DNA of 64,000 bases from an uncultured Actinomycetes bacterium (GTDB taxonomy: Bacteria; Actinomycetota; Acidimicrobiia; IMCC26256; PALSA-610): positions 532,979-596,978 of the forward strand of contig CAWASN010000007.1 of NCBI GenBank assembly GCA_963784845.1, given 5' to 3'. The translations under genes and the position numbers were made by a program. Every line of letters begins with the position of its first letter. Position 1 is the first letter of the stretch. Under the pieces are notes generated by a model. That model was given only the letters and a program-made list of their open reading frames with translations, ran no database searches and was not told the origin of the DNA. Shown here in pieces: positions 1-64,000 of this stretch.

Positions 1-1898
1 GCCGGTCGAGCTCCTCGATCCCGTGCGCAGCTCGTTGGCGAAAGGTGGCGACGTCCGCGCCTGCGCCCGGCACGTTCTGCGGAACGGACTCCAACCAGAG
101 GTCCTCCAGCGATGCGAGTACGAGCGGGGCCCGGCTCCGACCGAGCCATGAGAGGAGGGAGGCGAGCGCCGTCGCCGCGTCGATCGGTTGATCAGGCCCC
201 TCGTCGAGGTCGCCGGCGGCGCGCAGGGTTGCGAGGAGCCGCGTGCGCGGTACGGCTTCGAGGTCGCGCCACCAGGCCGCGAACGTCGGGGTGTCGTGCG
301 TGTCGATGCAGGCAAGCTCGGCGACGGCGGGCGGTTCCACGACGTCGGTCGCGGCGGCGGCCTCGCCGGGGAACCGGAACTCGGCGACCCACATCCCGAG
401 CGCGCGGTGTCGTCGCATGGCTTGGTCGGTGGCGCGGCGGGACCGTCCCGAGATTCTCGCCGACGATCGTCGCGCCGTGACGATGCGCAGCGAGGCAGAT
501 CGTCGCCCAGTGCTCCTCGGCGGGATAGTGCACGTACGCACCTTCGGTCGCGGACACGCCGAGCGGAACCATCCAGAGCCGGTGCAGACCCATCACGTGG
601 TCGAGCCGGATGATCCGCGCGTACTGCAGCTGTTCGCCGAGGCAGGCCGCGAGGTATGCATGCCCGTCGGCGCGGTCGGCGACCGGATCGAGCGGCGGGA
701 ACCCCCAGTCCTGCCCCGCGGGTTGGAAGTCGTCGGGCGGCGCGCCGACCGATCCGTCGCGCACGAACAGGTCGGGCCGGACCGCGACGTCGTAGCCGTC
801 GCGGTGTGTCCCGACCGGCAGATCGATGTACAGCGACTGACCTCGTGCGTCGAGGGATCGGGCGAGGCCGGCAAGTTGGCCCGCCATCGACCATTGCACG
901 TACTCATGGAACGCAACACCCTCGCGACCACTGCCTTCGACCGCGGCGCGGAATTCGGCGTACCGCGCGCGTCGGGACGCGCCGCGAGCCAGTGCTCGAG
1001 ATCGTCACGCCGACGGGCTGTGTCGCGCACCTCGGTCGCCGCGGCTTCGAGCAACGGGCGGCGAGCCGCCGCGAGCCGCGCAGGTCGAGCAGCCGTGCGG
1101 TCGGGGGTGCGGGCAGGTCGCCCGGGCCGGAGATCTCGGGCATCGAGGTGAGGTCGAGGTAGAGCTCGTTCCAGAACCGTCGGCTCACCGGCGCGTACGG
1201 GCTCGGGTCACAGGGCTCCTTACCGTGACCCGTGAACATCGCGAGCATCGGCAACGTCCCGATCACGGTGCCGCCCCGACCGGCGACCCACTGCCCCAGT
1301 CGTTCGAGCGTGCCCAGGTCACCGATCCCGGATGCCGTGCGGTCGTGCAACGCGTACACGGGTGCAAACACGCCCCACGCCGGTGGTCGCGGGCGGGGGA
1401 TGCGCGACGGTGCCGCGATGATCGTCGCGTCGGCAGTTCGGGACGCGATCTCCACCCGCAGTCGGTGACGACCCGGCGCGAAGCCTCGGGGCAGCTCGAC
1501 GGCGATCTCGCTACCGGCGCCGTCAGGCGTCGCGGCCGGCACCGCGAGGTGCGTGAGCTCGCGTCCCGTCCAACCGCACTCTTCGTCGTCGTCGGTCGTG
1601 ACCACGATCGTGTAGTCGTTGTCAATCCCTGCGGGGAGTCGTATCGGCACGATCGGGGCGGCTCCGTCCCACGCGACGACGACCGGTTCGATGATCGTCT
1701 CGCGCTGCTCGCGCCGCAGTTCCCGCGCGCGCGAATGGCGTCCTCGGGTCGGTGGATGTCGACCCGGAACATCTGGAGGATCGCGATCAGTGTGTCGTCG
1801 GAACAGGTTTGCATCGAGCCGTCCTGCGCACGCCAACGGACCTCGACGCCCTTCGACCGAGCGAGGGCGTGCAACTGGCGCCGCGCCCGGTCGCTCAC
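1..1898 (-). pseudogene. malQ: 4-alpha-glucanotransferase (amylomaltase); 3' end runs past window start; several frame disruptions
   Basis: Minus-strand pieces in three frames (ORFs 192..899, 593..1054, 904..1836, 1263..2141) read together as amylomaltase. The N-terminus is VSDRARRQLHALARSKGVEVRW (GTG at 1898). Core motifs are PPAWGVFAPVYALHD, GIGDLGTLERL, VSRRFWNELYLD, LDHVMGLHRLWMVP and GENLGTVP. DTHDTPTFAAWW then follows in a different frame and continues to position 1. Confidence 0.85.
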
Positions 1899-1906
1899 GG
1901 GATTGT

Positions 1907-5324
<3,418 letters not shown>

Positions 5325-5328
<4 letters not shown>

Positions 5329-7280
5329 GACGCGCCGGCATTCGTGGGTTCGAGCGTGAAGACATGGGCCGGTACCGAGGCCGGATCGAGTTGCACGAAG
5401 TTGTGCGGCCCGTTCCAGTTGTACGACACACCGGTCAACAGGTCGCGTACGACGTACGCCTCGTCCCACCGCCACTCCGAGGCACGGCAGGTCGAGCGAG
5501 GTCATCCCCGACTGCACCTGCCGAGGGTCGAGGTTGACCACGAAGAGCATCCGATCGGTGGCCGTGGTCTTGGTCCAGCAGACCAGCTGGTCGTTGTCGA
5601 CGCCGTGGAAGCGGAGCGTGTCGTTGCGCTGCAGCGCGGGATGGGCGCGGCGAATCTCGTTCAGACGGGCGATGAAGTATCGGAGGCTGTCGGGGCGGTC
5701 GATGTCCCAATGGCGGATCTGGTACTTCTCGGAATCGAGGTACTCCTCCGAGCCCGGTTCGCGCGCGGTGTGCTCCTGCAGCTCGAAGACCGGTCCGTAC
5801 ACGCCGTACACCGCCGACAGCCCGCCGCGAGCACGGCGCGGGCGATGAAGGTGCCCCGGGTCCCGTACTGCAGGGCTTCGTGCAGGATGTCAGGAGTGTT
5901 CGGCCACACGTTCGGGCGGAAGTAGTCGGAGAGCGGTGGGGTTGTGAGCTCGGTGAAGTACTCCGTGAGCTCGTGTTTCGAGTTTCGCCAGGTGAAGTAC
6001 GTGTACGACTGGGTGAAGCCGACCTTTGCGAGCTGTTCCATGACGCGTGGCCGGGTGAACGCCTCCGCGAGGAAGATCACGTCGGGATCGTCCTCGCGCA
6101 GCTCGCGCGAGCAGCCACTCCCAGAAGCCGAACGGCTTCGTGTGGGGGTTGTCGACGCGGAACACGCGCACGCCCGGGCCATCCAGAAGCGCACCACGCC
6201 CAGCAGGGCGGCCCAGAGCGCGACCCGGTCCTCGGAGTCGAAGTCGAAGGGGACGATGTCCTCGTAGTTCTTCGGCGGGTTCTCGGCGTAGGCAACGAAC
6301 CGTCGGGGCGGTGGCGGAACCAAGCCGGATGCTCCCGGACCCAGGGGTGGTCGGGAGCGGCCTGGAAGGCGAGATCCAGCGCGATCTCGATTCCCTTCGA
6401 CTGCGCGGCCGTCACGAGACGGTCGAAGTCGGCGAAGGTCCCGAGGGATGGATGGATGGCGTTATGCCCGCCGTCGGCGCTGCCGATCGCCCACGGGCTC
6501 CCGGGGTCGTCGGTTGGGCGACTGTCGTGTTGTTCGCGCCCTTGCGGTGCGCGAAACCGATCGGGTGGATCGGCGGCAGGTACAAGACGTCGAAGCCCAT
6601 CTCCGCGATCGTGTCGAGTCGGTCGATCACGTCGATGAGCGTGCCGGGGCGCCCCGGATCTGGTGATGCCGAACGCGGGAACAACTCGTACCACGCCGCG
6701 CAACCGGCGAGCGGCCGCTCGACGCGGATCACCGAGGTCGTCTCGAAGACGCAGCCGTCGTCGGGATCGAGTACCGCGCGCGGCACGCCACGAAGTCGTC
6801 GAGCTCGCTGCGCACAGTCGCGTCGAACGCCGTCCGCAGGCGCGTCGCCCACGCCAGGAGCTCGTTGGTGTCCTGTCCGCGAGCCTGTTTGGCGACGGTT
6901 TCGGCGAGCTGTGCGCCTTCCTCACGTTCGAGCTCGACGTCGAGGCCGGCGTCGAACTTCGCGACGATGCCGTGACACCAGGTCGCGACGGGGTCGCGCC
7001 AGGCCACCACGCGGAACCTGAGCTCACCGATCCGGTCGACCGTGAACTCACCCTGCCAGCGGTCGTTGCCGAGGGGGCGCATCCAGGTCGACTGCCAGCG
7101 GTGCTTGCCGCGCCGGCGGTGATCGAGCCGAACTGCTATCTCGTCGTGCCCGTAGGTGAACGCGTCGGCTTCGACGACGACCACCTCGTCGATGATGCGT
7201 TTGACCGCGAAGCGCCCGTGCTCCACGTCGGGACTCACGTGCTCGATCGCAACCCGTTCCCGCTGATTCGGCACCCGCAA
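5325..7280 (-). pseudogene. glgE: alpha-1,4-glucan:maltose-1-phosphate maltosyltransferase (GlgE); multiple frame disruptions; start uncertain (7274-7382)
   Basis: Fragments read [107 protein letters not shown] and [35 protein letters not shown]. The C-terminal reading LEPTNAGAS stops at 5325-5327. A GAGGAG Shine-Dalgarno lies upstream of TTG 7280. Confidence 0.85.
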
Positions 7281-7658
7281 CACCAACTCCTCGCTGACGC
7301 GCAGCAGATGTCGCCCGACCCGGCCGAGCAGACCGGGGCACCGACACCGTTCGCGAATTACCTGGACACACAGATCTCGCATTGCCCGAACGCCCGCCCG
7401 CGACGACACCCCGGGAGATACCCAGTGGAGTTCGGGACTACTCGGGACGTTCGTCGCAATTACATCGGATGTCGACGCCCGTATCCGCGGGATTGCGCGG
7501 CGGTGAATGCGGGATTACGAGCCCGCGACACCGGAGGCGGCCCGGGTGATTCGTGGACGGGTCCGCCGGTCCGCTCAGCACGCTCGAGGACGGCTCGGCG
7601 CCGGCCATGCGCGGCCGAGCCCGGCGGACTGTCAGAATCGACGGTTCCGGACTCGATC

Positions 7659-9783
7659 ATGGGGATCATCGACGTGTTGCAGGTTTGGCCGGGGAGGCCG
7701 TTTCCACTGGGTGCCACCTACGACGGTCGGGGTACCAACTTCTCGTTGTTCTCCGAGAACGCGCTGGGAGTCGAGCTGTGCCTGTTCGACGACGACGACG
7801 TGGAGACCCGGGTCGACGTCGGCGAGCGGACCGCCTTCGTCTGGCACTGCTACCTGCCCGGGATCGGACCGGGCCAGCGGTACGGATACCGGGTACGGGG
7901 TCCGTACGAACCGAGCCGCGGGTTGCGCTTCAACGCCGCGAAGCTGCTGGTCGACCCGTACGCCAAGGCCATCGACGGTCCGGTGCGCTACAAGGTCGCC
8001 AACGTGTTGCCGTATGTGCCGGGTGGCGACGGCGACCTCGAGGTCGACGACGAGGACGACGTCGAAGCGATGCCGAAGGGTGTCGTCATCGACGAGACCT
8101 TCGACTGGGAGGGTGACCGTCCGCTGAATCGCCCGTGGTCGGAGACCGTGATCTACGAGACCCACGTGAAGGGCTTCACCCGGCTGAACGAGCGGGTGCG
8201 CGAGGACCTGCGCGGCACTTACGCCGGTCTGGCCTCCGAGGTGGCGATCGAGTACCTGCGCGACCTCGGCGTCACCGCGGTCGAGCTGCTCCCCGTGCAT
8301 CACGTCGCCGACGAGGCGTACCTCATCGAGAAGGGACTCACGAACTACTGGGGTTACAGCTCCATCGGCTATTTCGCGCCGCACTCGCTCTACTCGGCCA
8401 CAGGTGCGCGAGGCGAGCAGCTGCGCGAGTTCAAGGGCATGGTGAAGGCCCTTCACCGCGCCGGCATGGAGGTGATCCTCGACGTCGTCTACAACCACAC
8501 CGCCGAGGGCAATCATCTGGGCCCGATGCTCGCGTTCCGTGGCATCGACAACCCGTCGTACTACCGGCTCTCGGCCGAGGACCCCCGGTACTACGTCGAC
8601 TACACCGGGACCGGGAACAGCCTCAATCCGGTGCACCCCAGCGTGTTGCGCCTGATCATGGACTCACTGCGCTACTTCGTCGGCAACTGTCACGTGGACG
8701 GCTTCCGGTTCGATCTGGCCGCTGCGCTTGCTCGCGAATTCCACGAGGTCGACCGTCTTTCCGCCTTCTTCGACATCATCTACCAGGATCCGATCCTGTC
8801 CCAGGTGAAGTTGATCGCCGAGCCCTGGGACATCGGCGAGGGCGGGTACCAGGTTGGCAACTTTCCCGTGCTCTGGACGGAGTGGAACGGGCTGTACCGC
8901 GACGTCGTCCGCGACTTCTGGCGGGGCGAGGCCCGCATCGGTGACTTCACCGAGCGCTTCGCCGGCTCGGCCGACCTGTACCAGCGTGACGGTCGGCGTC
9001 CCTTTGCGTCGATCAACTTCGTGACCGCGCACGACGGCTTCACGCTCGCCGACCTCGTCTCCTACAACGACAAGCACAACGAGGCGAACCTGCGAGGAGA
9101 ACCGCGACGGGACCGACGACAACCGCAGCTGGAACTGCGGCGCCGAGGGCCCGACCGACGATCCCGGGGTCAACGCCCTCCGCGGTCGCCAGCAGCGCAA
9201 CTTCATCGCGACGCTGCTGCTCTCGCAGGGCGTGCCGATGCTGCTCGGCGGCGACGAGTTCGGCCGGACCCAGCAGCGGCAACAACAACGCCTATTGCCA
9301 GGACAACGAGATCTCCTGGTACGCGCTGGGACCACGAGCCGACGCACGAGTCGTTGCGGGACTTCACCCGGCGGATGGTCAAGCTCCGCGACGACCATCC
9401 CGTGTTCCGGCGCACGACCTTCTTCGCCGGGGAGCCCGACGAGAACGGCCTCGCCCGACGTGTTCTGGTTCCGCCCCGACGGTCGGCGCATGGCCCGCCG
9501 CGAATGGGACGCGCGCGGGAGCGGACGCCTCGGCGTGTTCCTCAACGGGAACGCGCTGCGTGCCGTCACCGCCGAGGGTGAGCCGTTGCGCGACGACTCC
9601 TTTCTCGTCATCTTCAACGCGCACCACGAGCCGACCGCGTTCGTGCTGCCGACCCGACGCTTCGGTCGTCGCTGGCAGATCGAAGTGTCGACGTCGGGGA
9701 CGGGCGAGGGCGCCGAGTTCTCGGCCCGAGCCGAGGTCACGGCCGAAGCGCGGTCGCTCCTCGTGCTGAGGCGGGTGCAGTGA
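7659..9783 (+). pseudogene. glgX: glycogen debranching enzyme GlgX; frame disruptions between about 9090 and 9470
   Basis: [65 protein letters not shown] and [16 protein letters not shown] lie in ORF 6663..9581 from ATG 7659. The C-terminus ([13 protein letters not shown]..., LLVLRRVQ*) lies in ORF 9232..9783. Confidence 0.9.
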
Positions 9784-9855
9784 ACGCGAACCCGTCCCGG
9801 CCGGCGACGGCGAGAGGCGGGTTTTCGGGCGGGGGCCGGCGGGTATGCACGAGCC

Positions 9856-10179
9856 ATGCCGTGGTCTCGCCAAGGTGTTGGCGGCGAAGAACCTGCCGAT
9901 CAGGTCGATGTGCCCGACACGTTGCTCCTCGAGGCGGCCCGGCTCGGTTTCGACCTCGTCAGCTACCAGACCGACAGTGACCAGACGGTGTGGGAATGGC
10001 GTCAGGGCGACGGTCCCCGTCCGCAGTTCGTGACCGAACGGGTGGCCCGGGAGTGGATGTCGGAATGGTTGGCGCGCCAACCCGCCGCGGTCGAGCCGGA
10101 GCCGATCGAGCGTCGCCGACGCGCCCGAGCCACCTCCGGTGCCGGCGAGTTCCTGCACGAAGTTGCCGAGTCGGCGTAG
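9856..10179 (+). CDS. hypothetical protein
   Basis: 107 aa ORF with ordinary acidic/aromatic composition (DTLLLEAARLGFDLVSYQTDSDQTVWEWRQ). It lies in the gap between glgX and ftsH. No recognisable motif. Confidence 0.4.
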   Translation: MPWSRQGVGGEEPADQVDVPDTLLLEAARLGFDLVSYQTDSDQTVWEWRQGDGPRPQFVTERVAREWMSEWLARQPAAVEPEPIERRRRARATSGAGEFLHEVAESA

Positions 10180-10197
10180 CTCCGGGCGCGGGCCGGT

Positions 10198-12167
<1,970 letters not shown>

Positions 12168-12236
12168 GAACGATCCCTGCTCGAGTACCCGGTTGCAAGC
12201 TACCGGGACGCTCGGTGTTCGGGCGATACTGCACCG

Positions 12237-13324
12237 GTGATCCAGCCTCAGTTGAACGAGCTCGGGTTCTATGTCCTCGCGGGAGCGCCGCAGTCGCCGG
12301 TCGAGCTGATCGAGGAAGTCGCCGCGGGCGAGGCCCTCGGGCTCGGTTCGACGTTCATCTCGGAACGGTTCAACATCAAGGAGGCGTTCACCCTCTCGGG
12401 CGCGGTCGGCGCGACCTCATCGACGCTCGGCGTCGCGACGGCGGCGACGAATCACAACACGCGGCACCCGATCGTGACTGCCGCGCACGCGACCACGATG
12501 CACCGTCTCACGGGGGGCCGGTTCACGCTCGGGCTCGGGCGAGGGATCGCGCCCCTGTTCGACGCGTACGGCATCCCGCGCATCACGACCGCGCAGATCG
12601 AGGACTTCGTCGGCCTGATGCGGCGGCTCTGGAAGGGCGAGGTCGTGTTCGGCCACGACGGACCTGCGGGCACGTTCCCGGTGCTGCATCTCGACGCCTC
12701 CTTCGACGAGGACATTCCCTTGCTGTTCGTCGCGTTCGGGCCAATTCGCTGGCGCTCGCCGGGCGCTGCTTCGACGCGGTGGTGTTGCATACGTTCTTCA
12801 CGGACGAAACGGTCGAGCGGTGCGTCGCGGCCGTGCGACGAGCGGCCGAGGAGGCCGGACGGGATCCCGCATCGGTGCGCATCTGGTCGTGTTACGCGAC
12901 GATCGGCGACCACCTCCCCGAACCGCTGCGGTTGAAGAAGACGGTGGGACGGCTCGCCACCTACCTACAGGGTTACGGCGACCTGCTGGTCGAGACCAAC
13001 GGCTGGGACCCGGAAGTGCTCGCGCGCTTCCGTGCGGACGACGTCGTGTCGACCTTTCCGGGGGCGCTCGACACCAAGGCCGATACCGCGACGCTCGAAC
13101 ACGTGGCGACCCTGCTGCCCGACGAGTGGCTCGAACCCGCGGCGACGGGCGACGCGAAGCGGTGCGCGGCGCGGGTCCTGCACCAGTTCGACCTCGGGGT
13201 CGACGGTGTCATCATGCACGGCGCCACGCCGACCGAGCTTGCACCGATCGTCGAGGAGTACCGCACCGTCCGCCCGCCCGATCGCTTCGACGGATGCGCC
13301 GCGAATCCGGGGAGGACCCGATGA
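12237..13324 (+). pseudogene. LLM-class (luciferase-like) flavin/F420-dependent oxidoreductase; one frameshift near 12740
   Basis: GTG 12237 VIQPQLNELGFYVLAG..GLGSTFISERFNIKEA..FTLGLGRGIAPLFDAYGIP sits in the frame of ORF 11877..12935. It continues as NSLALAGRCFDAVVLHTFF...GVDGVIMHGATP in the frame of ORF 12215..13324. Confidence 0.75.
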
Positions 13325-14314
13325 CGACGATGTTGGGAACGTTCGTTCTGCGTTTCGACCTGCGCGCACCCGCGTTCGGTGCGCCGGTCGTGGACCTCTA
13401 CGCGGCCGCACTCGACATGGCGGCGTGGAGCGAGGACCACGGCTTCACGGCCATCGCCGTTTCCGAGCATCACGCCACTGACGACGGCTATCTCCCGTCC
13501 CCACTGGTCATGGCGTCGGCGATCGCAGCTCGGACGCACCAGATCGCGATCAGTGTCGCCGCGCTGTTGGTGCCGCTGTACGACCCGGTGAAGCTGGCGG
13601 AGGACATCGCCGTCCTCGACCACATCAGCCGGGGTCGGGTCTCCTACGTCGCGGGCATCGGCTACCGACCGGCGGAGTACTCGTCGCTCGGGAAGAGTTA
13701 CGGCGATCGCGCCCGCGACGTGGAGGCCGCGATCGCTCTGATGAAGCGGGCGTGGACGGGCGAACCGTTCGAGCACGAGGGCCGGCTCATCCAGGTGCGA
13801 CCGACGCCGTACTCCCAGCCGCACCCGATGTTGTGTTACGGCGGAGGGTCTCGCGCCGCGGCCCGGCGCGCGGCCCGGCTCGATCTGCCGTTCTTCCCGC
13901 AGCTGCGCTCGGACGGTCTCGTCGCCGAATACGAGTCGGAGCGCGAGCGGTTGGGTCTCCCCCCCGGGTTCGTCATCAGCCCCGGGACCGGTCCGTTGAA
14001 CGTGTTCGTCTCGGAGGATCCCGATCGGACGTGGGCCCTCATCGGCGAACACCTGCTGCACGACGCGCGGAGCTACGCCCAATGGCAGCTCGACGCCAAG
14101 ATGGACTCGGTCGCGCTCGACACTGCCACGACGGTCGACGAGCTGCGTCGCAACGACGTGTATACGGTCGTGACCCCCGCCGAGTGCGTCGAGCTCGTGC
14201 GCACACACGGTTCGCTCGCGATGCATCCGCTGTGCGGGGGGATACCTCCCGAGGATCGCGTGGCAGTCACTCGAGCTCGTCGCGTCGCAGGTGCAGCCCC
14301 GACTCGCCGAATGA
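13321..14314 (+). pseudogene. LLM-class flavin/F420-dependent oxidoreductase; probable frameshift near 14255 close to the 3' end
   Basis: ATG 13321 overlaps the previous stop (ATGA). Motifs are FTAIAVSEHHATDDGYLPSP and GRVSYVAGIGYRPAEY. As written the frame runs on over iolB to 14637. A one-base shift instead gives ...IAWQSLELVASQVQPRLAE* ending at 14314. Confidence 0.7.
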
Positions 14315-14320
14315 CGGCCG

Positions 14321-15052
14321 CTACCCCGTGTGCAGCCAGCGGTGCACAGGGTCTTCGTGCATCGCGAGCTGGCGCGGCTCGCCGACGAGCGCCCACAGGT
14401 AGTACAGGCGGTACCCGGGCGCCGCGCACACCGGGTGATATCCGCGCGGGATGCCGACGATGCTGCCGTGCTTCAAGAACACGGCTTCGGCCCGGCCGTT
14501 CGACTCGTACAAACCCTGGAACCCGAAGCCGTCGGGCCGGTCGAACCGGTAGTAATACACCTCTTCGAGCGCGTTCTCGCCGTCGCCACCGTCGTGCTTG
14601 TGAGGTGGGAACGAAGACCACTGCCCGGGCTCGTTGAACGTCTCGCCGACAAGGAGGTGACGGGCGGGAACCGCGTCGTCGATCACGTCGTGGACATCAC
14701 GCTGCCATCCGGGTCTGCCGCGCGGTTGTACGACGACTCCGTCGGGATGCACGACCACCCGTTCCTGACCGCTCGCCGCGAGCTCGTATCCGAGCGTGGT
14801 CACGAACGCGAGCTCGGCGTTGCTGCTGGCTTCGATCTCGATCGACGAGCCGGGTGGGAGATAGACCACGGTCACGCGCTGGTCGAACACCGACGTGCGC
14901 TTGGCGGGCTCACCCTCGAACGCGACCTCGCCCTCCAACAGCACCAGTGCCGCCTCTTGGCCGGCGGGGGGAGCCGCGACGTAGGAATCGGCCCCACCGA
15001 GGGTCACGATCTCGAGCCCGACGTGCGCTCCTCGGTAGGAGATCGGGCTCAT
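14321..15052 (-). CDS. iolB: 5-deoxy-glucuronate isomerase (IolB-like cupin)
   Basis: MSPISYRG...FPPHKHDGGDGENALEEVYYYRF...GYHPVCAAPGYRLYYLWALVGE. The start codon ATG 15052 overlaps the upstream stop (ATGA). Confidence 0.7.
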   Translation of the reverse strand: MSPISYRGAHVGLEIVTLGGADSYVAAPPAGQEAALVLLEGEVAFEGEPAKRTSVFDQRVTVVYLPPGSSIEIEASSNAELAFVTTLGYELAASGQERVVVHPDGVVVQPRGRPGWQRDVHDVIDDAVPARHLLVGETFNEPGQWSSFPPHKHDGGDGENALEEVYYYRFDRPDGFGFQGLYESNGRAEAVFLKHGSIVGIPRGYHPVCAAPGYRLYYLWALVGEPRQLAMHEDPVHRWLHTG

Positions 15053-16290
15053 CCGCGGAGTCCGATCGCGTGTGGGTTGCCCGGGGGCGGGAGCGGGTGG
15101 CGGAAGAGCGCGGCTGCGTTCTCGTGGCTGATCTTGGCGATCTCGTCGGCAGGAAGACCGCCGAACACGTCGCCGAAGACCTGTTGGGTGTCGGGCCACG
15201 TGCCGTCGCCGTGCGGATAGTCGGATTCGAAGGTGATGTTCTCGACTCCGATCGTGTAGCGGGTGCTCAGGGTGGACGGATCATCGATCGTCGAGAACCA
15301 GAAGTTGCGGCGCAGCACTTCGGCGGGACGCAGGGCCCCCGGGAAGTAATCGCCGTAGCCGGAGCGGTCCACGATGTTCTCGAGCCGGTCGTGCAACATG
15401 GCGACCCAGCCGATCCCGCCCTCGCTCATGATGATCCGCAGGCCGGGGTACCGGACCGGGTACGGCGACCAGAGCCATTCCGCGCACGCGCTCAGCGAGA
15501 GTTGACCGAAGAGCGTGGCTCCGAGCGGCACCATCGGCGAGCCGGCCGGCATGTCGGCCACACCCGTCGAGCCGACGTGCAGGCAGACCACGGTCTCCGT
15601 GTCCGCGCAGGCAGCGAGGATCGGGTCCCACCAGTCCGAGAAGATCGGTTCCATGCCGATGCGGTGCGGCATCTCGGGGAGCGTCACCGCGGTGAATCCG
15701 CGCCCGGCATTGCGCCGGATCTCCCGCGCGGCCTCGTCCGGATCTCCGAGGAACGTGATGCCCATCGGGACGATCCGGTCCGGGTACTTGGAGAACCACT
15801 CGTCGTGGAACCAGTCGTTCCACGCGCGCGTCACCGCGAGGCCCAACTCCGGATCGCTGCACCGCGAGAACACGCGGCCGCAGAAGCCGGTGACCTGCGA
15901 GGGAAAGTTCACCGATGCCCAGACGCCGTTGATGTCCATGTCGCGGATGCGCGCATCGACGTCGTAACAGCCCGGGCGCATCTCCTCGAAGCGTGTCGGC
16001 TCGACCTTCCAGTCTTCGCGCTTGCGGCCGACGACCGCGTTCAACCCGACTTGAAAGAACACCTGACCGTCGAAATGCCACACCTCGTGGCCTTCCTCGG
16101 TCTCGACGACCCTGGGCGCGAGCTCCTGGAGGCGTGCCGGAAGCCGGCCGTCGAACATGCCGGCCGGCTCGACGAGATGATCGTCGGTGGAAAAGAGCGT
16201 GTACCGGATCGGGCGCGGATCCGGGTCGGCTTCGAGGCCGTGCGTCTCACTCTTGCGCCAGTTGAGCCGGATGCCGGGGCTGCCAACCAT
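15049..16290 (-). CDS. amidohydrolase family protein (amidohydrolase_2 / ACMSD-like)
   Basis: Intact ORF with IRYTLFSTDDHLVEP, VWASVNFPS, VCLHVGS and ITFESDYPHGDGTWP. The stop is coupled to the iolB start. Confidence 0.8.
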   Translation of the reverse strand: MVGSPGIRLNWRKSETHGLEADPDPRPIRYTLFSTDDHLVEPAGMFDGRLPARLQELAPRVVETEEGHEVWHFDGQVFFQVGLNAVVGRKREDWKVEPTRFEEMRPGCYDVDARIRDMDINGVWASVNFPSQVTGFCGRVFSRCSDPELGLAVTRAWNDWFHDEWFSKYPDRIVPMGITFLGDPDEAAREIRRNAGRGFTAVTLPEMPHRIGMEPIFSDWWDPILAACADTETVVCLHVGSTGVADMPAGSPMVPLGATLFGQLSLSACAEWLWSPYPVRYPGLRIIMSEGGIGWVAMLHDRLENIVDRSGYGDYFPGALRPAEVLRRNFWFSTIDDPSTLSTRYTIGVENITFESDYPHGDGTWPDTQQVFGDVFGGLPADEIAKISHENAAALFRHPLPPPGNPHAIGLRG

Positions 16291-16354
16291 GGCGGCAAGG
16301 GTATTCCCGGACGAAGCGGGTGTGCCCTTGCCGCCGCGGCATGTGCATTGCGCC

Positions 16355-16918
16355 TCAGGCCTTGACCCATTCGGCGTCGATGATGAGCTTGACCCGGTCG
16401 CCGACCAGCACACCGCCGGTCTCGAGCGCGACGTTCCACTCGAGCCCCCACTCCTTGCGGCTCACCTCGGTCTCGGCGCTGAAGCCGATGCGGGTGTCAC
16501 CCCACGGCGACGCTTGTGTCCCGAGATATTCACCCCGGAGAATGACCGGGTGGGTGTTGCCGGCGACGGTCAGCTCGCCTTCGAGCGTGAACTCGCCGTC
16601 GCCCTTGTCCGTGACCTTGGTGGAACGGAAGGTGATGGACGGGTACTTCTCGACATCGAAGAAGTCGGCCGAGCGCAGGTGCTCATCGCGCTTGGGGTCG
16701 CCGCTGTCGACCCCGGCGACGTCGATGGTCGCCTCGACCGACGACTCCGTCGGATCGGTGGCGATCACGAGCTTGCCGGCGGTGACGGGGAAGCGTCCGC
16801 GGACCTTGGTGACCATGAGGTGACGGGCGCTGAAGGACACGTGAGAGTGGCTCTGGTCGAGGGTGTACTCGCCCGCGGCGGGGACGAAGGTGTCGGTCTT
16901 GGCAGTGGTACTGGCCAT
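16355..16918 (-). CDS. YceI family protein
   Basis: MASTTAKT...YTLDQSHSHVSFSARHLMVTKVRGRF...DPKRDEHLRSADFFDVEKYPSITFRS...WGLEWN. It is divergent from a MarR gene. Confidence 0.85.
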   Translation of the reverse strand: MASTTAKTDTFVPAAGEYTLDQSHSHVSFSARHLMVTKVRGRFPVTAGKLVIATDPTESSVEATIDVAGVDSGDPKRDEHLRSADFFDVEKYPSITFRSTKVTDKGDGEFTLEGELTVAGNTHPVILRGEYLGTQASPWGDTRIGFSAETEVSRKEWGLEWNVALETGGVLVGDRVKLIIDAEWVKA

Positions 16919-17028
16919 GGTGGGCTCCTCTGTGGATTCGTGGCAGGCGCAGTGTTTGCTATCGCAACGATATGCACAATGCTTGTGGGCGCAAGAACAT
17001 TCCCGGAGCCTCAAGTTAGGATCGAACG

Positions 17029-17529
17029 ATGAGCGAGCCCGAAGCTCCGTGGCTCTCCGCGCCGGAGATGGACGCCTGGCAGCGGTTCGTCCAGGCCTCG
17101 ACGGGAATCCTGGCGATGCTCGACAACGAGCTGCAGGCCGAGCGGGGCATGAGCCTGGGCGACTACGAGGTGCTCCACTTCCTCTCGGCCGGTCCCGACC
17201 ACGCGGTCCGGATGAGCGAGCTGGCGGCGAGGCTGCACCTGTCGCCCAGCGGCATCACCCGTCGCATCGACGGGCTCGTGAAGAGCGGGTTCGTCGAACG
17301 GCGACGGTGCCCGAGCGATCGGCGGGGCTCGAACGCCGTCCTCACGCCGCTCGGCTTGAAGGCACTCACGAACGCCGCGCCCACCCACGTTCGGGGCGTG
17401 CGCGAGCACTTCGTCGACCGCCTCCGGGCCGACCAGCTCGCCGCTCTCGCGTCGGCGCTTTCGGCCATCGATGTCGACGAGCAACGCGCCGCGGGCGGTT
17501 GCGACGCCGCCGGCCTCGCCGACGAGTAG
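17029..17529 (+). CDS. MarR family transcriptional regulator
   Basis: 166 aa; winged-helix core MSELAARLHLSPSGITRRIDGLVKSGFVERRRCPSDRRGSNAVLTPLG. Confidence 0.85.
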   Translation: MSEPEAPWLSAPEMDAWQRFVQASTGILAMLDNELQAERGMSLGDYEVLHFLSAGPDHAVRMSELAARLHLSPSGITRRIDGLVKSGFVERRRCPSDRRGSNAVLTPLGLKALTNAAPTHVRGVREHFVDRLRADQLAALASALSAIDVDEQRAAGGCDAAGLADE

Positions 17530-17552
17530 CACCGCCTCCCCCTTACACCACC

Positions 17553-18281
17553 TCAGACGCCCGCGCGCATGCGCCAGTGCGCGTCGCGCGCGGCGCGGGC
17601 GAGGGCACCGTGGTGGTGGTGCCATTCGGTGCCGGCGACGTCGTCGACGGAGCGCCACGCGACTTCGGTTACCTCGTGGAGCTGGGGCCGGAGCCGACCT
17701 CCGGTGATCGAGCAGAGGTAGACGACCGACACCGTTCCGTGCGGGAGCTCGCCGGCGTGGGCCGGTCGGTAGAACACGCCGACGAGTCGCTCGACGCGCG
17801 CCTGCAGGCCGGCCTCTTCGGCGAGCTCCCGCACGACGGTGCGCGCGGGCGACTCGTTCGGGTCGACCCAGCCGGCGACGAGACCCCACTTCCCGTCGTC
17901 GACGCGACGTACGAGCAGGATGCGGTCGCGCTCGTCGAAGACCGCGGCGTCGGCACCGACCTTCGCCGTCACGTATCCGATGTCGGACGCGAATCGATCG
18001 TGCACGGCGGCGTGGCCGAGCGTCGTGTGTTTCACGTAACCGAGCTCGGCGGCTGTGAGCAGCTTCGTGTAACGCTCGCGATCGAAGGGGTTGTCGCTGA
18101 AGTGGAGACCGGAACGTGCAACGGCTTGCACTTCGTCGAGGAGCGCGAACACGTCGCGTCGGTTCTCGTCGTTCACGGGCCGGTTCTCGTCGTTCACGGG
18201 CCGGTTCTCGTCGTTCACGGGCCGGTTCTCGTCGTTCACGGGCCAGTTCTCGTCGTTCACGGCCCGGTTCTCGTCGTTCAC
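17553..18281 (-). CDS. NUDIX hydrolase with N-terminal heptapeptide (VNDENRP) repeat extension; true start uncertain
   Basis: Nudix box GKWGLVAGWVDPNESPARTVVRELAEEAGL. An upstream NUDIX N-terminal-type segment reads LLDEVQAVARSGLHFSDNPFDRERY. The first roughly 40 codons are the 21 bp tandem repeat, and each unit contains an in-frame GTG. Confidence 0.8.
   Translation of the reverse strand: MNDENRAVNDENWPVNDENRPVNDENRPVNDENRPVNDENRRDVFALLDEVQAVARSGLHFSDNPFDRERYTKLLTAAELGYVKHTTLGHAAVHDRFASDIGYVTAKVGADAAVFDERDRILLVRRVDDGKWGLVAGWVDPNESPARTVVRELAEEAGLQARVERLVGVFYRPAHAGELPHGTVSVVYLCSITGGRLRPQLHEVTEVAWRSVDDVAGTEWHHHHGALARAARDAHWRMRAGV
18161..18281 (-). repeat. 21 bp in-frame tandem repeat, about 5.8 copies (ggttctcgtcgttcacgggcc on plus strand)
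   Basis: Units at 18161, 18182, 18203 and 18224 are identical. The unit at 18245 is a variant (agttct...ggccc). The unit at 18266 is partial. The array encodes (VNDENRP)n. Confidence 0.9.
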
Positions 18282-18294
18282 CAGCGCCGGTCGC

Positions 18295-19215
18295 TCACGA
18301 CAACCAGTCGGCGATCACCTTCGCGAGTGCTTCGCCCCTGTCCTCTTGGAGGAAGTGGCCGCCGCCCTCGATGGTCGTGTGGGGCTGCCCGGCGCAACCC
18401 GGGACTTCACGTCGGAACGCACCGTCGCCCCCTCGGGTGATGGGGTCCTGGTCGGAGAACGCGGTGAGGAAAGGCTTCTTCCACGTTCGCAGGGTGTCCC
18501 ACGCCTTGCGGTTCGCGATCGACGCCGGATCGTCCGGAGCGGTCGGTACGAGCATCGGGAACTGGCGCGCCCCGGCTTTGTACGAGTCGTCGGGGAACGG
18601 CGCGTCGTAGGCGCCGACGACCGCAGCGTCGGGCGTGGTGTGACAGCCCGTGCTCACGATGAAGCCGACCGCGAAGTCCTCGACGGTCTGGGAGAACCGC
18701 TGCCACGCGACGAAGGCTTCCCCGGGCGGGGTGTCGCCGGTGGGCAGGAACGTGTTCGCGGTGACGACCCGTGCGAACCGGTCGGGGTGCTCGCCCACCA
18801 AGCGCAATCCGACGAGCCCGCCCCAGTCCTGGCCGACGAGCGTGACGTCGTGCAGGTCGAGCCGGTCGAACAGCGCGGCGCGCATCCACTCGACATGGCG
18901 GGCGTAGGTGTAGTCGCTTCGTTCGCTCGGCTTGTCGGATCGGCCGAAGCCGACGAGGTCCGGCGCGATGCAGCGAAGGCCCGCCGCGGTGAGCACCGGA
19001 ATCATCTTGCGATACAAGAAGCACCACGACGGTTCGCCGTGCATGAGCACCACGACCGGCCCCGTCTCCGGTCCTTCGTCCAGGTAGTGCACGCGGAGCT
19101 TCCCGCTCGTGCCGTAGCCCTCCACATCGCCCCCGGATACCTCCAGGTAATGCGGCGCAAACGGAAAGCCGGGCAGACCTGTGAACCGTTCGTCGGGCGT
19201 GCGCAATGCCGCCAT
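18295..19215 (-). CDS. haloalkane dehalogenase (alpha/beta hydrolase, DhmA/DhlA-like)
   Basis: MAALRTPDERF...VVLMHGEPSWCFLYRKMIPVL...APDLVGFGRSDKP...TLVGQDWGGLVGLRL...GGGHFLQEDRGE. Confidence 0.85.
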   Translation of the reverse strand: MAALRTPDERFTGLPGFPFAPHYLEVSGGDVEGYGTSGKLRVHYLDEGPETGPVVVLMHGEPSWCFLYRKMIPVLTAAGLRCIAPDLVGFGRSDKPSERSDYTYARHVEWMRAALFDRLDLHDVTLVGQDWGGLVGLRLVGEHPDRFARVVTANTFLPTGDTPPGEAFVAWQRFSQTVEDFAVGFIVSTGCHTTPDAAVVGAYDAPFPDDSYKAGARQFPMLVPTAPDDPASIANRKAWDTLRTWKKPFLTAFSDQDPITRGGDGAFRREVPGCAGQPHTTIEGGGHFLQEDRGEALAKVIADWLS

Positions 19216-19317
19216 CGTGCAGCTCCTGGGGATCGGCGAAGGCGAAAGCGATCGAACGTACTGCTCATCCGGATCGGCCGGCAACGCGCCCGACCGATCT
19301 CAGGCCACGAGACCGGG

Positions 19318-19962
19318 CTACGGACGCCGGTAGTCGCTCACGTAACCGGGTACGCCGACCAAGACGTCCGGGGCGGCGATCGGTACACCGTACGCCGGCG
19401 CGATGGGCAGTTCGCCTGCCCAGATGGGAAGGCCGAGATCCTCCTCGTCGTCGACGGGTCCGCCGGTTCGCACCTTCGCCGAGGCCTCGTCGATCGGCAG
19501 TCGCAGCACCGAAGTCGCGCGCAGCTCGGAGTCCGACGGTGGGCGGGCGTCGGCGCAGCGACCGGGGACGACGTGCTCGACGAGCGCGTGGAGTGCGGCG
19601 CGCTTCTCGTCGGCGTCGTCGACGAATGTCGAAATGCCGAACACCATGACCGAGCGATAGTTCATGGAATGGTGGAACTGCGACCGGGCGAGCACCAGGC
19701 CGTCGACGAGCGTGACGGTCACGCAGGTCTCGATACCTCCCGCCAACGCTCGGAGCATGTGGTTCGCGACCGCACCGTGCACGTACAGCTGGTTGTCGAT
19801 CCGTGCGTGAATGGTCGGGATCACGAAGGGCCGACCATCGATCGCGAAACCGACGTGACACGCCAGCGCTTCGTCGATCACGGCGTTGACGATGTCCCGC
19901 TCGTAGCGCGCTCGCGCGGGCAGTCTGCGCACCTTGGTGCGGTCGGTCGGGGTGATCTGCAT
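19318..19962 (-). CDS. pyridoxamine 5'-phosphate oxidase family (flavin-binding split-barrel) protein
   Basis: 214 aa intact ORF: RARYERDIVNAVIDEALACHVGFAIDGRPFVIPTIHARIDNQLYVHG...RSVMVFG, typical of the NimA/PNPOx-like fold. Confidence 0.7.
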   Translation of the reverse strand: MQITPTDRTKVRRLPARARYERDIVNAVIDEALACHVGFAIDGRPFVIPTIHARIDNQLYVHGAVANHMLRALAGGIETCVTVTLVDGLVLARSQFHHSMNYRSVMVFGISTFVDDADEKRAALHALVEHVVPGRCADARPPSDSELRATSVLRLPIDEASAKVRTGGPVDDEEDLGLPIWAGELPIAPAYGVPIAAPDVLVGVPGYVSDYRRP

Positions 19963-20030
19963 GCCGGAACCGTAGATGCGCCCGAGGGCCCGGCGAGCGC
20001 ATTTTCGTCGGACTGTGCGAGAGTGGCGCG

Positions 20031-21219
20031 ATGGCTGTCGATCGCGTACGGATGGGAATCGTGGGCACGGGCAACATCGCCACGCTCAATGTGCCCGGCT
20101 ACCTGGAACACGAGCACTGCGACGTCGTGGCGGTGTGCGATCCCCGCCCCGAGGTGCTCGAGCGGCGGATGTCGGAGTGGGGAGTCGAGCGCGGGTACCT
20201 CGAGCTCGAGGAGCTGCTGACCGACGACGACATCGACGCCGTCGAGATTTTGAGCCCGACGCCGTTGCATGCCGAGCACACCATCGCCGCGCTGCGTGCG
20301 GGCAAGCACGTGTCGTGCCAGAAACCGATCGCGAACGACGTCGGCGACGCCCGGCGGATGATGGATGCGGCACGGGAGTCGGGTCGGGTCTTCCGTGTCA
20401 CGGAGAACTGCTGTCACTACCCGCCGCTGCGCAAGGCGCGCGATCTCGTCCGCGACGGGGCGATCGGCATACCGACGGTCGTCCGTATCAAGACGGTCGT
20501 CGGACGCACCGAGTCGCGCTTCCAGGCCGCTCTCGACCCGCACGGGTACACGTGGCGCTTCAACTCGGAGAGTCCCGGCGGCCACCTCTTCGACGACGTG
20601 ATGCACAAGTACGCGATGGCGCTGTGGCTGGTCGACACCGACATCCACAGCGTGCAGTCCGTTGTCCGCCAGGGACCGCTGTTCTTCGAGGCACCCACGG
20701 TCGCACTGTTCGAATACGACCGCGACGACCTGCTCGGCATGATGGAGGTGTCGTACGCCCCCGACATGTTCATTCGCAGCGACTACTACGGCGCCGACGA
20801 GTTCTTCGAGATCCAGGGCACGCGCGGGTTCATATGGGTGACGCGCCTGTGCGGCAACCTGCATCTGAGCCTTCCGCCCGTCGTCTTGTACGAGGAGGAC
20901 GGGCGCCAGACGTCCTTCGCCGAGCTCGACGGGTCGTACGACGGCTCGTTTCGACGATCCGCGACGGCGTTCGTCGACAGCCTGCTCGCCGGTGAGGCCC
21001 CCGATCTCGATCCCGCCCTCGCGGACGCGGGCTCTGCAGCTGTGCTTCGCGGTGTACCAGGCGTCGAACGAACGCCGACCCGTCGAGCTGTCGAGCATCG
21101 ACGGTCGGGTCAGCCCGAACGGTTGGCCGCCCACGGAGGCGAAGCTGCACGACGATGTCGAGGAGATGTTTCGCCGTGAAGCCGCTCGGGCGGAGCGTCT
21201 TGGTCCCGGACATCCCTAG
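20031..21219 (+). pseudogene. Gfo/Idh/MocA family oxidoreductase; frameshift near 21010
   Basis: Rossmann N-terminus VRMGIVGTGNIATLNVPGYL, AVEILSPTPLHAEHTIAALRAGKHVSCQKP. The C-terminus continues in ORF 20992..21219 (ALQLCFAVYQASNERRPVELSSI). Confidence 0.8.
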
Positions 21220-21322
21220 GGCTTCGCCAACATAGAATTCCGGGATCGACAGTCTGGGACACTCCCGTGGTCGCGCCCTGGCGTTCGCACTCGCGGCGAA
21301 CGCCCTCTTCCTTGGCGTCGAA

Positions 21323-22165
21323 GTGGCGGGCGGGTTCGTGTTCGGGTCGCTCGCGCTCCTCGCCGATGCCGCGCATATGGCGACCGACGTCGTCGTGCTC
21401 GGTGCCGCGTACGCGGCGCTTCGCATCACCCACCGGCCGCCGACAGAACGCCACACGTTCGGTTTCGGGCGCACCGAAGTGCTCGTCGCGCAGGGCAACG
21501 GCCTGTTGCTGTTCGCGGGGGCGGTCGTCGTCATGGTCGAAGCCGTCCGCCGGTTCGGTTCGCCTCACGAGTTGAGTGCGTCGGGCGTCCTCGTCGTCGG
21601 GACGATCGGCCTGATCGTCAACATCGCGAGCGCCTCGGTCCTGTTCCGTCACGCGCACGCCAACATGAACCTGCGGGGCGCGTTCTGGCACCTGTTTGCT
21701 GACGCGCTCGGCTCGCTCGGCGTGATCGTTGCGGCGGCGGGCGTCGCGATCTTCGGGACCGATTGGCTCGATCCCGCCGCGTCGATCGTCATCTCCTTGC
21801 TCGTGATCGGCGCCGCCTGGCGGCTGCTGCGGGACGCCAATCGCGTGTTGCTCGAGTCCGTGCCTGCGAATCTCGACGTCGGCGAGGTCCGCGAGGCGCT
21901 GTCGTCGGGGCCGGGTGTCGAGGCCGTGCACCATCTCCATCTCTGGACCACCGGCAGCGAGCAGGCGGCCCTGTCGGCGCACGTCGTACTCGGCGGACCC
22001 CTCAGCCTGCACGACGCGCAACTCCGCGCCGGCGATCTCAAGGCGATGCTGCGATCGCGGTTCGGGATCCAGCATTCGACAATCGAGGTCGAGTGCCATG
22101 CGTGCCTCGATGAAGCCCACGAGCACGCCGAAGCTGTCCCGGCGCATTCGACGCACGAGCACTAG
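21323..22165 (+). CDS. cation diffusion facilitator family transporter (CzcD-like); N-terminus probably extends upstream to about 21254
   Basis: GSLALLADAAHMATD, HTFGFGRTEVL, AFWHLFADALGSLGVIV, HHLHLWT, and a His-rich tail. In-frame upstream codons read GHSRGRALAFALAANALFLGVEV but contain no ATG or GTG after the stop at 21233. Confidence 0.85.
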   Translation: MAGGFVFGSLALLADAAHMATDVVVLGAAYAALRITHRPPTERHTFGFGRTEVLVAQGNGLLLFAGAVVVMVEAVRRFGSPHELSASGVLVVGTIGLIVNIASASVLFRHAHANMNLRGAFWHLFADALGSLGVIVAAAGVAIFGTDWLDPAASIVISLLVIGAAWRLLRDANRVLLESVPANLDVGEVREALSSGPGVEAVHHLHLWTTGSEQAALSAHVVLGGPLSLHDAQLRAGDLKAMLRSRFGIQHSTIEVECHACLDEAHEHAEAVPAHSTHEH

Positions 22166-22180
22166 CAGTGCGGACCCGGA

Positions 22181-22940
22181 TCAGGCGTCGAGGGTCTCGA
22201 GCCGTTCGCGCAGTTGGATCAGCGTGCGCGCCAACAGCCGCGACACGTGCATCTGACTGATACCGACCTGTTCGGCGATCTCGGTCTGGGTCTTGTCGTG
22301 GAAGAAGCGAAGCTCGACGATCAGGCGTTCGCGTTCGGACAGATCGGACAGGACCGCGTCGAGCAGCACACGATGCTCGGCGATGTCGAATCCCGCGTCC
22401 TCGGTACCGAGGCGGCGTTCGATCGCCGTCGGTTCCGATCCTTCGCCCGGGCGCGTGTCGAGAGACGAAGAGCGGTACGCGCCACCGACCTCCATCGCTT
22501 CGAGGACCTCCTCCTCCGACACGCCCAGCTCCGCCGCGACTTCGGGGACCCGCGGTGCCCGCGCGAGACGTTGTGAGAGTTCGTTGATCACATTGCCGAG
22601 CCGCAGGTGCAACTCCTGTGGTCGGCGGGGGACGCGGTACCGACCAGGTCTTGTCCCGGAAGTGCCGCTTCAATTCGCCTTCGACCGTGACCGTCGCGTA
22701 GGTCGAGAACTCCAGGTTGCGCGCGGGATCGAAGCGTTCGACCGCCTTCAGCATGCCCAGGTACGCAACCTGCAACAGGTCGTCGAAGGGCTCGCCCCGG
22801 TTCGCGTACCGGCGTGCCAGATGTGACGCCAGGGATTTGTGGGCTTCGATCAGCTCGTTGCGCAGCTTGCGATCGCGGGTCTTGGCGAACTCGGCGAACT
22901 TCGCCCGCGACTCAGCGCGCTCGCGCGCGGAGAGCGCCAT
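22181..22940 (-). pseudogene. SigB/SigF-family RNA polymerase sigma factor; single frameshift near 22636
   Basis: Region 2: FDDLLQVAYLGMLKAVERFDPARNLEFSTYATVTVEGELKRHFRDKTWSV. After one extra base the reading continues RVPRRPQELHLRLGNVINEL. Region 4: ERERLIVELRFFHDKTQTEIAEQVGISQMHVSRLL. Confidence 0.85.
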
Positions 22941-22941
22941 C

Positions 22942-23328
22942 TCAGGAAGGTGGCCGGTGGGTCACGCACGAGAAGCAGACGTGTCCGGCGTCGACCCCCA
23001 GCGAGTAGTCGTCGATCACGGCTTTCAAGATCTGCGCGGTCAGGGATTCGACCGTCACCTCGACGCCGTCCGCGATCGGGGCGCGGCCTTCGACGCGCAA
23101 CTCCGTCTCCGTCGTGAAGAAGGTGATCTCCAGCTCGCCTCCCGACGCCACGTCGATGGCCATGCTCGCGAGCTCGTCGAGCGCGACCCGGAAGTTCTCG
23201 ATCTCTTCCACGTCGAAGCCCAGGCGGCTGGCGATGCCGGAGCCCGTGAGCCGCACGATGCGTACGTACTCGAGCGACGCCGGAACGCTGAGCTTGACGG
23301 CTTCTTCGAACGAGGTCGTCGCGTCCAT
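22942..23328 (-). CDS. anti-sigma factor, RsbW/UsfX-like fold with degenerate ATP-binding motifs
   Basis: 128 aa located between the STAS gene and the sigma gene, one base from the sigma start. It reads SVPASLEYVRIVRLTGSGIASRLGF..ALDELASMAIDV. I see no N-box Asn/His and no DxGxG. Confidence 0.6.
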   Translation of the reverse strand: MDATTSFEEAVKLSVPASLEYVRIVRLTGSGIASRLGFDVEEIENFRVALDELASMAIDVASGGELEITFFTTETELRVEGRAPIADGVEVTVESLTAQILKAVIDDYSLGVDAGHVCFSCVTHRPPS

Positions 23329-23331
23329 GGC

Positions 23332-23700
23332 CTAGGACTCCACGGCGAACTGGTCGGTGAGGCCGGCAATGGCGAGCAGGCGCGCGACCGAGTTGCTCGG
23401 CGCGCACAACGACAGGCGGGCACCCCGATCGGCGACGAAGCGCTGGGCGAAGAGCAGCGCACGGAGCCCGAACGAGTCGAGGAACGTCGTCTCCGAGAGG
23501 TCGAGCACGACGTCGGAGACACCGCGGTCGGTGATCCGGGAGATCTCTGCATCGAGCCTCGGTGTCGAGTAGGCGTCGAGCTCGCCGGCGACCGCGATGA
23601 TCGCCCGAGCTCCGCTGCGGGTCGTCGACACGTCGAGATCCGGTTGGAGATCCGGTTGGAGATCCGGTTGGAGATCCGGTTGGACCGCCTGCTCGTCCAC
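23332..23700 (-). CDS. STAS-domain anti-sigma factor antagonist (RsbV/SpoIIAA-like) with N-terminal (QPDL)4 repeat
   Basis: GTG 23700 is preceded by GAAGGA. Motifs are AIIAVAGELDAYSTPRL and VVLDLSETTFLDSFGLRALL (conserved phosphorylatable Ser context DSFG). Confidence 0.8.
   Translation of the reverse strand: MDEQAVQPDLQPDLQPDLQPDLDVSTTRSGARAIIAVAGELDAYSTPRLDAEISRITDRGVSDVVLDLSETTFLDSFGLRALLFAQRFVADRGARLSLCAPSNSVARLLAIAGLTDQFAVES
23637..23684 (-). repeat. 12 bp in-frame tandem repeat x4 (gatccggttgga)
   Basis: Four perfect copies at 23637, 23649, 23661 and 23673. They encode QPDLQPDLQPDLQPDL at the STAS protein N-terminus. Confidence 0.9.
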
Positions 23701-23839
23701 GTTCTGTCCTTCGATTGCCGTCCTTCGATTGCGGTATCGCAACCGACCCGTCGATCGGGCCCGTTTTCGCAACGTACCGCAACGAGGCCGAGGTCAAACC
23801 CGGCGTCCGGGGCCGTCCGGGACAGCGTCGCGCGTGGGA

Positions 23840-24367
23840 TCACGCGTCGCGGGTGGCGGCCACTGCCTCCTTGACGGCGTCCCGTGCCGTGACGGCCGAC
23901 GCGGACGCCGTGGCGGCCGCGCGGGTGAGCGACGATTTCGCCTGCTTGCGGGCGCGGCGACCGGCCTTGCGGCCACGCTTCCCCGCGCCGGCAGTTGCGC
24001 GACGCGCCGACTCGATCCCCGTCCGAGCGCTCTCGACCCCACCGCGCACGATGGGCTCGACGCCTGCGCGCAGCTCTCCGATGGTCTCGGCATTGCGCTT
24101 GTGGCGTTTCGTCTTCTTCGCCTTTTCCGCCTTCTTCGTGCGCTCCATCTGCCAGGCCGCGAGCGCGGCCGCGGCCGTCGCCTGCTTCACCCGCTTCTCG
24201 GCCATCGCGACCCGGTGCTCGGCGTTCAGCCGGGCGGCGTGCTCGGCTTCGAGGGAAGCCTCGGCCTGGCGCTGCGATTGCTCGGCTCGACGGAGCTTCT
24301 CCTTCTTGCTCCGCCACGACACTCGTCCGAGCGTTCCGATCGACAATGTCTTGCGAACCATTCCCAT
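23840..24367 (-). CDS. hypothetical Lys/Arg/Ala-rich coiled-coil protein
   Basis: 175 aa ORF from ATG 24367: KKEKLRRAEQSQRQAEASLEAEHAARLNAEHRVAMAEKRVKQ. No domain recognised. Confidence 0.45.
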   Translation of the reverse strand: MGMVRKTLSIGTLGRVSWRSKKEKLRRAEQSQRQAEASLEAEHAARLNAEHRVAMAEKRVKQATAAAALAAWQMERTKKAEKAKKTKRHKRNAETIGELRAGVEPIVRGGVESARTGIESARRATAGAGKRGRKAGRRARKQAKSSLTRAAATASASAVTARDAVKEAVAATRDA

Positions 24368-24773
24368 GTCAGTCCTTCCCTGTCTCTCGCGTCTGCTCCA
24401 TACCCACGCCGGCGCTCACGACTCGCCGATCGGGACAATTCCCCCGACGCGTCCCCCGACGCGGTGACGACTTCGAACGAGCGGTAGCTCACCCATTCGA
24501 GTGAGGTTAGGACACCACTACCAGCAGTTTTGCGGAGAGATTCCTCCGGAGACCTCCGCGACTACGTCCGCGCGGTCTCCGGTTCCGAGACCTCGTCGGA
24601 CGGGCGTTCTCGCATTGGCGTGGAGCGTCGGGCCATGATGACCTTCTTCGCATCCGGTCCAGCCCCCGAGATACCCGACCGGCCCGCCTGTCGGAACCAC
24701 GCGTCGCGGTTCGAGCAGTCGTGCAGCGGGTACCTGACCTATACCTCGAAATTTCGATTCGGAGGTAAGTCGC

Positions 24774-27363
24774 ATGTTCGTCGCCGTGTTCTCGCTTGCA
24801 GTGTTGTTGCTCACGTTGACCCTGATCGCACGCAAGAACCGGCCCGGCGCGCGCGCTTCGCACGAAGCCGACAACGTCGTGTCTCTCGACGCGTATCGCT
24901 CGGCGCGGCTCGACGGTCGGGCCGCGTCCCGTGTCCTCGGTCCCGTACCCGCTGTCGGCCACTGCGGGCGCGCTCTCGACGCCCTCGTCCGGCGGCCTGC
25001 GCACGTGCCGTCAACCCGACGGTCGATTCGGCCCACCGTCGGGTCGCACCGAGCTCGGCTGACCGAACCGCTCGCGACCGGGCGAGACCCCGCGGTGTCC
25101 GCCGCGGCGGACGCATGGTTTACTGACAGCATGCCGGCGTTGGAGCGTGCGCCGCGAGGACGGCTGATCGATCTCGGACCCGAGATCCTCGACCGCGTCG
25201 ACGCCGCAATCCTGGTCGTCGACCTCGAGGGTGTCGTCTCGTACGCCAATCCATATTGCGGGCACCTCTACGGTCGCACGCCGGAAGAACTGGTCGGCGA
25301 CGACTCGTCGCGCTTGATGATCGAGCCGCTGCAACCCGAGCTCAGGTCGCGCATCGGCGCCGACATCATGAACGGCCGCAGTTGGGAAGGCGACTTCGCG
25401 GTGCTCCGGCCGGACGACAGCATCGTCGAGGTGCACGCGGTCAGCTCGCCGGTCTTCGACGATATGGGCGCCGTGACGGGAGTGATCAGCGTCGCGTTCG
25501 ACGTGACTGCCGAACGGGCGAACCACCAACAGCTCCGCCAGATGCTGGCGCTCGCGCAGATTCTGCGTGACGTAGGTCGGACGCTCGTGTCGGAGCTCGA
25601 CACCGACAGCGTCATGCAGACCGTCACCGACGCGGCGCGGCGGCTCTGTGGAGCGAGGGACGGTGTGTTCTTGCAGGTGGCCGACGACGACGAAGGCGAG
25701 GTCGCCGTCGCCGCCGTGTCCGGCCGCACCGCGAAGACCTGCGTCGGGCACGTCGTCCCGACGAGCGCGGTCGCGGTGCACCGCGCGCTCGTCGAGACGA
25801 AGCCGACGAACTTCGGTGATCTCGCCGACGAGGAGCACCGCGCCGGCATGCTCGACGACGTCGTGGGACCCGGTCCCCGGGAGTTCCGCAGTTGTGTCAT
25901 CGCGCCCGTTCGCTCACGGTCGGGCGCGTTGATCGGCGGCATGCTGTTCGCCGACGAGGAGCCCGATCGTTTCTCGGTCGTCGACATGCAGATGGTCGGG
26001 GACATCGCGGGCCAGGCCGGCATCGTGCTCGATATCGCGGCGTCTTTCGCGTGGCGGAGCGCGAGATCGCGACGCGTCCGCCGGGCCGAGGAGGACCAGC
26101 GGTTCTTGGCGGAGACGAGCGCGTTGCTCTCGTGGTCGCTCGACTATCCCGAGAGTTACCAGCGACTCGCTCAGTTGTGTGTCCCGTTCCTCGCCGACCT
26201 CTGCCTGATCGACGTGGCAGCCGACGACGGCATCCGTCGGCGTGCGGCGGTGCACGCCGATCCCGAGCAGGCGCCGCTCGTCGAGCTGCTGGAGACCCGT
26301 TTCCCACCCGATCCCTTCGGTGCGCACCCTGCGGCCAGTGTCGTACGTGGTGGCCGATCCGGAGATGGCCGCGGACGTCGACGACGAGTTCCTCCGCGCC
26401 ACCACACGCTCCGAGGAGCACTACCGCGTCGTCAAGGCGCTCGGCTTCGCGTCGTACATGTGCGTACCGCTGACCCGCGGGGCCGGAATCTCGGCGCGCT
26501 CACGCTCGTGTCGGCCGGGTCGGGCCGCCGATTCGGAGCCGAGGATCTCCTACTCGCCGAGGAGCTCGCGCGCCGGGCCGGACTCGCGCTCGACAACGCG
26601 CGGTTGTTCGCCGAGCGCGACCACGTTGCCCGGGCGCTGCAATCGAGTCTGCTCCCTCCGACCCTGCCCTCGATTCCCCGCGTCGAGCTTGCGGCGCGCT
26701 ACCGGGCCGCGGGCGGGGGTAACGAGGTCGGGGGTGACTTCTACGACGTCTTCCAGGTCGGTCGGAGCGCGTGGACGTTGGTGCTCGGCGACGTGAGCGG
26801 CAAAGGTCCCGAAGCCGCCGCGATTGCCGGGCTCGCGCGCCACACGCTGCGAGCGGTCGCGATGCGCCAACGTGCGCCACGACGATTGTTGGCTGCACTC
26901 CACGACACCCTCGCGCACGGTGAAGGGCACGGTGAGTTCTGCACGGTCTGCTGCGCGCTCTTGCAACCGAGTCAATCGGCTCCGGGGAGTGCCCGGCTGA
27001 CGATCGCGTCCGCGGGCCATCCACCGCCGGTGATACGGCGCGGCGAACGGCACGGTCGAGCTGGCCGAGTGCGCCGGGCCCCTCCTCGGGCTCCCCATGC
27101 ACGCGATGACGTTCCGCCAGCACGTGGTCGACCTCGACGTCGGCGACACGGTCGTCATGTACACCGACGGTGTCACCGAGGCCCACCACCACGGCCAGGA
27201 GCTGTTCGGCGAGGATCGACTGTTGGAGACCGTGCGCACGGCGGGGCCCGACGCCGACGGCGTCGCCGACGCCGTCGTCGGTGCGGTCTCCGACTACGGG
27301 CCGGACGATCCGCGCGACGACGTCGCCGTGATCGTGCTCCGGATGGACGGGGAAGAGCAGTGA
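24774..27363 (+). pseudogene. PAS-GAF-GAF-PP2C (SpoIIE/RsbU-type) serine phosphatase, possibly membrane-anchored; at least 3 frame disruptions (about 26340-26500 and 27040-27100)
   Basis: GGAGG lies 8 nt before ATG 24774, followed by a TM helix (FVAVFSLAVLLLTLTLIA). An alternative start is ATG 25131. PAS: ILVVDLEGVVSYANPYCGHLYGRTPEELVG. GAF segments are present. PP2C: GGDFYDVF, LVLGDVSGKGPEAAAIAG, and MYTDGVTEA in ORF 27097..27363. Confidence 0.8.
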
Positions 27364-27686
27364 ACGGTTGGGAAGCGGTGTTCGAGCGCGCCGACGACGA
27401 CGGCGGGCCCGTCCTCGTCGTCGGGGGCGAGATCGACCTGTCGGTGGCCGTGCGCTTCGCGCAGGCCCTGGAAGATCTCATCGGCGAAGCGGCGTCGACG
27501 GCAGTCGTCGATCTGTCGGGAGTCGGGTTCATCGACTCCGCGGGGGTGCGCGAGTTGCTCAAGGCTCGTCGGAGTGCCCACGATCGTGGCGCCGACCTCG
27601 TGTTGCGGGCGCCGTCGGAGGTATGCCGACGCGTACTGGAGCTGAGCGGGGTGTGGGTGGAGTTCACCGTCGCCGACCACACCTGA
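27360..27686 (+). CDS. STAS-domain anti-sigma factor antagonist
   Basis: GTG 27360 overlaps the phosphatase stop (GTGA). Motifs are VLVVGGEIDLSVAVRF and VVDLSGVGFIDSAGVRELL. Confidence 0.8.
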   Translation: MNGWEAVFERADDDGGPVLVVGGEIDLSVAVRFAQALEDLIGEAASTAVVDLSGVGFIDSAGVRELLKARRSAHDRGADLVLRAPSEVCRRVLELSGVWVEFTVADHT

Positions 27687-27894
27687 CGGCGCCCGGCTCG
27701 TTTCTCCTGCCGACCCGCCCTTCGCCCGATGCCCGAATCGCGTCAGACAATCCGGTCACGATCGTCCGGTTCCCGGGCGTCACTCGGTTGTTCTTGCTGC
27801 ACCACGGGTATCCCTGCACGCGTCCCCGACGTCATCGCCGGGCCGTCGCGGTCGATAGGGAAGAGTCGACGGGGAAGAGGAGAGAAGCCCGCCC

Positions 27895-28278
27895 GTGTCC
27901 ACCCTGCGTATCTCGCTTCCGCAGACAGCGGCCAGCCCGGCCCGGGCGCGCCGGCAGTTGAGCCGGTTCGCCGCTGACAACGAGCTCTCCGACCGGGCGA
28001 GCGTCGCGCTGCTCGTCCTGAGCGAGCTCGTGACCAACGCAGTCCTGCACGGCACCGACCCCATCGATGTCCTCGTCAGCAGCGAGGGCGACCTGATGCG
28101 CATCGAGGTGTCCGACGGCGGCTCCGGGCCCGGCGATTTCGGGCCCGGCGCGAACCGCGGGCCCGACGACCTCGGCGGCCGCGGGCTGCAGATCGTCGAC
28201 TCGCTTGCGCGGCGTTGGGGGATCGTGCGCCGCGACGACGGCAAGACCGTCTGGGCCGAGGTCGGCCTCGACGCCTAG
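27895..28278 (+). CDS. HATPase_c-type anti-sigma regulatory factor (RsbW-like serine kinase)
   Basis: N-box LSELVTNAVLHG, G1 IEVSDGGSGP, G2 GGRGLQIVDSLARRWG. GTG 27895 follows GGAAGAGGAGAG. Confidence 0.75.
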   Translation: MSTLRISLPQTAASPARARRQLSRFAADNELSDRASVALLVLSELVTNAVLHGTDPIDVLVSSEGDLMRIEVSDGGSGPGDFGPGANRGPDDLGGRGLQIVDSLARRWGIVRRDDGKTVWAEVGLDA

Positions 28279-28287
28279 GGGAGGCGA

Positions 28288-29769
28288 TCAGGCGAGCTCC
28301 GGCGCCTCTCGCACGACGTCCGACGGAATCTTGTCGGTCCGGATGCCGAGGAACGTGGGATGGCGCACGTTGCCCGAGCTCGTCCACTCGCTGAATCGAA
28401 CCTCGACCACGACCGTCGGTTCGACGAAGCGGGCGCCCTTGGGGATCCGCCCCCCGGCGAAGGGGCTGTCGGCGCGCCCGTGCTCTTCGAATCGTCGTTC
28501 GAGCTCACTGATGGCGTCGCCGGTCAGGCCGCTTCCCACCTTCCCGGCGAATCGCAGACGATCCCCGTCGTAGTAGCCCACGAGCAACGAGCCGATGCTG
28601 CCGGTGCGGCCCTTCTCGCCCGGCTGCCACCCGCCGACGACGAATTCCTGGCGGAGCCGGTTCTTCACCTTCAGCCAACCGCGTGATCTCCGGCCCGCCT
28701 CGTAGCGGCCGTCGACACGTTTGGCGACGACACCCTCGAGGCCGAAACGGCGACTGACCTCGATGGTCGTCCCGCCGTCGCCGACCTCGTTCGGTGGCGT
28801 CTGCCACGACTCGCCGTTGAGCGCGAGCTCGCACAACCGGGCACGGCGTTCGGTGTACGGCAACGTCATCGTCGAGCGTCCGTCGAGCCAGAGCAAATCG
28901 AACAGCACATAGGTGACCGGGATCTCCCGTGCGAGCCTGCGGATGGTGGCCTCACTCTCGACGTGCATGCGCCGCTGCAACAGCTCGAAGCTCGGACGCC
29001 CGGACTCGTCGAAGGCGACGATCTCGCCGTCGAGGACGACCTCGCGCGCGCCGAGCGTCTCGCCGAGCCGCCGGAGCTCGGGATAGCGGCGGGTGACGTC
29101 GTTGCCGTTGCGACTCAAGAGCCGGATCCGTCCGCCGTCGACGTAGCCGATGGCTCGGATGCCGTCCCATTTCAGCTCGAACGACCAGCCTTCTCCTCGG
29201 GGCGCCTCGGCGGCCGGGGTGGCCAACATCGGTCGCAGATCGTTCGGGGGCGTGGTGCGTTCGGGATCGTCGGGCGGGTCCATGCGGTGGATCATCCACT
29301 GGTTTCCTCGAGTGCGGAACAGCACATACCTCCCGCGGACCCGGGAGCCGGCGAACGTGACCATGACCTCCTTGTCCGACCACTTGTGCGTCTCGTAGGT
29401 ACCGGTGTCCCATACGCCCATCGATCCTCCGCCGTACTCGCCGGGCGGGATCTCGCCGGTGAAGGTCAGGTACTCGAGCGGATGGTCCTCGGTCCGTACT
29501 GCGAGGTGGTTCCGTTTCGGGTCGACCGGTATTCCCTTGGGAACGGCCCACGAGGTGAGCACGCCGTCTCGCTCGAGTCGCAAGTCCCAGTGCAGCGCTC
29601 GGGCATGGTGTTCTTGGACGACGAAACGCGCGCCGGCGCCGCCCGGTGGCCCGTCGCCGCCCGGTGGCCTGGCGCCGCGCGGGCCGGGTCCCGACCGAGG
29701 CGGCGGCTCGGGCGTCGCGGCGAAGTCGCGCTTGGCTGCGTACTCGTCGAGCTCGCGGCGGCGGGCCAT
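28288..29769 (-). CDS. ligD: ATP-dependent DNA ligase LigD (3'-phosphoesterase + ligase domains; no polymerase domain)
   Basis: PE domain FVVQEHHARALHWDLRLE...WAVPKG. Ligase motif I is ELKWDGIRA. Later motifs are EGVVAKR and WLKVK. Intact from ATG 29769. Confidence 0.9.
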   Translation of the reverse strand: MARRRELDEYAAKRDFAATPEPPPRSGPGPRGARPPGGDGPPGGAGARFVVQEHHARALHWDLRLERDGVLTSWAVPKGIPVDPKRNHLAVRTEDHPLEYLTFTGEIPPGEYGGGSMGVWDTGTYETHKWSDKEVMVTFAGSRVRGRYVLFRTRGNQWMIHRMDPPDDPERTTPPNDLRPMLATPAAEAPRGEGWSFELKWDGIRAIGYVDGGRIRLLSRNGNDVTRRYPELRRLGETLGAREVVLDGEIVAFDESGRPSFELLQRRMHVESEATIRRLAREIPVTYVLFDLLWLDGRSTMTLPYTERRARLCELALNGESWQTPPNEVGDGGTTIEVSRRFGLEGVVAKRVDGRYEAGRRSRGWLKVKNRLRQEFVVGGWQPGEKGRTGSIGSLLVGYYDGDRLRFAGKVGSGLTGDAISELERRFEEHGRADSPFAGGRIPKGARFVEPTVVVEVRFSEWTSSGNVRHPTFLGIRTDKIPSDVVREAPELA

Positions 29770-29959
29770 GAACGGCACGGTATTGCACGAACACTGCTGC
29801 GCCGGGGGGAACGTCGAGGCCGGGCGGCAACCCTCGACGTTCCCCAACCGGTGCTGCGCGGAGTCCGGCCGCACCGTGCGGGGGGCGGTACGAGCGGGCT
29901 CCATGACCCGGTACCCGATGGTCGCGACGCGCAAACCGGTGAATCGAAATTCTTCTCGT

Positions 29960-29982
29960 GCGCGCCGGGGACCCCGGCGCGC
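29960..29982. promoter_or_regulatory. 23 bp perfect palindrome in the ligD / metY divergent intergenic region (candidate operator or hairpin)
   Basis: The sequence gcgcgccgggg a ccccggcgcgc has 11 bp arms. It lies about 95 nt upstream of metY ATG 30078. Confidence 0.3.
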
Positions 29983-30077
29983 GCCCCGATGCGGCTCTAT
30001 TTCCTACTGGACTCGTCGGGAATTGGGACCTACCGTTGCCCCGAGCCGAAGCCGACCCACGTGGAGGGCGAGCGAAC

Positions 30078-31385
<1,308 letters not shown>

Positions 31386-31388
31386 CCG

Positions 31389-32517
31389 ATGAGCAATCCG
31401 CCCGTCACGGGCGCCTGGCGCCCGGGTGATCCGCCCGGTCGACGCCAGTTCGCGACCCTCTTCACCGACACTCCGGTCGCGTTGCGGGCGGGCGGGACGT
31501 TGGGGCCGGTCTCGGTCGCGTTCGAGACCTGGGGCACGCTGAACGCCGACCGGTCCAACGCGTTGCTCTTGCTGCACGCGCTCACGCTCGACAGTCATGC
31601 GGCGGGGCCGGTCGAGCCGGGCCACCCGCAACTCGGGTGGTGGAATTCGCTCATCGGTCCCGGGCGCGCGATCGACACCGATCGCTTCTTCGTCGTGTGC
31701 CCGAACATCCTTGGTGGATGTCAGGGCACGACCGGGCCCTCGTCGATCGATCCCGAGACGGGTCGCGCGTACGGATCGCGCTTCCCGGTCACGACGATCC
31801 GCGACCAGGTCGACGTGGAAGCAGCCCTCGCCGACCACCTCGGCATCGAGTGTTGGTATTCGGTGATCGGTGGTTCGATGGGCGGTCAGCGAGCGCTCGA
31901 GTGGGCTGTGAAGTATCGCGGATCGCGTGCCGCGCGCCGTCGTCATCGCGTGCGGCGCGGCGGCGACCGCCGAACAGATTGCCTTGTGCTCGCTGCAGAT
32001 CCGCGCCATCGAGGCCGACGCGCATTTCCACGGTGGCGACTACTACGAGAAATCCGTCGGTCCGTGGCGGGGATTGTCACTCGCTCGCGGTATGGGACAG
32101 GTCTCGTACCGCTCCGAGATCGAGCTCGAGCAGCGATTCAACCGCGGGCACCAGAACGACGAGCATCCGTTCGAGGGCGGGCTGTACACGATCGAGTCGT
32201 ACCTCGAGTACCACGGCGAGAAGCTCGCGCACCGCTTCGACGCGAACACGTACGTCGTGTTGTCGCGGGCGATGAACCACCACGACGTCGGGCGTGGTCG
32301 CGGAGGAGTCGCGTCCACGCTCGGCCGCGTGAACGCCGACGTGACGATCGCCGGCATCTCGAGCGATCGTCTCTATCCGCTGCGCCTCCAACACGAGCTG
32401 GCCGATCTGATCCCGCGCAACAAAGGGGTCGAGGTGATCGACTCCATCGGTGGCCACGACGGCTTCCTGACCGAGCACGAGGCAATCGGCGACATCATCG
32501 CGGGCGCCCTCGTCTGA
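31389..32517 (+). pseudogene. metX: homoserine O-acetyltransferase (MetX); frameshift near 31920
   Basis: NALLLLHALTLDSHAAG, FFVVCPNILGGCQGTTGPSS, SVIGGSMGGQRALEW. It continues in ORF 31927..32517 with ISSDRLYPL and GGHDGFL. Confidence 0.9.
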
Positions 32518-32533
32518 GCGCGCGGTCGCTGCG

Positions 32534-33139
32534 TCAGTTGCGTTCCCAGACCTTCGGGGCGCGGCCCCGGCCGGAATGCTTCGGGTCGTCGATCGGGTCG
32601 GTGACGGTGCCGGCGGCCGCGAGCTCGTCGAGCACCTTGCGGACGGTCGCGGGCGACCCGCCGACCTCGCGCATGATTCCGTTGACCGTCAGCCAGGTGC
32701 CGGCAGGCTTGGCCGTGATCGTCTCCGCGAGATCGCGGAGGCTGACCCGCGGCGCGCGGGTCGGCGTGGGCTTGACTCGCGATGATCCTCGGCCGAACGC
32801 CGCGTCGAGCACCCGACGAGGCACACCGAGTGCCGCAAAGTCCTCGCGCTTGTAACCGTGAATCTTGGCCCAGACCTTTGCGTATTTCGCGAAGGTCTCT
32901 TCGGCGTCATTCCCAACAACGATGTCGGCGACTCGCTCGCGTTCTTGCTTGATTGCCTCGAGCTTGGCCAGCGGATCGGTGATGCCTTTGGTGGCCGTCT
33001 CGAAATCGGGCTTGGGGCGGGCCTGGCGACCCCGCGGCTTCGGGGCTCCCATCCCGGCCAGATACTGAGTGACCGCCTCTTCTGCCTCCACCGATGCCGA
33101 CACTCGGACCTCGCTCTTTGCAGCTGACTTCCGCGGCAT
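32534..33139 (-). CDS. hypothetical protein with C-terminal winged-helix-like segment
   Basis: ATG 33139 MPRKSAAKSE... The C-terminus reads LTVNGIMREVGGSPATVRKVLDELAAAG. No family recognised. Confidence 0.5.
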   Translation of the reverse strand: MPRKSAAKSEVRVSASVEAEEAVTQYLAGMGAPKPRGRQARPKPDFETATKGITDPLAKLEAIKQERERVADIVVGNDAEETFAKYAKVWAKIHGYKREDFAALGVPRRVLDAAFGRGSSRVKPTPTRAPRVSLRDLAETITAKPAGTWLTVNGIMREVGGSPATVRKVLDELAAAGTVTDPIDDPKHSGRGRAPKVWERN

Positions 33140-33316
33140 TCCTTCCGACCTTTCTCCGGCATCGTGCTGCAATGCCGTAAATCTCCGTGCCCGAAGATCA
33201 TCGGACCCTGTCTATGAATGGTGCCTGTCTCCGAAGCGGTTTATCACATGAACCAAATAGGGCTCACGCCGTGCTATGACCTCAAGCCGGTTCCGGCCAT
33301 GCCTTATGTTGAGCTG

Positions 33317-33760
33317 ATGAGCACTCTCGATGACTTCTCCCGGCTCGCGGGCGCCGACGGCGGGTTGTGCGTCGTCACGACGGTTCGCGACGACGCGAGC
33401 GTGCAGGCGTCGGTCGTGAACGCGGGTGTTCTCGCTCACCCGGTTTCGGGGTCGCCCGTCGTCGCGCTCGTCGCGATCGGTAGCTCGCGCAAGCTCGCGA
33501 ATCTGCGGCGCCGGCCCCAGACCACCCTCGTGGCGAAGTCGGGGTGGGCATGGGTGAGCGTGGAGGGCCGCGCCGAGTTGTTCGGACCCGACGACCCGCT
33601 CGCGGATCTCGATCGCGACCGGCTCCGGCTCGTGTTGCGCGAAGTGTTCCGCAGCGCCGGCGGCACCCATGACGATTGGGACGAGTACGACCGCGTGATG
33701 GCGGTCGAGCACCGCACCGCCGTCTTCGTGACGCCCGCGCGGATCTACACCAACGGCTGA
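33317..33760 (+). CDS. PPOX-class (pyridoxamine 5'-phosphate oxidase-like) probable F420-dependent enzyme
   Basis: MSTLDDFSRLAGADGGLCVVTTVRDDASVQASVVNAGVL...SRKLANLRRRPQTTLV...GWAWVSVEGRAEL. The start was chosen at the ATG nearest the conserved core. Confidence 0.65.
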   Translation: MSTLDDFSRLAGADGGLCVVTTVRDDASVQASVVNAGVLAHPVSGSPVVALVAIGSSRKLANLRRRPQTTLVAKSGWAWVSVEGRAELFGPDDPLADLDRDRLRLVLREVFRSAGGTHDDWDEYDRVMAVEHRTAVFVTPARIYTNG

Positions 33761-34218
33761 ACGCCGTCGTCGGTCTCGAGCCCGATCTCGGCCAGGACGT
33801 CGCGATACCGGCTGGCCTTGGCCTGGAGCTCGGCGAGGAACCCCTGGAGCATTCCGAGCTTCTGATTCACCTCGTGCTGCAGTCGCGCGTTGAGGTCGAT
33901 CGCTTCGCCCACCATCTCGCGCCGCCGGGTGGGTGAGATGCCACGCCGGGCCTCGGCTCGCAGTTCGGCCAGTCGATCCTCGGTCTGCAAGATGAGACGG
34001 ATGCGCTCGAGATCGAACCCCATCACGTCGCGGAGCTCGAGGATGCGCTGCAGCCGTTCGATGTCGGCGGCCGAATAGAGCCGGTTGCCCCGCCGGGTCA
34101 CATCCGACGGCTGGAGGAGGCCCATCTCCTGGTAATAGCGCAGCGTGCGCGTCGTGACCTTGGCGTTCTTGGCGACCTCACCGATCGCGAACAGTGGTTC
34201 GGTCCCGGTATTCGTCAT
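33745..34218 (-). CDS. MerR family transcriptional regulator
   Basis: FAIGEVAKNAKVTTRTLRYYQEMGLLQPS..RRGNRLYSAADIERLQRILELR. ATG 34218 overlaps the MFS stop (ATGA). Confidence 0.85.
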   Translation of the reverse strand: MTNTGTEPLFAIGEVAKNAKVTTRTLRYYQEMGLLQPSDVTRRGNRLYSAADIERLQRILELRDVMGFDLERIRLILQTEDRLAELRAEARRGISPTRRREMVGEAIDLNARLQHEVNQKLGMLQGFLAELQAKASRYRDVLAEIGLETDDGVQPLV

Positions 34219-36005
34219 GCCGGCACCCATTCTTCCGGTTCCGGAGCCTCGTCGCCGTGCAGACCGGGTCCGGTCGGTGCACCGAAGGGGCCGACCGGCG
34301 CGGGCTCCCCCGCGGAATCCTTCGCGACATAGCGCCCGCCCCGGAGCCACGACGCCGCGGCGGCGACGAGACACATGAGCAACGACGCGACGAACGCGAT
34401 CCGGAGCCCGTGCATGAACGGGTCGGCGATCAAGTGGGGGAAGAACGTCTTTCCCGTGATCTGCGCGAACTGCGACTGTGAGACTCCGGCCTGCGACGCG
34501 CTGCCGAGCAGCTTCTGCATCGGGTTGTAGCCGAGGAACGCGGAGAAGAGGCTGCCCACGGGCGGGGCGGCAGCGATCGCCCGGGCCTTGGCCGGGGCGA
34601 CCCCGTTCGATCGCAACGCCGTCGACATCGAGTGCGGGAGGGTCGCCGAAAGACCCACGATCAACAGCGAGAAGAACACGCCGACCGACAGCACCATCCC
34701 GCCGTTCTGGAACGTGGCGCGCATGCCCGAGGCGGCGCCGCGGTTCTCGGGCGGGACGCTGTTCATGATGCCTGTCATGTTCGGCGCCGCGAACAGCCCC
34801 ATGCCGATGCCGTTCATCAATAGCAGCGCCGCGAAGACCGGGAACGAGAAGTCGGCGGGCAAGAACGTGAGCAGACCGAAGCTCGCGGCCGCGACGAACA
34901 TGCCGCCCGTCGCGAACGGCCGGGCCCCGTACCGGTCGGAGAGCCAGCCCGCGACGGGGCCTGCGAGCAGGAAGCCTCCCGTCAGCGGGAGCATGTAGAT
35001 GCCCGCCCACAACGGCGTGCGCTCGAAGCTGTAGCCGTGGAGCGGGAGCCAGATGCCCTGCAGCCAGATGATCAGGACGAACTGCATGCCGCCGCGGCCG
35101 ATCGACGACAACAGACCGGCGATATTGCCCATGGCGAAGGCGCGAATGCGGAACAGGTCGAGTTGGAACATCGGATCTTCGACTCGAGTCTCGATCCAGC
35201 CGAACACCAACAACAGCACGGCACCGCCGATGAGCTCGAAGAGCACCCACGGTCCGGTCCAGCCCATGTTGCTGCCGCCATGGGGCAACAGGCCGTAGGT
35301 CAGCCCGATGAGGATCATGACGAGTCCGGCGCCGAAGGTGACGTTGCCCCACCAGTCGATGCGCGCCCTCTTCTGTACGCCGACCTCCCGCAGCTTCAGG
35401 TAGGCCCACACGGTTCCGAACACGCCGATCGGGACGTTGACCCAGAACACGGCGCGCCAGTCGACGTCGGCGAGCACACCCCCGACGACGAGACCGATGA
35501 ACGCGCCCGCCATGCCCGCGATGACACTCACACCGATCGCGAACCCGCGCTGGGTCGCGGGGAACGCGTCGGTGAGAATCGCGGCCGAGTTGGCGGTGAG
35601 GAGCGCACCGCCGATGCCCTGCACGACGCGGAAGATGATCAACCACATCGCGCCCTTCGACCCGTACCACGGACACAACGACAACGCGAGTGACGCCGCG
35701 CTGAACACTGCGAAGCCTGCGTTGTACATGCGGACACGTCCGTACATGTCGCCGAGCCGGCCGAACGTCACTACCAGCACGGCGGTGACCACGAGGTAGC
35801 CCATCAGCATCCAGAGCAGGTATCCGACGTTCGCGGGCTGCAGCGGATCGAGTCGGATGCCGCGAAAGATCGCGGGCAGCGAGATGAGGACGATCGAAGA
35901 ATCGAGGGACGCCATGAACACGCCGAGGGTCGTATTCGAAAGTGCCACCCACCGGTAACGATCGTTCGCCCTCGGAGCGACGGGTTCCTCGGCGGTGAGG
36001 GCCAT
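34215..36005 (-). CDS. MFS transporter, DHA2 (EmrB/QacA-like, 14-TM) family
   Basis: Intact 596 aa from ATG 36005 with a GGAGG Shine-Dalgarno. Motifs are LGVFMASLDSSIVLISLP and GRLGDMYGRVRMY, with many hydrophobic helices. Confidence 0.9.
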   Translation of the reverse strand: MALTAEEPVAPRANDRYRWVALSNTTLGVFMASLDSSIVLISLPAIFRGIRLDPLQPANVGYLLWMLMGYLVVTAVLVVTFGRLGDMYGRVRMYNAGFAVFSAASLALSLCPWYGSKGAMWLIIFRVVQGIGGALLTANSAAILTDAFPATQRGFAIGVSVIAGMAGAFIGLVVGGVLADVDWRAVFWVNVPIGVFGTVWAYLKLREVGVQKRARIDWWGNVTFGAGLVMILIGLTYGLLPHGGSNMGWTGPWVLFELIGGAVLLLVFGWIETRVEDPMFQLDLFRIRAFAMGNIAGLLSSIGRGGMQFVLIIWLQGIWLPLHGYSFERTPLWAGIYMLPLTGGFLLAGPVAGWLSDRYGARPFATGGMFVAAASFGLLTFLPADFSFPVFAALLLMNGIGMGLFAAPNMTGIMNSVPPENRGAASGMRATFQNGGMVLSVGVFFSLLIVGLSATLPHSMSTALRSNGVAPAKARAIAAAPPVGSLFSAFLGYNPMQKLLGSASQAGVSQSQFAQITGKTFFPHLIADPFMHGLRIAFVASLLMCLVAAAASWLRGGRYVAKDSAGEPAPVGPFGAPTGPGLHGDEAPEPEEWVPA

Positions 36006-36027
36006 GATCGGGTGCCTCCGATGATTG

Positions 36028-36054
36028 ACGTCAACGTCAACGTCAACGTCAACG
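36028..36054. repeat. hexanucleotide tandem repeat (acgtca) x4.5 immediately upstream of the MFS-MerR operon
   Basis: The plus strand reads ttg acgtca acgtca acgtca acgtca acg. The operon strand therefore reads (GTTGAC)4. The 10 bp palindrome TTGACGTCAA sits at 36025-36034. Confidence 0.9.
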
Positions 36055-36144
36055 CTAGCGGATGCCGGGACGGGTGGGAACGCCGGCGCGCCCGCGAGGC
36101 CGTGGCGCCGGCCCGAGCCGAACTCGGTTGGTCGCGGTCCGCGA

Positions 36145-37588
36145 TCAACCCTCGCGGCGGAGCGCGACCCGGGCCGCGTGCCAGCCGCACATGCCATGCA
36201 CACCGCCGCCCGGCGGGGTCGACGACGAGCAGAGGTACACACCGCGCACCGGTGTTGCCCAGGGGTGCAGTGAAAAGCGAGGACGACCGAAGAACTGGCG
36301 CAGGTCGGCGACACCGCCGTTGATGTCGCCGCCGACGTAGTTCGCGTCGTGAGCCTCCATCGCGGCCGGACCCATCGTGTGTCGCCCGAGCACGAGGTCG
36401 CCGAAGCCCGGGGCGAACCGCTCGACCTGGGCTTCGATCGCGCCCGTCATGTCGACGGTCGACCCCGCGGGCACATGGCAGTAGGCCCACGCCGTGTGCT
36501 TGCCGGCCGGCGCTCGGGTGTCGTCGAACAGGCTCGGCTGGGCGAACAGCGTGAACGGGCGATCGGGGTGGAGGTTTCGCTGTACGTCGTGCTCGGCCGC
36601 GGTGACCTCGGCGACGGTCCCGCCGAGATGCACGGTCGCGGCACGCCCGATCTCGGGGTTCGTCCAGGGCACCGGTCCGTCGAGCGCCCAGTCGACCTTG
36701 AACACTCCGGGTCCGTAGCGAAAGCGGGAGAGCGCGCGCCGGTAGCGGGCCGGAAAGCGGCCGTCGTCGATCGCCAGGACCTGACGGGGGGTGAGGTCGA
36801 GCAGGGTTGCCCGCGCCGCGGAATATGGCGGAGCGACGTGACCGGGCTGTCGCACAGGACGGTTCCGCCGTGCGCGACGACGATCCGCGCGAGGGCGGCC
36901 GCGATCGCGCCAGAACCTCCTTTCGCCATCGGCCAGCCCACGTGGTGCCCGAGCACCCCGAGGAAGAGGCCGAAGCCGGCCGTGATCGGCGCGCCGAGGT
37001 CGAGGATGGCGTGGCCGGCCAGTCCGGCGAACAACGCGGCGGCTTCGTCGGTCTCGAAACGCTGTCCGACGCTCGTCGCGGAGCGCACGCCGACCGCGCC
37101 GTACCGCGCCAAGACGAACGGGTGTCGGGGCGGCACGTCGAGCGGAGACATGAGCCCGGCGATCAACGCGTCACCGGCGTCGACGAACGGACCGAACAGA
37201 CGTCGGTATGTGTGCGAGTCGCGTCCGAGCCCGGCCGCGGTGGTGGCGACGCTGCGTTCGAGGAAGGCCGCGCGGCCACCGTCGAGCGGATGCGCGAGGG
37301 CGCGTCGGGGTGGATCCACTCGAGCCCGTGCGCGCCGAGGGAGAGCGAGCGCATCGCGGGAGAGGCCACGCCGAGGGGATGGATCGCCGAACACACGTCG
37401 TGCACGAAGCCGGGCCGCGTGAACTGCTCCGTGCGGAGGCCGCCGCCGATCTCGGACGCGGCCTCCAGCACCAGGACGCGCCACCCGGCCCGCGCGAGAG
37501 TGGCCGCAGCGACGAGACCGTTCGGTCCGGCGCCCACGACGACGGCGTCGAACTCTCGGTCGTCTCTCAGTCTCGGTGTTGTCGCCAC
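36145..37588 (-). pseudogene. NAD(P)/FAD-dependent oxidoreductase, phytoene desaturase (CrtI-like) family; 2 frame disruptions
   Basis: GTG 37588 ...[38 protein letters not shown]. The middle part lies in ORF 36447..37484 ([17 protein letters not shown]). The C-terminus lies in ORF 36145..36855 (GGDINGG..YLCSSSTPPGGGVHGMCG). Confidence 0.75.
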
Positions 37589-37770
37589 AGGTCCCGGACG
37601 AGGGCGGGCCCGAAGTCCTGTTCGAGCACCTGGGTTATCACGCCGCAGTCGCGCGCATCGGCGCGGAACCGGTGCTGATCGTCGACGATCAGCACCGAAC
37701 CGTCCTGGTCGCTCCGTCCGTGGCACTCATCTCGTCGTTGATGATGGCACCTTGCGGTCGGCTCGGCGGT

Positions 37771-40419
37771 TCACTCGACGGTGGGGGATCCCAGCAGTCG
37801 CGACGCCAACGCGTGGCGCGTCGAGATGCCGAGTCGGCGAAACGCCGCGTCGAGGTGGCTTTCCACCGTGCGGATGCTGATCCCGAGCTCGTCGGCGATC
37901 TCGCGGTTCGAACGCCCGGTCGCCGCCAGGCGCGCGACGTGCTGTTGACGCCTCGTCAGTCCCATGCCGGTTGCGATCGAGCGGATCGCAGGAGTGTCCA
38001 GACCTCCCACCGCTCGCTGTTCTGCGAGCACAGATGTCGTGAGCTGCCGGGCCAACTCGTCGGCACCGCAGTGCTCGGCGCGCCGCGATGCCTGAGCGAA
38101 CGCGTCTGCGGCCTGCGCGTGGGCTCCGATCCGCACGAAGGCTTCCGCCGCACTCGACATGCCGGCCGCGTCGCCGTCCAGCAGGGCTCGGGCATGGTCG
38201 CGGGCAGCCGAGGCAAACGTGCCGCCGACGCACGGTGCAGTCTCGAGCAGCCGGCACGCGGCCGCGTGGTCTCCGGTCCGTACCCCGGCGTGGTGTACGT
38301 GGACCGCGACCAGCGGCTGGCCCTGTGCGTCGGCCAGCGCCGCGGCGTCCTGGCGGAGGCGCCTCGCAGCCTTGCGGTCGCCGAGCGCGGTGCGCGCCCA
38401 AGCCTCGGAGAGCATCTGCTCGGGACGGAAGACTTCGAGAACCGCGGTTTCGGCGCGCTTCGGCGGCAGCCAACTGTGCAGTCGCGGCCACAGGATCACC
38501 GGTCAGCGCGTAGGCTTCGGCGAGGCGCGTGTCCGCGGTGACGGCGAGCCCGCCGAAATCGACCGCGTCCAACGCGGCCGCGGCGTCGCGGAACCCCGGC
38601 ACGGCCCGGCGCGCCCGGCCCTCGGCCAAGACGCACTCCGCGTCGATCAGGAAGATCAGGCCCGCGTTGGAGGATCCGGTGGCGCCGAGCGCTGCCCGGC
38701 GAAGGCCGTCGATCGCGTCGTGGGCGCCTTCCAGGTCTCCGGAGAGCCGGCGCAGCCACACTTCGAGCACCGAGAGGAGTAGCTCGTAGTTGAAGTCGGT
38801 GAGGCGACGCAGGCTTGTCTCGACGCGGCGCCGCGCCGCGAGCGCCCGCTCGACGTGTCCTTGCCCTCCCAGGCCGATCATGACCGCGCCCGTTGCCCAA
38901 CAGCGGGTCTCGTCGCTCGACTCCTCGCTCGCGAGCACGGCGAGGGCGGACTCGACGACGGCGGGACCCTCGCCGCCGGCTGCGGCCATCGCGGCCCGGC
39001 GCGCCTCGTCGGCGAGACGCGCGTCTGTCGAGAGGCCACTGATGTCGGCCGTCGCCGGCTTCGCAGTCTCGGCGGGACGATCTCCGGTCATCCACCACAA
39101 CATCCGTGTCCACCGGAGAGCGAAATACTCGCGTTCCTCGGTGGTCAATCCCGTCCCGAGCGATTGCGCGACCTCACGTGCCTCGTCGATGCGGCCCTGC
39201 CAGAGCAACGCGTCGACGAGATAGTCGAGCGCCGTGAAGCCTGCACCGAGCTGGACGGCCGCGCGGGCGAACCGTTCGGCCAGCGCGTAATCGGGCCGCG
39301 CCTGGCGCGATGCCTCGGCGAAGGCGGCCGCATCGTCCGGCTCCCGCCGTCCGGTCTCGAGGCGGATCAACGCGCGCTTGAGGCGGTCGACGCTCCGCCG
39401 TTCCGGGACCTGCGACAAGACCGCGGCGAGTCGTTCGAGCGTTTCGACAGTGCGAACACGGCCGAGTCCACCCCGTACGACCTCGGCGTAGAGCGGGTGC
39501 GCGATGCGCACCTCCGTTCGGTTCCCTGCCCGTTCCACGACCACGAGGCCGAGGGCCTCGGCCTCGGCCACGGCGCTCGGGCTCGCCGCCGCCTCGAGCT
39601 CGTTGAGCCCCAGAGGCTCCGCCAGAGCGAGGATCTCGAGAGTCCCGCGTGCGGCCTGGGACGCGTCCGCGAGGTGCTCGGCTACCAGCTCGTGCAAACG
39701 AACGTTGTGCGGGAGGTCGCCGCGCCACGACCAAACCCCACCACGATCGGCGAGGCGTGCCGACGTCACACCGCTGTCGACGAGCTCGCGCAGGACGAAG
39801 GCGTTGCCGCCGGACAGTGCGGCGAGCCGGGCGGCCGTGGTGCGCTCGACCGGCGCGCCCAGCCAGGACGTCAACAGGGAAGCGACGGCATCGTCGTCGA
39901 GCGGTTCGACGGGCACGACATCGAGCGCGCCGTGTTTGACGAGCGCCGCGATCGCGGGCGGAGGTACCGCGTCGTTGCGTGTCACGATCACGAGCGCGAC
40001 GCCGGTGGACGCGAGCGCGAGCTGGTGCACGATCGTCGCGGACGCGTGATCGAGCATGTGTGCGTCGTCGACGACGACGAGTGTCGTCCGCGCCGTCGGT
40101 GAGCGCGTCCAAGAAGCGCCGTCCCGAGCCGACGAAGTCGTCGGGATCGAGGTTGCCGACGAGGCCCACCAGCGCGCCGAAGAGGAACCGGCGACTCGAC
40201 TCGCTCGCTCCCGCCCAGGCGACGCGCCCACCGGCCTGTTCGACCCTGGACGCGAGCTCGCCGGCGAGGCGCGGTCTTGCCGACCCCCGCGCCACCGGTG
40301 ATCACCGCACCGGCTCCCCCCGGTGCCCGGCACGCCCCGACCAGCCGGCCGAGCTCGGTCTCGCGGCCGCTGAACCGTTCTCCCGGTCCGTTGACGGGTC
40401 GCTCGACAGGTCGGGGCAT
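37771..40419 (-). pseudogene. large ATP-binding LuxR-family regulator (LAL/MalT-like: AAA + TPR-like + HTH); at least 3 frame disruptions
   Basis: ATG 40419 MPRPVERP..RETELGRLV..VITGGAGVGKT (Walker A), and LVVVDDAHMLD in the 915 aa ORF. The C-terminal LuxR HTH lies in ORF 37771..38499 ([36 protein letters not shown]). Confidence 0.8.
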
Positions 40420-40592
40420 TGCGGGACTTCCCTCTGTGGGCTCGACGCAACGCAGCACCCGAACCCTGCAGCACTCGAGATTCCGTAGCCCACTACGGAT
40501 GGAAATCTGATTTCCTCCCGGTAGCGTGCCACGTCGGCCGGCGGGGAGACCACGCGGCGTGCGGAGCCGCGGCCGTCACGGACGGGGAGCAC

Positions 40593-42203
40593 ATGATGCG
40601 CAGATCGCGACGCACCGGACGGACGAGCACGTCTCGCCTTCGGCGGCTGCTGAGCGCAGTCGTCGTGCTCGCAACCTCGGGTGCGTTCGTCGTGACGGGA
40701 GCGTCGTCGGCCCACGCGGCCGGTCCCGCGTGCCCGACCTTGCGTGCCGGCGCCTGGAACTGGTTGGGAACCGCGTCGTCGGGCCCGTCGACGGGACCGT
40801 GGGCAGCGAATCTCGACTTCGGCGGCGGTGGGCTCACGGGGACCATGACCATGCTCGCCGGGATCCCCACCGATCTGCCGATCACCGGCAACGTGAGCTG
40901 CAATCAGATCCAGATGGGTGACGTGTTCGCTGCGATCTCGTTCGGCGGGACGATTGCGCCCGACGGATTCACGATGTCGGGAACATGGCAGCTGCAGGGC
41001 GTGAGCGGAACCTACGAAGGTTGGTTCCAGGCCGGTGGTCTCGACGTGTCGGGGTACTGCCAGAGTCTCGGCTTCACCGGCCAAGGTGACACTCCACCGG
41101 CGACCCTGCTGCAAGGAACGACCGTCGGCCCCGGTTTTGCGTTCGGCAACTGGGCGTGCGTGGGTACGGGCGGAACGGTGCCGATCGCGCCGGCAGGCCC
41201 TGCCCCGAGCATGAACGACGCGTGCGTCGCGCAGTACCCGAACTTCACTCCCTACGCGCATCCGACGAGTCCCGACGACGCGTACTCCTGGAACTGCTAC
41301 CCGATCTCCCTGATCACCTCCGTCACCGGCTCACCGTCGACGGTCACGGCCGGCTCCGACGTGCAATACGGAATCGCGGTGCAGAACAACGGGCTCGAAC
41401 CCGTTGCCGACGTTCAGATAGCCGACACGTTGCCTTCCGGAGCGACTCTTGTCTCGGCGAGTGGGCCCGGACCGTGCAACGGCGCGACGACCGTGACCTG
41501 CGACATCGGTACCGTCGCACCGTCGGGATCTGCCTCGGTGACGCTCCTCGTCCAGACCCAGTCGGTCGTGCCTTCCGGGGGCGTCGCCACCGACACCGCG
41601 ACCGCGACGCCGGGCTCGAACAACGTCGCGAGCCTCGACACCGCGATCGTGGCGGCCACCCCGGGATCCGCATCGGGATACGTGCCCCCGGGGGGATCGC
41701 TCGGGACGGGCGGATCGAACCCGGCGCTGCTGACGTTGCCGAATTCGGGCAACGGCGCACCGGTGACATTGACGCAGGCGCCGGGCGCGTCGTTCTGCAA
41801 CGGAGCGTGCACGGGGCCCGGAACCTACATCTCGAACTTCCCCGGGTACTCCGACCCGACGCACCCGATCGAGCTGGACCTCAGCTTCCGGGACCCGAAC
41901 CCGCTCGCCGCGCTCGGGGACTACGCGAGGTCGACGATCTACAAACACTTCGACTACGACCCGCCCGCGGTCGGGCACGTGGTTCCCGACTGTGCCGACG
42001 ACCCGGCGTGGACGACAGCACAGAAGCGAGCCGCGGCGATCCGGCGTGCGTGGCGCATCGGAACGGAGAGCGGGATCGCGAACCCCGCGCCGTGCGTGAA
42101 CCGCCGAAGCATCACGCGCCTCACCGCGAACCCCGCGGGGCCGTATCTGGTCACGTTCGAGATCCTGTACTTGTCCGACGACGGTGGATTCTCCCGGCGC
42201 TAG
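40593..42203 (+). CDS. secreted protein with DUF11 (conserved repeat) domain
   Basis: Signal peptide MMRRSRRTGRTSTSRLRRLLSAVVVLATSGAFVVTGASSAHA. DUF11-like segment: VTAGSDVQYGIAVQNNGLEPVADVQIADTLPSGATLVSASG...CDIGTVAPSGSASVTLLV. Intact. Confidence 0.75.
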   Translation: MMRRSRRTGRTSTSRLRRLLSAVVVLATSGAFVVTGASSAHAAGPACPTLRAGAWNWLGTASSGPSTGPWAANLDFGGGGLTGTMTMLAGIPTDLPITGNVSCNQIQMGDVFAAISFGGTIAPDGFTMSGTWQLQGVSGTYEGWFQAGGLDVSGYCQSLGFTGQGDTPPATLLQGTTVGPGFAFGNWACVGTGGTVPIAPAGPAPSMNDACVAQYPNFTPYAHPTSPDDAYSWNCYPISLITSVTGSPSTVTAGSDVQYGIAVQNNGLEPVADVQIADTLPSGATLVSASGPGPCNGATTVTCDIGTVAPSGSASVTLLVQTQSVVPSGGVATDTATATPGSNNVASLDTAIVAATPGSASGYVPPGGSLGTGGSNPALLTLPNSGNGAPVTLTQAPGASFCNGACTGPGTYISNFPGYSDPTHPIELDLSFRDPNPLAALGDYARSTIYKHFDYDPPAVGHVVPDCADDPAWTTAQKRAAAIRRAWRIGTESGIANPAPCVNRRSITRLTANPAGPYLVTFEILYLSDDGGFSRR

Positions 42204-42272
42204 CTCGGACCGAGGCGCCGAGTGTCGTCAGTTGCCCGGGCTCACGTGAGCGACCGGCGCCGGGCTTTGCGT

Positions 42273-42854
42273 TCACCCCGGCAGCAGGAGCTTCGCGTAG
42301 TCCTCGCGCACGACCGAGCCGGAGACCAGCAGACCGTTGCCCCGGGGGACGTCGACGGGTTTGCCGTCGAGCGTGAACTCGGCTTGCCCGACGCCGGGCC
42401 GCGCCGTCACCGTGAGCACGAGCTGGCCGAGCGCGAGTATCTGGTCGCTCGGCGGCAACGCTTCGAAGGTGGGTGTGAGATCGATGCGGACGCGGCCGCG
42501 TGTCAGCGTGACGCTTCGTACCAGGTCTTCGGTCGACAGCGCCGTCCGGAGGCCGGTCGCATTCGTCGCGGGTGGACCGCTGACGAGCGTGTCGACGACC
42601 GCCTTCAGCGCGGCCGGTGCGGTTACCTCCGAGGTCACCTGGACGAGGTGCTTGTCCCGCACGAAGTAGAGGCGTACGGGTTCCGAGGCGATTCCGACCG
42701 TGGTGGTCGTCGTCGGCGTCCGGTCCGGTACGAGCCCGCCCGGTAGCGCGTCGTCGGCGATCTGGCGGGCATTGCCCTGGCCGCTGACGCCACACGATGT
42801 CGAGAGTGCGGCGATCGCGATCGCCGCCGCGAGCCGGTGCGTACGCGTGCTCAT
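42273..42854 (-). CDS. GerMN-domain lipoprotein (short LpqB-like partner of the two-component system)
   Basis: Lipobox AIAALSTSC. LYFVRDKHLVQVT...ALKAVVDTLVSGP...VRIDLT. ATG 42854 overlaps the kinase stop (ATGA). Confidence 0.7.
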   Translation of the reverse strand: MSTRTHRLAAAIAIAALSTSCGVSGQGNARQIADDALPGGLVPDRTPTTTTTVGIASEPVRLYFVRDKHLVQVTSEVTAPAALKAVVDTLVSGPPATNATGLRTALSTEDLVRSVTLTRGRVRIDLTPTFEALPPSDQILALGQLVLTVTARPGVGQAEFTLDGKPVDVPRGNGLLVSGSVVREDYAKLLLPG

Positions 42855-44210
42855 GGTTCGCTCACCTCCACGACGAAGCGCGCGCCCCCTCCGCCTCGAT
42901 CTTCGACCCACACACGCCCGCCGTGGACCCGGCAGTGCTCCTCCACGAGCGCCAAGCCCAGTCCGCTGCCTCGTTCGGATTGCTCGGCGCTTCCCGAGCC
43001 TCGGGCGAACCGAGCGAAGACGGTGGACCGTTCCTCGACAGGTATCCCGGGGCCGGCATCTTCGACCGCGATGCGCAGACCGTGACCATCCGTGCCCGCC
43101 AGCTCGACGCGGACGGGTCCTCCGGCATAGCGATCCGCATTCTCGACGAGATTGGCGATGATCCGTTCCACGCGTCGTTTGTCGAGGCGCATCGTCGCGG
43201 GCGTCGAAGGCATCACGTCGATCGCGACGTCGTCGTGCCCGAGGCGACGCATCACCGAGGTAACGAGCTCGGGTGGTCCCACGGCTTCTGCGGCCGCGTC
43301 GCCCGCACCCGCGTCCATGCGCGATATCTCGAGAAGGTCGAGCACCAGCTGTTGGAAATAGCGCACCTCCGAACGCAGCACGTCGATGGCCGGACGCGTC
43401 CGGTCGTCGGCGCGAACGTTCGAGCACGTCGATCGCGGCCGAGATCGCGGTCAACGGCGTGCGCAATTCGTGGGTGACGTCGGACGCGAACCGGACTTCT
43501 TGCTCGATGCGGCGCTGCAAGGCTTCGGCCATTCCGTTGAACGACGCCGCGAGCGGAGCGAGGTCGGCGTCGCCGTGGGCGTCGAGCCGGGTGCCGAGAC
43601 GCCCACGCGTGATCTCGGCGGCCGCGATCGAGAAGAACCCCACCGGTCTGAGGACCCGGCGGCTCGCGTAACCACCGACGGCGGCCCCGAGCACGGTCGT
43701 GGCACATGCCGCCGCGAACAACGACCAAGCGAGTGTCGAGAGCGTGCGTTCGAGCTCGGCGAACGAGAACACCTCGAAGTACGCGCGATCGGTCGCCCCG
43801 AGCGGAACGCCGACGACCTGCACCGGCTTTCCGTTGATGTGCGTACGTTGGCGGGCCGCGTGCCCGTCCGCGGTCATGCGCAGGAGCGAGCTGGGCAAGT
43901 CCTCGTGCCCGATCGCGACCGACGATGCGTACCACTGACCCCCGACCCTCACGATCGGTTGATCGCCGCTGCTCGCCGTCAGTGACGTCAGGATCGTGGG
44001 GACGTCCTGCGTCTTGGAGCGCAGCGCGTCGCTCACCGCGCGAGCGTTGACGAGCGCCTGGCGCAGCGCGAGAGACTGGCGCTGGTTGATGAGGTACGAC
44101 CGCGTGAGCTGATAGGTCAACAAGGACAGGCTCGCCGAGAGCAGGAGCGCCAGCACCGCGAAGGCCACCGCCCCTCGTGCGCGCAATCCCAGTCGGCGCG
44201 GCTCAGCCAT
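42851..44210 (-). pseudogene. sensor histidine kinase (MtrB-like: TM-sensor-TM-HAMP-HisKA-HATPase); frameshift near 43400
   Basis: H-box FASDVTHELRTPLTAI in the 760 aa ORF frame. N/G boxes IIANLVENADRYA, VEDAGPGIP and GSGLGLALV lie in ORF 42851..43381. Confidence 0.85.
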
Positions 44211-44919
44211 TGGGTTCCTCGCGGTCGGGGGGTCGTTCGAGCCGGTACCCGAGGCCGCGCACGGTGCAGAGCCAGCGCGGGTTCGCGGGGTCGTCCTCGA
44301 TCTTGGTGCGGAGGCGGCGCACATGAGCATCCACGAGGCGGCTGTCGCCGAGGTAGTCGTAACCCCAGACGCTCGCGAGCAGTTGCTCGCGCGACAGCAC
44401 GAGGCCTTCGTTCTGTGTGAACTCACACAGAAGCCGGAACTCGGTCTTGGTGAGATGCACCGTCTCGCCGGCGCGCCGGACGATTCCTTCACGCGGTCGA
44501 ACCTCGACGTTGTCGAAGACGTGCACGTCCCCGGCGGAAGGCAGCGCCATCGCACGCCGCAGCGCGGCCCGTATCCGCGCCGCGAGCTCCTTGCCCACGA
44601 AGGGTTTGGTCACGTAGTCGTCGGCACCGGCTTCGAGTCCCGCGACGACGTCGTGACTGTCGACCTGCGCTGTCACGATGATGATGGGGACGTCGCTGCT
44701 CTGGCGGATCCGGCGACAGACCTCGAGCCCGTGCATCCCGGGCAGGCGGAGGTCGACGAGGACCAGGTCGGGTTCGTCGGTGACCATCGCGGCGAGGCCG
44801 GTCTCGCCGTCGACGGCCTCGACGACCTCGAAGCCCTCGTCCTCGAGCATGAGGCGGAGCATCTGGCGAACCGGGCGTTCGTCTTCGACGACGAGGAGGC
44901 GCTGGGCCACGGCGTCCAT
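44203..44919 (-). CDS. OmpR/PhoB-type response regulator (MtrA-like)
   Basis: MDAVAQRLLVVEDERPV..DLVLVDLRLPGMHG..ADDYVTKPF. Winged helix: LTKTEFRLLCEF..VRRLRTKIE..TVRGLGYRL. The stop overlaps the kinase start. Confidence 0.9.
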   Translation of the reverse strand: MDAVAQRLLVVEDERPVRQMLRLMLEDEGFEVVEAVDGETGLAAMVTDEPDLVLVDLRLPGMHGLEVCRRIRQSSDVPIIIVTAQVDSHDVVAGLEAGADDYVTKPFVGKELAARIRAALRRAMALPSAGDVHVFDNVEVRPREGIVRRAGETVHLTKTEFRLLCEFTQNEGLVLSREQLLASVWGYDYLGDSRLVDAHVRRLRTKIEDDPANPRWLCTVRGLGYRLERPPDREEPNG

Positions 44920-45041
44920 GATGGCCGACGCGCACCCCACCCCCGCCCGGATCCGCCTCCCAGCCCGAGACGGGGCCGATTGTCGCGGAACCGCAACATT
45001 CCGAGCGCGGAGCCGTCGCACGGGCTTGCGAAGGTACAACC

Positions 45042-45764
45042 ATGCAGTTCGCCACCGAAGTCATCGTGCCGGCACCGCTCGAGAACGTGCGGCACGTGCT
45101 CACGACCGAGTCGGAGTTCGCGTTGTGGAATTCCGCCACGCGCGAGCGGGACGGCGACGTGTACTGGGACGTGCCGCTCGCGTTCGGCGCCCGCCGGAGC
45201 ATGCCCGCTTTCGTCAGCGGCAACGGCACCGCGGCCGTGATCCGAGTCGGCCGCAACGCCTCCCTGACCGTGGAGCATCGCGCCTCGATGGACCGCACGG
45301 GAGCGCATGCGACGCGACTGCTTATGTCGACTCGAACGAGCGGCGTCCTGGCGGCTTTCGTCGATCGCACGGCGCTTCGGACGGCGGTGCATTCCCTGGG
45401 GATCGAGCTGGCCACCCGTGCCCGCTGGCTCGAGCAGTCTCCCGACACCCAGTTTCCCGGACGGTTCGCGCGCTCAGGTGCCGGGCGCGAATCCCGATCG
45501 GCCCCTCTCGAGCAACTGCAAGGCGTCGCTCGAGAGCTCGAGGGGGGCATCTTCTGCGTCGATTGCGGCGCCACGCGCTGCTTGATCGACGCCGCCAGTC
45601 ACCGCTTCGTGAGGGTCGCGCCCGACGCCGACATCGCGCGGACGATCTCGTACGCGCGGTGGGAGCGATTCACGAAGGCCTATGTCGACGGCGACGACCT
45701 CGTCGTGGTGCCGGTCGCGTCGGTCCCGTTGAGAATGCGCCGCGCGATGAGCCCGACGTCGTAG
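45042..45764 (+). CDS. hypothetical protein
   Basis: 240 aa ORF with GAAGG 7 nt upstream of ATG 45042. No family recognised. Confidence 0.5.
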   Translation: MQFATEVIVPAPLENVRHVLTTESEFALWNSATRERDGDVYWDVPLAFGARRSMPAFVSGNGTAAVIRVGRNASLTVEHRASMDRTGAHATRLLMSTRTSGVLAAFVDRTALRTAVHSLGIELATRARWLEQSPDTQFPGRFARSGAGRESRSAPLEQLQGVARELEGGIFCVDCGATRCLIDAASHRFVRVAPDADIARTISYARWERFTKAYVDGDDLVVVPVASVPLRMRRAMSPTS

Positions 45765-45803
45765 CTCCGTGTCCGCGGAGTGCGCGAACAGGAGAGGTCG
45801 AAC

Positions 45804-45998
45804 ATGCCCGACTTAGGTGCACCCGAGTTGCTCATCGTGCTGGTCGTGGCGCTGTTGGTGCTCGGGCCCACTCGACTGCCCAAGGTTGCTCGGTCGTTGG
45901 GTGAAGCGGCCCGGGAGTTCCGCCGCGGCCACGACAACTCCGTCGTGGAGGCCGAGGCGCGCGAGCCCACCACGTCTTCGGTCGCTCCCGACGGCTGA
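45804..45998 (+). CDS. tatA: twin-arginine translocase subunit TatA/E
   Basis: AGGAGAGG precedes ATG 45804. MPDLGAPELLIVLVVALLVLGPTRLPKVARSLGEAAREFRRG. Confidence 0.85.
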   Translation: MPDLGAPELLIVLVVALLVLGPTRLPKVARSLGEAAREFRRGHDNSVVEAEAREPTTSSVAPDG

Positions 45999-46058
45999 GG
46001 CGCGGCGCTCGCAAACCTCGTCGAGGTCTGTTCACGCTCGCCGATCAAGGGCTTCCCG

Positions 46059-46104
46059 GGAGAGCGGGTGACCGGGATCGAACCGGCATGGCCAGCTTGG
46101 AAGG
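46059..46104. repeat. attL: 46 bp copy of the 3' part of tRNA-Gly plus 4 nt
   Basis: ggagagcgggtgaccgggatcgaaccggcatggccagcttggaagg is identical to 53710-53755. It diverges at 46105 (t versus c). Confidence 0.9.
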
Positions 46105-46211
46105 TCGGGCGGCTGCGCCGCCCGACCTTCTTGTGCAGACGTTTGTGCAGGTCAACGCACATATCGGTTGACCGCCCAATACCGCCCGTGCCCACCCGTG
46201 CCCGATAGTTA

Positions 46212-46234
46212 GGGCACGGGGAGGGCACAAACGC
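46212..46234. repeat. 23 bp island-internal direct repeat (candidate integrase arm-type site), partner at 53623-53645
   Basis: gggcacgGggagggcacaaacgc versus gggcacgTggagggcacaaacgc (22/23). Additional GGGCAC/GTGCCC copies lie at 46189-46205. Confidence 0.6.
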
Positions 46235-46490
46235 GCCGCCACTGTTCGGCACCTACGCTTGCGCGAGTTCGGTCGACCCATGTCCTCGGAAGGGAGCTCG
46301 CGCTGGATCCGATCACGGGTGGGCTCCTCGTCTTCCTGGTCGTCTTCGTGGCTTCGCTGGTGCTGATGGCCGGCTTCGGCGTCGCGGTTTGCCGCGGGGT
46401 TCGGAAGGAATAAGGGCTCCGCGAGCGGTAGCCGTGCCGCGGTCGCGCACGACGACCGAAGGCAAGGTCATCCAGGGCGTGCAGACCTCG

Positions 46491-47475
46491 GCCGGTTGCG
46501 CTTAGGGGTCTAGCGGTTAGGGCGTGAGTCGGGGCTCCATCGGTTGCGCCAGTCGATGAGCTTGGCGGTGATGAGGAGCGCGGTGACGAAGCAGAGTTGC
46601 GCGTGTCGGTGTCGTGTTCGGCGGTCGGTGTTGCGGCGGAGTTGCCCGTAGTTCGACAGCCACGAGTTGGTGCCTTCGACGACCCATCGCAGTCCGAGTT
46701 CGAGTGGTCGTCTCTCGGTGGGTCCTTTGGGTTTTCGGTGTTGGATGTTCAGATCGGCGAGTCCGTAGCTGGCGAGATGCCGACGCGTTTTGGGGTAGTC
46801 GTAGCCGCGGTCGAGATGCATGGTGTCGATGTCGGCGAGCAGTCCGGCTCGTGCGACATCGTCAAGGGTTGGGCCGAGAAGGTTGAGCTCGTTGCGGTTG
46901 GCGCCGTCAATCGCCCATCCGATCGGGATGCCGTTGGCGTCGACCGCGATCGACCACTTCCAGCCGAGTTTCGCCCGGTCCGTGGGGTTGATTCCGGTGC
47001 CTTCACCACCGCAGGGCGCTTTGTGCAATGAGCCATCGAGGGCAACTTCGGTGAGGTCCAGGCCGATGATTCGGTCGTAGGCATGGATCGCGTCGACGCG
47101 CAGTTGGTCGAACACGCCGGCCGCGATCCATTCGTCGCGTCGTGATCGCAGCGTGGTGTCGGATACTTGCCGTTCGAGGATCGCTTCGACGCTGACCCAC
47201 GAGCAGCCCGTGACGAGTCGGATCAGGATCCCCCAAAAGCACAGGCGATCCGCGACTCGGGGCCGGTGACAGCCCAACGGATGATGGTCCGGAATCGGTG
47301 GGATCAGCGGTTCGATCGCTGCCCAGACGGCATCTACCACTTCGGGTTCGAGCGCGCGCATGATGACGGGGCCTCCACTGTGTCGTCGTGTTTGGGTCGC
47401 ACTCGGGATCAAACCCGAGCCAACCCGACGACCGGTGGATGGCACCTACTCGCGCGGCCCCTTAGCGCAACCGGC
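46491..47475 (-). mobile_element. IS5-family insertion sequence (DUF4096 + DDE_Tnp_1-like transposase)
   Basis: The transposase ORF is flanked by gccggttgcgcttagggg (46491-46508) and its inverted partner ccccttagcgcaaccggc (47458-47475), matching 17/18. CTTAG occurs at 46501-46505 and 47461-47465. Confidence 0.75.
46510..47361 (-). CDS. IS5 family transposase
   Basis: MRALEPEVVDAVWAAIEPLIPP...CHRPRVADRLCFWGILIRLVTGCSW (DUF4096-like HTH). DDE region: LDGSLHKAPCGGEGTGINPTDRAKLGWKWSIAVDANGIP...MHLDRGYD...VVEGTNSWL. Confidence 0.85.
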   Translation of the reverse strand: MRALEPEVVDAVWAAIEPLIPPIPDHHPLGCHRPRVADRLCFWGILIRLVTGCSWVSVEAILERQVSDTTLRSRRDEWIAAGVFDQLRVDAIHAYDRIIGLDLTEVALDGSLHKAPCGGEGTGINPTDRAKLGWKWSIAVDANGIPIGWAIDGANRNELNLLGPTLDDVARAGLLADIDTMHLDRGYDYPKTRRHLASYGLADLNIQHRKPKGPTERRPLELGLRWVVEGTNSWLSNYGQLRRNTDRRTRHRHAQLCFVTALLITAKLIDWRNRWSPDSRPNR

Positions 47476-47600
47476 ATATCTGTGCCGATCTTGGCGACCG
47501 TTTCGTCGAGCCTGCGTGCATCGTGATGCAACGTGTGTGAACTCGGCTTGACGCGAGGTTTCTCGTCGCGTTTTCGCGACTCGACGCGCCATTCACGGAT

Positions 47601-47867
47601 GTGGACGAGCTCTCGACGTTGTTGGACATCGGTGCGGTGGCGGAACGTCTGTGCGTCACCGAGCGACACGTTCGTAGGTTGGTCGCCGAGCGCCGGATTC
47701 CGTACGTCAAGGTCGGCCGCTTCGTGCGCTTCGATCCCGCCGACGTCGCGGACTGGCTCACCGCGGCTCGCGTACCGCCGTGTTCACTGACGCACCCGCT
47801 GCGTATGATCGACGCGGAGCTCGACTCGGCCCGATCACGCGCCGCTGGCTCCGGATCGCGCCGCTGA
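47601..47867 (+). CDS. xis: excisionase-family (MerR-like HTH) DNA-binding protein
   Basis: LLDIGAVAERLCVTERHVRRLVAERRIPYVKVGRFVRFDPADVADWL. It lies immediately upstream of the integrase. Confidence 0.8.
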   Translation: MDELSTLLDIGAVAERLCVTERHVRRLVAERRIPYVKVGRFVRFDPADVADWLTAARVPPCSLTHPLRMIDAELDSARSRAAGSGSRR

Positions 47868-47904
47868 GGCGCCTCGTCACGTCGACCGGCACGGGAGCCG
47901 AACG

Positions 47905-49035
47905 ATGAGCAGGCGCCGCACGTTCGGCTCTATTCGTACGTTGTCGTCCGGTCGCTACCAAGCGCGCTACACGTCGCCCGACGGCGTCCGCCATCGTGCG
48001 CCCCGCAGCTTCTCGACCAAAGCTGAAGCGAGTCAGTGGCTCGCGAAGATCGAGACCGAGTTCGCGAGAGGCACTTGGACCGATCCCGACGCCGGTCGCG
48101 TTTCGCTCGACGGGTACGCGCGGAGCTGGGTCGAGACCCGCGCCAACCTGCGACCCCGCACCGTCGATCTGTACGAGTCTCTGCTCGAGCACCACATCGT
48201 CCCGGCCCTCGGCGATCACGAGATCGGCACCCTCAGCGCCGGGACCGTGCGCCGTTGGTACGCGCAGCTCGTCCGGAGAAGCGGCCCGGGATCGCTGACT
48301 CCGGCCAAGAGCTACCGGCTCCTACGGACGATCCTGAACACCGCCGTTGCCGACGGCATCATCGCAAGGAATCCGTGTGCGATTGTCGGCGCGGGGATCG
48401 AACGCAGCGCCGAGCGCCCGGTCGCGACGCTGGCTCAGGTCTGGGCGTTGGCCGACGCGGTCCCGCCGCACTTCCGTGCGCTCGTCCTCACGGCCGCGTT
48501 CGGCGGCCTCCGATTCGGCGAGCTCGCGGGGCTAACGCGGGATTGCATCGACATCGCCGCCGGCACGATCACCGTCCGCCGTGCTCTCGTCCAGCGCGAC
48601 GACGGAACCCTGCAGCTCGGTCCGCCCAAGAGCGAAGCCGGCCGCCGCACGTTCACGATTCCGGCCGCGCTCGTGCCCGAGCTTGCCGCCCATCTCGACG
48701 GGTACGTCGAGCAGCGCGACGACGCGCTCGTCTTCGTCGGCGCGAAAGGCGCGAGGCTGCGCCGGTCGAACTCGTCGGCGGTTTGGAAGAAGGCGACGGA
48801 GAAGGTCGGCGTTCCCGGTCTGCGCCTCCACGACCTGCGCCACACGTGCAACACCCTCACGGCCGCGACCGGTGCGAGCACCCGCGAGCTGATGCACCGC
48901 ATGGGCCACGCCTCACCGCGCGCTGCCCTGCGCTACCAGCACGCCACGCGCGAACGCGACGAGGTGATCGCCTCCGCGCTGAGCGCCCTGATTGAGGCGG
49001 CGCCCGGGAGAGTGTCAAACGAGATAGTCGAGTGA
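47905..49035 (+). CDS. int: tyrosine-type site-specific integrase
   Basis: N-terminal SAM-like domain (YQARYTSPDG..FSTKAEASQWL). Catalytic set: GLRFGEL (R), KSEAGRRTFTIP (K), HDLRHT (HxxR), MGHAS (H), LRYQH (Y). Confidence 0.9.
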   Translation: MSRRRTFGSIRTLSSGRYQARYTSPDGVRHRAPRSFSTKAEASQWLAKIETEFARGTWTDPDAGRVSLDGYARSWVETRANLRPRTVDLYESLLEHHIVPALGDHEIGTLSAGTVRRWYAQLVRRSGPGSLTPAKSYRLLRTILNTAVADGIIARNPCAIVGAGIERSAERPVATLAQVWALADAVPPHFRALVLTAAFGGLRFGELAGLTRDCIDIAAGTITVRRALVQRDDGTLQLGPPKSEAGRRTFTIPAALVPELAAHLDGYVEQRDDALVFVGAKGARLRRSNSSAVWKKATEKVGVPGLRLHDLRHTCNTLTAATGASTRELMHRMGHASPRAALRYQHATRERDEVIASALSALIEAAPGRVSNEIVE

Positions 49036-49095
49036 CGGAGAACGGAGTCTGCAGGGCCGAGCGACTCGGGTGCCACGGCTTGTTACGGTTGAAAA

Positions 49096-50454
49096 ATGGT
49101 CGACGTTGCGATTTCGGCAAAGTACGAAACCCTCGAGCCCGGCGCCCGCATCGAGCTTTACAACGGTGCGCTCGGCTTGTCGTGGGCCGCCAACACCTTC
49201 GTGGGCACGGGATCGATCCACTTCGAGTGGCAACCATACCCACGCGTTGGTTTCAATGTCTCGGTTTCTTTGCCACTCGATGTAGGTGATGTCGGAGATC
49301 AGGTCCGCGTCGAGTTGCTCGATACGGGAGGCAGCGCCGAAGGTCGGCCTTGGCGAATCACCGACACGTTCAACGACGGCGACGAGTTGCAGCGCACGGT
49401 CGAGGGATCGATTGCCGAGGAGCTCCTCGTCGGCAACCCCGCCGCGACGGATTCGGTCATCTTTCACGTTCCAAACTTTCCCGACTATGTCGGAACGCCG
49501 GTGCAGGCAACACAGGCAGGCGGGAACACGCGGGCTGCCAGACTAACTGCAACGACAGCGCAGTGGATCGTCGAACTGGACGCTGTACCTCACGCGGGAG
49601 ATCTCGCAGCTGCGCTGACCAAGCGAAGAGGCTTCGGGATAACGCACGTAGGTCGAATCCGCCGCTTGGACGGTGCCGCAGTTCCGTACGCCGACGTTGA
49701 AGCGATGTGCAGTCAGCTGTACTGGTGGCTTTCCCTACTGAGAAGTGAGCGAACCGGCCCGATTCTGGTGATGGGAGTTCACGAGGGCGTGACGGTATGG
49801 GAGACATGGCAATCTCCGACAGTGTCTCCGTGGCGCGGGCGGTGGAGTTGGTTGCCTCGATTTCCAATCGAAGTGGACGGGCATCCTGTTTCTGTCAGCG
49901 GCGGTGACACGCTCCGGTGTCTGAGCGACTCGTGGGCAAACCCGGACTACCAACGGGCGATCACGCGAGCGATCGATTGGTACACGCAGAGCGTTTCAAG
50001 CGGCTATGCGGCAACGACGGTCATTCTCGCGCAGGCCGGTTTAGAACTGATGTCGTGGCTGCGACTCGTGCGTGACATGGGCATCAGTGAGGATGGGTTC
50101 AGCAAGTTGAGCGCTGCTGATTCGCTTCGGCTCGCTCTGAGCGTCGCCGAAATCAACACAGACGTTCCCGCCGCCGCACCTCAACTGTTCGCCGCAGCAG
50201 AGCCAGGCCAGGGTCTGCAGCGACTAGACGGACCTGCTTCGATCACTGAGATTCGCAATGGCGCGGTGCATCCGAAGCCATTGCAACGGTTCGCGGATCC
50301 GATGGCCGCGATTCAAGGGGGTCTGCTGGCTATTCAGTTCCTTGAACTCATGTTGCTTCATCGCCTGGGCTACACCGGCAGCGCTTACGACAGGATTACG
50401 TGGGAAGAGCCGGAGCCCGTACCATGGGCGCCTGCAACCGTGGTTCAGGGTTGA
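49096..50454 (+). CDS. hypothetical 452 aa protein with C-terminal HEPN-like (Rx4H) helical domain; candidate ApeA-like defence RNase
   Basis: Intact ORF 61 nt downstream of int in a lower-GC region. The C-terminal helices read AITRAIDWYTQS, TTVILAQAGLELMSWLRLV, SAADSLRLALSVAEI, then ITEIRNGAVHPK (R at 50254, H at 50269), then AAIQGGLLAIQFLELMLLHRL. Confidence 0.6.
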   Translation: MVDVAISAKYETLEPGARIELYNGALGLSWAANTFVGTGSIHFEWQPYPRVGFNVSVSLPLDVGDVGDQVRVELLDTGGSAEGRPWRITDTFNDGDELQRTVEGSIAEELLVGNPAATDSVIFHVPNFPDYVGTPVQATQAGGNTRAARLTATTAQWIVELDAVPHAGDLAAALTKRRGFGITHVGRIRRLDGAAVPYADVEAMCSQLYWWLSLLRSERTGPILVMGVHEGVTVWETWQSPTVSPWRGRWSWLPRFPIEVDGHPVSVSGGDTLRCLSDSWANPDYQRAITRAIDWYTQSVSSGYAATTVILAQAGLELMSWLRLVRDMGISEDGFSKLSAADSLRLALSVAEINTDVPAAAPQLFAAAEPGQGLQRLDGPASITEIRNGAVHPKPLQRFADPMAAIQGGLLAIQFLELMLLHRLGYTGSAYDRITWEEPEPVPWAPATVVQG

Positions 50455-50599
50455 CGTACGTGATGCTCGACGTTGTTGCTGTGCCGCTCAGTGAGCTGAC
50501 TCCCACGCCACGGCGCTCGGGGCAGCTGTGGCGCCGGGCTGTCCGGAGAGCTGAAGCCTTCGGGAAGTAGACGCGCCATCGCCGCGACCGGAAAGCTCG

Positions 50600-51646
50600 C
50601 TACGTTTCGAGTTGCCTCGTGCAATAGGCACATGTTTCCGCGTCATGCCGGCGCGGTGCGTCGGGCGGTTCGTGGATGTAGAGCTGTTCTCTTCCCTCTC
50701 GGTCGCGCTTTGGCGGCACGAGCGCCTCGTCGAAGACGCCCTCGGTGCCCTCGAAGAGATCGCCTTGTCCGGAGTCCCGAGTCTCGATCCTCTTGCGTAC
50801 GGCTCGCGCTGCTTCTGCCATCGTCGGGAACTCTTCGGCGGCGCGGTCGTAGAGGTGAGTCATGATGTCGTTGCCGGCCTGAGAATCCGTGGCGAAGATC
50901 ATGCGATACAGCGGATGATTCGCTTCGTTACGGATCTCGAGCTGGTGAGTCCATCGATAGCCAAGTTCATGCTCGAGCCGCCACCGCATTAGTTCGACGT
51001 ACTCCGCACGCGTGGCCGTCGGCGTGATCTCGTCGTCGAGCTTGGCCTGCCAGATTGCGTGCCAATCCGGCGTTCCGAACATCGCGGTGATCGCAGCGTT
51101 GTCGGCGTCACGTACGACCCCGCTCGTCGGTAGCAAGCGCGCGAAGAGCGCGTCAGGGAAGAGCATCCAGAGCTCAACTTTCGTCTTCGCCTTCGGGCCT
51201 TTGTGTTCGGCGAGGGCCCCGAGCGTCGCCCACGTGTAGTGCGGACCGTTGGGGTCGATGAACGCAAAGGTCGGTGCCCAGGCGGCGTCGACCTTGCGGA
51301 GATCCGCAAGGGCGGTACGGATGCTCTCGTTGCTGTCGCCTGGATACACGATGAGATCGCGGTCCGGGTACTCCGCGTTGAGAGCGGTCTTCAGTTTCGT
51401 TGCGTTGGGCTCGAGCTCGAAGAAGCGGAGATGCGTGAACGGTGGGTCGTCGACGTTGCGCACGATTCGCGCCGATCGATCAATCGGATTCTTCGTGACA
51501 CGGTCGTAGTTCTCGGGCTCGCCACCGAACAGATCCAGGTACACCGTCTTCGTAGCCTTGAGCTTTGTCGTGGTTGTGAACGTGTTCAGATACCGCTCGA
51601 GCAAATCGAGCTTGTACTTGGTCCAGAACCCCCACGGCCGTGACAC
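50600..51646 (-). CDS. tcmP: three-Cys-motif partner protein TcmP
   Basis: GTG 51646 lies 6 nt after the DUF5131 stop. The N-terminus is WGFWTKYKLDLLERYLNTFTTTT..KTVYLDLFGGEPEN. Later motifs are FFELEPN, IVYPGDSNESIRTALADL and TFAFIDPNGP. The family was recognised from memory of its typical N-terminus and its pairing with DUF5131. Confidence 0.7.
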   Translation of the reverse strand: MSRPWGFWTKYKLDLLERYLNTFTTTTKLKATKTVYLDLFGGEPENYDRVTKNPIDRSARIVRNVDDPPFTHLRFFELEPNATKLKTALNAEYPDRDLIVYPGDSNESIRTALADLRKVDAAWAPTFAFIDPNGPHYTWATLGALAEHKGPKAKTKVELWMLFPDALFARLLPTSGVVRDADNAAITAMFGTPDWHAIWQAKLDDEITPTATRAEYVELMRWRLEHELGYRWTHQLEIRNEANHPLYRMIFATDSQAGNDIMTHLYDRAAEEFPTMAEAARAVRKRIETRDSGQGDLFEGTEGVFDEALVPPKRDREGREQLYIHEPPDAPRRHDAETCAYCTRQLET

Positions 51647-51652
51647 GCAAGC

Positions 51653-52400
51653 TCACGCTACGGCGCGTTCGGGCATCTCGTCGTAGACGGCGCCGTCGAG
51701 ACTGCGCCCGTGCGCCTTTGGCGTGCGTCCTCCCCATTGCTTGAAGAAGAACGGGACGCTCGGCAACTGCGCACTCATCGCGGATCGATCGGACCCACGA
51801 AGGATCCATCGGCCGCGCATTGAACCCGCTTTCGCCGCCGGCAATAACCCAATGAATTGAGGCTAAATCAAGGTCGTCGAGCGGGCCGAGGAGTGGCTCG
51901 CAAGAGAGGAAACGCACGGCCGCGGGGACCTGAGCCAGGTGTTCGATGCGGAATGTGTACTGAGCGTTCTCGACGCTCACACCCATCCACACGTTGTCCG
52001 GCCACTCCAGCCGGTCGGCGAGTTGAGCAAGCCGTTTCGAACGCTTGGTGAGGACTTGGTACTGGTGCTGCGGTGTTTCCGCCATGACGTCGAAGACCTG
52101 TCGAATGAAGTCAACCGTTACCTTCGGGTGGAACAGATCGCTCATGCTGTTCACGAATATCGTGCGTGGCGTCGACCAACTCCTTGGGATCGACAACGCG
52201 TCTTCATGCATCGTGAGCGCGAAACCGGGGCCGGACGTTCGCGGCGCTGCCGTCGTTCTGGTACTTCGGTTGCCCCATCGCCTTGAGCCTGCCGCGAGCG
52301 TCATGGCGTAGCAGTGATCACAGCCTGGGCTTGTGCGGTCGCAGCCCGTGGTCGGGTTCCACGTTGCCTCGGTCCATTCGATACCGCTCTTGTCGCCCAT
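51653..52400 (-). pseudogene. DUF5131 / phage Gp37-Gp68 family protein (three-Cys motif); compensated double frameshift near 52240-52295 and a further frameshift near 51790
   Basis: GAGGGGGA precedes ATG 52400. SGIEWTEATWNPTTGCDRTSPGCDHCYA, RTIFVNSMSDLFH, YQVLTKR, NVWMGVSVE, RFLSCEPLLGPL, HWVIAGGESG. FFFKQWGG follows in ORF 51653..51844. Confidence 0.8.
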
Positions 52401-52677
52401 GCAGCGATCCCCCTCAACGCGTCGACTTCCAGCGAAGCTTGAACCACATCCACGTCGCCATCAACAACTTCGTCGATGATGACTGCAGGGTGTGACAGCG
52501 TTGCACGATCCGACAGCGTTCCGCGAAACTCGCGCCCCGATTGCTCACTCTGGGTCGCCGACGATGTTTGTCGGTTCATTATGAGGAGCGTCTCCACGAG
52601 AATCTCGACGAACCTGTCCGTCGTATCCTGGCCACATCGCACCGGGTGTATCCGAATCCGTTCCACCAGGAGGGACC

Positions 52678-52934
52678 GTGACGAAGCCACCTCGCCTCGA
52701 CCTGTGGGCCGACTTCAACAACGAGGACGACGACGGCTTCGGTTGGTCGGCGCTCCATCACGCGAGCGATCCGGCGCTCGTGACTCCGGGGCGCGGGTGA
52801 TCGCCGGTTCTGAGCGGGCATGGGCCGTCGCCGAAATCATCGCCGTCGACGACGACGGCATGGTTCACTTTCGTGTGCTCCCGCGCAACGATCCCGACTC
52901 CCAGCGAGTCTTGGCGGACGCTTCGAATGGCTGA
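52678..52934 (+). pseudogene. small hypothetical protein (about 85 aa) translationally coupled to the HicB-like gene; frameshift near 52795
   Basis: CAGGAGGGA precedes GTG 52678. VTKPPRLDLWADFNNEDDDGFGWSALHHASDPALVTPGR, then in the next frame VIAGSERAWAVAEIIAVDDDGMVHFRVLPRN..SNG*. The stop overlaps ATG 52927 by 8 nt. Confidence 0.45.
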
Positions 52935-53125
52935 CGACGCGCGTTCGTTCCGCGCCATCTACGAGCACGATGCAGCCGACGGATCGTGGCTCGTGCGCGT
53001 CGAAAGCCTCGACGGCTGCCACACCTACGGCCGCACGAAAGTGGAAGCAGCAGGCCGGATCGAAGAAGCCCTCGCCGCCTGGCTCGACAAAGGACCCGAG
53101 CGAGTTCACGCTCTCGCACGCCTGA
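52927..53125 (+). CDS. HicB-like antitoxin-fold protein (UPF0150-type N-terminal domain); 3' end assumes a one-base shift near 53090
   Basis: MADDARSFRAIYEHDAADGSWLVRVESLDGCHTYGRTKVEAAGRIEEALAAWLDK matches the HicB N-terminal pattern (Y.V.+E.D.DG.W.A.V..L.GC.T.G.T..EA...I.EAL). The shifted reading DPSEFTLSHA* ends at 53125. The unshifted frame runs on to 53304 over the opposite-strand gene. Confidence 0.55.
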
Positions 53126-53149
53126 AGCCCAGACGGGGCGGGCTACAGC

Positions 53150-53557
53150 GACTCGATCACCTCTCACGCCAAGAGCAATTGCCTCGGAGCCGAGCAGGAA
53201 CTCGTCGTCTTGAGGATCGAAGTAGACACCGTCGGCGAGGTCAGCGAGTGAGGCGGCCGCGGAGAACGCCGAGGCCAACTCGTCGACTGCGCCCGACCAC
53301 GTGAATGTGGCGCACAAGTCGCGGCCGCCGATTCGTTGGACGGCGTGCGGGTACGCGGCCGTGATCGACGAAGCATCGCCCAACGAGAACTCGAATCCGG
53401 TTGCTGCTCCGCCAAAGGTCACGGGCACGAAACCGCGGTCCGCAGCAGGATCAAAAGCCTCGGCGAGAACGGTCGGGAAGTTGCTCGCGTCGAGACGCTC
53501 CTGCCACTTCTCTCGACCGGGCACCTCTGCGCTTGCGACAAATACGTGCAGCTCCAT
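53150..53557 (-). CDS. hypothetical protein (3' end uncertain)
   Basis: ATG 53557 MELHVFVASAEVPGREKWQERLDASNFPTVLAEAFDPAADRGFVPVTFGG...GVYFDPQDDEFLLGSEAIALG. The downstream part of the open frame turns Arg-rich, so the true stop is unclear. Confidence 0.4.
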
Positions 53558-53622
53558 CGACACGCCCGACCCTCGCAGGTCGGTCGGCGGTCGAGCAACC
53601 GGTGTCGTCGGCGCGTTGCTTC

Positions 53623-53645
53623 GGGCACGTGGAGGGCACAAACGC
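53623..53645. repeat. 23 bp island-internal direct repeat, partner of 46212-46234
   Basis: gggcacgtggagggcacaaacgc. It is followed by the hairpin gtgcagac-N10-gtctgcac at 53660-53685. Confidence 0.6.
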
Positions 53646-53709
53646 TGCTCGCCTAGACCGTGCAGACGTTCGTCAAGGTCTGCACACGTGCCTTGACCAG
53701 GACTTTCTC

Positions 53710-53755
53710 GGAGAGCGGGTGACCGGGATCGAACCGGCATGGCCAGCTTGGAAGG
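53710..53755. repeat. attR: 46 bp core repeat inside tRNA-Gly
   Basis: Identical to 46059-46104. Confidence 0.9.
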
Positions 53756-53784
53756 CTGGGGCTCTGCCATTGAGCTACACCCGC
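53714..53784 (-). tRNA. tRNA-Gly (anticodon UCC)
   Basis: The reverse complement GCGGGTGTAGCTCAATGGCAGAGCCCCAGCCTTCCAAGCTGGCCATGCCGGTTCGATCCCGGTCACCCGCT folds as a 71 nt cloverleaf. It has a 7 bp acceptor stem, anticodon loop CTTCCAA and T-loop TTCGATC. CCA is not encoded. Confidence 0.92.
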
Positions 53785-53863
53785 GTGCGGAACCTGCCGC
53801 CCGGGCAGCCTAGGCGGCGGCCGTGTCGGCGAACAGTGCTCGAGGGCGACCCCACGCCCGCGG

Positions 53864-54277
53864 TTACGAGCGCGGCGTCACGTTCTGGAGTCGGACCTGA
53901 CCGATCGCGACCAGGCGGTCGGCATCGTCGGTGACGCGCACCTCCCACAGTTGGGCCGTGCGCCCTTGCTGAAGCGCCGCGGCGCGCACCGTGACCCGGC
54001 CCGTGACCATCGAACGCACGAAGTTGGTGTTGTTGTTGACGCCGACGGCGACGAGACCGTGCTCCGACGCGGCCTTCGACGCACCGATGCTCGCGGCGCT
54101 CTCGATCGCGGTCGTGTACACGCCGCCGTGTACGAGCCCCCAGGGTTGATGGTGTTCGGGTCCGAGGTCGATCCATCCGGTGACGGCTGTCGGCCCGACG
54201 TCGTCGACGTGGAGACCGGCTGCCTGCATGAATGCACTCGCCCCCTCGGGAACGGGCGCGGTGGCGGGATCGGTCAC
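53864..54277 (-). CDS. PaaI-family (hotdog fold) thioesterase
   Basis: GLHVDDVGPTAVTGWIDLGPEHHQPWGLVHGGVYTTAIESAAS...GRTAQLWEVRV. GTG 54277 overlaps the MarR stop (GTGA). Confidence 0.8.
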   Translation of the reverse strand: MTDPATAPVPEGASAFMQAAGLHVDDVGPTAVTGWIDLGPEHHQPWGLVHGGVYTTAIESAASIGASKAASEHGLVAVGVNNNTNFVRSMVTGRVTVRAAALQQGRTAQLWEVRVTDDADRLVAIGQVRLQNVTPRS

Positions 54278-54777
54278 CGGTCGACCTCCGTGGCAATCGA
54301 CAATGTGGAGCTCAGGCGAGTGAGGATCGAGGTGAGCCGGCGATGTTCGTCGGGCGCGAGATGCCGGCCGAAGGAGGTCCTCAACGTGTCGACGTAGACC
54401 GCGTCTGCGTTGCGGAACTGCGCAAGCCCGGCACGGGTCAACACGACGGTCGTCGCGCGCCGGTCGTCGGGATCGGGACGCCGCTCGACGAGACCGTCGG
54501 CTTCCATGCGCTGCACGAGCCGGCTGAACCCGGGCTGGCTGTAGCGCGGATGCATCAGCGTTGTTGCAGGTCGCTCATCGCCATGCGGTGCGGCTGGGCG
54601 GCGCGCGCGAGATACGCGAGGGTCGAGAACACCCCCGAGTCCATGCCCGCGAACTCCTCGAGCGCGGCGACGACGTCGTGGAGCACCGCCTGGTAGACGG
54701 CGACGAGCGCGCTCCAGCTGGCGAGCGGTCGCCGGGATCACCCGACGTCGGCGCCGCCCGGTCGGGCGCTCGGTCAT
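54274..54777 (-). pseudogene. MarR family transcriptional regulator; about 3 frame disruptions
   Basis: SWSALVAVYQAVLHDVVAALEEFAGMDSGVFSTLAYLARAAQPHRMAMSDLQQR in one frame. LMHPRYSQPGFSRLVQRMEADGLVERRPDPDDRRATTVVLTRAGL in another. ATG 54777 overlaps the upstream stop. Confidence 0.7.
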
Positions 54778-55034
54778 GCCGGCGGCGGGGATCGTCGAGC
54801 ACGAGCTCGAACTCGCCCGGGATCCGGCGCTGCAGCGCGTCGGCGACGCGTGACGCGAAGCTCGTCGGGCGGGAGCACGCAGTCGGCGCACGTGACATCG
54901 TCGAGCATCGAGCGCGAGGTGGATGCGCGCCGTCTTCGGGTCGGCTTCGCGCACGAGGAGATCGGCGCCGTCGGCCCGCAGGAATCCGGCCAGCTCGTCG
55001 ACCGCGGCTGCACGGCGACGGGGTCCATCGTCAT
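54774..55034 (-). pseudogene. small NifU-C-terminal-like CxxC protein; frame disruptions
   Basis: ATG 55034 overlaps the upstream stop (ATGA). Reconstructed reading: AAVDELAGFLRADGADLLVREADPKTARIHLAL..LDDVTCADCVLPPDELRVT..ADALQRRIPGEFELVLDDP. Confidence 0.5.
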
Positions 55035-56086
55035 GACCGCCGCACCACGGGCTTGCTCTGCATCGTGCTCTCGCCGAAGCTCGGCAGCGCGATCGCGTGC
55101 AGGCTGCCGAGGCCGCCGCACACGATCGGCACGATCTGGTCGGGCCGCTCGACGAGATGCACTCGACCCTCGGCGTCGACGCGGCCCCGGTCGCGCAGCA
55201 GCTTCCGCGTTCGGCGTCAGGCCACAGGTCGATCGGTTGCCACACGTTCTCGCGGAGGAACGCGGCCAGGTCGTCGATGTCGGGGAACGCGGCGCCGAAC
55301 CGCTCGGCCCACATCGGGTTGAACGCGACGACGACTTCGCCGTTCTCGACGTTGCCGAGGAACATGTTCGCGAGCGGGTACGCCATGCTCTTGGCGATGA
55401 GGTAGAGCAGGTCGCGCGGGTCGTCGTTGTGGATGTCGGCCATCGGGAACGTGCCCTTGCCGCCGTGCACCGTGACGACGTCCTCGTCGGCGGCGAAGCC
55501 CCGGCGCTGCGCGAGCGACGGCCACGGGGAACGCTCCTCCCACTCGCCGATGCAGAACCCGAAGCGCGCGGGCTGGCCGAACACCGACTTGGTGGTCTCG
55601 CCCGCGCGCTGACCGCCGATGTTGCGCAGGCAGAGCGCGACCGCGCGCCCGATCGTCATCGAGCCGCGGCCGGCGGCGCCGCCCATGCAGCCCGCCCGGT
55701 AGTCGATCCCGAGGTCGTCGCGGCTCGGGCCGTTCACGATGAGCATCGGGAACACGCTCGACGTCGTGGTCGTGAGGCCGAACGCGTTCCATTCCGGTTC
55801 CGAGAGCGCTTCGAGTGCGGCGAGCACGACGCCGAACGCCGCCGGCTCGACGCCCGCCATCGCCGCGTTGATCGCGACGAGCTCGACGGTCGCGACGCCG
55901 TTCACCGGCGGCAGCACGCAGAGCACGTGGTCGGCCGGGTACGGCGACGCGGCCAGCAGCGCCTCGATCGCGTCGTCGGTCGCCGGGCAGCAGCGGTACG
56001 CCGTCGCCCCAGTGCTCTTCGAGCGACAGCTCGTACTGCGCGCGCGGGTCGGCCGGGACCTCGACGCGCTCGCTCGCGAGCGTCAC
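55031..56086 (-). pseudogene. conserved hypothetical protein (about 351 aa) of the UGSC operon; about 2 frame disruptions
   Basis: GTG 56086 overlaps the UGSC stop (GTGA). VTLASERVEVPADPRAQYELSLEEHWGDGVPLLP..., VELVAINAAMAGVEP, GCMGGAAGRGSMTIGRAVALCLRNIGG, and the ending CGGLGSLHAIALPSFGESTMQSKPVVRRS*. Confidence 0.6.
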
Positions 56087-56637
56087 GCGGTCACCCCCAG
56101 CAGCTCGAGCACCTTCGGGTAGTAGTCGTCGCGCGATCTGCTCGCAGCTCTTCGGTCGGACGCGCCTCGAGCGGGTACGGCAGCACCAGCACGCTGCAGG
56201 TCGCCGTGGCCGACGTGGCGGGCGACGTTGTGCGCGTGCACGGTGAACTCTTCGCACACGATCGCGACGACCGGCTTCTCGTGCTCTGCGACCGCGACCG
56301 CGTCCTTGATCGTGAACGTCGTGCACGAACCGCAGGTGCCGAGGCCGACGATCGCGGCGTCGACCTGGCGTCGCGAGCTCGTCGATCTGCTTGCGGTCGC
56401 TCGACGCGGGCTGGCCGACCTGCGCGCCCGTCTCGACCGCGATCGTGCGGGCGCCGTCGCGGCGCAGGTACTCGTCCCAGATGCCGGCGATCAGCTGCCA
56501 CGATCGCCACGCCCGGTCGGTTCGGAGCCCGATCGTGAGCCCGGCCAGCGGCTCGCTCGAGACGGAAGGTCGGCGCGCTGCACGTCGCCCGCGGGCGGCG
56601 CCGTCGGCCGGCGGACCCAGATCGTGTCGGTGCTCAT
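56083..56637 (-). pseudogene. UGSC-family protein (Cys variant, motif CGSC); about 3 frame disruptions
   Basis: ATG 56637 MSTDTIWVRRPT..., LAGLTIGLRTDRAWRSWQLIAGIWDEYLRRDGA, then AAIVGLGTCGSCTTFTIKDAVAVAEHEKPVVAIVCEEF (CGSC at about 56322-56336), and the ending YYPKVLELLGVTA*. Confidence 0.55.
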
Positions 56638-56720
56638 GGGAGCCACGGCTACAGATATATGCGTCCGCATACAATGCCCGGGCGAGCGCCGGATGATTCC
56701 TGCGTCTGTAGTCTCGGCCG

Positions 56721-57757
56721 ATGCCCAGCCCGGCCGCCGGAGTGGTCCCGCCCTGGTGGCAGGCCGGGGTGCTCTACCAGATCTATCCACTCTCGTTCGC
56801 GGATTCGAACGCGGACGGATTCGGTGACCTGCGCGGGATCGTCGACCACCTCGCACACCTCCACCGGCTCGGCGTCGACGCCATCTGGCTGAGCCCGATC
56901 ACCGTGTCACCCAACGCCGATTGGGGCTACGACGTCGCCGACTATTGCGCGGTGCAACCCGAGATGGGAACGCTCGCGGAGTTCGATGCCCTCGTCGAGG
57001 CGGCACATGCCCGCGACATACGAGTGTTGCTCGACTTCGTCCCGAACCACACGAGCGAGGAACACCCGTGGTTCCTCGACGCGAGGTCGTCGAGATCGGC
57101 CGAGCATCGAGACTGGTACCTGTGGGCCGACCCGGCGCCCGACGGTTCGCCCCCGAACAACTGGGTCAGCAGCTTCGGTGGTCCGGCGTGGACGATCGAC
57201 GAGACGACCGGCCAGTACTCCATGCACAACCACTTGCGGGAGCAACCCGACCTCAACTGGTGGAACGACGACGTGCGCGACGCGTTCGACGAGATCCTGC
57301 GCTTCTGGTTCGACCGCGGTGTCGACGGCTTCCGCATCGACGTGTGCAACATCTTGATCAAGGACGCGCTCGTGCGCGACAACCCGCCCGCGACCGCCGA
57401 CGATCCCATCGACCAAGCCCTGGCTGCCCATCGGCGACAAGGATCGCAATGTCGAGGACCAGGTCGATGACCCGGCGTCGTTGCTCGCGCTGACGCGCGA
57501 CCTCATCGCTCTGCGCAAGGAGGTACCGGACCTCACGCAGGGTGAGTACACGCCGTTGCCGGCGCCCGGCGGCGCGTGGGTCTGGAGGCGCGGCGAGGGT
57601 CACCTCGTCGCGGTGAATCTCTCCGGCGAGGCGGTCGAGATCGCCGCGGTACGCGGTCGGTATCGCGATCGGTACCAACCGTGCGCGCGACGGCGAGACC
57701 GTCGCCGGTGGGCTGCGTCTACGAGGATGGGAAGGCGTCGTCGTCGAGCTGAGCTAA
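56721..57757 (+). pseudogene. GH13 alpha-glucosidase / oligo-1,6-glucosidase remnant with internal deletion of roughly 230 codons
   Basis: N-terminal 235 aa are intact: WWQAGVLYQIYPLSFADSNADGFGDLRG, DFVPNHTSEEHPWF, GVDGFRIDV. At about 57410 the reading jumps directly to the C-terminal domain: PWLPIGDKDRNVEDQVDDPASLLALTRDLIALRK...GWEGVVVELS*. The segments carrying the acid/base Glu and the second Asp are absent. Confidence 0.8.
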
Positions 57758-58282
57758 CGCGGGAGGTTCTTCATCTGGTTCGTCCGTGCGTTCGCGGCGA
57801 ACATGAGGTCGTCCAGCGTGCCGCCTTCGACATTGCGGACCATCCCCGCGGCGAGCTTGAGCCGCGAGGTCGGGTCGTCGTTGAGCGCGCGGACGCCGTC
57901 GACCGCGGCGAGAGCCTCGTCGGTGCAGTCGGGGAGCAGCACCGCGAAGCGCATCGGATCGATCCGTCCGACGATGTCGGAGGCCCGGAACGCCTTGCGC
58001 ATCAGCTCGCCCATCGCGATCAACCCTCGATCGACCGTCGGGTCGCCCGGCACCGGGACCGTGGCGTCATCGAGGTAGAAGTCGAAGTACCGAGCCGATC
58101 GGTGCGCCTCGGCGCTGGCACGACCGGAACATCGGCGTCGCCGAGGCGACGAAACCGGCCCGGTTCCAGACGCCGGTGAGCTCGTCGATGCCGGCGGGTT
58201 GGCGACTCTGGCCCTGGTTCCCGCCCTGGCCGTTCTGGGAGTTATGCCCGTTGTAGCCGTTCGAACGTGACTTGGTACGCAT
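57754..58282 (-). pseudogene. GGDEF-domain protein with degenerate active site (RIDPMRF) and N/G/Q-rich N-terminus; frameshift near 58130
   Basis: ATG 58282 MRTKSRSNGYNGHNSQNGQGGNQGQSRQPAGIDELTGVWNRAGF, then YFDFYLDD...MRKAFRASDIVGRIDPMRFAVLLPD. Confidence 0.7.
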
Positions 58283-58457
58283 AACGACCTTGCTCCCAGC
58301 TGGTTGCCGATGCTTGCGGAGGTTCCAGAGTCGCATGACGAATCTGGCCCGGGTAGCGGGTATCGGCATCTGGTGCCCCATGTCACAAGCGGTTCGTACT
58401 CGAAGTCCGTGAATCGAGGAAACGAGGTGGGCCGGGCACGAGGTCAGGTGCACGGAC

Positions 58458-60907
58458 ATGTCGGTGACAGCAACGGCCCGAGGACGACGAGGAGTGCGCC
58501 CGCGGGCGGTTCCGAAGCGTGGCAATGGTGGTCGACGACGGCCTCGGCGAGTACCGTCCGGTGCCTTGTCCGAGCAGGCATCGCCGGTCGGCCGCGACGC
58601 GGGCACGGAAGCTCGTGAGCTCGTCGAGTTGCGTATCCACGGTGTGAGTGGGACGCCCCCGGCGGGAATGCTCGACGCGCACTTCGTGACCCAGCGCGCC
58701 GGCGACGCGACGACAGGGTTCTACGCTCCCGATCCCGACGAGCCCGTTCCGGGGGCGACCGCGAGCGACCGGTCCCGTCATCTCGAGGGCTACTCGTGGC
58801 GCGGGATGACGTCGGGGTCGCCCGTGCAGGCGCTGTGGGTGTTGCTCGCGCCGTTCGCGCTCGCCAACACCGCCGCCGCGATGCGCCCGGCCGTCGGCAA
58901 CTCCGGGCGCGGCCGGGTTGTCTCGGGCTTCTACGGCGCGGCCGTGCGCCTGTTCGCGCTGTCGCTCACGCTGACGCTGGTGACCGCGACGTTCATCGCC
59001 GCCGTCGACGAGGTGGCCTGGCAGTGCGGCAACAACCCGGCGTGTATCAGCGCGCATACGCCCACCAAGTTCCTGGGCTGGCGCGGTGTGGCGAGCGCAC
59101 CGCGGCGGGTCGCGGTGACGCTCGTGCTGCCGCTCGCGACCATCGGGCTGCTCTGGTTCCTGGCCCGGCGACGCGTGGAGGGCTCGAGCAGCGGTGCTTG
59201 CGATCGTGGGCCCACGTGCGGTCGGTGACATCGCGACCGCGGGCCGTCGCACCCGCTTGGACGACCCGGATCGTTGGGACGACCGTGAGCCGAGCGAGTT
59301 CTTGCGTCATCTGCATGTCGCGGCGGCGTTCAGCATCGTCGCCGCCTCGGCCGCGGCCGGCATCGCGTATCGGGCCCGTGATTCCGCTCCTGCTCTACAC
59401 GTCGTCGGCGGCGTGGCGTTCGTGCTCTTGGGCATCGCCGCGCTGACGGCCGCCGCCGGGCTCGGAACCAACACGAGGTCGTGGCGAATCGTCGTCGCGG
59501 TCGGCGTGCTCGTCGGGTCCATCGCGACGTTTGCCGGCCTCGTCGTCGCGCTGGTCGCGGATCCGGCCGTCGAGACCTCCGCCGGTGCCGGCCTTCCGGG
59601 CGTCGAGACGGTGATCGTCTGGCTGTTCATCTCCCAACTGGCGCTCATGCTCGTGATCGGGGTGCTCGGCGCTCTACCTCGCGCGAGGAACCGCGCGCAC
59701 GGCGTCGCGTTGTTGGGGCTGGGCGGCGCTCTCGTCAGTGGCCTCGCACTCGTCGTCGGTGCGATGTTCAGTGCGGGTGTCGACTTGCGCGTCGGCGAAT
59801 ACCTCGGGCAAACGACGACGTCGCTCGCAAAAGCGCACACTGCCGGCCGGGTGCCGCTCGTAGTTCCGAACGCTCTGACCTGGGCGGCGCGGCGCGGTGC
59901 TCCTGATCGTGGTCTTCGCCGGCGCGGCGCTCGTCGCCGGGTTGGTGTGGTCGACGGTGTGGGCGACGAGATCTTCGCGTCACGGGGTACGCGCCGTGAT
60001 CCGTTTCGCACGTCGTCAGCCCGCGCCGCCCGGCGGCGACACCGAGAAGTCGGCGAGGGCGCGCGACGTCAGGCGCGCCGAATGGCGTGCCGGGCTGACC
60101 GATCGCGTCGGCGTGCTCGTCGCCGGTCCCGCGCTGGTCTCGGTCGGAGTCGCGATCGCGATGACCGTCGTCGTCGTGCAGATCGACCGTCACCGCTTCA
60201 CGCCGCGCTTCGAGATCGATCACAGCGCGTGGATTGCGACCCATGCCGCCGCGTACGGGAGCTGGATCATCACCGGCTTCGTCGCAGTGTTGCTCTCGAC
60301 GGTTCTGCGCGCGCGAAGCAGTGAGAGCTTGCGGCGCAAGGTCGGGATCCTGTGGGACCTGAGTACCTTCTGGCCGCGCCACGCCCAGCCGTTGGGGCCG
60401 CCCTGTTACACCGATCGGGCGCTCCCGGAGCTCGTGTACAGGACCACGTGGCACGTCGAGCAGCGCCACGACGTCATCATCTCGGCGCACAGCCAGGGAT
60501 CGATCATCGCCGCGACGGCGGCACTTCAGCTCCGCGCCGACGTGCGTGCCCGCGTGGCATTCCTGACGTACGGGTCGCCCCTGCAACGTCTGTACGCGCG
60601 TTGGTTCCCGACCTTCTTCGACCGCGAGACCTTCGCCGAGCTCGGGCGGCGCCTTCCCGGACGCTGGCAGAACCTCTATCGCAGCACCGATCCCATCGGC
60701 GGTGCCATACCGCCCGGTCCTCCGGTCGGGCCGGTGAACGTGAGGATCACGCCCTCCGACACCGTCGCGCCCGGCGACTTCGTCTACCCGCCGATCCGTG
60801 TCCACTCCGACTATCCCGTCGAGCCCGCGTACCGCGCCGCCGTGGCCCGACTCGATCTCGAGCTGCGCATGTCGGCGATCTCGACGGGCCGACGAGGGGT
60901 TTCGTAG
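58458..60907 (+). pseudogene. polytopic membrane protein (about 11 TM) with C-terminal alpha/beta-hydrolase-like domain (AHSQGS); 2 frame disruptions (about 59200 and 59890)
   Basis: Three consecutive ORFs (58458..59228, 59194..60324, 59897..60907) join into one reading. N-terminal LVELRIHGVSGTPP is followed by many hydrophobic helices. The C-terminal part reads GPPCYTDRALPELVY...DVIISAHSQGSIIAATAAL...FLTYGSPL. Confidence 0.65.
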
Positions 60908-60916
60908 GGTCTGCGG

Positions 60917-62368
60917 ATGCGATCCCCGCGCCGGCGGCCAACGGTTGCGATCATCGGTGCCGGTGCGGGCGGCCTGGCGATGGGCATCAAGCTCAAACGG
61001 GCCGGCTACGACTTCACGATCTACGAGAAGTCCGACGGCGTGGGCGGAACGTGGCGGTACAACACGTATCCGGGAGCGGCGTGTGACGTGCCCTCGCACC
61101 TGTACTCGTTCTCCTTCGAGCTGAATCCCTGGTGGAGTCGCACCTACGCGACGCAACCCGAGATCCTGGCGTACCTCGAACGCTGCACCGACCAGTACGG
61201 CCTCCGCTCCCACCTGCGCACGGGCGTCGGGATCGCGCAAGCGCGCTGGGACGAGCACGAGAAGCACTGGAGCCTGCGCTCGGAGTCCGACGAGACGTTC
61301 ACTGCCGACGTCGTCGTGAGCGGTCTCGGGATGTTGAACGTTCCGCTGGTGCCCGAGATCGCGGGCGCCGAGCGGTTCCGGGGTCGAGCGTTCCATTCGT
61401 CGCGCTGGGATCACTCCAAGTCGATCGAGGGGGAGCGGGTCGCGTCGATCGGCACGGGTGCGAGCGCGGTGCAATACGTGCCCGCGATCGCGCCGTCGGC
61501 CGAGCACGTGACCGTGTTCCAACGTTCGCCGATCTGGATCACACCTCGTTTCGACCGGCCGTTCACCGCCGCCGAGCAGCGCAGGTTCGCGCGCGTCCCG
61601 GGCGCCGCCCGACTCGCGCGGTGGAAGCTCTGGTGGACGTACGAGCGGGCCAGCTTCCGCGCCGATGCCGACCAGACCGTGATGATGACCGCGCTCGCGA
61701 AGTCGTATCTCGAACGCAAGATCACCGATCCGGACCTGCGCGCCAAGCTGACGCCCGACTATCCCGTCGGTTGCAAGCGACCGCTGATCTCACGCGAATG
61801 GTTCCCGACGCTCATCCGCCCGAACGTCCGCGTGGTGACCGAACCGATCACCGAGATCACCGAAGCAGGTGTACGTACCGGCGACGGCGAGGAGCACGTC
61901 GTCGACACGATCATCTACGGCACCGGCTTTCGCGCCAACGACTACTTGAGTGCGGTCGATTTCTACGGGCGGGACGGTCGCCGCCTCCGCGATGATTGGT
62001 GCGATGGCGCCGAGGCCTATCTCGGTCTCACGGTGTCGGGATACCCGAATCTGTTCACGCTCTACGGGCCGAACACCAACGGCGTGAACTCGATCATCTT
62101 CATCCACGAAGCCCAGGTGAACTACATCATGGGCGCGCTGCGCACGATGACGCGCCGACGCATCAGGGCGCTCGACGTGCGCAGGCGTGTGATGGACCGG
62201 TACAACCGCCGTCTGCAGGCCGCGATGCCGGGAACCGTGTGGACGGCCGGCTGCCACAACTACTTCCGGACAGCCTCGGGCAAGGTGGTCACGCAGCTGC
62301 CCTATAGCGGTGGTCGCTACTGGCTCCGGACGCGCTGGTTCCGGACCTGGCCGTACCGCAAGGACTAG
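60917..62368 (+). CDS. flavin-containing (Baeyer-Villiger-type) monooxygenase
   Basis: FAD site VAIIGAGAGGLAMG. BVMO fingerprint FRGRAFHSSRWD. NADP site VASIGTGASAVQ. Intact 483 aa. Confidence 0.85.
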   Translation: MRSPRRRPTVAIIGAGAGGLAMGIKLKRAGYDFTIYEKSDGVGGTWRYNTYPGAACDVPSHLYSFSFELNPWWSRTYATQPEILAYLERCTDQYGLRSHLRTGVGIAQARWDEHEKHWSLRSESDETFTADVVVSGLGMLNVPLVPEIAGAERFRGRAFHSSRWDHSKSIEGERVASIGTGASAVQYVPAIAPSAEHVTVFQRSPIWITPRFDRPFTAAEQRRFARVPGAARLARWKLWWTYERASFRADADQTVMMTALAKSYLERKITDPDLRAKLTPDYPVGCKRPLISREWFPTLIRPNVRVVTEPITEITEAGVRTGDGEEHVVDTIIYGTGFRANDYLSAVDFYGRDGRRLRDDWCDGAEAYLGLTVSGYPNLFTLYGPNTNGVNSIIFIHEAQVNYIMGALRTMTRRRIRALDVRRRVMDRYNRRLQAAMPGTVWTAGCHNYFRTASGKVVTQLPYSGGRYWLRTRWFRTWPYRKD

Positions 62369-63292
62369 GCCTCCTCGTCCGGTATCGAGGTTGACGGTGC
62401 CGAGTCGCGCCGAACGCGGGAGTACGTCGGTCGCGATCTCGTCGACGATCGATTCCGGTTCGTTCCACGCGGGATCGTCGGCGCGGGGGTGGTGGAACAC
62501 GACGTCGGTGAAGCCGAGCGCGGCGTGGCGGCCGACGAAGTCGTCGAACGCGGCGGTGCTCGCGAGCGGGCGGTCCTCGGTATTGCCGCTCATGAAGATG
62601 CGCTGGACCGACGCCGGGTCGCGGCCGATGTGCGCGCACGCGTCGTCGAGTCGGCGGCATTGCTCCACGACCACGCGTTCCGTTCCCGAGGTACTCAGGT
62701 CGCCCGAGATCGTGTCGCCGAACGTGATCCACGCGTCGGCGAACTTCGCAACCTGCGCCAGCGCCTTCGGGCCGCCGGCCGCGATCGCGATCGGAATGCG
62801 TGGTACCTGCACGGCCTCGGGCCGGATGCAAGCTTCGACCACGGTGTAATAGTCGCCGTCGTACGACGCCGTCGGGTGCGCGAACAAGAGACCGAGGAGC
62901 TCGACGAACTCGCCGAGCCGGGCGACGCGCTCGCGGGCGGTGAGGGGCTCGTCGCCGAACACGGTGGAGTCGAAGCCGGGGCCGCCCGCGCCGACGCCGA
63001 GTATGAATCGTCCTCCGGAGACGTGATCGAGCGTGACCGCGTCCTGCGCGAGCGTGAGCGGATGCCGCAGGTTCGGGGACGCGACCATCGTGCCGAGTCG
63101 GATCCGATCGGTCGCGCCCGCCAATCCGGTGAGCCACGGGATCGCCGAGAACCACGGCCGGCCCCGGTAGCGGCGCCAGGACGCGTGGTCATAGGTCCAG
63201 AGGTGGTCGTAGCCGAGCGCCTCGAGGTGCCGGGCCCACGCTCGCGTCTGCGGCCACGGATCGGTCGGGAGCATCACCACGCCGACGCGCAT
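62365..63292 (-). CDS. LLM-class F420-dependent oxidoreductase (3' end uncertain)
   Basis: ATG 63292 MRVGVVMLPTDPWPQ..., GYDHLWTYDH, LDHVSGGRFILGVGAGG. As written the frame runs on over the BVMO gene. A one-base shift near 62420 gives ...VRRDSAPSTSIPDEEA* ending at 62365. Confidence 0.75.
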
Positions 63293-63389
63293 CGGCCGAG
63301 TCTGGCGCGTTTGGCGGGCGCGGCGGCGACCGTCCGGACTCGGCACGGGATCATCCGGGGGCTCCCGAGGCCTCCACGGCATTTGCGAG

Positions 63390-63461
63390 TCGGGGAGGGG
63401 GGATTTGAACCCCCGACCTCGTGCTCCCAAAGCACGTGCGCTACCGCTGCGCCACTCCCCG
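63390..63461 (-). tRNA. tRNA-Pro (anticodon UGG)
   Basis: The reverse complement CGGGGAGTGGCGCAGCGGTAGCGCACGTGCTTTGGGAGCACGAGGTCGGGGGTTCAAATCCCCCCTCCCCGA is 72 nt. It has anticodon loop TTTGGGA and T-loop TTCAAAT. Confidence 0.92.
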
Positions 63462-63506
63462 GTGCGGACGACCGCGACCCGAGCGTAGTTGCGCAGCCGG
63501 GGTGGC

Positions 63507-64000
63507 CTACCGGGCCCGGATGGGGCGGGGAACGACGTGGGGATGCGCGACGACGGGGCCCTGCACTGTTCCCGGGGTCCATTGGTTCCAGCTGGTGTCC
63601 CAGTCCATGACCCCGTGGTCGCCCCGGGCCGGTGGGCGGGGCCCGCCGGTGACGATGACCACGTCGCCGACACGGCTGAAGCCGAAGAACGTCAACACGT
63701 TGGCCGGGCTGAGGTTGATGCACCCGTGCGACACGTTGGCGTGGCCCTGGCTGCTCACCGACCACGGTGCCGCGTGCACGTACTCGCCGCTGTCGGTGAT
63801 GTGCACGTCGGAGTAGACGAGCTCGTCGTAACCGTCGGGTGAGTTGACGGGCACCCCGTTCGACGACGAGATCATGCGCACGACGCTCTCGCGGTCGAGC
63901 ACGATGTGGACCCCGTTCATCGACGGATCAGTGGTCTTGCCTCCGCTGAACGGGTAGAGCCCGACGATCTTGCCGTTGTCGGACACGGTCATCACGTCGG
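63507..64000 (-). CDS. L,D-transpeptidase (YkuD domain); 5' end beyond window
   Basis: Catalytic motif ANVSHGCINLS. GEYVHAAPW. The open frame reaches the window edge. Confidence 0.8.
   Translation of the reverse strand, partial: DVMTVSDNGKIVGLYPFSGGKTTDPSMNGVHIVLDRESVVRMISSSNGVPVNSPDGYDELVYSDVHITDSGEYVHAAPWSVSSQGHANVSHGCINLSPANVLTFFGFSRVGDVVIVTGGPRPPARGDHGVMDWDTSWNQWTPGTVQGPVVAHPHVVPRPIRAR

Follow-up and report, generated by a model that had tools for sequence, protein, structure and literature searches.

The elements closest to the locus described here are the pSAM2-type actinomycete integrative and conjugative elements (AICEs), which insert at the 3′ end of a tRNA gene between direct repeats of about 45 bp, have an HTH_17-type Xis immediately upstream of the integrase gene, and encode RepSA, an FtsK/SpoIIIE-type Tra protein and NUDIX/Pif in about 11 kb. 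Integrative mobilizable, CIME-like and tycheposon-type tRNA islands are similar in having a tyrosine recombinase, att sites at a tRNA 3′ end and variable cargo, without transfer functions of their own. We examined an island of 7.7 kb (46059-53755) that occupies a glycine tRNA gene in an uncultured actinobacterium; it lies in a 64-kb stretch of DNA that is referred to below as the window. The element shares its integrase lineage, the placement of xis, the insertion site and the repeat length with the pSAM2-type AICEs. However, it is smaller, it lacks RepSA, FtsK/SpoIIIE and NUDIX/Pif, only some 0.5 kb of sequence separates its attL from xis downstream of it, and its cargo follows int on the tRNA side instead of preceding xis. 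Its sequence is best explained by descent from the pSAM2-type AICE lineage with reduction, the replication and transfer genes having been lost. Compared with integrative mobilizable, CIME-like and tycheposon-type islands, the element has no recognisable relaxase, oriT or other mobilisation function; it resembles such small non-autonomous islands in general terms, and any mobilisation would presumably depend on a helper.

Boundaries, recombination sites and integration genes

The island is bounded by a direct repeat that is perfect over 46 nt and 87% identical when extended to 69 nt (Table 1). A 38-mer from this repeat, searched with up to three mismatches, occurs exactly twice in the 64-kb window, where shuffled sequences predict no copies. 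ARAGORN identified tRNA-Gly(tcc) as the sole nearby tRNA, and the gene is complete at the right end of the island, as had been stated in the initial annotation. The 46 bp repeat was also correctly described there, apart from a trivial discrepancy in its make-up: tRNA-Gly(UCC) contributes its 3′ 43 nt and 3 nt lie beyond it, instead of 42 plus 4. In the left copy the 5′ 29 nt of the tRNA are missing, and a tandem tRNA duplication is therefore ruled out as the source of the repeat. The G+C content is 0.686 and 0.694 in the two flanks, 0.639 over the whole island, 0.694 in xis-int and 0.615 in the cargo block (49073-52940); earlier hand counts of 30/60, 35/60 and 40/60 proved exact on recount. 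A cargo G+C of 0.615 against 0.69 in the flanks, together with content that varies between relatives, is the composition expected of a tRNA-integrated island.

Two other motifs, designated a and b, are mirror-placed about the att cores. Each occurs exactly twice in 64 kb, compared with 0.05 expected occurrences, and the related metagenome-assembled genome L006 carries the same a pair and the same b pair. An excised circle would give an attP in the order b-a-core-a-b, with the motifs as putative integrase arm sites. A hairpin just inside attL is conserved in L006 as well; a consensus terminator scan did not detect it, and from its sequence it may be a terminator-like element following tatA.

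Both xis and int have intact reading frames in the window. The product of xis matched TIGR01764 (E = 2.6e-11), HTH_17 (E = 3.4e-10) and the excisionase family phrog_1840, in keeping with its earlier designation as an excisionase-type HTH gene. The int product matched PF00589 (E = 7e-17) and phrog_1 (E = 2.4e-62), with a weak match of its N-terminus to an arm-binding domain (Arm-DNA-bind_4, E = 0.0017), and the catalytic residues R...K...HDLR...H...Y can be read in the translation, as expected from the full R-K-HxxR-H-Y set previously ascribed to this tyrosine integrase. The IS5-family element, likewise already recognised, has a DDE transposase that scored 144.9 bits against NF033580 (cut-off 110). 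A duplicated TTAG target site borders it on both sides (46502-46505 and 47462-47465), and the insertion splits the centre of a palindrome that lies about 140 bp ahead of xis; the palindrome, CCGGTTGCGCTTAGCGCAACCGG, is uninterrupted in L006, which lacks IS5. The transposase score, the target duplication and the uninterrupted L006 site together identify the IS5 family.

Scans with Pfam, PHROGs and other profiles detected no capsid, portal, terminase, tail, replication or transfer domains in any island ORF, which bears out the initial statement that replication, transfer and capsid genes are missing. A prophage was rejected, as the PHROGs and Pfam scans yielded only integration/excision categories and unknowns.

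Table 1. Features of the tRNA-Gly island (window coordinates)
Feature	Position	Strand	Support
attL core, displaced tRNA-Gly 3′ end (left 46 bp copy)	46059..46104		repeat search; identical in L006
Hairpin, 11 bp perfect stem and 3 nt loop, GGTCGGGCGGC-TGC-GCCGCCCGACC, then TTCTTGT	46103..46127	+	sequence reading
Arm-type repeat a, left copy, GTGCAGACGTTyGTsmAGGTC	46133..46153	+	motif scan
Arm-type repeat b, left copy, GGGCACGkGGAGGGCACAA	46212..46230	+	motif scan
IS5-family insertion sequence, 956 bp (transposase ORF 46510-47445)	46506..47461	-	NF033580
Excisionase-type HTH (Xis / recombination directionality factor)	47601..47867	+	TIGR01764, HTH_17, phrog_1840
Tyrosine integrase, 376 aa, intact	47905..49035	+	PF00589, phrog_1
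YopA-family protein, 452 aa	49096..50454	+	Pfam, tblastn, profile
TcmP (three-Cys-motif partner protein), 348 aa	50600..51646	-	TIGR04474, PDC-M41A
DUF5131 (Gp37/Gp68-type, CX7CX2C three-Cys motif), frameshifted	51653..52400	-	PF07505, PDC-M41B
Small ORF, about 85 aa after repair	52678..52934	+	sequence reading; no family match
HicB/UPF0150-like gene, open frame to 53304	52927..53304	+	UPF0150, HicB_lk_antitox, phrog_497
Orphan gene, about 137 aa	53147..53557	-	homologue search, codon bias
Arm-type repeat b, right copy	53623..53641	+	motif scan
Arm-type repeat a, right copy	53660..53680	+	motif scan
attR core (right 46 bp copy), within the intact tRNA gene	53710..53755		repeat search
Intact tRNA-Gly(UCC), integration target	53713..53784	-	ARAGORN

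Relatives of the backbone

The window integrase is 41-66% identical in amino acid sequence to integrases found beside tRNA-Gly in metagenomes. One of its distant relatives belongs to L017, which spans 11.2 kb, has a direct repeat of 45 bp, encodes NUDIX, FtsK/SpoIIIE, RepSA (495 bits), Xis and Int and is a complete pSAM2-type AICE. The two integrases are 50% identical, and the elements share their tRNA target and Xis type. Profile scans found no match to RepSA, to the FtsK/SpoIIIE-type dsDNA transfer protein or to NUDIX/Pif in the ORFs of the window island.

Only two related genomes, L006 and L005, were available in the species collection. The backbone of att sites, xis, int and HicB-like gene recurs in L006 at the same tRNA, in an element of about 3.8 kb. 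The 3.9 kb block at 49073-52940 of the window is absent from L006, and the cargo is therefore variable; on sequence comparison, this difference implies recent turnover. Nucleotide identity between the two genomes is 91-95% in the backbone (91% in int), versus 84% in the flanking core genes. The order int, HicB-like gene, arm sites is the same in L006, with only 1.8 kb in between, which places the HicB-like gene and the right-hand arm sites in one unit with xis-int. Contig L097 terminates at the att core.

Cargo genes

The 452 aa protein belongs to the YopA family and has an N-terminal beta-rich region, a middle alpha/beta region and a C-terminal helical domain containing AQAGxE and RNxxxHP motifs. 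A precomputed annotation assigns PF26308 and PF27216 (YopA_M and YopA_C) to this exact protein, tblastn detected full-length homology to YopA of SPbeta (22.5% identity, 96% coverage, E = 4e-20), and the YopA-family profile finds 3710 clusters. We know of no function for YopA itself. R387-N388-x3-H392-P393 is invariant in 33 homologues, as is AQAGxE. HEPN domains have a conserved Rx4-6H motif, usually with a polar residue following the Arg; these proteins share with the HEPN RNases an Rx4H in which Asn follows the Arg, and a conserved Glu in an earlier helix. The C-terminal domain was modelled with a pLDDT of 94.5, and a fold search with it placed five HEPN entries in the top 25, at target-normalised TM-scores of 0.46-0.53 and all with E values of about 1 or more. 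There was thus no significant HEPN match to this domain in the fold search (best E ~1), nor any with sequence profiles; HEPN_Apea was matched by only one homologue (E = 0.3), and PADLOC ApeA did not match the 452 aa protein. The initial label "HEPN-like" is supported by the invariant Rx4H-type motif, with fold and profile matches short of significance, and HEPN membership of the modelled domain is plausible. Like ApeA-type HEPN abortive-infection effectors, the YopA-like proteins are encoded by stand-alone genes, often in defence or mobile-element contexts. Restriction systems were present in two of six homologue neighbourhoods (type I RM with GmrSD in one, type I RM with SLFN in the other), and two of the six were purely metabolic.

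The next two genes resemble the PADLOC candidates PDC-M41 and PDC-M30, in which DUF5131-type (B) and TcmP-type (A) genes are adjacent, and which are experimentally unvalidated defence candidates (PMC10855318). TcmP matched TIGR04474 (E = 2.9e-45) and PDC-M41A (E = 4.5e-25), and DUF5131 matched PF07505 (E = 2.9e-88, in two frames) and PDC-M41B (E = 6.5e-90). These matches agree with the identities first given to the pair, but in this assembly the DUF5131 frame is broken by one extra base, A at 51760 (a +1 frameshift). Without that base it encodes 248 aa that match positions 2-243 of the 243-position profile at 332.9 bits, and the two genes then lie 4 nt apart on the same strand. Gordonia phages encode homologues of both proteins: TcmP is 38% identical to PantheRoc gp41 and BaxterFox gp42, and DUF5131 is 68% identical to PantheRoc gp40. 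In PantheRoc the pair is located in the lysogeny module, beside the immunity repressor and the integrase, and TcmP is co-oriented with the repressor. The lysogeny module is the usual site of prophage-encoded exclusion genes. In S. meliloti, TcmP adjoins the Hna defence gene (PMC12445080).

As assembled, the small ORF is split by a 1-nt deletion in a G-run (52788-52791). It contains an internal duplication, and its stop overlaps the ATG of the HicB-like gene. Once repaired, it matched no family in profile searches and is not HicA. Only the first ~60 aa of the HicB-like product are recognisable; they scored 19.2 bits with UPF0150 and 18.1 bits with HicB_lk_antitox, both below the gathering score of 27, and matched phrog_497 at E = 6e-5, with 51% amino acid identity to the L006 counterpart over 53 aa. 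Judged by the gene order shared with L006, the HicB-like gene is conserved backbone and not cargo. The two genes are adjacent, as proposed for a small-ORF/HicB-like cargo pair, but one is frameshifted as assembled and the other is a sub-threshold HicB match that falls within the backbone. The adjacent HicA toxin of a HicAB toxin-antitoxin system was not found, as the overlapping upstream ORF matches no family even when repaired. The orphan gene has an open frame that runs on to 52865, with coding-type codon bias that stops near 53190; a search of 5.8 billion proteins gave a single homologue, P0042 (137 aa, 71% identity).

Competing explanations and a proposed mechanism

We favor, at a probability of roughly 0.7, a small integrative element with a reduced AICE-lineage backbone and variable, defence-like cargo. 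The initial annotation of an integrative island in tRNA-Gly accords with the att repeats, the arm-type motifs, the intact xis and int, and the low-G+C cargo that is missing from L006. The locus might instead be a fixed, decaying remnant, with deletions and IS insertion having worn down the integrated copy of an old AICE or prophage; att and int would then be relics and the cargo functionless foreign DNA. Such decay would fit the IS5 upstream of xis, the missing rep and tra genes, the frameshifts in DUF5131 and the small ORF, the frame breaks in int and the HicB-like gene of L006, and the fact that no empty attB was found in the two related genomes (the site in L006 carries the same backbone, and L005 shows a rearrangement at tatA). 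However, the 46 bp repeats have stayed perfect, two genomes with 16% divergence in their core genes both retain all four arm motifs, xis and int of the window are intact, the backbone is better conserved between genomes than the flanking housekeeping genes, and the differing cargo implies recent turnover. The 1-nt frameshifts in DUF5131 and the small ORF may also be assembly errors, because a core sensor-kinase gene of the window assembly is frameshifted relative to both relatives. On balance, we regard a decaying remnant as unlikely. Very improbable, in our estimation, is a tandem composite at one tRNA, that is, a canonical xis-int element, with int expected next to an att site, and behind it remnants of a second island (YopA-like, DUF5131/TcmP, HicB-like and orphan genes), the internal att site having been lost. 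The int stop codon is 4.7 kb from the tRNA in the window versus 95-190 bp in about 15 metagenomic loci, and the step in G+C is sharp and falls exactly at this stop codon, as a composite would predict. Yet there is no third copy of the att core, motif a or motif b in the window, even at three mismatches; L006 keeps the same order from int to the arm sites; and other relatives also bear inserts in the same gap between int and the tRNA side (an IS21 in L009, a 126 aa ORF in L007).

The function of the cargo is a separate matter, and we infer a role in defence by association. The first description of the cargo as defence-like and uncharacterised is consistent with the PDC-M41/M30 matches, with the YopA homologues beside restriction systems, and with a literature search that found no functional literature on the cargo genes. 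It is possible, but doubtful, that the cargo is not immune in nature, with DUF5131/TcmP acting as a nucleic-acid or tRNA modification pair of benefit to the phages and islands that carry it (self-protection or counter-defence, for example) and the YopA-like gene and HicB-like pair as modules for addiction to the island or for its stabilisation. There are 180 phage records with DUF5131, chiefly from Mycobacterium and Gordonia phages and often lacking a nearby TcmP match; SPbeta yopA is a prophage gene adjoining a RES-domain toxin gene; and DUF5131 is classed by RadicalSAM.org in the radical SAM superfamily, with no function assigned (PMC9477430). Against this, the PantheRoc pair occupies a lysogeny module with TcmP co-oriented with the immunity repressor, the PADLOC embedding approach puts DUF5131/TcmP among defence genes, and YopA homologues adjoin RM and GmrSD genes.

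For the integrative element that we favor, entry would have occurred at the 3′ end of tRNA-Gly(UCC) by site-specific recombination of the tyrosine-recombinase type. Its backbone consists of the att core, two arm-type repeat pairs, Xis, Int and the HicB-like gene. Since RepSA, the FtsK/SpoIIIE transfer protein and NUDIX/Pif have been lost, it could at most excise and reintegrate, and movement between cells would presumably need a helper element. The later IS5 insertion split the palindrome upstream of xis and may have altered xis/int control; it may even have immobilised the element. The stretch from the int stop codon to the right-hand arm sites appears to be a variable slot, filled here by a low-G+C block of 3.9 kb (YopA-like gene, DUF5131/TcmP and small ORF), with the orphan gene beyond the HicB-like gene. 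The cargo would most likely serve in phage or mobile-element exclusion. The YopA-like protein may be a single-protein abortive-infection effector whose N-terminal beta domain senses an invader and whose C-terminal RNxxxH (HEPN-type) domain cuts RNA, and DUF5131/TcmP may be a radical-SAM-like, Fe-S-dependent pair that modifies or targets nucleic acids, of a type found in the lysogeny modules of temperate actinophages. Overall, the element is of an ordinary kind, and its cargo is mildly interesting and phage-defence-like.

Anatomy of the island at tRNA-Gly

The 7.7-kb island has the anatomy of a tyrosine-recombinase integrative element inserted at the 3' end of tRNA-Gly. The perfect 46-bp direct repeat lies exactly where the initial annotation had placed it (46059-46104 and 53710-53755) and extends to 69 nt with 87% identity; a 38-mer derived from it, with up to three mismatches allowed, occurs twice in the window and not at all in shuffled sequence. 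ARAGORN predicts a single tRNA-Gly(tcc) at 53713-53784 on the minus strand, so that the right-hand repeat copy comprises 43 nt from the 3' end of the gene and 3 further nt. The initial annotation had been right to derive the repeat from the 3' part of the tRNA, but its composition of 42 + 4 nt needed correction. The left-hand copy is a displaced tRNA 3' fragment and not a second tRNA. A tandem tRNA duplication, which had been raised as a possible refutation of the island, is ruled out because the left copy lacks the 5' 29 nt and only one tRNA is predicted; it is also contradicted by the island-specific arm motifs that follow the left core. Earlier hand counts of G+C proved exact on recount. 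The G+C content is 0.686 and 0.694 in the two flanks, 0.694 in xis-int, 0.638 in the insertion sequence and 0.615 across 49073-52940.

Features of the island, in window coordinates
Feature	Position	Remark
att core	left end of island	displaced tRNA 3' fragment
Perfect 11-bp hairpin	46103-46127	
Motif a, left	46133-46153	
Motif b, left	46212-46230	
IS5-family element, 956 bp	46506-47461	
Excisionase-type HTH gene (xis)	47601-47867	
Tyrosine integrase gene (int)	47905-49035	intact
452 aa ORF (YopA-like)	49096-50454	
TcmP (three-Cys-motif partner protein)	50600-51646	minus strand
DUF5131	51653-52400	minus strand
Small ORF	52678-52934	stop overlaps HicB-like start
HicB-like gene	from 52927	
Orphan gene	53557 down to ~53150	convergent
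Motif b, right	53623-53641	
Motif a, right	53660-53680	
att core, right		within tRNA gene

The repeat motifs a and b are each present in exactly two copies in the 64 kb, against 0.05 expected, and in the reconstructed excised circle they fall in the order b-a-core-a-b, all in the same orientation. This is the layout expected of arm-type sites for an integrase with an N-terminal arm-binding domain, and the integrase has a weak match to Arm-DNA-bind_4. Domain searches found no match to replication, transfer or virion families in any island ORF, in agreement with the initial view that the island lacks replication, transfer and capsid genes. A scan for promoter and terminator consensus sequences was uninformative.

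The IS5-family element is absent from the related MAG L006, where the two sides of the window insertion join at an uninterrupted palindrome, CCGGTTGCGCTTAGCGCAACCGG. Comparison of the window with L006 gives a target duplication of TTAG. The insertion lies in the middle of this perfect 23-bp palindrome upstream of xis (window 46491-46505 / 47462-47475), which is unbroken in L006. The inverted repeat at the ends of the insertion sequence does not represent its own terminal repeats, being mostly the split target palindrome and the TTAG duplication. The palindrome may be an operator or terminator of the xis-int module, and its interruption about 140 bp upstream of xis may alter the expression of xis and int.

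Related genomes and the lineage of the integrase

One genome per species was scanned for relatives, the query being the 240 aa product encoded beside tatA, and only two related MAGs, L005 and L006, were identified; a further protein search added one short contig (L097, 3.9 kb) from the L006 population. The proposed search for an empty site was unsuccessful, as none was found in either of the two MAGs or in the short contig. L005 is 92% identical in nucleotide sequence across core genes, and its synteny with the window ends exactly at the tatA start (L005:10727 = window 45768), with no tRNA within 10 kb past the break. The break suggests that this boundary was rearranged or took up a large insertion; having lost synteny there and lacking a nearby tRNA, L005 is uninformative about the integration site. 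The short contig stops exactly at the start of the att core, after tatA (L097, 3816-3938), which may be an assembly break induced by a repeat or by a variant.

L006 carries the same element at the same tRNA-Gly, and over 3.8 kb of core genes it is 84% identical to the window. In common with the window it has the att core, as its own 45-bp perfect repeat, the a and b arm motifs at each end, xis, int and a HicB-like gene. The L006 element is only about 3.8 kb long, and the window's 49073-52940 has no counterpart there: homology ends 38 bp past the int stop and returns at the protein level at the HicB-like N-terminal domain (51% over 53 aa), to the right of which the sequences differ. Thus the backbone is kept and the cargo is variable across the two genomes, and on this alignment the backbone consists of att and arm sites, xis, int and the HicB-like gene, and the cargo of the YopA-like gene, the DUF5131/TcmP pair, the small ORF and the orphan gene. 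Identity between L006 and the window is 94.9% in the attL non-coding arm and 90.9% in xis-int compared to 84.4% in the flanks; the backbone is closer than its housekeeping flanks, as expected if the element was exchanged more recently or is under strong constraint.

The integrase is related to those of actinomycete integrative and conjugative elements (AICEs). A metagenome scan recovered 80 loci whose integrases share 23-78% identity with that of the window over the matched segment (41-66% for near-full-length matches); among the longer loci, about 15 have the int stop 95-190 bp from an opposite-strand tRNA-Gly (tcc or ccc). A soil metagenome contig (L017:97-11298) contains an element at tRNA-Gly with 45-bp direct repeats 11.2 kb apart, encoding NUDIX, FtsK/SpoIIIE, RepSA (495 bits), an HTH_17 Xis and Int; it is a complete, textbook pSAM2-type AICE. 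In many related-integrase loci (L017, L020, L026, L029, L030, L037), tRNA-Pro(tgg) directly adjoins the target tRNA-Gly; in the window a tRNA-Pro(tgg) lies at 63389-63461, about 9.6 kb from tRNA-Gly. The closest integrase (L007, 66% identity) belongs to a 10.2-kb element with a 46-bp repeat, carrying IS110 and ISL3 copies and a phosphotransferase gene, with a 126 aa ORF between int and the tRNA. Another locus (L009) has an IS21 in the int-to-tRNA gap. By these comparisons, the interval separating int from the right-hand arm sites accepts insertions. Replication and transfer genes are present in L017 and absent from the window island, which is best interpreted as belonging to the AICE integrase lineage after the loss of those genes. 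A tandem composite of two elements at the same tRNA is unlikely: no third att core or internal arm motif was found in the window with up to three mismatches allowed, and the order int, HicB-like gene, arm sites is common to the window and L006.

The cargo genes

Searches of local Pfam, NCBIfam, PADLOC and PHROGs libraries gave no match to the 452 aa protein; the PADLOC analysis proposed in the initial annotation thus recognized the DUF5131/TcmP pair but not this protein. The newer Pfam families YopA_M and YopA_C match both the exact protein and 40 of 40 homologues, and tblastn against yopA of Bacillus phage SPbeta aligned 96% of the length at 22.5% identity (E = 4e-20). A profile search recovered 3710 clusters at 50% identity, nearly all of about 450 aa, and a literature search found annotation mentions of the family and no paper discussing it. 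Residues invariant in a 33-member alignment include AQAGxE (312-317), R387-N388-x3-H392-P393 and E417. RNxxxH is the HEPN signature. The AlphaFold model (pLDDT 94.3) is beta-rich at the N-terminus, mixed in the middle and helical at the C-terminus. When the C-terminal domain was modeled alone (pLDDT 94.5), five of the top 25 matches were HEPN entries with target-normalised TM-scores of 0.46-0.53, and the search against PDB folds returned nothing significant. A HEPN C-terminal domain, in line with the earlier description of the protein as HEPN-like, is plausible. The full-length model has no significant fold match in the PDB; among its PDB and BFVD hits, weak matches dominate (best E = 3e-4 to 4e-3) and pair the N-terminal region (residues 1-240, window 49096-49800) with phage tail-tube, distal-tail (Dit), baseplate and Hcp-like proteins. 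This modeled likeness to tail-tube, Dit and Hcp proteins is suggestive only. A sequence-profile search of the PDB gave only noise (Hsp70 substrate-binding domain, E ~0.1).

Six homologue contexts shared no conserved partner gene. A type I restriction system is the direct neighbour in two of them, together with GmrSD in one case and, in the other, with a RepSA-integrase gene and a Schlafen/AlbA_2 protein; two are rich in mobile elements or toxin-antitoxin genes, and two are among metabolic genes. In SPbeta, the neighbourhood of yopA includes genes for an HTH protein, a RES-domain protein and superinfection exclusion.

DUF5131 and TcmP both match the PADLOC candidate PDC-M41 (E = 4.5e-25 for TcmP as component A, E = 6.5e-90 for DUF5131 as component B) as well as PDC-M30, unvalidated candidates from a guilt-by-embedding screen (PMC10855318). 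DUF5131 carries a CX7CX2C three-Cys motif and is listed by RadicalSAM.org as an uncharacterised radical SAM subgroup (PMC9477430). As assembled it shifts frame, with the profile matching 2-230 in one frame and 190-243 in another; removal of the A at 51760 yields 248 aa with an end-to-end profile match of 332.9 bits. No independent assembly of the 306 aa DUF5131 ORF is on record. DUF5131 occurs in 180 phage records, mainly of Mycobacterium and Gordonia phages. In Gordonia phage PantheRoc, the DUF5131 protein gp40 is 68% identical and is adjacent to a TcmP homologue, gp41, which runs in the same direction as the immunity repressor gene and lies close to the integrase gene. Prophage genes that are expressed in lysogens typically occupy such a position. 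The PantheRoc pair (L096, 31175-34331) is convergent, in contrast to the co-directional genes of the window, and its TcmP gene has a 4-nt overlap with the repressor gene gp42, which is on the same strand. The BaxterFox "immunity repressor" gp43 was considered as a hidden DUF5131 and is not one. In Sinorhizobium meliloti, a TcmP gene adjoins the Hna defence gene (PMC12445080). PDB sequence searches with TcmP and the repaired DUF5131 matched no solved structure. Literature searches on DUF5131, TcmP and PDC-M41/M30 returned annotation mentions and no reported function, and with the YopA search they bear out the initial remark that the cargo has no experimentally defined function.

The small ORF is split by a missing base in the G-run at 52788-52791; the repaired product, about 85 aa long, contains an internal duplication, matches no family and was rejected as HicA. 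Of the small-ORF/HicB-like pair described initially, the HicB-like match falls below the Pfam threshold and the small ORF is frameshifted and not a HicA. The orphan gene has a single homologue among 5.8 billion proteins.

Mobility, function and wider meaning

The initial interpretation as an island stands with refinements, supported by the repeats, the xis-int module, the L006 copy and the absence of genes for replication or transfer. Int would recombine attP with the tRNA 3' end under guidance from the arm sites, Xis would direct excision, and movement between cells would need a helper such as a related AICE. The main rival to a mobile element is a decaying, immobile remnant. The L006 integrase (L006:11933-13106) changes frame near the WVETRA-NLRPRTV junction, and at L006:13169-13961 a frame change parts the HicB-like N-terminal domain from a C-terminal HTH portion; either break may reflect genuine decay or an error in sequencing. 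In the window, an extra A at 43416 relative to both related MAGs puts a core gene, encoding an MtrB-like sensor kinase, in two frames, which suggests indel errors in the assembly. Given this indel noise and the L006 breaks, the two cargo frameshifts may be assembly errors and need not mark pseudogenes.

The most likely role of the cargo would be the exclusion of phages or other invaders. The YopA-like protein would combine a sensor with a HEPN-type RNase in abortive infection, and the DUF5131/TcmP pair would act on nucleic acid in an Fe-S/SAM-dependent manner. The main competing explanation is that the cargo modifies nucleic acids or stabilises the island and does not defend the cell. We also considered, as an unlikely proposal, that the YopA family is an unrecognised single-gene abortive-infection system, whose N-terminal beta region of tail-tube/Dit/Hcp-like fold would serve as a decoy or sensor for assembling phage tail proteins, their engagement switching on the C-terminal RNxxxH (HEPN-type) RNase. 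Separately, and just as doubtful, the int-to-arm gap of a reduced AICE backbone could be a dedicated exchange site for such defence genes among soil actinobacteria.

As a tRNA-targeting integrase element with accessory cargo, the island itself is of an ordinary kind. It appears to be a pSAM2-type AICE backbone pared to Int, Xis and attP, in which the space from int to the arm sites forms an exchangeable slot for cargo, and such a reduced backbone would be a simple natural carrier of accessory genes in uncultured soil actinobacteria. Of more note are the YopA family and the DUF5131/TcmP pair, both widespread and easy to assay. Finding them in so clean and minimal a mobile setting favours an accessory role, probably directed against invaders.
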